A stretch of 63,947 nucleotides of DNA, filler included, from Sluysia triapertura (Eukaryota): the NCBI GenBank assembly GCA_046118255.1. It is 5 parts of 5 records of this genome, joined end to end, with 100 filler letters (N's around TTAATTAATTAA, not from the genome) between each part and the next. Parts side by side here need not be neighbours in the genome. Positions count along the whole stretch, not along the records: positions 1 to 13,220 come from JBJNIA010051892.1; 4 more parts are not named here. One strand, written 5' to 3'. A program made the translations under genes and the position numbers. A model generated the notes under the pieces. It had not been told where the DNA came from. It searched no databases and was given only the letters and a program-made list of their open reading frames with translations. Positions 1 through 63,947 of this stretch are shown here, piece after piece; position 1 is the stretch's first letter, and each line of letters starts with the position of its first letter.

Positions 1-50
1 CCATTGACGCCATATGGTGTCAATGGCGGTCCCGGGGCTGAAAGGGTTAA
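1..50 (-). mobile_element. piggyBac-type element terminus (truncated by window start)
   Basis: Minus strand reads TTAA-CCCTTTCAGCCCCGGG, followed by a near-perfect palindrome (ccattgacgccatatggtgtcaatgg). TTAA target plus a CCC end is the piggyBac pattern. It lies downstream of the CNNM exon-2 donor, so is probably intronic. Confidence 0.55.
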
Positions 51-232
51 ACAAATTGAAGATATAGACGGATTCAAATCGAGTTTTGTGTAAGATATAG
101 ATACCAACTTATACGTAGGGATTTTTTTAAACTTAAGTTACAGTTTCTTAAGTAAATCATAATGCAAATCTGTTAAAATGTGACATTTACATATTTGCCA
201 AATCGTACAAATTAACTAAAACTATAGCAAAC

Positions 233-1222
233 CATTTCTAAAATTATTCCTTTTAATTTGTCACGGCTAAAAATAACACCGACTTCTTTACCAACAAAAT
301 AATCCAAAAGTTTACCCATGGGATAACTAATTGGAAATGTTATGCACATAAAACAAATTGTAATCCAAATCGTTTTTGAACCTATTATCAATGGGTATCT
401 AGACGTCACAGCTTGTGGAATAATTTCACCAAGTAAAACAATCAAACCTGTCGCTATGATAGTTGCAATAAAACCGTTGCTAAATATAGAATCTAAAATA
501 ATAGAAATAGTACTATTTACAAGTACATTTCCTAGTAACAAAGTCGATAACAAATAGTTACCATTTCTTCGAACTTTCATTATTCTTTTAGCACATAAAC
601 GTTCGTATTCGTTTCCAGATTCAATTAAAATTTGCAAATCCGAAATAGAAAGTGACATTAGCCCAAGATTAAGTCCACTGAATAAAGCAGATAAGCAAAA
701 TAAAATCACTAATACACAAATCACAATATAATCAGGAAATGGTTTAATTTCAAGCATAATTGTTGTATCATCACTTGTACCCTGATGTACCCAATCGAAA
801 ACTGTTAAGTTATTTATATCTAAAATATCCATTAATAAATCATATCATAAATAAATCTTACGTAAGACATAAGAAATACATAAATAATATTTTGTGTTTT
901 TTAAACCTGACAAAAACTCAACTGTTGCTGCCAATGTATCATATTCATAAAAAACCGGAAATGACATAGTCGTACGAAAGCTATCACAACCTCCACTTGT
1001 ATTATCCACATGTGTAAATGAAATTCCAGAAATATTTACCAAGCCGTCTCCAAACAAATATAATTTTACTTTCTTTCTTAGAGGTATTAATAAATGATTA
1101 TTTTTAAACGCAATATCGCTATCACGAGATGATACTGAATAAATTTTTGAAATGCAATACATAAAATCCAAATAACAAAATAAATACAGTGCTATGCAAA
1201 ATTCTAAACTTGATATTACCAT
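233..1222 (-). CDS. CNNM: CNNM/unextended-family metal (Mg2+) transporter, 5' part: exon 1222-862, intron 861-820 (42 nt), exon 819-233; continues off window
   Basis: Signal peptide and extracellular region ending YYLC. A GTAAGA...TTTTAG intron removes an in-frame TGA and joins to ...WVHQG. The CNNM/DUF21 domain follows (LSALFSGLNLGLMSL, GNYLLSTLLLGNVLVN, GEIIPQAV, FPISYPMGKLLD, SRDKLK). Next donor GTTTGC at 232. Confidence 0.92.
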
Positions 1223-1527
1223 GTAAATTAATGAATTATCTTCATTTTCAATTCTTCATTATATTTCAAGTTAAACTAAAACTACATAAAATATTTTATT
1301 ATTATAATATAATTATTATTATCATTCGTTTTTTAATGTTATTTTAAATTTATAAAATAATTCTCTAATATTAAAAATATTATTGGTCAATCATTTTTAA
1401 AAATGACTCATTTAAACAATTGTATATAATTAAAAAATTATACATTTATTATATTAAAGTTCAATCATTTGAAATATAGGACAAGTAATAAATGGAGATA
1501 CATCTTGTTATATAAAACATTATATTT

Positions 1528-1887
1528 TCAATCATTCATTGGACTTAAATGTTCCAATTGTCCATATCTATTAGATTCGAAAACGACATTAATATTTTCT
1601 GTTTGGAATTGATTGTTAGAATTATTTTGTCTTGAAGCCAATTTATCACTTTTCATAAATTTTGACATTGCTAAAGTCATTGCTGCTGGTTTCTGATTCA
1701 TAGATTTTTTCATATTAGCTTTAATTGAATCTTTTAATCGAACTTTGTCCAATGATTTACTAACACTGGATGAAGTTTTACGACCTCTTAATCTTCTTTT
1801 CATACGATAGTTATGAAATGAGCCGACTAAATATCCTATAAAAAGAAGAGCAATACATAAATGAACAATCCATATATACGATGTCAT
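1528..1887 (-). CDS. small single-pass membrane protein, unknown function (119 aa)
   Basis: ATG-to-stop ORF with an N-terminal hydrophobic helix (YIWIVHLCIALLFIGYLVG) followed directly by a basic cluster (RMKRRLRGRK). It sits head-to-head with the innexin locus. Confidence 0.5.
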   Translation of the reverse strand: MTSYIWIVHLCIALLFIGYLVGSFHNYRMKRRLRGRKTSSSVSKSLDKVRLKDSIKANMKKSMNQKPAAMTLAMSKFMKSDKLASRQNNSNNQFQTENINVVFESNRYGQLEHLSPMND

Positions 1888-2261
1888 AGAAAATGTTTAG
1901 TATTAGAAAGAAACTCTATTTCTAAATTTACTTTTGATTGGATACTGCAAAGACACACATTTTACAATTATAAGACTATTTTCAGATATCCCTTATTCTT
2001 ATATTGATTTTTACAAGTATTTATCATTTTTTTTATATTCTACATCTATCTGTGTATTTAAATTAAAATTTTATTAACTTATAAGATATATAAGATTAAG
2101 GTATATAATAAAATCTGTTTTAAATTTAGCATTATTTGTATTTACTAGATTTGTACTTGATTTGAAGTGCTAAATTTAAATTTTATAATTGTTTAAATAA
2201 CTTGAAAATATCTTAATTATTTAAGTGTTACTTTAAATTTTTGAAATATTTAGTATTTATC

Positions 2262-2667
2262 ATGTCAATAACAGCCTCTTTTTTAGGATTCATTCGGGAA
2301 TTTAATTTATTGTCTTTTAAGGAAAGTCGGGATAATGATTCAGTTGATCGTCTAAATAGTCGCCTTAGTGTAATTTTCTTAATAATTTTCTGCGTTTTGG
2401 TTAGTTCTAATCAATATATTGGCAATCCAATACATTGTATGGTTCCAGTAGAATTTTCTGACTTTTGGCAGGCTTATGTAAATAATTATTGTTGGGTTAA
2501 AAGTACTTATTGGGTACCTCTATCTAATCAACCAAATTTTCCGAATCACGAAGAAAGAATAACGAATGAAATAAATTATTATCAATGGGTTCCAGTGGTA
2601 CTTTTGTGTCAGGCTGCTTTATTTTTCATGCCATCACTTTTTTGGAAATTATTTAACTGGAATTTTG
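2262..2667 (+). CDS. inx: innexin, alternative 5' coding exon V1 (N-term, TM1, EL1, TM2)
   Basis: DNDSVDRLN, QYIGNPIHC, YVNNYCW, YYQWVP, QAALFFMP..FWK. Ends TTT G|GTTAGA, a phase-1 donor at 2668; unspliced read-through hits a stop immediately. Confidence 0.9.
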
Positions 2668-2911
2668 GTTAGAATTTATAAAACGCAAAAGTAACTTTAA
2701 ATAAAATTCTACTTTCATATTAATAATTATTTGTATAATAATTGAAGCAAATTTTCATTAAAAAAATAATTAGAAAAATTACGAATATTATTTTTAAATA
2801 TTTTTTAATGTATTCAGTGTGAGTGAGCATTTGGTTAAAATGTTTGATTGAAGTTCAAGTAGAATCTTAATCAAGTTTTATTTTAATGTCATTTATAATA
2901 TTTGATTTCTA

Positions 2912-3302
2912 ATGAATGATTTGTATAAATTATCGTCAGGTTTCGATTTAATATATCGGAAAAACAGAGATGATGATTTTATTGATCGTTTAAATAACTT
3001 TTATACAAGCTTTTTATTAGCTTTAATTGCAATTTTTATAAGTGCTCGTCAATATATGGCTGATCCGATAGTGTGTTGGGTTGATAGAGAATTCACCGCA
3101 GCATGGAATCAATATGTTGCAAATTATTGCTGGATGCAGAATACATACTTTGTACAATCGGATAGTTCATTGCCTTCAGATTATCATACTCGAAATGAAC
3201 TGCAAATTTCATATTATCAATGGGTACCGTATGTGCTTGTACTACAAGCTCTTTTATTTTTTGTTCCAAAAGCAATATGGAAATTATTAAATTGGCAAAG
3301 TG
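2912..3302 (+). CDS. inx: innexin, alternative 5' coding exon V2 (N-term, TM1, EL1, TM2)
   Basis: DDDFIDRLN, QYMADPIVCW, YVANYCW, YYQWVP, QALLFFVP..IWK. Ends AGT G|GTAAAT, a phase-1 donor at 3303 at the same homologous Gly as V1. Confidence 0.9.
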
Positions 3303-3483
3303 GTAAATTTAATTATGTAAATTGGACAACTTGTTTTTAGATTTCGAGATTTAAAGACGTTATAATAAACAATAATTAAAATAAGAATTTCTAATCCAAT
3401 GTAGGTAAAGATACAAAATCAGTAATAATAGAGCATGTACCGATTACATAAAATGGATATTGAAATTGCTTATTTTGTCGCAG

Positions 3484-3813
3484 GTATCAATGTACAAGAA
3501 ATTATCAATAAAGCAATGTCTTTGTGTTTCATTATTCGAGCAACTCCTACACCGGAACAAGAGAAATCGCCAGAAGATGAATTAAAAGAACCGCTGGTGC
3601 CTGATGATATAAAAAATATAGCATATAATCTGGAAACAGCAGTTGATGCGTTGTATGAAGAGAAGACGTTTATGAAGCGCTTTTGTGGTGCTATTGCATG
3701 TTGTATAGGCAATAGACGGTTTGATATCTATTTGGTGGTTTTATATTTATTTACAAAAATACTCTATATAGTTAATATTATTGGTCAAATATTTCTGGTC
3801 AAGGTTTTCATTG
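3484..3813 (+). CDS. inx: innexin, shared downstream exon (cytoplasmic loop + TM3)
   Basis: Acceptor tattttgtcgcAG|GT ATC AAT gives G-INVQEII, the expected continuation after TM2. TM3 reads YLVVLYLFTKILYIVNIIGQIFLVKVFIG. Donor G|GTTTGT at 3814. Confidence 0.88.
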
Positions 3814-3866
3814 GTTTGTTTTAGTCTAACTTCTCTCCGATAATAACCTTTTACATAAGACATTTT

Positions 3867-4202
3867 AAAATTGTTAGATTTTAAACAAACAAACAAAGTT
3901 TTGTTTTTTCTTTGAATATTTTTTGTTGTTTTTTACCAATTCAAGTAATTCCATCATCTAATTCCAGAATTTACGTTCTTGATGTAGAATAAAATTTCAA
4001 AGCAAATATACTTACAAATTCATAAAGCAATTATACATGCTCACTAGAGATGTTATGCTATTTGGTATTCTGCTATTTTTTAGCTGTTAATTAAAATAAC
4101 GTTATCAGACTGCTATCACAATCGCAAAATAGCAGCTATTAATATTAAATATTAATATTAATATTGCATTTTTTATATAAATTTAATTTTGTTAATTTTT
4201 CT
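3867..4202. repeat. ~335-bp direct repeat, copy 1
   Basis: Aligns by eye with 4801-5140; shared blocks include aatttacgttcttgatgtagaa, aaatttcaaagcaaatatacttacaaattcataaagcaattatacatg and ctgctatcacaatcgc. Confidence 0.85.
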
Positions 4203-4513
4203 TTATTTTTGTTAAAGAATTATAATTCATTTAAACATTAGTAAGCATAAGCTGGTTTGCATTAGTTTGTGTGATTGCCAGTATTCATTTCATTTTCACG
4301 TCAATAGAAGCATTGGATTTTTCCTTTTCCTGTCTAATTCGTAACCTCGCATTCTCTTTTAGCTTTTATTTGCTTTTACTTTCGATTTAAGAACATTATG
4401 GTTTATTATAAAACATCTTGCATTTGTAAATCGAAAATTTATATTCAAAGAAGTTGTATATAATTTAAACTTTGACCTACAAATAAATCTGCATTTAAAA
4501 GAAATATAGTAAC

Positions 4514-4718
4514 CTGCCAAACACACACTGAATTATCAGGCATGGAATACGAGGATACTTGCTTACCGTCTGGACTGAACACCAAACTAGTAACTCGCCC
4601 AGAATGACCCGGTAGTGAAATGTATTTACCGATCTTAACATCATAAAACACGACATATCCATTTTTTGTTCCAACACAAACTTTACCGCTTCCAGTATGA
4701 CTAGCCACTATTCGAAAC
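4514..4718 (-). pseudogene. WDR7: isolated WDR7/Rabconnectin-3beta C-terminal WD40 exon
   Basis: ttcAG|G...CAG|GT boundaries. RFRIVASH..KVCVGTKNGYVVFYDVKIGK..LPGHSGRVTSLVFSPDGKQVSSYSMPDNSVCVWQ matches the WDR7 C-terminal repeats. No intact flanking exons found. Confidence 0.7.
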
Positions 4719-4800
4719 CTGAACATTGTAAATGTACAAACATTAAGTATTATGATTTAACTTAAAGAACATGTAATAAGTCAAAGATACTAAAAATGTT

Positions 4801-5263
4801 AAAACTGTTAGATTTTACAAACAAGGTTTCGTTTTTTCTTTGAATACTTTTTGCTGTTTTTACAATCACCTAATTCCATAATTTACGTTCTTGATGTAGA
4901 ACAATCATCAAGAATCAAATTTCAAAGCAAATATACTTACAAATTCATAAAGCAATTATACATGTGCACTATTTGGTATTCTGCTATTTTTTAGTTGTTA
5001 ATTAAAAATAACGTATCAGACACTGCTATCACAATCGCGAAATAGCAGCTATTAAATAACAGCGACTCGTTGAAATATTAACAGACATAATAATGCATTT
5101 TTGATATAAAGAATTAAAATTTAATTTTGTTAATTTTTCTAATATCTAATTTTTTAATTTACATAATATTTAATTTATAAGAAACAGAAAAATACATTTT
5201 ATTTATGAAGTTTTTTTACAGTGGTATTATGATTTTTTATTAAAAGGTTTGCGCACACCTGTA
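4801..5263 (-). mobile_element. direct repeat copy 2, extending to a Tc1/mariner-like terminus
   Basis: 4801-5140 duplicates 3867-4202. From 5263 the minus strand reads TA-CAGGTGTGCGCAAA, a TA target plus CAG end. Confidence 0.55.
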
Positions 5264-6054
5264 CTAAGTAACTTATAACGCAAAGCAGACTCCACTATAG
5301 AATGTTATTATAAATTTATAATTTTTAAACAAGGTACAGTATACTGAATCATAGTTGTATAAAATACTTTGTCGAGCTAGTTAGTGCAACACTAACAATT
5401 CAATTATATTAATCAGATATTAAAAATTAAATAAAAAATTAAACAAAAACGTATTAAATGAACGTATTTGGATACACACAATCATTTATTTTCGATTATT
5501 ATCGAACTCTAACTTTACTAGGCTCGTAAATGCGACAGTTTAAAAATAGGATGGATAATTTTTATTAAGTATCTATCAATCAAGTCATTTTATAATTAGT
5601 TTCTACATCGTGTAAGTTAGTTAAATTAAGTTCAATTAAATTAAACAAATACAAACATGTTAATAAAAATAGCTTTATTCAACTGTTTGTCAATTAAATT
5701 TATAATTTACTGATAGTACTTACTGATCATTTTATCGATATTGCGAGACCCACCAAATATATAACTATAAATTGTAGTGAAGATCTAAATTTCCAACGCC
5801 ATTCTTACAAAATTTACTTCATAAAGGTGATGGTGCAAATGCATTCCAAATGTTTCATACAAAGAAAGAATATCATTAATTTTTACTACATCCGAATTGT
5901 ATTTTGTTCGGTGTTAATAATTACGTTAAATTTCTGGTTTGGTCAAGCAAGAATAAAATTTGTAAAGTTAACTTTCTAACATACTTAATTAATATTATTC
6001 TGATCATATTAATGGCCTAAGGTGCCATTTGGTAAAATTGACAAACTATTAGAC

Positions 6055-6095
6055 GGGGCTGATAGCTCAGTGATAGAGCATTCGACGCCCGGCCA
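6055..6095 (+). pseudogene. tRNA-Cys-like fragment with internal deletion
   Basis: ggggctgatagctcagtgatagagcattcgac closely resembles the 5' half of eukaryotic tRNA-Cys. Anticodon loop and T-arm are missing; an oligo-T run follows. Confidence 0.55.
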
Positions 6096-6312
6096 GTATT
6101 TTTTACGAATATTAACAATTATAGTTAATTAAAAGTGATTGAATGGATAAAAATTTCAGTCATTTTGTAGAAGAAATTATTTCACAAGAAAATTACACGT
6201 AACTACGTGATCAGTTAACACAAGTTCATTCATACTTAAATTATTTTAATAAAGTTTTATTCTGCATTTATTATCAAGTTATGAATCTTCGTGTATGCTA
6301 CAGTTAGTAACA

Positions 6313-6313
<1 letters not shown>

Positions 6314-6361
<48 letters not shown>
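6314..6361. repeat. (TTA)n microsatellite
   Basis: Perfect trinucleotide run. Similar runs at about 8308-8366, 25813-25879, 30615-30679, 32845-32896, 33587-33629 and 58137-58169. Confidence 0.95.
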
Positions 6362-7676
6362 TTGTTCAACATAAATCAGGTTTTTTAATTAACTTCATAT
6401 CGATTATAATCGAATATAAACGATTATTTATACGTAATAATTATCTTTCAGTATATATTATTTTGCTTTATGGAGAACGGTCTAGATCATGAATGTAGTA
6501 ATAACACAAAGCAAATATTAAGATATAAGAAATCTCGATACTAATAAAGATTATACAAACTATTTTACTGTATAAAATAAGTCGCAATAAACTGTGACAA
6601 TTCGGCACGCATAAAAATGACAAACTCATAAATGTTTAAACATTAATGGACATGAAGACTGGCGTCAATGGTGCATAAATACACAGACACATTAAGAATG
6701 TATCCAATAACATTTGTTTCTTAGTAACGAAAAGAATTTATTTTATATTCTACATTTTATTAGATATTCTATCAAGTCAAATTTCTGACTTATATCAAAT
6801 GTGATACTTTTTATGGAAAATTATTTGAAATCTTTTCTGAAAGTTGAATCTAGAAAGGTCTGCTGAAAATACAATTAATTTTAATTCATAAACATGGCAC
6901 ATTATTTTCCATATAATTCTCATTTGAAAATGTCATCATTTTACAACTGAGAACATCTATTATTCTATTTGCAATTGTTTATTAAATACATAACTAATAT
7001 TTTTATTGATGTTTTTAAAATAATGGTTTTACTGTTTTTACATTTTTAAATCGATTTTTAACACAGTTGGTTTGGTTTTGTACTTAATGACCTTCAATAT
7101 TTTTGATGTGTCAATAATAATAATAATTACTAATTATCATTCAATATTTTAAACTTACTTCTTGATATCATAGTGCTTTTATATGAAATAGCTAATTTAA
7201 ATTGAGATTACATAGAGATAATATAAATTCAAAATTTAGTAACAAATAACAATCATTTTTAAGTCGAAATAGTATGAGTAACCATTTTAAAGTGAGATTG
7301 TTTAAAGACAACATGAAATCACAGTTAATAAAATCATTTTAAAATAGAATTCATTAAAAGAATTATGAAATTAAATTTTAAGGGCCTAATATCCGATCAA
7401 AATTGTCTTAAAAACAGGGGGTTTAGAAAATTATGTTAAATAAAATAAAATTTAAATTTAAAAGCATAATGATCGATAAAAATTATCTTAAGTTAAGATT
7501 ACATAAAACGAACATAGAAAATAAATTTAAAAACATTTAAAAAGCCGAAAAGCTATTGTTAATGCTAATAATAATAATAGCAAAAAATAATAACAATAAT
7601 CAGAAAATTAGTGATTGTTGAATATGACTGTATAAATTTGCTAATTTTATGACTGTTATCAAATTAATCATTTATA

Positions 7677-7756
7677 TTAACACATTATGAGCGGGGCGGG
7701 TATTATTACCCGTTTTATGTACTGTCACTTAAGAATACCCGCTCATAATGTGTTAA
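7677..7756. mobile_element. 72-bp TTAA-flanked micro-MITE (piggyBac-type)
   Basis: TTAA-cacattatgagcggg ... cccgctcataatgtg-TTAA: perfect 15-bp TIRs with TTAA on both sides. Confidence 0.8.
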
Positions 7757-7830
7757 CTATTTTTAAAAATTATTTGCGCTTAGTAAACATGTCCAGAATT
7801 CAAATTCTAATAATGACATAATGACTTATT

Positions 7831-8305
7831 TTATATGTCTAGAAAAACTTTACTAACTAAACCATTACTAAAACAGGAAGAATTGTTACGGTTTCTGTCG
7901 TAATTAGATTGTGATGTATTAGCAAATCGACTGATAATTATTCGTTTATTACGTCTAATGGAAATCAATCGTGGTGTATTAGGATTAGTGTTGACAGATG
8001 AAGTATCCGACTTGGAATAAATTGATTGTTTTGGACGAAGATTAACGGCATTGTTTTCATGAATATTTAATGGCGAAGTAGATTTAGGTATTAACATTGG
8101 AGATATCGGTTTAGTCTTTGGTGACCTAGATCGTGGTCTTAAATTCGGTGATATTGGTGAAGTAGAACGTGTATTTGATGACGGCGGCCTCAGATATGGT
8201 GATGCTGACCTGGATATGGGCGACTTGGACTCACTAGATGCGGATTTCTCTTTTAGTTTTGGAATTCCATGTTTCAAATAACTTGCAAGATGCTTGAGAT
8301 TATAT

Positions 8306-8366
<61 letters not shown>

Positions 8367-8414
8367 TGAGAACTCCACTATAAATAATTTTGCATTTATA
8401 AATATTTTGAAACT
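7831..8414 (-). CDS. Ser/Pro/Arg-rich exon of an unidentified gene
   Basis: Frame is stop-free from 8430 down to the stop at 7831 and GC-richer than its flanks. Repeated SP motifs (SPIS, SPYL, SPNL, SPKT, SPML). Candidate acceptor ttttcAG at 8415 and candidate donors near 7855-7862; boundaries uncertain. Confidence 0.5.
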
Positions 8415-8519
8415 CTGAAAATAAAACATTTTAAGTAACATTATGTTGAATTTACTTTACAATATCTAAATATCTAAGAATATCCACTTTAGAAAGGGTT
8501 AAAAACTCAATGTATTGTC

Positions 8520-8800
8520 ATAAACACCAAAAAGTACACAGCAACACCTTTAAATAAGAAGATGAAGTCAAAATTAGCATACAAATATTAAAAAGAAGGC
8601 AAAAATCCATCACACCTAATTAATACTGATAAAGCACAGATGCTAATAAAACATGGAAGATCAACTATAAATGAATTCTAGCAGGCATAAACAAATACTA
8701 TCCAGCAAAAAGATATAACTGAATAAGTACATAATTGCTATTATAATATGAATCAGTATATTTAAAGTACATTGTCAAAGCGGCAATATGTACTATAATT
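8520..8800 (+). mobile_element. decayed non-LTR retrotransposon RT-proximal fragment
   Basis: Frameshifted translation EDEVKISIQ.LK.EGKNP..AQML.KHG resembles the LINE ORF2 E.EV..AI..LK.GK.PG.D.I.AE.LK motif. Confidence 0.4.
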
Positions 8801-9355
8801 ACCTAGTATTTAGAGAAAACTGGTTATGTAGAGATAGTATAAGAACCAACACAAAATTAATGTAGAATTATATATTTTTTATTTTTATTTTTATTATGGC
8901 ACGTGATTGCTTTAGAATTCGTTGTTGTAACTGGAGATTGTTGCTTCAGATTATTCGAACTATTTTGGTGACTAAATATTTGAAATATTTAATAATTCGA
9001 ATTGTTTAAATAGGTTGAAAAGTTTCATAAGTGAATGCAATAAAGTAATTGCCACATATTAAAATGAAAAATAAAATATTAAAACAAAATCGTAATTCTC
9101 AGTTTAGCATTATTTCTTAATTTTTATTGTTTTCTTTGTACAATTTTTTCAGTTGTAGTTCTTCATTTTATTTGAGAAAAACAATTAAAAACTTGAACTG
9201 GTAGAGTAAATAGCACTATATCTCTGTTAAACACAATAACTCGTAATTACCATCACAGCACGTTTATGAACATGGAAAACATATCAAAAATTAAGATGAA
9301 TGATGCAGCCTTATCCGTCAACATGTCCAAATATCACACTCATACGAATAATAAA

Positions 9356-9392
<37 letters not shown>

Positions 9393-10079
9393 TTGATTTT
9401 AAAATAAGTTATAATTTCGAAAAATAAAATAAGCCAATTTTTTCTTTCTTTATCGCGTTATTTAAACTTATTTTAATCTTTGGTAAATGCATAAAAAACA
9501 CAATTTACAAATTAAACTCACATCTGCCATATTCGTAATTTATAAGCTTAATGCAACGTTAAGATTTGTAGAATGTGTAATGGTGAATTAGAATCTTGAT
9601 TCCATTTGAAAAATTAAGAAATATGATACAGTTCAAATTAACAGACAATACTTTATAAAATTCTATTGGGTTTCGCGAAATTTAGGTACATATAGAGCCA
9701 ATTGAAAACACTAAAATTGTGCTATTCAAGCACCTGATATCAATAGTTTAATTTTTATTAATTTTATTCATATTATCAATAGAACAATGTAATAGTGTAT
9801 AAGAAATTTAGTATTTTGCATTTTTATCCATTTTTACACAATATATGTGAGAAAATAATGAGTATGTGAGATGTGATGTTTTTGTGAAACAATAAAATTC
9901 AGATAGCATGAATGACAAGTACATTGATAATAAATGGCAACCAAAATAAATTTGAATAATTTTATGAATTTAAATATTCTTATTTATATAAATTTTGTGA
10001 AAATATGTACATTAAATATTTTCTCATAAATATTTATTATTTTTTTATATATTATTTTTATATCCTGACAAATAATCAT

Positions 10080-10460
10080 TTATAGAGTTATAAAGCTATA
10101 TAGAATTATGCATACTAATACAATGTACACAGATAAAAGGCCATGATTACACTTCTTATATTTGAAGAAAATCATTGTTTTAAAATCTGTCTGTCCATTA
10201 CTACTGACTATTTCAAATGGTGTAATACAATAAAAATATATGTCATATTTTAGATACTCTCTTAATTAAACGATGAGAACATAAAATTTAAATTTGAAAA
10301 CTTAATTTGAATGAATGAAACAACAATTAACTTTGGCTTTAAATTCGGTTTCAATTAGCGAACGTTCTACGAATTTATTGATATCGTCTGATATATACTT
10401 CCAAGAAAAGTTTGATCCCAAAGTCTTACCAGTATGTGATATTTGTTCTTGTGCTAAACT
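10080..10460 (-). CDS. possible two terminal exons of a surface protein with hydrophobic C-terminus
   Basis: Two neighbouring open frames; the second ends ...KKCNHGLLSVYIVLVCIILYSFITL*, which looks like a GPI signal. Splice phases do not join cleanly. Confidence 0.25.
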
Positions 10461-10621
10461 ATAATTAAAATTAGTTAATTTAAGAATTAAGATATTATTA
10501 AAAATTAAAAACATGAAAATGAATTATATACAAATACGATTAAGTTTTACAGTATATTTTTGATATCAAATGATAATTTATTATTTTTGCCCATTTCGTA
10601 GGAGCAAGTAAACTTGTACTT

Positions 10622-10849
10622 TTAACCCGTTAACCAAGTGCACAATCTTTTAACTATGCAACGTATAGCGGACTCACGGCATTTCTGAAGGACATGTGCC
10701 AATAATTCACACTGTAGCAGGAGAGAAACACATATCCCACCCGTTTATACACACTACATATTTTAAATAACGTATTACCACGTCTTACCCGATGTGCATT
10801 GCTTTGTATGTGCGACGTATGGATACGTCCAACCCGGTTAACAGGTTAA
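10622..10849. mobile_element. 220-bp piggyBac-type MITE
   Basis: TTAA-cccgttaacc ... ggttaacagg-TTAA (1 mismatch in 10-bp TIR), with subterminal palindrome gacgtatggatacgtc. Confidence 0.7.
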
Positions 10850-12439
10850 TACTTTAAAAGGTTTTAAAAAGTATTTAATAAATTGCAGTAACTACTTACT
10901 GCAGTTTATAAAAAAAATATTTGTAACAATGATGCTAGACAACTTAACTGATTCGGCTTAAAACTTGCAATAGACTTGCCTGTAACTAGAATACTGGCAT
11001 GTGATGAATAATTGCCTACATTCCTAACTTCCTAACTCGTTTAATCTACTTTTATACAAATTTAAATTTGCAAATGCAATAGTTTAATACCTTCACTTAT
11101 AATTTATCTTAATCCTAGGGTCAAAAACCAATACTTACATATGTTTATTGATTACTCACAAATCGTTCATGAAAACAATTTACACGAGAAATTAATATTT
11201 TAAACAAATTTAACAAAATCTAAATGGTAAAATATTTATCAATAAGTATAACAAAGATTGTCAAAAGTGTACAGTAGAACAGTATCAAAAGAAAATGTAA
11301 TCAAGCTTTAATTTATGTTTAAATATTTGTTGCCTTTAATCTTTTAATGAACATAAAAGCTTAAGGTGACTGTAGCCCACATTAAATCGGTCGAAATAAA
11401 TTAAAACGAATTTAATGTATATTTCAAGATTTGTTATAAAACTAATCATCCATAGTAAAAAAATATACTTAAGTTCCTTTTACGTTTACTAATAAATTGG
11501 CAAATAATCAAATATGTTTTCCAATATGGCCGCTGCTGAAGTGACCAAAAATTAAATTAATAATGATAATAATTAGTAAAATTGTGGCAAATTGTAAAGT
11601 GTGAATTTAGTTGATAATCTGTTTATAAAAATACTAATTATGTACTTTAATATGTAATTTTAGTTATATGAATTATTTACTTATTTTAGTAAGTAGGTAA
11701 TTTTTACTTACAAATATTGATAATATCATTTCCCCAAATAGAGCAATGACACAACCTAACAATAGTAACGCATTTGCAATGTAATAAATTAGGTCTTACA
11801 CATTTGCCTTTCGTGTCTGGGTATGTTTTTCAAGATGCCTTTTTTGTGATATGAATTTTTTGTATAGTTTAACATTTTAGAATTTGGTACAACAGAATAG
11901 TACATTAATGTGAAGGAAATCTAGTTTCGCCGAATGGATTTTATTGAATTTGAAATGGTCTCACTTATGTTCATTAATATATTTGTAAGGACACTAATAT
12001 TATTGTGAGTGATGAAGCAAAAGGTAATGTTCTTTATTCTGATAATATAATCGTGAAAATATTCATACGAATTAAAAATTTTATAGATTCATGACATGAA
12101 ACTTCGTTCATATCTAAATGTACATCTTACGGGAATCTTTGTTAAGTGAGTTTATTATAAGTTTTATAACTTTCACATTATTTGGTCTTAGACTTCGTAA
12201 TTTATTTATAATTTAAGTCAGTTTCGAACTTCGTTAAGATTTATTTCAACCTTAAGGTTTTTAATAAATATTTAACATAAAATAGTCACTAAATGAGTTG
12301 TATAAAACTACAATTAAAATATGAGAATTACCACTTATTCTTGGTAGCGCTAATGAATTTTCCACAGAATAATGATGAATCGTTAGATAATGTTGTGTAT
12401 TAAGTAGAAACGAAATTGATTCACTTTTTTGTTATTGTC

Positions 12440-13100
12440 ATGTGTGTACGAAATCATATTTGTCCATTGCAAATGAAAAATTCCAAAGTTTTCCTCAACT
12501 TCATTTCTCTTTCATCATCTTCCTCACTATTCTACACCTTTAATCCATCAGTGAACACCACATAGTCATCAAGTGAATCCATAAGTTTAAAAAACCAATG
12601 AATACCAGTCATTTCAACTTGAATGTTATCAGTAGGAATAATAGCTTCTTGGCCTTGTTTAACATCATTTACAAAACTAGCAACATTCCTTTATAAGCTT
12701 TCTTTAAACCTAAAAATTCGCCACGTTTTTCAACAGTATAATTTAACATTGTTTTTAATAATGATTTCGTGTATTTCTAGTAAAAGAAATTTTTTAACTT
12801 TCTGGATTTCCTTGACACGTATCATGCTGATTTCGTTTATTAACATTAATTTTCAACTTATAGTGAACTAAATTTTGAGCTAACGGTATATTAGCACAAT
12901 AACTTCCATAAATCAACAGTTCTTCTTTAGCATGAATAAAAATATTGCGTAATTTCAAATTAGATGGCACAGCAGCATTTGTTAATTTAAATAGCAAAAC
13001 TTGATATCTTATATCATTAGATATTTTATTTCGTTTTTTGTAAAGATTGCCATTTATTGCCAATTCTTCAACTTTAGCAAAATATTTATCATCTGGATAA
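12440..13100 (-). pseudogene. VAV: Vav-like RhoGEF DH-PH fragment, frameshifted
   Basis: IFIHAKEELLIYGSYCANIPLAQ / KYTKSLLKTMLNYT..GEFLGLKKAYKGM / VASFVNDVKQ / SLDDY..TDGLKV follow Vav DH-then-PH order, across at least two frameshifts and stops. Confidence 0.7.
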
Positions 13101-13220
13101 TTAACTTAATTTCTCTGAAAACCATCGATATTATTTTGCTTTGATTAACCCCTTACCGGTTTTATTTTTTTTCTGTGAATGGTCAAAAACTGACTTAATT
13201 TTTTTTTTTAAATTTAACTC

Positions 13221-13320
13221 NNNNNNNNNNNNNNNNNNNNNNNNNNNNNNNNNNNNNNNNNNNNTTAATTAATTAANNNNNNNNNNNNNNNNNNNNNNNN
13301 NNNNNNNNNNNNNNNNNNNN
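13221..13320. other. artificial contig-join spacer N44-TTAATTAATTAA-N44
   Basis: Exactly 100 nt, with a palindromic six-frame-stop linker; identical at four sites. Confidence 0.98.
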
Positions 13321-14329
13321 TTGGTTAATGTAAAAAATATGATGAATTTTTCATAAAAATTAGCAATTATGTATAAAATATTTTGAAATGGATTTAGTAT
13401 TATTTTTCTAAAAGAGAACATTCAAAAGAACCCATTGATATTTTTATATGTAAATAAAATTTAAATATTTAAATAAAATTTAAATATTTCATCCTATTGT
13501 ATTCAAATTAAAAGAAAAAATTAAGAAAAGTAACAACGTGACATTTTATAAATTACTTAAAAAATATAATACTAAATATTTTAAGTAATATATTATATAG
13601 TATATTAAATATAATATATATAATATAAAATATATAATATAATATATAATATATATTATAAATATTATTAGAATATTTTTATTTTATATAAAATGTATAT
13701 AGGATTAAAACTTTTCATATTTCATTAAGCACTCTAAGCCCATTTGATGATAATAATTATTTATACTATTTTTTATTATTATTGATATTATATTTTGTAA
13801 AACTTCTAATCGTTTTACATCTAAAACTTCTAAAAGTTACATCTTTAAATGGTAAGTTTCATTTATTTTTAATAATAATATTGTGATTGCCAACTTCTTC
13901 ACACAAAGTTTTAATACATCATAATACACTAAAAGTCATACTTTTATAATACTCAAACCATTCATTATATCAAAAATCATTAAATTCATAATTTAAATTT
14001 AAATAATTTGGTAAGATTAATTTTGATAATGATAATTTTAACTGACACCAATTTAGTTGAGTAATGGACCTTTTAATTTTGAAATCAAAATTGATATAAT
14101 TTTTATTTGTATCATTAAATCTAAATTCGTTACGAATATTATGTTTAAAATTTTTATGTAGGCTTATGATCAACAATTTAAGAAAATCAATTAAAAAGTC
14201 ATTAATAACTATAATAATTTCTTTATCTTTTATTATAGCAAAAGGTTTAAGTTTTGCTGTTATATCCTTGTGTACGTCATTTAGCTTCTCCCAAGATTCA
14301 TCATCTAAAATAAAATGAATGTTTAAGTT

Positions 14330-15600
14330 ATAGATAATATAAACAAAAAAATAATTGCATTGACTCTGCCATTATTAATTCATGATAAGAGCACTGTAAA
14401 ATTTGCAAAGCCGATGAGGTCACATTTTGATCCTGAAATAGTGCACAATCCACACACTCAAGCTCACTTGGCTCAACTGTATTATCATTCTTGATTAAAC
14501 AAAATTCCAATAAGACAAGGATAGTTGCTGCATCAGGCCTGGATAATATCTACATTACTTCTAAACAAATGTCATGTAATTCACCAGTTGTGACACCACT
14601 ATCACAATGATTAATACTAATACAATCGCTCATAAAGCCATTACAAAGAGCATCACCATGATCAACAATTATATACGATTTATACCTTTAACACACCTTC
14701 TAAACTATATTATTCTTATAATTCAAAAAATTTCGTAAATCTAACACATTTAGCTCATCCTTGAAGAATCGGTATTTTGATAAAGCTAGCTTAATTTTTA
14801 TACTTTTACTGAAATGGTCAGGATGTCTAATAATTCTTCGGGATTTCAAATTATCATCAGATTTGTTTACTTTTATCGATTCAGTGTAATAAGTAATTAA
14901 TACAGACGATAGACCTGATTTTCGGGAACCTTTTTTAATTTGCTACATAAGTTTGTATTTTCAATTGTTGTTAATAATTTACCTTCCGATTCGACACTAT
15001 CAGCTCGCTTTACTATTCCCATTAATTGACTTCTTATACTCATTAGCATAGACATTCGTGGCATAGACATCAATGATGAATTATTTTGCATAGTAATTGA
15101 ACTAGATAAAGATGTAGATATAATTGTAGTTCTATGATAGAAACCATTGGTAATCTAGTAAATTCAAAATCTAGAGTTAGTAATTGATAAATCGATTATG
15201 TAATGACATGAATACTATATGATCAGCTCTATTTATTGAGAAGATATCGAGTTTCTACATAGACAAAATTATAGACGAATTAAGAACACATAATTCACTT
15301 CCCAAATTATCTTCTGCAAATAGCATTACATCTCCTTTTTCTAATTGCATGGATATTGAGATCTTTAATAAACCAGTGCATTGCTTTAGTCGTTATCTTT
15401 CGTATTGTGACGTTTCCATTCAAAGTTTTTTGTTTTAAAAATTTTTACATATAAGTTTATTCTGATTAGTCGTCCAACCAGAAAGCGTAAAATTTGATAA
15501 TCAGTGTAACATTAATTGGACAACTAATATGAAGGATCAAAAATGGCATATCTGAGTGATAAGTCACCATCAGTGCTGACATAAATCTATTTACAGTAAT
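14330..15600 (-). pseudogene. decayed coding relic, possibly a cyclic-nucleotide-binding-domain protein
   Basis: Several broken frames; fragments LEKGDVMLF..ELCVLNS and EGVLKVYK loosely resemble cNMP-binding strands. Weak. Confidence 0.25.
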
Positions 15601-15879
15601 GAGCTAAGTCAACAAAGATACAAATATTTATGTTACATAACATTATGAAGTTTAATGTTAATAATGATAACAATAATGTTGTTATTATTATTAACATTAA
15701 TTAAACGCAAAATATTTAAAAAATACATAAACACTCTCTAAACCTTATACGAACTGTGTATTATTTTTCTTTAAATTTCTTAACATATTTTGAGTCTAAA
15801 ATTAAAAATGATTAAATTGAGTGTAATAACAATAACAAGAGGAACGATGTTATAGTTATTGTTGTTACTGAACTGCATA

Positions 15880-16490
15880 AACTCTTGAATTCTTTAAAGA
15901 CTGTACATAATCTTACTTTAAATCCTTTAGAATTCTAAACATATTGCAATACATTTAAATATATTTGAAACTAAAGATATGATAGCAATTCTTTTGCTCT
16001 GCAGTATAGAACGTTAGAGTGAACTTTTAGATGGTGATAAATGTTTTGACTGAAAGTAATATTTGAATATTGGAAGATTGTGGCCTAAAGATACATTGAG
16101 AAGAGTGTGGTTTAGTGAATGTGAAAAAGATAAATTATAGTCCAACTCTTAGTATGTTCGAAAGGTGATTGTACAATGTTAATAATGTGATTTGTTCTCT
16201 TGCTATTTTTAAGTGGTTTCATCTTTTGTGCTGTTAAGGATTATATGATAACAAATGATGAATTTAAAATATTGGAATTGATTCGAAGGTGTAGGGTGGC
16301 TAATTTCGAATGTGGTTGCAGTTTGATTGTTATGAATGTCGAGTAACATATTTTTGATGGCATTTGATGTCGTTGTGGTTTATATGTTATGAGATTGTGG
16401 ATATGAATTGAATTTGGCAGATGAACTGCTTTAGTAAATGTAGAAAAGATAAATATATGAATGTTGAAATGCTAAAGGATTTTTATAAAA
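15880..16490 (-). mobile_element. decayed LINE (RT C-terminal region)
   Basis: Strong C/A strand bias; TLLTLY motif as in LINE ORF2 TLL.LYK..IRS.LEY; many stops. Confidence 0.45.
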
Positions 16491-16539
16491 TTTAATAATA
16501 GTGAAGGTTGATCACCACAATGAATGTCTATTAATGCTT

Positions 16540-17600
16540 TTATTTCTACCCCTACCTAATGATGCATCATCTCATTTAATAATTTTAACCATATATTATC
16601 TTGAAAATTATTTAGTTATTCTTAAAGATGCATTAGAGAATACTGGCTTATTTGTTGAAGATAATTACGATTCAAAACATTTAAATAAATTGAAAGACAT
16701 CAGTAACCACAAGATGTATTCATTTAGTAAATGCCACATTAATGGAAACTACTACAACAACAACTATCAAACTGTACGTGAACACGATGTTTATCAGAAT
16801 GTTGATTTTTCATTCCAAATTGTAAATGATTCTTTACCAACACAAACAGATTGATTTATCAAGAATTATAATTTGTTATCATCACGAAGAACATAATGTT
16901 TTCAATGACGAATTGTTGTTTATTTTCTCAAATAATAAAAGTAAGCAATTTATATGGATATCCAAATTAAAAAATAAAAATCGAATGTTATATTATAATG
17001 ATGTTATATTGCAGTGTTATGTCTTAGACGTTAGTGAATTTTATAGTACACAATATTACGCTTTGTTATTAAAGTCAGATGTTATGTTATACTCCTCGCT
17101 AGATTCAGATTATGATATCATTTCTTATAATTCATTGATTATATTAGACCAATTCCATAGAAGCTATGGTGAAATAATTTTGAATGCTACATATGTATCA
17201 GACATATTAGTGAGTGAGCGCATACGCCGCAGTGTCTCGAACAATACTATTAAGCGTTTGAAAAATCAGTGTGGTTTGAAAACAATTAAATCAAATAAAC
17301 AATACGTATCAGCACAAGAACCAGTTTCTCTTTCAAGTACAGAAACAGGAGATTATTGTTAGTACATTAATTCATATGATTCCCTCTCAAACAAACTTAC
17401 ACAACTTGAAGCTCAGTGCCATTACCAAGCAGATATTTTCGGGAATTGTATAAGATTCAGGAATTCTTGTCTATTAAATAAATGGTTATAATTATGGAGC
17501 ACTTGAATGTGGTTTACTCGCTTCTCTACAATGCGGTTTTATACAAGACAAATTTCAATTTTCAATTTTCAATTCAGGATACAACATGAATACCCCCTTC
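16540..17600 (+). pseudogene. ADAM-like relic (prodomain, furin site, Cys-rich remnant)
   Basis: LENTGLF..NY..KCHING (prodomain-like), RIRRSV (furin site), then LEAQC..IFG..SCL.NGYNYG..CG..LQC (ADAM Cys-rich pattern). Frameshifts and stops; no HExxH seen. Confidence 0.4.
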
Positions 17601-18431
17601 ATCGTCATGAAACATTTTCGAAAGTAATTGTTATAATTTTGTTTTACAGTCATGATTTTTATATGAATTATTTAATTTCTAGGATTCCACGGGGAAATAT
17701 AGACAAAAATGAAAATTATTTAAATACCTTGATAACATATGTTATGCAACTTAAAGTAAGTGTTTTTAGTAATAAAATTTCATGTAATTATTTATGTTAT
17801 CATTGTGTTAATAAATCTTCAAAAAGAATTTTAAAAACAATCAGTTCTTTTGTTAATAAAATAATAAAGTCCCTCAACTTTAAGTTTAATAATTTAACAA
17901 AAACACATTTAAAACCTTTAATCATAAATAAACTCTTAAATAAGAAGTAAATTGATCTCCTCTTCTTTCTTTGAAAATTAATTTTTTAACACATCATCGT
18001 TTAACAAATCGAAAAGGTAGTAAAACTTGTTTAGAATAACTGCACAGACTTTAGTAGAATAACGAAAAATATATACATCGTCTCTTTCCGTGCTACATAT
18101 ATTTCTAACAAATTTAAATTCAAAATAATGCTATAGAAGTTTAGAAGATAAAAACTTAATGTTAGAATACTGAAATATGCATAAATTGTTTCTTTCATTC
18201 TTACGCATATTATGACTTTCTTCATCTTCACTGATTAAAAATTCTCGTTAAAAATTCATCTTCACTGATTAAAAACTTCTCGATTACTTTACCTAATTCT
18301 TCAATTTTCACAATTACTGAAAAAACTAGAGGTTTCAATTTATCAACATTTTAAATTTATTCGATATTAAATGTTCTGAGCCATCTTCAAATTGATTATT
18401 ATTCGAATATATCTTTCTAAGCTTCTTTGTA

Positions 18432-19317
18432 CAGTGGTGCTTCTACTTACGAAATTAATTCGTTCTGTAAGTAGTTTTGTAACGTGAGAAAGGTCGTAAG
18501 TAGAACCTCTTTTTCCTTGTAAATGCCCTAATCGGTTTCCAGCCCCCAAAATTCAAACATAATTCAGAGTGATACATCAGCAAAGGCAAGCGTAAGGCGG
18601 TCCTTCACATCTTGTGACTTGACTTTTTCTTCTCTTCTAATGTAATGAAGGTACGGCGTGGAATCTTTTTCAAAATTGACCAGTCTCGTCAAAATTAAAA
18701 ACTTGTGTGCAACGTAATCTTCATCATCATCAGACACAAATTCTTCCGCAGCTTTCTGATTGGCTGCCTCACTATGGCGAAGAACAGAGTGAATTCCAGT
18801 CCTCCTTTTGAATTTTTCGATTCCTTAAACACCTGGTGTAGTTCTTGCACAGATTTTCCTTCGTCTGCATCTTCCCTCAGGATTCAGTGTCTCCAGCTAT
18901 CTCTTTCTTCTTTACCCACATGAGTAACAACCTTTGGAAAGAGTCGCAACTTTTAGGGCCTCTTTTGTTTTAATATCGTACCTATTGTATATGGATTATG
19001 GCCATATTATTTGGCTAGATCAACCAAACACATCGCTTTTTCGCACTTTACTATTATCGCTTGCTTTATTGGTATGAACAGAATCTCTCTTCCTAAACTG
19101 ACCAATTTTTTCCATCACTTTATTGGGATACCTAGTTAATAAAAATGTAACAATATTTGACAAATATAAATCATTATTAAAATCTGAAAACTCACACATT
19201 TATACGAAATTAAGTATTAAGTATTTTGAAGTTTCCACCTTTCGTATCCTGAAATTTATTTTGTAACCAGAGGTCATATTTTTCCGAGGATGCCTTTCGT
19301 AAGTAGAGATACCACTC
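18432..19317 (-). mobile_element. Tigger/pogo-family DNA transposon, internally deleted
   Basis: TA-flanked TIRs CAGTGGTGCTTCTACTTACGAA and GAGTGGTATCTCTACTTACGAA. Transposase remnants VDLAK*YG..TIGTILKQK (HTH) and NFDETGQF*KKIPRRTFIT..KDRLTL. Confidence 0.88.
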
Positions 19318-21929
19318 TATTAAGAAATTCATCAATCATTTCAAATAAGAATTAGTCAAATTAAGTTCTTTAAGATTAATTAAATAATCAGATATTTCAG
19401 ATTATTTGGTCAATTTGGTCAAGATTCTTCTTTTTAGATTTGAGACTAATCATGGCTGACAAATTCATTTCGATTTAGCCGAATTTTTTTCTATATATAA
19501 AAAAATATTTATTTTGATATTTCAGGTTGATGGTGCCGCCATTGTCTTTAGTACTAAAACTATTTCTTAAAATGTGGATATATTAGCTTGTGATCTGAAA
19601 GTTAGCCAATAGAGGGTTAAGAAAAAGAGTGAAGCATTGTTAAGACACAAAAAACTACAGAATTTATAATACTGATATCAAAAATATTAAAAATAAAAAT
19701 AAATAATAAATTATAATGAAAATAATAAAGTTTAATAATAATGATAATAAAAAATATTAATATAAAATAAATTTAATATTAAAATAATAAAAATAAGCAA
19801 AAAATTATTTAATGTAATATTTACATTCTTTTAAAGCATACAAGCTTGGAGGAAGAAGGAAAAGTTTCTAAAACTGTGAAAGTGTATAGAAATGTGAAGA
19901 TGAAGTGATTGGCAATCTTAATTTGTTTAAATTATATCTGAAATAAAATATTGAAACAGTTAAATAATAAAAATATAATATAATATAATATCTAAAAATA
20001 ATAATAAAAAAAATAATAAATTTATTTAGTTTTCTATTAATATTCTTAATAAATTTTAAAATACCAATAAACTTTAGAAATATTTTTTTAATTCTAAGTT
20101 TTATTTACATTATTAAATCAATAATTATTCATCTCAATTTATAATTATAAAATGTAAAATTAATTTTAACAGTAAATTTCGATGTAATAAATGAGACAGT
20201 TTTTCGTATCACTATCTTTCCTAAATTATACTAAACTTGATATGAATTTCCTTGCCAATATTATCGTATGTGCCATTAAATGTGAATACAATAGACTTTA
20301 TTATACATAATAATGATAATAATATTAATATCTTTCATGAAATTTGTAATAATAGAATTTGCTATTGACTTATCTAATAAAAGATAAAAGAAACAAAAAA
20401 GCATGCTGAATAAAATAAGTGAAGAAGAGTAAAAAATAAATGGTTAAAAATAGGAATTAAATATAAGTAGAAAATGGAGACTATTGCCTTTTTTTACATT
20501 TCATTTCATAATAAAACATGGTAAACTAATCGATTTTATCAAACACTAAATTTTAAAGGACTAGCTTCCTATATTAAGCTTAAAAAGGATTAATAAGAAC
20601 CACGAAGTTAATTATTATGTTATTTTAAAACAATTTACCATATTATTTGGCGACTTTTTTAATTCTACGAGAATTGATGAAAGACTTTAATAGACTGATA
20701 CTAAATAGTAGTAATAATAGTAATAATAGCAACAATAATAATTATGATAATGTGTTTAATATATAATTTTCTTTAGATTTTCACCAGGAGCTGACTGTTG
20801 TAAGCAGTTTTCAAACAAATTATAATCTTATAATTATATTATACAAAGTGAATAATTTTCGAAAATTTGCATTATAGAAAATGCAATAAATAAAAATGAA
20901 TTAAATATGAAAAAATAATAAAAATTCGTTTGAGAATTATTTGATTAAGAATAAATTCAAAATACATTGATCTCATGAACTAAGTATAATGATAATTACT
21001 AGTGATTCAAACTTCTGTAAACTTGTGTAGACTACTTGTGCTGTGTGACAATTTAAGAACACATCAAAAAATTATTTGGGTCAAATCGAAGAGATAAACG
21101 TCGTTCTTCGTATTCTTCTTACTTATGAATTAGGACCAAATAAGCTAGTCTTAATGGAAACCTTGTTTAATATAGATGAATGTTAATATAGATGGAAATA
21201 GTATATTAGTATATAGATATATAAATGTAGCTGGAACATTTAATTTTGAGTGTTTTAATTGATTTAATGTGAATGGATTTAACAAAATTAAAGTGAGATT
21301 ATTAACTTATTATCTTAAACTTGGATTTGTTGTTAGTAAATTGGTGTAGTGAACTCCACATTTTCACATCAAAATCACAAACATATTTCATTACATATGA
21401 ACATTTCTTACATAAACAAAATACTAACAAATTACTCGATTCATTCAAAACATAAACATAGTCATTGTGTACAATTATCATTACTTACGTTTATTGTTAT
21501 CATAATTTCTTTCATAATATAATCATGATCAATCAAGTCCACTCGGTATAGTCATTTTAACATTATTTTATGGATCTTAATTCCAGAAATTTTAGTTTTT
21601 CTAGGAATTGCTATTTCGCTTCGTCTGCGAACCTTTTTCTTGTGGCTGGAGTACCTGTCACTGAATCCACAACTTTCTTTTAAATCAATTTATGGTGTTC
21701 TTCTATTCCAAGTCAAAAGGAATATTTTAATATTATTTTTATATTACCAATTCTATCTACAGGAGGGATGATAATATCTACGACAATATCTATAACATGA
21801 ATAACAATATTATTATTGAGCATAACTATAATAATGTAAGTAAAACACCAAAATATAACTTCAATAAGAAAAAATGCCATAAAAAGAAATCAATAAATAA
21901 ATGCCATGAATACATAAATAAGGAATTTA

Positions 21930-22730
21930 ACATTCACAATATACCTCTTGTACCATAACCACCACATTAAATCAACACGCATGAGCTCAAACAAACAATT
22001 ATTCAAACCAAAGCAATACTACTCACAATTTCGCTACAAATGGAACACAAACAGCAACAACATCACGTACAAAGAACTATGTTTCTTCGTCACTATTAGC
22101 ACAGTATACACACCAACAAATACAAATACAAATACCTGTAATTAAATCAATTTTTAAGATTCACAAAGTAACAATAACACCTTCTAAAAAATCACAGAAC
22201 TGAACCAACATTTATCAATAGACATTACACAAAAAACACCAAATACTTTTATCTCAAAACCCCCACAACAGGTTATTATCTTTGCACCATACATTTAATT
22301 ACGGTCAGTTCCTTAATATAACTACCAGTTCCACTAATGGCAAGCAGCTGTCGGCCATCGGGCAATTCATATCGACAAGGTATATATAATAATTTCTTAC
22401 AAATTCTCAAAACAAAAGCGGTACTCATATATTCAAAATTCGACAAATTTTAAACAAATTTACAAAACACAAATTCTCAAACTTTCATTACAAAAATCAA
22501 AACATTTTTACAAAAAACAACAAAGTATATACATAGAGTAACCCTTCATGCAAAAGCATATAAAATAGTAGATTAAAGATTTGCCATCCAACGATTTCTA
22601 TCTTCGCTACCAAGACTAATAATCAATAACCATATACTATAATCATTATCCAAACAAATCATCAAGAAAAATCAACAACCACATTCAAATCGAAGTCATT
22701 AGAAGAACAATCAAATCACCCTCAAGTGAT
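21930..22730 (+). mobile_element. decayed LINE (APE endonuclease region)
   Basis: C/A-rich strand; broken CTI..THELKQTIIQT resembles the start of a LINE endonuclease. Confidence 0.4.
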
Positions 22731-23109
22731 AAATGTGACGTTTTAAAAAATCATATATTTTTACATATTATTACTATTATTATTTACGTACCGTGTAATT
22801 TTTTAATGTATTATTTATTTCAATTAAACGTTTACCAACAATTTTAATAAAGTTTCATTATACTTAATGAAATCAAACAATATTTAAAATAGAACTGAAA
22901 AAAATGTCTGTTTTATTGGTTAAACGATTTATTTTCATTTTAATTGGTCGATTATTTTTTATATAGTAAATTATCCTCTATTTGATCAAAATAAAATATT
23001 GTATAAAATACAGTGCATCCTATATCAATTACTGTATTTCAAAAAATCGATAATTAATTTGACAATTATTTTTCATCAAAAATATTTATTAACTTACATA
23101 AAAAAATCG

Positions 23110-23597
23110 ATGTATTCACAAATCGATTTTCTTTTAGTTGTTATTTTATTAACTCAGAAACGAGTAGTTATTGGATTCGAATGTAGCATAAATGAAGAAG
23201 TACCTATTGGAACACAGTTAATAGCTCATAAAAGTCAACCGTGCAATATTTTGGTTTTGAAATCATTGATTAATTTCGATTTAAAACAAGCACTACCAAA
23301 TCAAATAGAAAAATTCAATAATTTACAAAACGATATAATATTGAAATTATTACCAAGTAAAACCAATCGTATTAGTAGTTATTTTCAAATTGTCACTAGT
23401 AACAGTATTAATAGTGCTGGATATAATTATTATAATAGTCATGTGACAGGAAATAATGTGCGAATGTCATCAAAAATTAATATTGGTGATTTAGTGACCA
23501 GAAAAGAATTGGATCGTGAAAAATTGTGTTATGAAGCAGGTGAATGTTGCGATATGGAACCTTATTGTACATTTGAATTGCAAATATTAATAAGACG
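23110..23597 (+). CDS. Pcdh: protocadherin, first coding exon (signal peptide + most of EC1)
   Basis: Signal peptide, then SINEEVPIGT, YFQI, GDLVTRKELDREKLC..CC..C (protocadherin EC1 DRE-x-LC-Cys motif). Donor CG|GTTTGT at 23598. Confidence 0.85.
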
Positions 23598-39458: not shown

Positions 39459-40149
39459 AAAACTTCGTCTTTTTGACCGTCTTTATTCCGTACAAATTTC
39501 TAAATAAAAAGTCTGTCTGCTTTATTTGTTGTACCAGTCAATAATGTTTTTAACTTGCTTTTACTAATAAAGTTCGCAGTATCTTTTTAATTTTTGTTAA
39601 ATTTTTTTGCTTTACTTTTTCACCACTATTTTAATGACTGTCTGATTTTTGGCTTTAATCAATTTTTTCACTTTAATGGCCGTATGACACTTTATTTTTG
39701 TCTGACTTGCTAAAATTTTTTAATTAATTTTTGATTGCCTGATTACTGATTACTTTTTATCAATATGGCCGTCTAATTGGCTAACCAATAATAATGAAAC
39801 TTTTTCATTGTTCGTGTTGAATAAGTGTGTATGCATAGCAGTGCATTAGTAAAAACGTTTTGTAACTACATTTAATTACGTAATATGTTTATGTAATTAC
39901 ACTGATAAAAGTGCATTACGTAATGATGCTGATTAAATGGTGTTAATAAAGATGGCGGGCAGAATTCATACTAATAATAATAAAATTTGAAGTGATAATA
40001 ATGATAATAATAAATAAAAGAGGTAATAATAGTAATAATAATACATGATAATAAAGAGAATAATAATGATGATAATTACTTAAATAATAGTAATAATAAT
40101 GAAGGAAATGACGATGATGATAAGAATGATGGAAATAATGATAATGCAT

Positions 40150-40790
40150 AAATCTTTCTGTATTTACATAATCTTTCTATTCTTGAATTGCTTGTTCTAA
40201 CATATTTAGTACTATAAGATGGAGATGAAGATGATGTGATGAGAGGGATGGAAGTGTAGAGTGAAATGAATGTTGTTGAAAGGTTTAAGCTGAGGATGTT
40301 TGTTAAAAAGGATTAGAGTTGATTAAGTTTTTAGTAGTTATTGCGAAATAATTTTGTATATGTGTTTTTAGAATGATTAAAGATGATGGGTATGATTGTC
40401 TGAAGTGGATCTTGAATGTTATTATTGCTTATTGTTTTAGGTGTGATGATCTTTGTTTCTGAGATGGTTATAAGTATGATTTGAAAGTTCTTGTGTTTAT
40501 GATTTAAGGGGTTTATGTGATGGTTGTGAGTTGGTTGGTGAAGTGTTTGATGAATTGATGTTGTGGGTTTGATAAGGTGTTTAGTGCGTGAGTGTTTTGA
40601 GTTGTTAGGATGAAAGTGTGAGTTTATTGAGTTGGAAATGTTTAGATATGAATTAATTTATTGCGAAATGTAGTTTGGTGAAGTGTTAAGATTGTATCTT
40701 ATTGTTTTATAAAATGATTTGAATGATGTTTTATGTTTGAAGGGTGTGATGAGTGGTGTTATTTTGAGTGAAGAATTTTTATTTTTATTA
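40150..40790 (-). mobile_element. decayed LINE ORF2 fragment
   Basis: Extreme G/T bias on the + strand; ITISETK..KTI resembles the pre-RT P(I/F)T..EI..I motif. Confidence 0.4.
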
Positions 40791-41306
40791 TTAAGTTAAG
40801 GGGTTGGCCACTACAATGAGGAATTCAAAAAACAAATCATTACTAAATGAAATGCTAGATAAACGCTGAAAAAGAAACTAAAACAATACATGAAAGTCAA
40901 CTTCGAAGAATCGACAAACGATTATCAGAATTGAAATTAAGAAGTGAACGAATTATTAATTTAAAAAATCATCTTGATATTACTAAAAAAAGAATCAGAT
41001 CATGAAAGAGAGACAAATAGAAAATTAAAGTCGCAGAAACAATTTTCAGAAGTAGATGAAATTAAATTTCAAGGAATAGAACTAGACTATCAGAAGATGA
41101 TTTAAATTTTAGAACAAGAATTAAACACCGTCATATCTGCAACTAGAGAAGACAATACAATTTTAGAAATGGAAATAGAATCATTGCAAATCGTAGTAGA
41201 ACGAATTGTCAATTGACGAACCCCATGAATTATTAAATCATATCTATACATCTTTTGTACCAAATTCTGAATCGAATGATATTCGTAAAAAATTATCGAA
41301 AATTTA

Positions 41307-41747
41307 ATGAACAATTTTCAAACTGTCAAGATGGCTCATACTATAATACATAGTTCACAGAAGTTCGTCTTACTCAGACTAATAATAGTGACACGAGTAA
41401 CAAAAATATCAGAAGATAATTTTAGTAACATTTATAATCTTACTGCAGATTTTAAAATTAGTACCCATTTTGAAATCCAACGATTAATGCTACACAGTAT
41501 CAACAACAACTATCCGAATTGTATTAATAATGCTACTCATTTGGATAACTCAAGTCTAAACTTGTCGACGCAACGTCAATGCTCCAACGAATTACTCTGG
41601 TGCAAGATGTTAATATGTAAATTTATAGCTGAAGAGTTTGCAGAATTTCTTATCAACAATATTCTCAATATCGAAACTATTTGGTTTATAAAGTTATCAG
41701 CCGGATCGGTGAAGCACAACAGAAGATGCTATGGAACAAGGGGTTAG
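41307..41747 (+). mobile_element. Ty3/Gypsy integrase relic
   Basis: QTVKM, LTADF..F, and FIAEEFAEFLINN occur in the order and approximate spacing of Gypsy integrase motifs (GIVKM, LH.DFAGPF, QF.SEEF.EFL..N). Confidence 0.5.
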
Positions 41748-43169
41748 AAGAAGAAACAGAAACAAAAGACGAAATATTGAATACAATTATAACTTTTTTA
41801 CTGTCCAAATATATAATAGTCAATGTTTTAATCTTAAAATTTCATATTTACATTTTAAAAGTTTTTTTATTCTTCCCAAACAATTATGTATGGATCATTT
41901 GTTTATTAGAACTAACCAAAATAAAAGATGATAAAAATTTTAATAATTTTAAAGTTAATTTTATTAAATTCTTATTTAAAAACAAAAGCTTATGACTCGT
42001 TGAAGGAAATTAAAAAAAAGATCACACGATGCTCGGATAACAAAGAAGGCATGTTGATAGGTTCTAGTGGAAGTTTAAGCATCCTTTATTTTAAGCCTAA
42101 TATTGAAATAGCTTATATCCTAAATTCACCCTTGAAATTTGCTCAATATAAATGTAGTAGGGAACATGTTGTTTTTAACCAAGCTAAAAAATACAATAAT
42201 GTCATCAAAGTACAAGAGTAAAGATGAATGCAAACGCCCTAAAATCTTAAAGTGAACTTTTATTATATAAGTTCACTCACCACATTTTTTATAATCCTTA
42301 CAATATTATATTTCTATTTACATTTATATCACCTCATCTTGCACCTGATTGTATATCTTTAAGCATGCTAAACCCTTGTTATTACACTAAGCATTTTATT
42401 CTTGCTAATATATCTATTCATTTTTACATTAATTTATATAATAATAACAATAATATATGGAATAGAGAAATAATCACAGAATGAAAGAAAAATGAATGTA
42501 TTCAATAGTTGTAAAATCAAGCACAACGTAAATTGTTACATCTCATTCTTCATTTTATTATTCTTCAACCATAACTATCATCACTTTTATTAGCGCTAAC
42601 GCCTAAAAAAATAAATATTTAAAAATTATTTTTATTTTATCAGTTTATTTATAGTATCTACTATAAATAAATTATACATATTATTTTATTACCAATCCTG
42701 AAAAAAATAATGATCATCATAAAAATCATAATCAATTTTTTAAAAGATATTAAGATGTTTTGTTTAAAAAATTGTTGTTTTAATAAAATTTGAAACTCAA
42801 GTCTATATTTAAATTGTACGAATTAATATAACAAAAATGTTTTCGTTAAATGTTAAATTATGAATAGATGTAATCCTAAAGAGAATTTTATTTTAAAAAG
42901 TGATTATTGTAATATTTAAAAATAATACTAAAAGACAATTTTAGGACTATATTTAATGAATCACACTTATTTGAAAATCTTACGTTAGAATTAAGTTCAC
43001 TTTGAATGTAAATATTAGTTACACAAAAAATTACCTATCTTATATCTTTTTAAAAATTAAATAAATTCTAAAAATTAAAATAAAAGTCGACAACGGATAT
43101 ATTGAATAAGTTATAAAACGAATCCTTCAAAAGAGTGATTACTAAAGATCAGAGAAATCCTATAGTTAA

Positions 43170-43799
43170 ACAGAACTACTTCTTGCTTAACATCGACATG
43201 GTTCTCGTCATCTTCTGCGGCCAAATAATATTGTAAAGGATTGCAACATAAATCATTTGTTTTCATTTCATCAAATTAGAAAAATTAGTTGTATATCATC
43301 GCATGTAACTAATATGAGCATAACCGGATCCTTTGCTATGTGAACCAACTTTATTAACTGACTCTTTCATGATTTTAACATAATTTTTTCCTTCTTTCCA
43401 TTCCACTGTACTGTGAATTGCTTTAATTTCTGACTCAAAAACATGTATAGATTCAGTATTATTAAATACTCATTTAACAAATGTTAAATCTGCTTTAATA
43501 TCATCAAATTCATCGACATTGAGACCAACTAAAGGTTGTAATAAATACTCATGGTGTTGAGTAATTAACGTCATCAAATGAAGATTACTAAGAGTATTGA
43601 TCCATAAACTTGGAGTAGATTTTATTAAGTTTGCACGTTGGTAAAATATTATTTGTCTTTTTAAGATATATTTCTTCTGAACTTCTGGTATTTCTTCACT
43701 AGCTTGTTCGTTTATTTCATCAAGTTTTACTAATAAAGTATTGAACATTCGATCCTTATCAACTGTGGTGTCACACCTATCATTAATAATTTTGTCATC
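43170..43799 (-). pseudogene. SET: SET/TAF-I (NAP-family histone chaperone) pseudogene
   Basis: LDEINEQASEEI.EVQKKY..RQ..FYQRANLI..P.LW..VDEFDDIK, VEWKEGKN, NDL..NPLQYYL plus acidic residues. Two in-frame TGA (one at the conserved Trp) and a frameshift. Confidence 0.82.
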
Positions 43800-44229
43800 C
43801 TTAACATTTATAAAAATTCATACTCAACCTATTCACTTCAATGTTATGTCCTACATTAACATAAACTACAAATAATGCTCTCCAAACTCTAAACCTCATA
43901 CTAAAATCATTTATATCAATATCATAGTTCCCTTCCCTCTGATTGTCATCCACACCATAATTATCATCACTTTCAGTGTTATTTTTACTATTTTATTATT
44001 TTCATTATTTTTATAATTTCTACCATTTTTATTGTTTTTATTACTTTATTATTTTTATTAATTTTTAAGGTTTAAAAGAATTTTAGAAATGACTTTTGTT
44101 TAAAAATATGTTATTTCTAATAGCTGGTGTGATTCAAAAAATTAACATTATTAAAGGATTAATTGTTGTAAGAGAAATATTTTTATCCGCTATTAGTATA
44201 AAAAACATCATATGAATACAAATGCAAAT

Positions 44230-44520
44230 AAGGTGTCTATCTTTATAGCCGCTTTAAGCGACAAATTTATGGACCTCAAGTTGAAAGTATCCGAAATATT
44301 GCATTTTAAAAAGAAATAAAGCAGATGCTTCTGATGATGATGAGACGTTACATAATACTGATGTAATTAAGATAGACACGGTAAATCATGGATATGTATC
44401 ATTTTTAAATCTTTGACTGATGATGAAATTAGAACACCAGAAATGAAAACCAGTCTTGGAGATGCAGGACTCTATGTTGGTATCGAATGAGATTTTATAA
44501 CAATTCATGTTCGTTCCAAA
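44230..44520 (+). pseudogene. eIF5A-like relic
   Basis: TLHNTDV (cf. STHNMDV), HGYVSFL, DEIR..MKTSLGDAG and ITIHVRS in eIF5A order. Hypusine motif absent; frameshifted. Confidence 0.4.
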
Positions 44521-46074
44521 TTGTCTCATAAACAACAGAGACTCCAAAGTGTTTGCGTTCTTGCAGTTTCTGTTTCAGCCGATGCTTTCATCATGCCTCC
44601 AGATGGTTCTAAATATATCATCACAAAGGTTGTTAGTCAGGTTGCACTTGTTGGCTACTTCCGGCGGAAGTTACTGATACAGTTTGGAAGCTTCTCTAAT
44701 CATGTTTCTGTAAATATATCAGTTGCCGACCTTCCTAATGGTATTTATACTCGTGATTTGAATTTTAAAAAGCTAATTATTTTAAATTACGTAAAGACAT
44801 TGATTGTGTCTATTCGTAACAAATATTTTAAAATTAAGTTTTTGGCTAAATATATTATCTCAATTTATTTTATCGTACTTCTTGTACTTCATATAAACGC
44901 AATACCAAATAACCTGCCTTTTAAAAGGTTATGCAGTCGTAGTAGTTACCCGCTGCAACAAGAATACGGTTTAGACTGGACTAAGTTTAAAAATTTTGAT
45001 CCGTGCGTGTGTTGCAATATACGTGAACATGCTGTAATTGAAGATTTGCAGTGTTTCTCGTTATCATATGTTCGTAATTTTTTTGTACGTTTTATGTTTT
45101 ATAATTTTTTTTACCGATTATGAAATAGATAAACGAAGTTTTTATTTTGTCTGGTGCCTTTTACCTATCGAATTAATTCTTGGTCTTAAGCCTAATTTTT
45201 ATTTCGAGTTTAAAACATTTTGTACGGACCCTAAGTCCAAGTTTTACAAACTAATTCTAATTAATTTAATTGAATCCTCTTGTAAATCATTTTTACTTTA
45301 TTGCCACAAACAATTTAAATGCAGACCTTTTACCCCAAATTTCTCAATTCAACTACACTCCGACCATTACACTCCGTCGTTACTTTCATTTATTGATAAT
45401 AGGGCTGGGTCTTTGAAGGTTTTTCTCCTGCACCGGTACACCGGTCTGTGCACATGACTAATTTTATTATAAATATTAGCATCTTTAGAAGATATTCATT
45501 ATTCTAACAATCCAGTCTTGTTAAATGAGTTTAAATTATGATATCAATATTATTTAAAAATCAATGGTAAATATATTTTTTGTTTTTTAATCTTTTTCTA
45601 TGTTATTTACGAAATATCATTAACCTTCAGAGATTTATTCTAATAATTTTTTTGTAAAAATGCGTTAAGGTTATTTTATTAATGGATATAAGGATTCTGG
45701 TTTAACGATTTAAAATAAATTATTATGATAATGCCAACTTAAGTAGACATTCAATGCAACTATTCCTGGTCGAAATCATTCATGATGATGAAATAAGCGC
45801 TTATTCAATCAAAGAAGTTAATGTAAAAAGTAATAAATCATTTTACGTAATGAAATACATTTTCATTAATATTGTTTTAAGGAGTGATACATCTTATACC
45901 TGAAAGGATGAAAATTTCATTATTTTTATTCACTGCGATTTACAAAATAATAGTTCAAAATACATAGTTAACAAGATGAAACATGTAAGAAGCATAAAAG
46001 GTTTTACAAGGGTTTCTAATTAAAACGATTAACAATTTTTATAAATAGTGATATAATTGCTAACGTAGCAGTTT

Positions 46075-46620
46075 ATCAATCATTAGAATGCAAGAAAGGT
46101 AGCATTTCTACTGTTTTTGGTTTCAAACAACTATATGAAGCGGTTGCGATGTTTCCAGCTGCAGAAATTCTTTCTGATGGGACACTACCAGCAGGAATTG
46201 ACAATATTCACATACATATTGTGACATTAAAGGGAATCGAAATTCATTACCACCAAACAAGGGGATCAAAATTGGAAGTTATAGGTTCAAACATGTATCG
46301 TGAAAGTTGATCTTCACAACTCTCAGTCAAGTCCTGTGAATGTGGTGTATCAGCAACTAGGGGGCACAATTTCAACATTAATGCATTCATTGATGTTATT
46401 CGCGCACGTTTGATGTTTGATGATGTGGTGGCTGTTATTTGTTCCTTATTTTGTTCCATATCAACTACGTGTGATTTACTTTGAATACTGGTTCCTTTAT
46501 GTTGATGTTTGAAAATTTTTTTGAATCGAAGATCCAACAAAATAGAGAATGCTAAAAGAGTATGAAGCAGGTCGTCAATTGGAAAACGCTGCTTTAATTC
46601 TTAAACAATAATACAGCATA
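46075..46620 (-). mobile_element. hAT transposase C-terminal relic
   Basis: LLDLRFK, DPLVWW, RFPLMS, SIPAGSVPSERISAAG, CLKPKTVEML.FLHSN (dimerisation domain). A further piece EELILILKPFNLAVEAIC lies near 48460-48520. Confidence 0.85.
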
Positions 46621-47469
46621 TCGAATTTGCGCCTTCGTGTAGTATAGTGTCACAGCCGTAGACCTCATTTTTGTTGTTACACATACCCATTAATACACAT
46701 AAACATAAACATTAACATAACTCACTTCAATCTCATTCATAAACATTTCATCCATCACATAACTTCACCAATTTCACTCAAGTTACAAAATTCAGAATAA
46801 CTAAATCATTAATATATGAAATCACAGTAATCTACAAATTATATTAATTATAAATGAATCATACCAATTTTTGTTGATATCGACTCCTTTCTCCACATTA
46901 GCAGCACGCCTGAAATTTTAATTTATTATACAGATGTATATATTTAAAAATGAAGGTAGAACCCTTGTAAAACCTTTTATGCTTCTTTCATGTTTCATCT
47001 TGTTAACTATGTATAGTAAAACAGCTATCCTACGAATATTAACTGGAAACTCAACATTCACGGTACATCTTAAAATGATAAGTCAAGCATATTCAGCGAA
47101 GTTGCAATTAATTAGTTGTGGTGCATGTAAAGGAAATTATTTTGTCCTCCAAGTTTATCATCCTTACATGTTAATTAAAACCTATGTATTTTCTTAAAAT
47201 TACGAGTATATCATTAAATAATTCAATACAAATTTCTGTTACTTTATGTATAAGATCAGAACCTTTGACATACGTATCAAATATATCAAATTAATTGGAT
47301 TAATTGGAATCAAAATCACTTTTTAATTGGAATCAACGCTTTTACCAGATAAAGCGTTGCTACCTTTTAAAAACTATTTTTGAAGCCTATTCCACGAAGA
47401 AATGATCTGCAGCATGTTATGCTTTATTTTTATAAAAGTCTCAATAGAATTACAGAAGGTAGTAAATTT

Positions 47470-48290
47470 TGTTGAGACGTTTCGAAACCACTTGGTCTCC
47501 TTCGAATAATGTCGTTGATGGACGGTATAAATTGTCATTTTTCAGATTTTGAAGTTTTATTATTGTCATGTAATTTTTTGTGCGATTTTCACAATTTCTG
47601 TTTGTATTTATATTTATTGAAATTTCAAATTTTGTTAATTATTAAAAAATTTTCTGCTATTTTATCGATTGCACTTGTTAATTATTACAAATTCACGTTA
47701 AATGAAAGTGTTCTATGGAATACGTAGTGTTAGTAGTCTTTCTAGAGAGCCCAATAGACTCCTAGTTAATCATCTTAAATTTAAAAGTTTGTGGTATGAA
47801 AATCAAGAGATTAATTGATTTTTTCTTTTTCTACTAGAATTTCTGCATCTATAAATGATTCAGTAAACTTGTCCGGTTTTAATTTGCTCACTGATATGGA
47901 AACCTAGTAGTAATATTTGTGTGGTTTTCGACAAAGTCAATCATATGTTAACTCAAATTTTCAATTTTGCATTGTGCCTTGCAAAGTGTATGTCACACCG
48001 TTTATCTAGCTACTACACAACCTGTGGTTCGTATGGGTCGCATGTAGCTCCGATGGATCGTATGTATGGATTCCAGCTTGATGTTTTTATTAATTACTTT
48101 CGTGGATTACAACAGTTGTTAAAATTTACCAAATGTGTGATTAGTCTTAGTTATTTTTATGCTAACTTTTGTGTTCATAGTTTAATACATGACATGTTAA
48201 ATTATTTGGCTTTTTCTCGCATGACTATAAGTATTATTTCAAATTGTTTAATAATTGTTTACAAATTGTTTATAATTTTTTTACTAATTT
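47470..48290 (-). mobile_element. Penelope-like element relic with degenerate hammerhead motif
   Basis: LIFIPQTFKFKMIN*E resembles the PLE GIY-YIG C-terminus (WI..LQT..P.G.N). Downstream tcgaagg-agacca-ag-tggttt-c-GAAA-cg-TC resembles a minimal type I hammerhead with a mutated CUGANGA box. Confidence 0.4.
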
Positions 48291-50159
48291 CCACACTAAT
48301 TAATACAATATAGGACCTTAAGTCCGATCCTTTTTTAAATTAAACATTTGTACCCTTTCGGGTTTTTATAATTTAATTACATAACCAAATTAAACGCCCT
48401 ACGCCAGTGTAAGTAGCAAATGTTTCAGTATTTGTATAAGTTACATAACACATGGAATACAAATAGCTTCAACTGCAAGATTAAACGGCTTGAGTATCAG
48501 AATTAACTCCTCTCATAATCCCATTCCGTGTTTAATAGATCAAGAGATAACAATATGGTTCGTTTATCAGCATGTAAAGAAGCAGATACGTTTTATAGAA
48601 TAGTCACAATATTATTTGTAACCATAATTCTACAAATACATCTAATAATATTTTTTCGAAATTCATATAAAATCTTTACAACTAAAAATTTATAATTTAA
48701 AATCGCTACCACTAGGAAAAATTGCAATATATATTTGGAATGTACTCTCCAAATGTTAACCTTCCATGCACCACATGGAAACAATTACACAACCCATAAA
48801 CAACAAGTCATTACCCGAGACCACACGTCACAATGTGAGTTATAGTTATCAAGGCGACTCCTTAATATTAATGGAATTGCTATAAACCTGAATGAGAAAT
48901 TATAAAATGACTATGCCTATGTCATCGTCCCAAATATGAGTCGTTGGTCTGTTAGAAAAATTGGTCAAATATGAGCCATGTGCTAGCGAACGAGAAAATT
49001 TCTATTTCAGAAATATTATAATGAAGCCATTAAGTATTTTTATAGAAGATAGTAGCGCCACATGCATTAATGTATTTTTTGAAAAGCCGAGTCGAGTTTT
49101 ATTTTACTTGAATTATTTTGTGGTTTATTTTTGATAGTTTTAATTAAAATATTTATTAAGCGATTAAATCAAAAGTGATCAAATTAATAAACAAATTCCC
49201 ATTGCGTGTAACTCTTGTTGCTATATAATAATGCAATTTTATTTTTTGACATGTCAAATAAAAATATTTGTAATTTTAGATTAAAATGTCTTAGGATCAA
49301 ATAGACTTGAAATTCTGTGTCAATGCTAATTATTTTAAGTTATTATTTTATATTTCAAGTTAATTTCAATTTTTGATTGAATTTTCGAAAGAATTTATAA
49401 AGATTTAGAATTTTATAAAGATATAAATTAAAACAAATTAAAATTGACATAATAAATTGAGTTTTAAAGTTATATAATCACAGTATTAATATTAGTATTA
49501 GTATTAATATTAATATTAACATTCTAACAACCTTTTGTTTAATATTGGCATTGATTCTTTTGAGTTCGTTCTGGCGTTTTACAATATTAATTTTGTTATT
49601 TTCTTTATCTAGATATGACAATTTTGATTCATCAATCACGTTTGTAACTTCCTAAAATGAAATTTACAATTTAATATGCAAATCGACAATTATTTTTAAC
49701 ACCTTACTTATTATTTTATCAAAGTTTTCATTTCAAGCAATATTGGTAAGAGGTGAAAAACTTATTGCAAACACTAATTTCACACATAATTGCAGAAATG
49801 AAAGAAAGTATCCATTGGATGTTACCGAAAGCGATTTAAATATTTGAATAATATAACATTTAATTTATCAAGATCTGAATAAAATTAACAAAAACTTAGG
49901 ACGAAATTAAACAAAATGTAAGCACAATTTGTGAAAGTAAATTTACAAATATTACGAAACCATTTTTTTCAATACATCTTTTAGTATGAAATTTAATTTT
50001 GAAAATATTTGTTTTACTGAACAAATATATTTCCATAGATATTTTCAAATTTATTACTTTTGCCTTTTTAATACTTTTATACATTTTTTGTGTTAATTCA
50101 GTTTGTCTTATTAAATAGAGAGTCGGTCTTATTCTTTGTGATAACCATTGAGTTGTGTT

Positions 50160-50450
50160 CATGGCAATGTCTTCAACAGAACAATGCAAAGCCGCATTCC
50201 TCCAGTAAGATAAGCAACAAGATTGAAGAATTGGATGGTGAGGAAGTTCTACCGCACCAAGCCTATAATCCAAATGTTGTTCCATCTGCTCAGTCACTTC
50301 TAATCAATGCAGCATTAGTCAATGGATGAAGTTAAAGAAACTTATCAAGAATTTTTCGATTCAAAGTTAAAGGAGTGTTACTTTGATCAAATCTGAAAAC
50401 TTGCAGATAATGGCAGGTTTTTATTGTGAAAAACAGTTTTTGAATAAATT
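50160..50450 (+). mobile_element. mariner transposase C-terminal relic
   Basis: QQNNAKPH..KIEELDG.EVLPHQAYNPNVVPS (cf. HDNARPH..EVLPHPPYSPDLAPS). Confidence 0.8.
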
Positions 50451-50539
50451 TTTAAAAACCATTATTTTAATACACTGCAGAAAATTTTTCCTCAACCTAA
50501 TATAACATTTTTATTTTTTCTTTATTGTCTTTCATTATT

Positions 50540-51250
50540 ATTTCAAAATGATTCATAGATTTAAGTGCGTTCAGACTGCAGAGAATACATGTGAAGCCTT
50601 CAGAGATTAAAGTGTAGGAGAAAGAACAACCAAAAACAGGTTCCAGAAACTTCGAGCCAGGAATAAATATTTTTATTATGTTCTATATTCAAGATCATTT
50701 TTGAAAAATGATGATTTTTTATTACCTTTATTTTAGTTAGATTAATATCAAAATTGTGAAGAATTCTCAAATATTTATGAGTACCTCATAACTTAAGTTA
50801 AAATCAAAAATCTTCTATAAAAATATGAATCATATGATCTTTTGAATAATGCTTTAAAGTGTGATGAAAAGTAGGTTCGTTATGACAAGCGATATAAATA
50901 TTGGTTATGACAAAACCTTTCATCTATTCTAAAACAGAATTCATTATAAAATTGTGCATTGCGCGTAATGGACTTAAAGATATTTTAAATTAAGATTAGT
51001 CTATGAATCTTAAAAAGAATCAACTAAAATAGAATTAACTAAAATAGATTGTTTAAGACGAAAATCAGTTTGAAAAACAGTGGATTTGGATTAGTCCAAC
51101 AGATCATCATTTATTTTTGTCATTAGAAAATCACATTGACAGAACATGTAAGAAACTAAGAAATCTCAAATGCGAAATTGAATAGTTTCTAGGATCTAAG
51201 AGAGCAGAGATTTATGAAGTGAGTATACGAAAGTTAATTAATTAATGCTT
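50540..51250 (+). mobile_element. second mariner relic
   Basis: HTH remnant ENTCEAF..SVGERT..RFQKLR, catalytic CDEK*VRYD, and SPTDHHLFLSLENH. Confidence 0.7.
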
Positions 51251-52095
51251 ATTCCAACAATTCCTAAATGGCTCATTTAATTTGGATGAGATCGTAACAT
51301 ATTCCATTAATTTTCAATAAAAATATAACAAAATCGTAGTTACTCATTATTAATTAAACAAACTATGACACTATTTTACAAAAAACACTTTAAATAATAA
51401 AATAATTAAAACAAGTGAAATGAATTGTTAATTTTATAGATATAACTTAAATAAGATTGTACAATTAAGAGTAAACGTTTAAAAAAGCATTTTAAATTTT
51501 TATAAAATATAAATTCAATAAAATAATAAAATCAATCTTATTAATCAGTATAAATTGTTATATTTTAAAGACAATCATTATAGATTCTTCATTATTTCAT
51601 TATAACACAACTGTTATATATACGCAATATTGAATATAAATAAATTGTTTCGGGTCCAAATTACAAAACATTCAAAATACGTAATTGAATAAATAAATAA
51701 TGTATTAATTTCTTTGGCACTAATATCAACTATAAATGCAGTACTCAAAAGCAATTAGAATGCATCATTCACAATATTTCTGACGTAGAAATAACTTTGT
51801 ATTCTTAAATATTTCACAATCTTCCTGTGATTCAACACTTTCAGTAGCTACTTATATATTTTTAAAACAAACGATATATAACCTATCATTTATCTTAATA
51901 TTGTGCATTATAAATTGTTATATTTCCGAGACATTTACTTTGGTTTCAGCATTTTTACACATCAAAGAGATAAGGACATTCGTAACATAAATATTTATAG
52001 ATTACTATCACGATTTTAAATTCTACTCTTGATTTTATTGGTAACCAGCGGCATTCTTTAACACATTATGTGATACTCAATATACAATATATATA

Positions 52096-53198
52096 CAGTG
52101 GTACCTCGGCTTACGAACTTAATCCGTTCCAAGATTGTGTTCGTAAACCGAAATGTTCGTTAACCGGAGCATCATTTGCAATAGAAATTGTATGGAATTG
52201 CAATTAATTCGTTCCAATATATAATTTTTTGTTCGTAAACCGATTTTTTTAAACTTTAGCGTTCGTAAACCGAAGTTTTGCTATAAATTATTTTTAATTC
52301 AGTGTGTAAAGAGTATCGTAATGTTATATATTTTTATAATTCATAGGTTTTGAAAAGAAACAGTTTTATTCAGGTCAAAACAATTTACTGCTGGAAAGGG
52401 TACTTTTCTTCAACATTAATTTCATCAGTGGTTTTTCTTTGATTTTTGGTTTCTTTTTCTTCTGAGATTTTCGTCAAAAATGTATCGAGAATAGTCTGTA
52501 TTTTTCTTTTTTTAGAGTCTCTTGAAAATATGATATTGCATTATTATTCATAATATTGCAATATTAATATTCATATTCATAATATTAATTGCTCGGTTTA
52601 CATCAAATTTTTGGGTGATACTTTTCAACGAATTTAAGTACTTCGGTCCACTTGTGATATATTCTTCTTGTTCAGCCTCAAATAACATATCCTTTTTAAA
52701 CACACCTTGATTCTCACACAAAAGCATTTGAAGGTCTTCTGTGGTATAATTTTCGTCTGAGTCGAATACTATCTTCTCTACATCAACATTGTTTACTTCT
52801 AAACCCATGTTTTGGGCCATTGACACGATATCTTTTACTGCATCAACTTCAGACATGACTTCATAAGGGCCAAACACATATTTCTATCAATCAATCCGGC
52901 CAAAGTTTTCCCCACGTCTTCTTCAACGTACGACAAGTAACACCAATCCATCCTTTATTAATAAAATTTATGAATTGAAGAATATTAAAATGTTCCTTCC
53001 AAAATTCTCTTAGAGTTAGGTCAGTATCATTGGTAATTTCAAAACATTTTGAAAATAATTCTTTCATGTACAATTTTTTTAAAATTTGCAATAACTTCTT
53101 GATCCATAGGCTGAATCAAAGGTTGTATTAGGTGGGAGATACATGACTTTTATGAAGTTAAGTTCATCAATCAAATCAACTTCAATATTACAAGGATG
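52096..53198 (-). mobile_element. Tigger/pogo element 3' half (truncated by contig end)
   Basis: TA-CAGTGGTACCTCGGCTTACGAAC TIR with repeated ttcgtaaaccg subterminal motifs. Transposase YLPPNT/LIQPMDQEVIANF/KKLY..LTLREFWKEHFNI..WGKLWPD, frameshifted. Confidence 0.9.
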
Positions 53199-53298
53199 NN
53201 NNNNNNNNNNNNNNNNNNNNNNNNNNNNNNNNNNNNNNNNNNTTAATTAATTAANNNNNNNNNNNNNNNNNNNNNNNNNNNNNNNNNNNNNNNNNNNN
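53199..53298. other. artificial contig-join spacer
   Basis: N44-TTAATTAATTAA-N44. Confidence 0.98.
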
Positions 53299-54403
53299 TT
53301 TACTTTAAATCAATTTAATTATTTTAATTTAAATAATTAAATTTTTATTTTAAATAATTAAATTTTTATTTTAAATTATAAAATTAAATTAATCTTTACA
53401 ATATATGTAATATTGTGAGATGGAATAAATTAAAATAATTTATCTATTTTATGTTTAGAGAAATATGTTGAAAAATTAAAATAAATAATGAATATAAAAT
53501 AATGTATAATTTTAAATACGCAGACTGATTGATGGATATAATTTACCTTGTAAATTTCATATATTTCAATATTTTAAAATGTTTGTAAATTGCAAAATAA
53601 TTTACACACAAAACAATATGACAATTTTTTTGACCATTTTAATAAATAAAGTAAAATTTTAAGAGGATATTCGATGTTACAAATTTCATTTAATAAAAAT
53701 TATATAAAGTTTAAAAAAATACTTTAAAATAATTTAAAAAAATAAAGAACGTATAAGTTCTAGGTTTTTCAAAGAAATAGCTAACCAAAGGAAAAATCCA
53801 AACTTAACCTAATGCTGTGGTTTTCTAACACTTAACCTACGGCAAATTATTTTTGAGGAGAGTTCGGTTACAGCAATCGTCTTACAACGTATCGCTGGCA
53901 TTTCTGTAACTAATAAGTTAAAAGATCACTTAAAAAATAACGTCTCTATCTAACAAATTAATTGAAGAAGGTCTTACAATTACTAAATAATTTAATATTT
54001 AATTCAATAATTTAATAATTAAATAATGTAAAAAAACACTAATTCGTTCATTAAAAAATACACAATAAATCCAAACAGCTTAATATAGTAAATTATGAGA
54101 ACAAGATAAAATAATCAATTTTAAAGATGAAAGCTCCGTGAGCGTTCTAATAATAAAGTTTAAGTAGAATTTACCCCTAAATATATCGAGTACTTAAAAA
54201 ACTTTATAAATTAATGTAAAATTTAAGTAGATTTAACGATTTAAACGTTAAAATCTCCCTTAACAAATATATAATTTACCAAAAGTTTGATGGAATTCCA
54301 CAATTGATCGCTGGATAACTGATAATTGTGACGCTTACTAAATTCATAATTATCTTGAATGAAATTACCAAAAACTGTAAATATCAAGATGGCTTCGATA
54401 AAA

Positions 54404-54503
54404 TGGCAATTTTCAGTGTAAGATGCAAGTTTATATACCACTCATCATCCAATGAAAATCGATGGAATGTTCTAAAATATTCTAGGGCATTCTAGAAGCT
54501 TCT
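54404..54503 (-). promoter_or_regulatory. heat-shock-element promoter: HSE array, CCAAT, TATA, Inr
   Basis: 54464-54503 reads gGAAt gTTCt aAAAt aTTCt aGGGc aTTCt aGAAg cTTCt (8 alternating units, 6 perfect). CCAAT at 54449, TATATAAA on minus at 54437-54430, Inr-like CCATTTT 33 nt downstream. Confidence 0.65.
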
Positions 54504-56056
54504 AATCTATTTTTGGATGCTTATTTTCTATTTTAGAAATTTTATTTTCTTTTTTGGAAAATAATTGTTTTTAAGTAATTTTAAAAATTAATAATTGATT
54601 TTAAGATGTTTTATATGCATTAATTAATTTTTTGATAGTTTTAAATATTTTTAATTAATTTTAAGGTATCATTTAAATTATTTTATAGAGTTGTGATGAC
54701 AACTTAACAATTATTACGGTAATAATAATAATTATTATAAAGTTTTTAATTTAAACATAATTTAATTTCATTTAAAGTGGAAAATAAAATAAAAATTCGT
54801 ATAAATTACTAATGGAATTTTAATTTAGAGTTACTAATTCGTTTTATTCGAAAATTGTTTACTTTGAATGAATTAGATAAAAATTAAAGTATAAACTGTA
54901 AATAAAAACTTATAAGTATTTATTTATTTTGATTTTGGACAGTTTTAGCAGTTCTATACTTAACCATTAATGCTTAGAAAAAAGTAAACTTATATAACAT
55001 ATAAGAAACAAAAAATTTAGGATATAAAAAGTTTCAAAGAATAAAACATTTTCAAAACAATAATTATTATAAATTTTACTGATTAAAGTAGATAGCAAAA
55101 AATACAGCAAAATATGCATCAGAAATATATTTGGCTTTAAGAATAAAAGCTGATAAAATTTTTCCACTGCGAATTTTATAATTTTAATAAAATTTTTGCA
55201 TCAAAATAATAAGTCTCATTAAAAAAGTATATTAAGTTACATGCATCTATGTAGATAATATGTAGATAAATAAAACATAAATTTAAGTAAAACAAATTTA
55301 GAATTTATGAAAAAATAATTTTTTATAAATAATTTATATAAATTAAATACTAGATAAATATTTTCATTTAAATAATACTACAATTCATTAATGCATATAT
55401 AAATTATTGTAATAAAATACCTATCATGTGATTTAATTAGTTTCTAAATCAATCCAAACTAAAACAATTTTAAATACAAAATCTTACAATACTCTAATTT
55501 AATCATAACTATATATTTCAATCTAATATATAATTATAAATTATTTACTTGAAACCATTTTGATCGTAAATATCAAATAATAAGATTTGGTTTGGAAGCT
55601 ATCCTAAAAATATTACAAAAAATATTTGTTTAACATCATTTATAAATATTTCAAGGCAAAACATATTTCAATCTTTAATGAACATTTTTGCTTTGAACAA
55701 TAGTTGCTTTGATACTGTTTATTTTGTTTACGCACTAAAACGCTAAGGAAATATAAAGAAATAAATCATAGATTTGTAAATTCAAACGTGATTAAAAAGT
55801 ACTAGCGATAATTTCTGAAAGAAAAATAAAAATGTTTAGTAATATGATTAAATAATTTTCAAAAATCATACTTACGAAATATTTATTTATTGTCTTAGTT
55901 AAATAACTATTTGAATATTAAAATAATTTATACTAAAATACAAATATCCATCGACCGCAAACATTTACTACATATGATAAATCCGAAAATATTTTTTATC
56001 ATCAAAATAACTTTCTAAAATCATCGTATTTTGTGCTTGAGTTTCTTAATAAATTT

Positions 56057-56741
56057 TTAACCCTTTAACGCGAAACTTTTGCGAGGTACGGCTGTCATTA
56101 GTTGATCCTGGAAGGGTTATCACTTATCTATTTTATGAATATCTGATTTCATTTAGACGTGCAGGACATAGAAACTTATGTAATTTATTGCTATTTGGTT
56201 TAATTTTAAAGAATAAATTATAATTATAATAATAAATAATTATAATAAAATAAGTGCTGAGAAAATTAAAATTTGAAGAAGTTCAACTTATGGAAGATAG
56301 GTTACATTCTATTTTAGAGGCAGAAATATGAGTAGTAGAAATATACATCTACATAAGTTGAATTTCTATTGTGTACCAAAAAATAATCAAGTTAGAGAAA
56401 ATATTTCGTTTTATGAGTTCGTTTTATGGAAGTTTTAATGTACAATTTCTACTAGGAGGCTAAAATGAAACATTTTTCGCAAAACTCCAATTGAAATTTT
56501 AAATTTGCTAAGCGAAATTTTCATTTCGCACCAAAAGTAGACACAGAGACATCTTCAAATTGCAAGAAGATCAACTTACAGAAGGATAATGTATTAAGTT
56601 CTACATGCAAGAAGAATGTGTTTTTAAATTTTATTCTTACTAAAATATTATTCTAAAACAAAATAAATAATTGTTATTTTTTCATTTTTTGGAGTATGAG
56701 CGGCTTGCTTATTAAGTATATATCCGTAGTTAAAGAGATAA
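56057..56741. mobile_element. degenerate piggyBac-type non-autonomous element
   Basis: TTAA-ccctttaac at left and gttaaagag-ataa at right; internal inverted motif (ttcaacttatg / cataagttgaa). Confidence 0.45.
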
Positions 56742-57344
56742 ATAATGACATTTCTGAAATAAAATTTGGTGTAAAAATTTTTTAGACGAATTTATTCGTT
56801 ATTTTTTGTGATACATTTTCTGGTTACTCATAGCGACGTAATTCCTTTTCTTTACTGTATGATAAATCATTGACGTTAAAATATTTCAAACAGTAATTGA
56901 TATTTAATTATTTGCTTTCGTTTATAAATTTAATAATTGATTTTGTATAGATTAATATTTTGATGCAGTTACAATTAACTGAAAGCGATGAAATGGTCTA
57001 GGCGATACCTGGTTTAATTTTTTAAAAAATTATAGCAAAACTATAAGAAATTAATCTGTATTATTAAAAGTTTTTAAAAGTTATGAAATAAAAAATAAAT
57101 CAAGTTTTGGTTTCATCATTAATACAATAAGTATAAACGCTTATTATATTTTAAAGTTAAATTAAAAAAAGTTTATGTAATAGAATTGATAAATCAAAAT
57201 AGCCAGATTTACCATAAAAATTACATTAAATATAAAAGACTATTATGAGTAATAATAGTTAGTTATAATAATAATAATAGTTATTTAATCTTTAAAGTTA
57301 GTCTGTTTTCTAAACTATATTTTGTAAAAAAGGTTTAGACTATG

Positions 57345-57560
57345 ATGTCGTTTTAATGATGATACAGTCGAACTTGATTCCAGAGGATGCCTCACAGAAC
57401 TTCTAGTTTACCATTTATGTCTTACACCAAATCACTTGTACAACAATGGACGCATTATTGATAGAACACTAATTCCTTCTCCTGTGAACGTGGGCATGAT
57501 TACATTGGAACAAGGTTTTTGCTCGTCGGTCAAGATATGAAAACGAGAGAGGATTATGAA
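57345..57560 (+). pseudogene. possible anoctamin-like exon relic
   Basis: DSRGCLTELLV..YNN..LIP resembles anoctamin D.GGCL.EL..Q..NN..E..P. Isolated and degraded. Confidence 0.3.
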
Positions 57561-58134
57561 TACCTTTTATTAAAGTTTTTTATAAATCTATTAAATTGAT
57601 AGTTTATTTTGTATTTTTTAATAATAATAATCAATTAACCAAGCAATAAATTATTAATTATAGCAATGATTATAATTTTTATTAAAGTTATACAAGTTAA
57701 AAATATATTAATTAATATTTCTTTATAAATGTTATATTAAATTTAATACTATAAATAGACTGAGAAAAAGTTTGGCAGAGCAAATAAAGGTAATGACAGA
57801 TGATAGTAAATAAAGTTTTAATATATCATTATAATAATGATAATGATAATAATGAATATTATTATTGTTATTTTATGATTGATTTTAATAATTAACTTGT
57901 TTTAAAAATTATAATATAATATCTAGAAATATTTCCAGTACATAAGCAAACACAGGAAATTTTTTTCATAATGGATTTCCTTTAGTAAAATACTTTTACA
58001 ACAAATGACGTTAATTCAAGTTTTTGTTTTCTTTTTCAAAAGTTCATAAATCTTTCGAAGGAAAAGAAATAATAGATATCAAGGATGCAGAAATAAAAAC
58101 GATAAATATTTGTACGAAATACAATTAATTATTT

Positions 58135-58171
<37 letters not shown>

Positions 58172-58316
58172 ATAATTAAATTTTAGAAATATTTAATTAG
58201 ATTAAAAGTTAAAATTTTATTATTATCATTATTATTATTTGCATGCAATATTTTGCAGATCTAATCTGAAATATTTGTTTCTGTTCAATACATTATTTAG
58301 TTTATAATTTTTAAAT

Positions 58317-58526
58317 TTAACACGTTGTTTGTAGCGCCATGGGGTCACTGGTGACCGGTGAAGCCAAGTTTAAAATAAAATAATAGTGCCTTTCAGAGCC
58401 GAAGAGGTTACGGTTAACCTCAGTGAATTAAATGCGTCAGGAATGATTACAAAAATTAACTGTTCTGTTGTAAATAATACATACTGAAAAAGTCATGTAA
58501 AATTATCGTGGCATTCAACGTATTAT
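58317..58526. mobile_element. piggyBac-type MITE (degenerate)
   Basis: TTAA-cacgttg..gccatg at left and cgtggcattcaacgta-ttat at right; subterminal palindromes ggtcactggtgacc and gaggttacggttaacctc. Confidence 0.5.
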
Positions 58527-59577
58527 TGAGATATTTTAGGTTTGTGAAATTATATAATATATAAACAATATAATTTTATGGATACTTATTAAATAACAAG
58601 TACAGATGTGAAATATAAAGTTGTTTTATTTCCATGAATTTTAAATAAATTATTACAATAATACGACATGATAAAAGTAAGTAATTTATTTCATTATTTT
58701 ATCAAAGAAAGAAGATTTTATAAAGAAGACAGAACAAACAAAACTTGGAAAATCAAAACTAAGAATATAATATGTTATAAAGTTAGTATAATTAATAAAA
58801 TACAAAGCTTTATATAACAAGCTTATTAAATAGAAGCCTTACTTCAAACAGATCAAATATTTGTTTGTAAAAGAAATATCACAGTGATATAATTTGAAAT
58901 TAATCTATAATTGAAACTGCGAATATGGTTGATGTAACTTGTAAACTTTGTCGTAAGGAATGTGATAGTCCATGTTAATATACAAAATGTAGAAACAAAT
59001 ATACAAATATTTCTTTAGAGCATCAGGCTATTATATTTAATAAATAAATAATTTAAATTTATTAGAATTATTATAAATAATTTATTTTAAAATAAAATTA
59101 ATTCTTATGTCAATGTATCGCAATTACTAAAAATAATTATTCTTGCAAATTATTGTATAATAAACATATTATTATCAAAGAAACTGTGACACAATTAAAT
59201 TAGTAAATTTTAAAATATTATAAAATGTTCTTATAATTTTTAAAGTTAATTTTAATTCAAATGTATTCTACAATAGACATCGTTTAATTATGTCTGTCTT
59301 TGAGGGGGTATAATTTAATTGGTGTGGATTATTTAATGAATTTGGTAAGCGTGTGTGGTTAAGTGTATGAATTAAAATTATTTTTATTTAACTTTTTAAT
59401 TACGTAAAAATTATCTGAAACATGAAATTTGGAAAACATTAACGAAATATTAAACTTATCAATTACTAAAGTAGGCTTAAGGACTTTTAAAAATAACAAT
59501 TTTAAACAAACAACAACAAAATTTAACAGTTTATTAATACAATAAAATATAAAGAGAAAATATGTAAAAGTACTTAC

Positions 59578-60927
59578 ACCACTATGATGAAGGTTAATTG
59601 ATGTTTCTTTTATATAATCACAATTTAGAAAATCATCTTCAGTTAAAAATGTATCTACGTTTAAATGTTTTATATTTTCTATAATTTTTGAACATCGGTT
59701 TTCAGAAAATTTTTCTTTAGTTATAGTACTAGGCATAATCTTTGCATATTTTAGTTCTTTAGGAGCAATTCGGCACGTCAAATGAGAATAAGTAATACAA
59801 TCTTCGAAATCATCATCAAAACCCTTTATCATGTGCCTCAAACCACTTTTCGCTAGATAAAAATTAACATATATCATTAATATGTCATCTGGTGGTAATT
59901 CTTCAACATCATTAGTATTTTCACCAGATTTCTTCAGTTCGAAAATTTCTTGATATAAATAAGAGTTTATATCTTGTATACATCCAATACGAATAATTTG
60001 CCATAATAATTCTAAGATAGTTGTCAGAGAAGCATTGCAGACTTGATTTAAATCATTCGATCGCATATTAACCAATTTAGGTATGTTAAAAATGTTGATT
60101 GTTGCGATGACTCGTAAGGCATGTAACAAAGTTGGATATCATAACGATAATAAAACATAGTACAATTGGGGTAAATCTCATCGCACATAGTTGAAGAATT
60201 TTTAATACTAGTAACTTTCTGTATTAATTTACAATGAAGCGCATATCTTAATTGAGTAATTAAACGGTAATATAAACTTAGCATATTGTAATTACAAGGT
60301 GAACTAAATCCTTCAATAAATGATTGTAGCAAAATGCATAAAACGAATATACTAGTTAAATTATAAATCGTAGTTACATAATCATCAATACTTTATTTAT
60401 TTTTAAGAACATTTTAAAAATATATATATTTTCCATTTGAATTATAGTATTAAAATAAACCAGTCGGATATTTTATTACCAATACATATTAAATTGTATA
60501 ATAAATATGAATAGTTTTTTTATTTAGTCGTGTATCAAACGTAAAATAAAAAATTAGATTTAATTTTTTAGTAAAATACACTACAGTAAGTAAAATAACA
60601 GTAAGTAAAAATCAAAATAAAATAGATTTGGAATACAAAAAATTGGTATTAATTTTTAAATAATTTTTCTTGCTAAATATATGTATTAAACTATTTGAAA
60701 ATGTCATACGAAATAATTTCTTATTGAATTCCAATCGTAAGCAGTAAAATAAATTTTAAATAATTCAAACGAATGAATGAATTAGCAAAAAATGTTTCAA
60801 TGAACAATATCACGTTATTTTCTGTTATGACAGAATAACCCGATTTTGATTTAGCTTGCAACATTTTGTTTAAAGTAGAAATATAGGCGGATTGTTCAGT
60901 ACAAGGCATATTATCGTCTAATACCAT
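59578..60927 (-). pseudogene. PLS: plastin/fimbrin-like actin-binding domain 1 (CH1-CH2), divergent, apparently frameshifted
   Basis: EQSAYISTLNKML / LHCKLIQ / ILELLWQIIRIG / GEN..VEELPPDDILMIYVNFYL / IKGFDDDFEDCITYSHL..IAPK. Donor GTAAGT at 59577; frame change near 60130. Confidence 0.75.
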
Positions 60928-61699
60928 ACCTTCATCTTTTGGAATAATACTTAGATGTATTACTTTACATTACATAGTAAAAATGTTTTACTATTAAAAG
61001 AAGTATTAATGTCAATAGAGCTGAAAATTGTTGAGACACTTTTCTTCATTAGTGAAGAAACTATTTTTTGACATAACACATGCTTGGAATACCGCAGAAC
61101 TTCTTATGCTTATTGAAACTATTCTAAATATATGATTTAAATAAATTATAGAATTGTGATAATTCTACAATAAATAAATAATAATTATTGTTTGGACATT
61201 GTTTAGGTTAAAAGTGTCATCTGAACAGTTGATATGATAAATATAGTTTGATCATTTTCTCGTACTACAATGAAATTATTTGCTTTCGAATCGTGTTTCT
61301 CAGTATTTGATAAAGTAATATTCTCTATAGAAAGCACCGACGTATATCTTTTGCGACTGTAACATTCGAATAATTGACTTTCCATGAGACAGTTCAATTG
61401 AAATGTTGGAGTTATTAAAATAACAAATTTTATAACAGATACCAAATGCATATATAAACTGGGAAAAACAAAAGAATAAGAAAGGTTAGTATGTGGTAAT
61501 CGTGGCAATTATATTATACGACAATAATCCTAATAATTATTATATATTTTAACACGACTGGAATTATAATAACAATAGCTATAGTTCATGATAATTATAT
61601 ACAATGGTTATGCTTGTTTTTTTGAATGAGTCTAGTAGTTTGTTTGATGTTCTGTGTAAGTCGGTGATATTTTTATGTGATGAAGTATGGATATTATTT

Positions 61700-62170
61700 C
61701 TCTACACTATGACACACAAAAAATCACTGGAAGCACTTCATCGTACCCTGGAAGATTTAAGAGGTAATGAACAGATTTTTGGTGATGCACTCATACCAGT
61801 TATACCACGTCCAACACCTGCTCATGAACTTTATACATGTTGGAAATCATCAGTTTTATACGTGCACAACTACAACATGACATATCAGCTAAGTGTTTTA
61901 GAAAAATGGTAATTGAGGAATTCACAAAACCTTTATTACATTGACAATAAATTTCTGTAAAATCGCAGCTATCACAGTCGAACTGATTCACAAAGTTTTC
62001 TCAAATAACGCACAAAATTACAAAAATCGTCAATGCCATCGATTTTACCATGCAAAAGAAATTATCAGGCGAAGAAGTAGTCAATTATCACTAGATTTGC
62101 CTGGCATGTTTTAATATTGAAAACTGGTGTGCCATTTATTCTTCGAAATATTAATCCGCCACGACTTTGA
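61700..62170 (+). mobile_element. Helitron PIF1-like helicase relic
   Basis: TMTHKKSLEALHRTLEDLRGNEQIFG..PVIPRPTPAHEL..C.KSS.L, and later LILKTGVPFILRNINPPRL. The GDFRQ motif is deleted. Confidence 0.88.
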
Positions 62171-63947
62171 AAAATTTGATAAACAGTATCATAAAATATT
62201 CAATTTTAAGTAGAACATTTAAAAGAGATGTACTATTCTCGTTTTTAATGAATTTGTCGATTGATGACTATTAACTTATACTTCATCGATTTATTAAGAT
62301 AGATTAAAGTATATTTTAAGTTTTACTATAGTTTTTACATATTCTTTCGCATTTCTTAATATCAAAATCTTTACTTATACATTCTTTTAATAATCCTTCT
62401 CAATTACTTCAACTCCAACTTTATTTTTGTAGGTTTTAATGTAACTCCTTTTAGCATCTTCTATTAACGTATGCATTCTTCTTCCAATCTTTTTTGATTT
62501 GTTCTTCCTCTTTGATCCATTGAATACAAGTTTTCATCATACAATTTGATTTCTTTTGTCCAATGGAAAGTTCGATGTATATTCGAAATGTTTATAATTA
62601 CTTTATTGATAATTATGCTAATTATTCATTGTAATTTTTGATAAAACTTTTCTTAATTTCGATCTAGAAATTGCGAAGAAGAATTTCCATTAAATGCTGA
62701 TTTATAAAATCATTTTTAAATGCTTTCTTCTCGTTTATTATTGGACTGAAATTTATTCCTATTTTACTTTCGTTTTCCATTATTTAATACTGGTTTTGGT
62801 AAATTTGGAAATTTACAATACAAATTACAAATATATAGTACATATTGTAAAATTTTATAAGTTTATTAATAAAAATTTCTTAAAGACTTTTAAACTTATT
62901 TTGAATTTTAATTTAATAAGCTTTATTTTTAAATATTGTAATATTTTCTGATACATTAATTTCAATTTTATTATTTATATTGTATAAAAATATTTAGGTA
63001 GCTGAAATTTAGTCGAATCTAAGAATTTTTAATCTAAACAAGCAAGATTAAAGCTAAATTTCATAGTATTTTAGTATTTACATTCTTTTAGTTAATTTGG
63101 CCTCTTCGTATGTATTTTGTTAAATAATTTGCATCATTGTTTGGTAGTAGCATCAAAAGTATAAATTATTTTTCAAACTTCATTAGTTATAATATTTTTA
63201 TATCAAAAGCAATTCATTTATAGGTAAGTATATAGGTTCATATATAAGTTAGTGTATTGGTTAGATTAACAAAACCAGGTTAATTTATATTTATTTGTAC
63301 TAAATATATAATCTCTATTTGGTTACATAAATAGATAAATTTAGTTGGACTCATAAATTATAATGGATTTTAATGGATATTGTTATGTCGATCGTTATAG
63401 TACTTCGACTAAACAATTATAATATTAATAAAATCAAATATAAATGTTTTTATTATAAGTATTGATAAAATGATAAACAATTGTTCTAAGTATAATTTTA
63501 TCCGTTATTTGTTTTTTATATTTTATAGTTTAACTTTTAAATACAATTTTGCTGTGGTTTAGTGTTGGTGTAATTGTAACTATAATTCAACAATCGTAAC
63601 ATGTAATTTAACTAACAACTTCCTAACCTACGTAGATTAATTGGTAAATTGTTCTGTTTATACCACCTTTTTGTTTTTATTTTCAATAATTAAATAACAA
63701 TTACATTTATAATTGATTTGTTTACATTTTATTTTGATATGAAATGATAATGATTATAATAATAATTAAATGGTAATAATAATATTAAAATTAGTTATAA
63801 TATTGTTGGGATTGTCTTAGTTAGTGTATAGAATTTTAAAAAAATATATAATAAAATGATATGAAATAGCTGAAATATGACAATATAAACGTAATTAGTG
63901 AATAGTGAAATATTTATAATCATTTTGAAACCGAAGAATACCTTGGA

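What the first reader, a model, noticed from the sequence alone, without database searches (positions are those of the whole stretch)
2101..3813. Innexin with two tandem, mutually exclusive N-terminal-half exons sharing one downstream exon (variable/constant gap-junction cassette)
Seen: V1 (2262-2667) and V2 (2912-3302) each encode a complete N-terminus-TM1-EL1-TM2 module with its own ATG, both EL1 cysteines and YYQWVP. They are only 244 bp apart, too close for V1 to have its own 3' half. Both end in a phase-1 GT inside the same Gly codon, and both fit the single acceptor at 3484 in frame (NF-G-INVQ or QS-G-INVQ). They are strongly diverged (roughly 40% identical by eye) yet free of stops, while most nearby duplicates are decayed. 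Established: the innexin N-terminus and EL1 influence gating and docking. Drosophila shaking-B makes Lethal and Neural isoforms with different N-terminal halves, and their heterotypic pairing gives rectifying synapses. Clustered protocadherins and UGT1 use variable/constant exons. Inference: this may be an independent origin of exon-encoded gap-junction docking or rectification diversity in a probable spiralian. Caveat: EL2/TM4/tail exons were not found on this contig, so a functional full-length gene is not proven.
Basis: partly seen in the sequence, partly recalled or inferred. Interest (0 to 1): 0.9.

Follow-up and report, generated by a model that had tools for sequence, protein, structure and literature searches.

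The report
Flatworm innexin with two alternative first exons
A flatworm gap-junction (innexin) gene carries two tandem, anciently diverged first exons, each encoding the front third of the channel and each fitting one shared downstream exon; the layout is conserved in a planarian and resembles the fly shaking-B gene, though no RNA from this animal was available to show that both exons are used.

Summary
V1 (2262-2667) and V2 (2912-3302) are intact innexin N-terminus-TM1-EL1-TM2 modules (Pfam E 1.6e-37 and 5e-36). Each has an ATG and a phase-1 G|GT donor that fits the acceptor at 3483/3484.

The gene is the flatworm ortholog of planarian innexin-1. Dugesia japonica innexin1, named as a cloned gene in the literature, and Girardia tigrina Q9NCL5 both join a V1-type half directly to the shared part. 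A metagenome contig from a planarian relative (L078) has the same V1-spacer-V2-intron-C layout.

V1 groups with V1 and V2 with V2 across species, and a V1+V2 sister pairing within this genome is rejected (AU p=0.012). Both exons show coding-type constraint, while the spacers cannot be aligned. In a third, unidentified organism, two transcript-like contigs share a 99.4% identical 3' part. They switch exactly at this Gly codon between a V2-type and a V1-type half.

The missing EL2-TM4 exon probably lies on contig C88441 (67% identical, phase-compatible).

No RNA run exists for this genome, so use of V2 here is inferred. This is a new member of a known kind (shaking-B-like alternative 5' exons). 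Interest is moderate.

The parts
2262..2667 (+). V1: alternative first coding exon (N-terminal helix, TM1, EL1 with 2 Cys, TM2 with YYQWVP). It begins with an ATG and ends on the first base of a Gly codon. The transcription start upstream is unknown.
   Evidence: Pfam Innexin E 1.6e-37. Aligns to INX-6 residues 5-128. 53% identical to the N half of Dugesia innexin1 and 48% to V1 of L078. V1 clade support 95/93.
2668..2911 (+). 244-bp spacer. It is the 5' part of the V1-to-C intron (donor GTTAGA at 2668) and must also hold whatever starts V2 transcripts (a promoter or a trans-splice site).
   Evidence: Sequence. Cannot be aligned with the 242-bp spacer of L078: score 25 against 22.1 +/- 3.9 for shuffles.
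2912..3302 (+). V2: second alternative first coding exon with the same domain content. It has its own ATG, no usable in-frame acceptor upstream, and ends on the first base of a Gly codon (donor GTAAAT).
   Evidence: Pfam Innexin E 5.1e-36. 55% identical to V2 of L078, clade support 98/87. dN 0.35 with dS saturated.
3303..3483 (+). 181-bp intron between V2 and the shared exon. Its polypyrimidine tract and AG at 3482-3483 form the single acceptor used by both V exons.
   Evidence: Sequence. L078 has the equivalent ...ttttag|GTATTAATGTGCAAGAA.
3484..3813 (+). Shared exon C: completes the Gly codon, then encodes INVQE..., the cytoplasmic loop and TM3. It ends with a phase-1 donor (ATT G|GTTTGT).
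   Evidence: Pfam Innexin profile 119-184. Its best hit among 1.84 billion representative proteins is Dugesia japonica innexin1, E 1.1e-12. Clade with L078_C, Dugesia and Girardia, support 95/93.
3862..4225 (.). Interspersed repeat of about 365 bp lying in the intron after exon C (or at an assembly break point). It is not part of the gene. A second copy lies at about 4817-5160.
   Evidence: 1572 first-look candidates in the genome. The 40 copies scored are 78-88% identical over query positions 83-446. Logan word depth is 10^4-10^5. Internal copies are shown.

Best explanation
This is the 5' two-thirds of the flatworm ortholog of planarian innexin-1. The gene has two alternative first coding exons. 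Each encodes a complete N-terminal helix-TM1-EL1-TM2 module with its own start codon.

Transcripts that begin at V1 splice 2667^3484 and remove V2 as part of the intron. V2 has no productive acceptor, so it cannot be included as an internal exon. Transcripts that begin in the 244-bp spacer use V2 and splice 3302^3484. Choice is therefore by start site (or, less likely, by spliced-leader trans-splicing), not by competing cassette exons.

Both products share the cytoplasmic loop, TM3, EL2, TM4 and the tail. The next exon (EL2-TM4) most likely lies on contig C88441. The two subunits differ in the pore funnel, the pore-lining TM1 and the docking loop EL1. The gene can therefore build two kinds of hemichannel, probably in different cells, by analogy with ShakB(N+16)/ShakB(L).

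Shown here: the anatomy, the orthology, the conservation of the layout, the selection on both exons, V1-type to C joins in two planarian database proteins (cDNA-derived as far as I know), and both forms in transcript-like contigs of another organism.

Inferred: use of V2 in this animal, the start mechanism, the link to C88441, and any physiological difference.
For: - Anatomy and splice phases.
- Contiguity in an independent contig.
- The best hit of exon C in the whole library is Dugesia japonica innexin1, whose sequence runs V1-type ...NWTLG then INVQELVTKAM. Girardia tigrina Q9NCL5 (439 aa) is V1-type plus C through to the C terminus.
- L078, from a planarian relative (V1 76-81% identical to Dugesia and Girardia), carries V1 at 64-469, a 242-bp spacer, V2 at 712-1104 and the acceptor ttttag|GT. 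Its C exon runs on through EL2 and TM4.
- Trees: V1 clade 95/93 and V2 clade 98/87. win_V1+win_V2 as sisters is rejected, AU p=0.012.
- Constraint: codon-position identity runs 2>1>3, dN is 0.40 and 0.35, dS is saturated, and the spacers are at shuffle level.
- The P0009/P0031 contigs L081/L082 are 838/843 identical from the Gly codon to the end of the 3' UTR. They are 73% identical in the 5' coding part and have unrelated 5' UTRs. P0009 is V2-type and P0031 is V1-type.
- The C88441 exon is 67% identical to L078 EL2-TM4, against 52-59% for the next best. Its acceptor ag|GT completes the Gly codon, and it falls in the same clade, 95/93.
Against: - No RNA run of this organism is on record. The only run holding the stretch is DNA, so neither junction has been seen here.
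- No transcript joining a V2-type exon to the innexin-1-type shared part was found for any flatworm. The C parts of P0009/P0030 fall outside the innexin-1 clade.
- The contig runs 9.4 kb past exon C without the EL2-TM4 exon and carries a WD40 exon on the other strand. C88441 shares no sequence with the window. The gene is therefore either split by an intron longer than 10.9 kb, or the contig is misjoined at the repeat, or this copy is truncated.
- Two of the donors (V1 GTTAGA, exon C GTTTGT) have T at +3. That is unusual in most animals, and I could not calibrate it for this genome.
- 244 bp is a small space for a separate promoter.
Confidence: 0.78

Rival explanations
1. Only V1 is used. V2 is a silent relic of an old tandem duplication that sits in the first intron.
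For: All flatworm database proteins found for this orthogroup (Dugesia innexin1, Girardia Q9NCL5) are V1-type. No V2-type transcript with an innexin-1-type shared part was found.
Against: V2 is intact in two lineages whose neutral sequence cannot be aligned. It keeps its ATG, both Cys, YYQWVP and the phase-1 donor at the same Gly codon, with 55% amino-acid identity, codon-position identity 0.68/0.72/0.54 and dN 0.35 against saturated dS. At about 0.09 stops per codon in 26% G+C DNA, 130 open codons are not expected in a relic. A V2-type mRNA-like contig exists in two other organisms.
Confidence: 0.07
2. This copy is a truncated, non-functional 5' fragment of the gene (V1, V2, C only), cut off near the repeat at 3862. 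The C88441 exon belongs to another paralog.
For: No EL2/TM4 sequence lies in the 9.4 kb downstream, and a convergent WD40 exon follows. A high-copy repeat starts 48 bp after exon C. Other isolated innexin first exons exist in this genome, such as C218029 and C255255. C88441 and the window share no sequence.
Against: All three exons are open and splice-competent. Exon C ends on a clean phase-1 donor just where several other innexin hits of this genome also end (profile about 181-184). C88441 supplies a unique, phase-matched continuation of the same orthogroup, and no second copy of exon C exists in the genome.
Confidence: 0.1
3. V1 and V2 belong to two overlapping or adjacent genes with separate 3' exons, so they do not share exon C.
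For: V1 and V2 are as diverged from each other as separate paralogs are.
Against: Only one shared-type exon follows the pair in both species. V1-type is joined to this very exon type in Dugesia and Girardia. The P0009/P0031 pair shows that both types can share one 3' part. There is no room for V1's own 3' exons in 244 bp.
Confidence: 0.04

Closest known systems
Drosophila shaking-B (ShakB(N+16) and ShakB(L) transcript variants)
   Same: One innexin gene yields subunits that differ in the first third and share the rest. Heterotypic pairing of the two forms gives a rectifying electrical synapse (PMC2663713, PMC5412853).
   Different: In ShakB the shared sequence starts at the extracellular end of TM2 (PMC5412853). 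Here TM2 is part of the variable exon and the switch is at a Gly codon on the cytoplasmic side. The lineage differs (flatworms), the two exons are only 244 bp apart, and function is untested.
Planarian innexin-1 (Dugesia japonica innexin1, BAE78821.1/Q2L6M2; Girardia tigrina Q9NCL5)
   Same: Orthologs of the V1-plus-C form. It is the best hit in the whole library, and both halves form clades with 95/93 support. Dj-inx1 is used as a gastrodermis (gut) marker (PMC4014983).
   Different: Those records describe a single product. I found no mention of a second, V2-type first exon. Window V1 is only 53% identical to Dugesia, so the window's species is a distant flatworm.
Variable-first-exon / constant-exon genes (clustered protocadherins, UGT1A)
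   Same: Tandem homologous first exons, each with a start codon and a donor but no acceptor, all joined to one constant acceptor. The comparison rests on my own knowledge.
   Different: Only two variable exons are present. There is no evidence for stochastic choice, and each variable exon's promoter is not demonstrated.
C. elegans unc-7 isoforms
   Same: One innexin gene gives isoforms with different N termini and different rectification behaviour (PMC7455501 abstract; PMC2694797).
   Different: By my own recollection (I did not read these papers' text), the unc-7 isoforms differ in the cytoplasmic N-terminal extension, not in a whole TM1-EL1-TM2 module.

Membership tests
Innexin (Pfam PF00876) | Profile match above the curated cut-off | tested here: met
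   V1 129.9 bits, V2 125 bits, exon C 25.6 bits, against a cut-off of 25.
Innexin (Pfam PF00876) | Two conserved cysteines in EL1 and the YYQW(VP) motif in TM2 | tested here: met
   Both are present in V1 and in V2, and these columns are invariant in the nine-sequence alignment.
Innexin (Pfam PF00876) | Complete four-TM subunit with EL2 (2 Cys) and TM4 | tested here: inconclusive
   Absent from the window. A phase-matched exon with ...MCDF...VQCVLPINLFNEK... and TM4 lies on C88441. Its linkage to the window and the C-terminal tail exon were not found.
Planarian innexin-1 orthogroup | Monophyly with Dugesia innexin1 and Girardia Q9NCL5, to the exclusion of this genome's other innexins | tested here: met
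   N half (V1) 95/93. The C exon and the C88441 exon 95/93. Dugesia innexin1 is the best hit in the library.
Alternative-first-exon (variable/constant) gene | Two or more tandem homologous exons, each with its own ATG and donor and no productive acceptor, in the same phase to one acceptor | tested here: met
   for the window. The same holds on L078.
Alternative-first-exon (variable/constant) gene | Transcripts joining each variable exon to the constant exon | tested here: inconclusive
   V1-type joins are seen in Dugesia and Girardia database proteins. Both types on one 3' part are seen in L081/L082 from an unidentified organism. No RNA exists for this genome, and no flatworm V2-plus-C transcript was found.
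Alternative-first-exon (variable/constant) gene | A separate transcription start for each variable exon | not testable with these tools
   No RNA ends are available. The 5' UTRs of L081 and L082 are unrelated, which fits separate starts.
shaking-B-type arrangement (same intron as in flies) | Shared sequence begins at the extracellular end of TM2 | tested here: not met
   Here TM2 (YYQWVP...NW..G) lies inside the variable exon. The ShakB boundary is taken from PMC5412853.

The most novel reading that the evidence does not exclude
The V1/V2 pair may be an ancient alternative-first-exon system, maintained by selection, in innexin-1-like genes of flatworms and possibly beyond (the organism of P0009/P0031). 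It would let one gene make two hemichannel types with different pore funnels and docking loops. These could be deployed in different cells to build heterotypic, possibly rectifying, junctions. The system would have arisen independently of fly shaking-B, at a different intron. V2 might be selected by a start site, or by a spliced-leader acceptor, inside a spacer of only about 240 bp.
Probability: 0.35. Interest if true: 0.65.

Novelty: new member of a known kind. Interest (0 to 1): 0.5.

Why it matters
Innexin genes that swap the channel's front third are the textbook explanation for a rectifying electrical synapse in flies. This finding points to the same design in flatworms, conserved between distant lineages with both exons under selection. 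If both forms are used, isoform-level diversity of gap junctions would be older or more often reinvented than one fly gene suggests.

It also matters for planarian work. 'innexin-1' is used as a gut marker, and probes or RNAi against the shared part would hit two different proteins. The large innexin counts reported from planarian transcriptomes (46 contigs in D. ryukyuensis, PMC12654950) may partly reflect isoforms.

The claim is directly testable with existing planarian RNA-seq.

Tried and rejected
- **RNA evidence.** The look-up of sequencing runs gave one run, and it is DNA. No junction could be tested.
- **Search with window V1.** The search for homologous proteins found nothing, limited by word matching and the length window.
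- **3' exons in the window.** A weak tblastn hit at 11106-11297 is full of stops and is noise.
- **Apparent homology past the stop at 3822 (TFY..FKIVR).** This is rejected, because FKIVR lies inside the interspersed repeat that starts at 3862.
- **Linking C88441 to the window.** No shared sequence was found.
- **JGI metagenome scan with V2-type exons.** It gave only distant innexins at 28-43% identity.
- **Another isoform pair.** P0054/P0073 looked like one but is uniformly 81% identical.
- **Naming the species.** Not possible. An Atlas search with the neighbouring CNNM exon was uninformative. The paralog on C64967 is 57% identical to a Spirometra protein.
- **Joined model.** All searches, alignments and trees used the exons separately by reference.

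Full report
**1. The observation**

- V1 runs from its ATG at 2262 to 2667, the first G of a Gly codon, followed by GT.
- V2 runs from its ATG at 2912 to 3302 and ends the same way.
- The spacer between them is 244 bp.
- The AG at 3482-3483 precedes GT-ATC-AAT-GTA-CAA. Either V exon therefore completes Gly and continues I-N-V-Q.
- The shared exon ends at 3813 on another phase-1 donor, with a stop at 3822-3824 if read through.

Pfam calls V1 and V2 Innexin at E 1.6e-37 and 5.1e-36 (profile 1-113). It calls the shared exon Innexin at E 8e-6 (profile 119-184). V1 aligns to residues 5-128 of the solved INX-6 structure. V1 and V2 are 40-43% identical. A Logan contig of the only public run covers 1500-3918 with no difference, so the order V1-V2-C does not depend on this assembly.

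**2. What the gene is**

I searched the shared exon alone against 1.84 billion representative proteins. It has one clear relative: Dugesia japonica innexin1 (BAE78821.1/Q2L6M2), a 236-residue partial protein record. Its first 136 residues are V1-type: 53% identical to V1 and 47% to V2. They run straight from ...NWTLG into INVQELVTKAM..., which is the junction predicted for 2667^3484. The 439-residue Girardia tigrina protein Q9NCL5 has the same build through to the C terminus. The window's gene is thus the ortholog of planarian innexin-1, and the genome is a flatworm's. At 53% identity it is a distant one, and I could not name the species.

**3. The layout is conserved**

A protein 75% identical to Dugesia innexin1 (P0012) lies on an 1845-bp ENA metagenome contig, L078. 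That contig carries, in order:
- a V1-type exon at 64-469, with donor G|GTAATG;
- a 242-bp spacer;
- a V2-type exon at 712-1104, with its own ATG and donor G|GTTGAT followed at once by a stop;
- a 97-bp intron ending ttttag;
- a shared exon starting GT-ATT-AAT-GTG-CAA, which there continues without interruption through TM3, EL2 (two Cys) and TM4 to the contig end.

**4. Age and selection**

In a tree of N-terminal halves, window V1 joins L078 V1, Dugesia and Girardia (95/93). Window V2 joins L078 V2 (98/87). Forcing window V1 and V2 to be sisters is rejected (AU p=0.012). The duplication is therefore older than the split of the two flatworms. Within this genome, V1 and V2 are no closer to each other than to first exons of other innexin genes.

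Between the two species:
- V1 is 48% identical in protein, V2 55% and the shared exon 46%.
- Codon-position identity follows 2>1>3.
- dN is 0.40 for V1 and 0.35 for V2, while dS is saturated.
- The spacer, the intron and the upstream DNA align no better than shuffled sequence.

Both V exons have thus been kept as coding sequence in both lineages.

**5. Both forms in transcripts elsewhere**

I made a profile from separate exon rows (never joined) together with P0009, a 401-residue innexin that had appeared among the weaker hits of the search. A search with this profile returned P0031. P0009 and P0031 sit on intron-free contigs of 1.3 and 1.5 kb, from two sister ENA assemblies. Each contig consists of a 5' UTR, a full ORF and a 3' UTR.

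From the Gly codon onward the two contigs are 838/843 identical, including the 3' UTR. Before it the coding parts are 73% identical and the 5' UTRs are unrelated. P0009 has a V2-type half. P0031 has a V1-type N terminus and a V1-type CWVKNTYWV motif, and placing it in the V1 clade is not rejected (p=0.38). This is the predicted pair of products, switching at the predicted codon, in an unidentified organism of higher G+C. Its shared part falls outside the innexin-1 clade. I therefore treat it as a parallel or more distant case, not as proof for flatworms.

**6. The missing 3' half**

Nothing in places 3814-13220 encodes EL2 or TM4. An interspersed repeat of about 365 bp, with over 1,500 candidate copies, starts at 3862. 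A WD40 exon lies on the other strand at 4445-4726.

Using L078's EL2-TM4 segment as a query, the best match in the genome is C88441:4478-4819(-). It is 67% identical, against 52-59% for the next hits. Its acceptor ...gaaag|GT-AGC completes the Gly codon left open at 3813. This gives FIG-STYNWFG, against FIG-TTYRFFG in L078. The exon also falls in the innexin-1 clade (95/93).

C88441 and the window share no sequence. Three readings remain: the intron exceeds about 10.9 kb and holds a gene on the other strand, the contig is misjoined at the repeat, or this copy is truncated. The tail exon was not found.

**7. Mechanism**

V2 has no productive acceptor. Transcripts begun at V1 must therefore remove it with the intron, and V2 can only be a first exon. 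The design is alternative first exons on a constant body.

The variable module holds the N-terminal helix, TM1, EL1 and TM2. By analogy with ShakB and INX-6, these are the parts that line the pore and dock to the partner hemichannel. Type-specific residues conserved across species are concentrated in these parts.

Different cell-type expression is inferred, not shown. Dj-inx1, the V1 form, is a gastrodermis marker (PMC4014983). Different junction properties are likewise only inferred.

**8. Comparison and verdict**

[quoted passage not shown] Here the switch is after TM2, so the intron differs and an independent origin is plausible.

My literature searches found no description of alternative N-terminal exons in flatworm innexins. 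The library is not exhaustive, however.

I rate this a real, conserved feature and a new member of a known kind. Confidence in the alternative-first-exon reading is 0.78. Interest is 0.5.

Noticed in passing
window 212-832 (-): An open exon encoding a CNNM/DUF21 transmembrane domain (Pfam PF01595, E 2e-34). The gene runs off the low end of the contig.
   Followed up: partly
window 4445-4726 (-): An exon encoding a WD40 repeat (PF00400, E 7e-8), convergent with the innexin. Either it is nested in a long innexin intron or it marks the true end of the locus.
   Followed up: partly
window 3862-4225 and about 4817-5160; also 6009-6175: A high-copy interspersed repeat of about 365 bp. It has 1572 first-look candidates in the genome, and the 40 copies scored are 78-88% identical. 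Logan word depth reaches 10^4-10^5. A second very deep stretch lies at 6009-6175. ARAGORN finds no tRNA-like part in it.
   Followed up: partly
window 2668-2911 and L078 470-711: The spacer between V1 and V2 is 244 bp in the window and 242 bp on L078, although the two sequences cannot be aligned. This may be chance, or a constraint on length.
   Followed up: no
G000 C218029:11911-12300 and C255255:964-1278: Isolated innexin first exons of the same subfamily, with no further innexin exon in the next 3.5-4.7 kb. This genome has either long first introns or many stranded 5' fragments. It holds more than 120 innexin exon matches in all.
   Followed up: partly
L081 and L082 (ENA ERZ3792524, ERZ3792534): Two transcript-like contigs from an unidentified organism (47-49% G+C). 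They share a 99.4% identical 3' part and carry different N-terminal halves, which is direct evidence of the same isoform design elsewhere. L090 (Logan SRR8820898) is a V2-type relative whose called ORF starts 16 codons too late.
   Followed up: partly
window 6314-6361, 8308-8366, 9347-9390: Perfect or near-perfect trinucleotide arrays: (ATT)16, (TAA)20 and (AAT)15. The first underlies a poly-Tyr pseudo-ORF.
   Followed up: no
window 7831-8277 (-): A 148-codon open frame rich in Ser, Pro, Arg and Asn, with no Pfam match. It may be an exon of the gene on the minus strand.
   Followed up: no
G000 C235520:2041-2580 and C12577:867-1325: In these paralogs the reading frame runs straight through the Gly codon (..NWMSG-IDIHH.., ..SWQTG-IHV..) without a GT donor. 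The phase-1 intron used by V1, V2 and C64967 is therefore not universal in the subfamily.
   Followed up: partly
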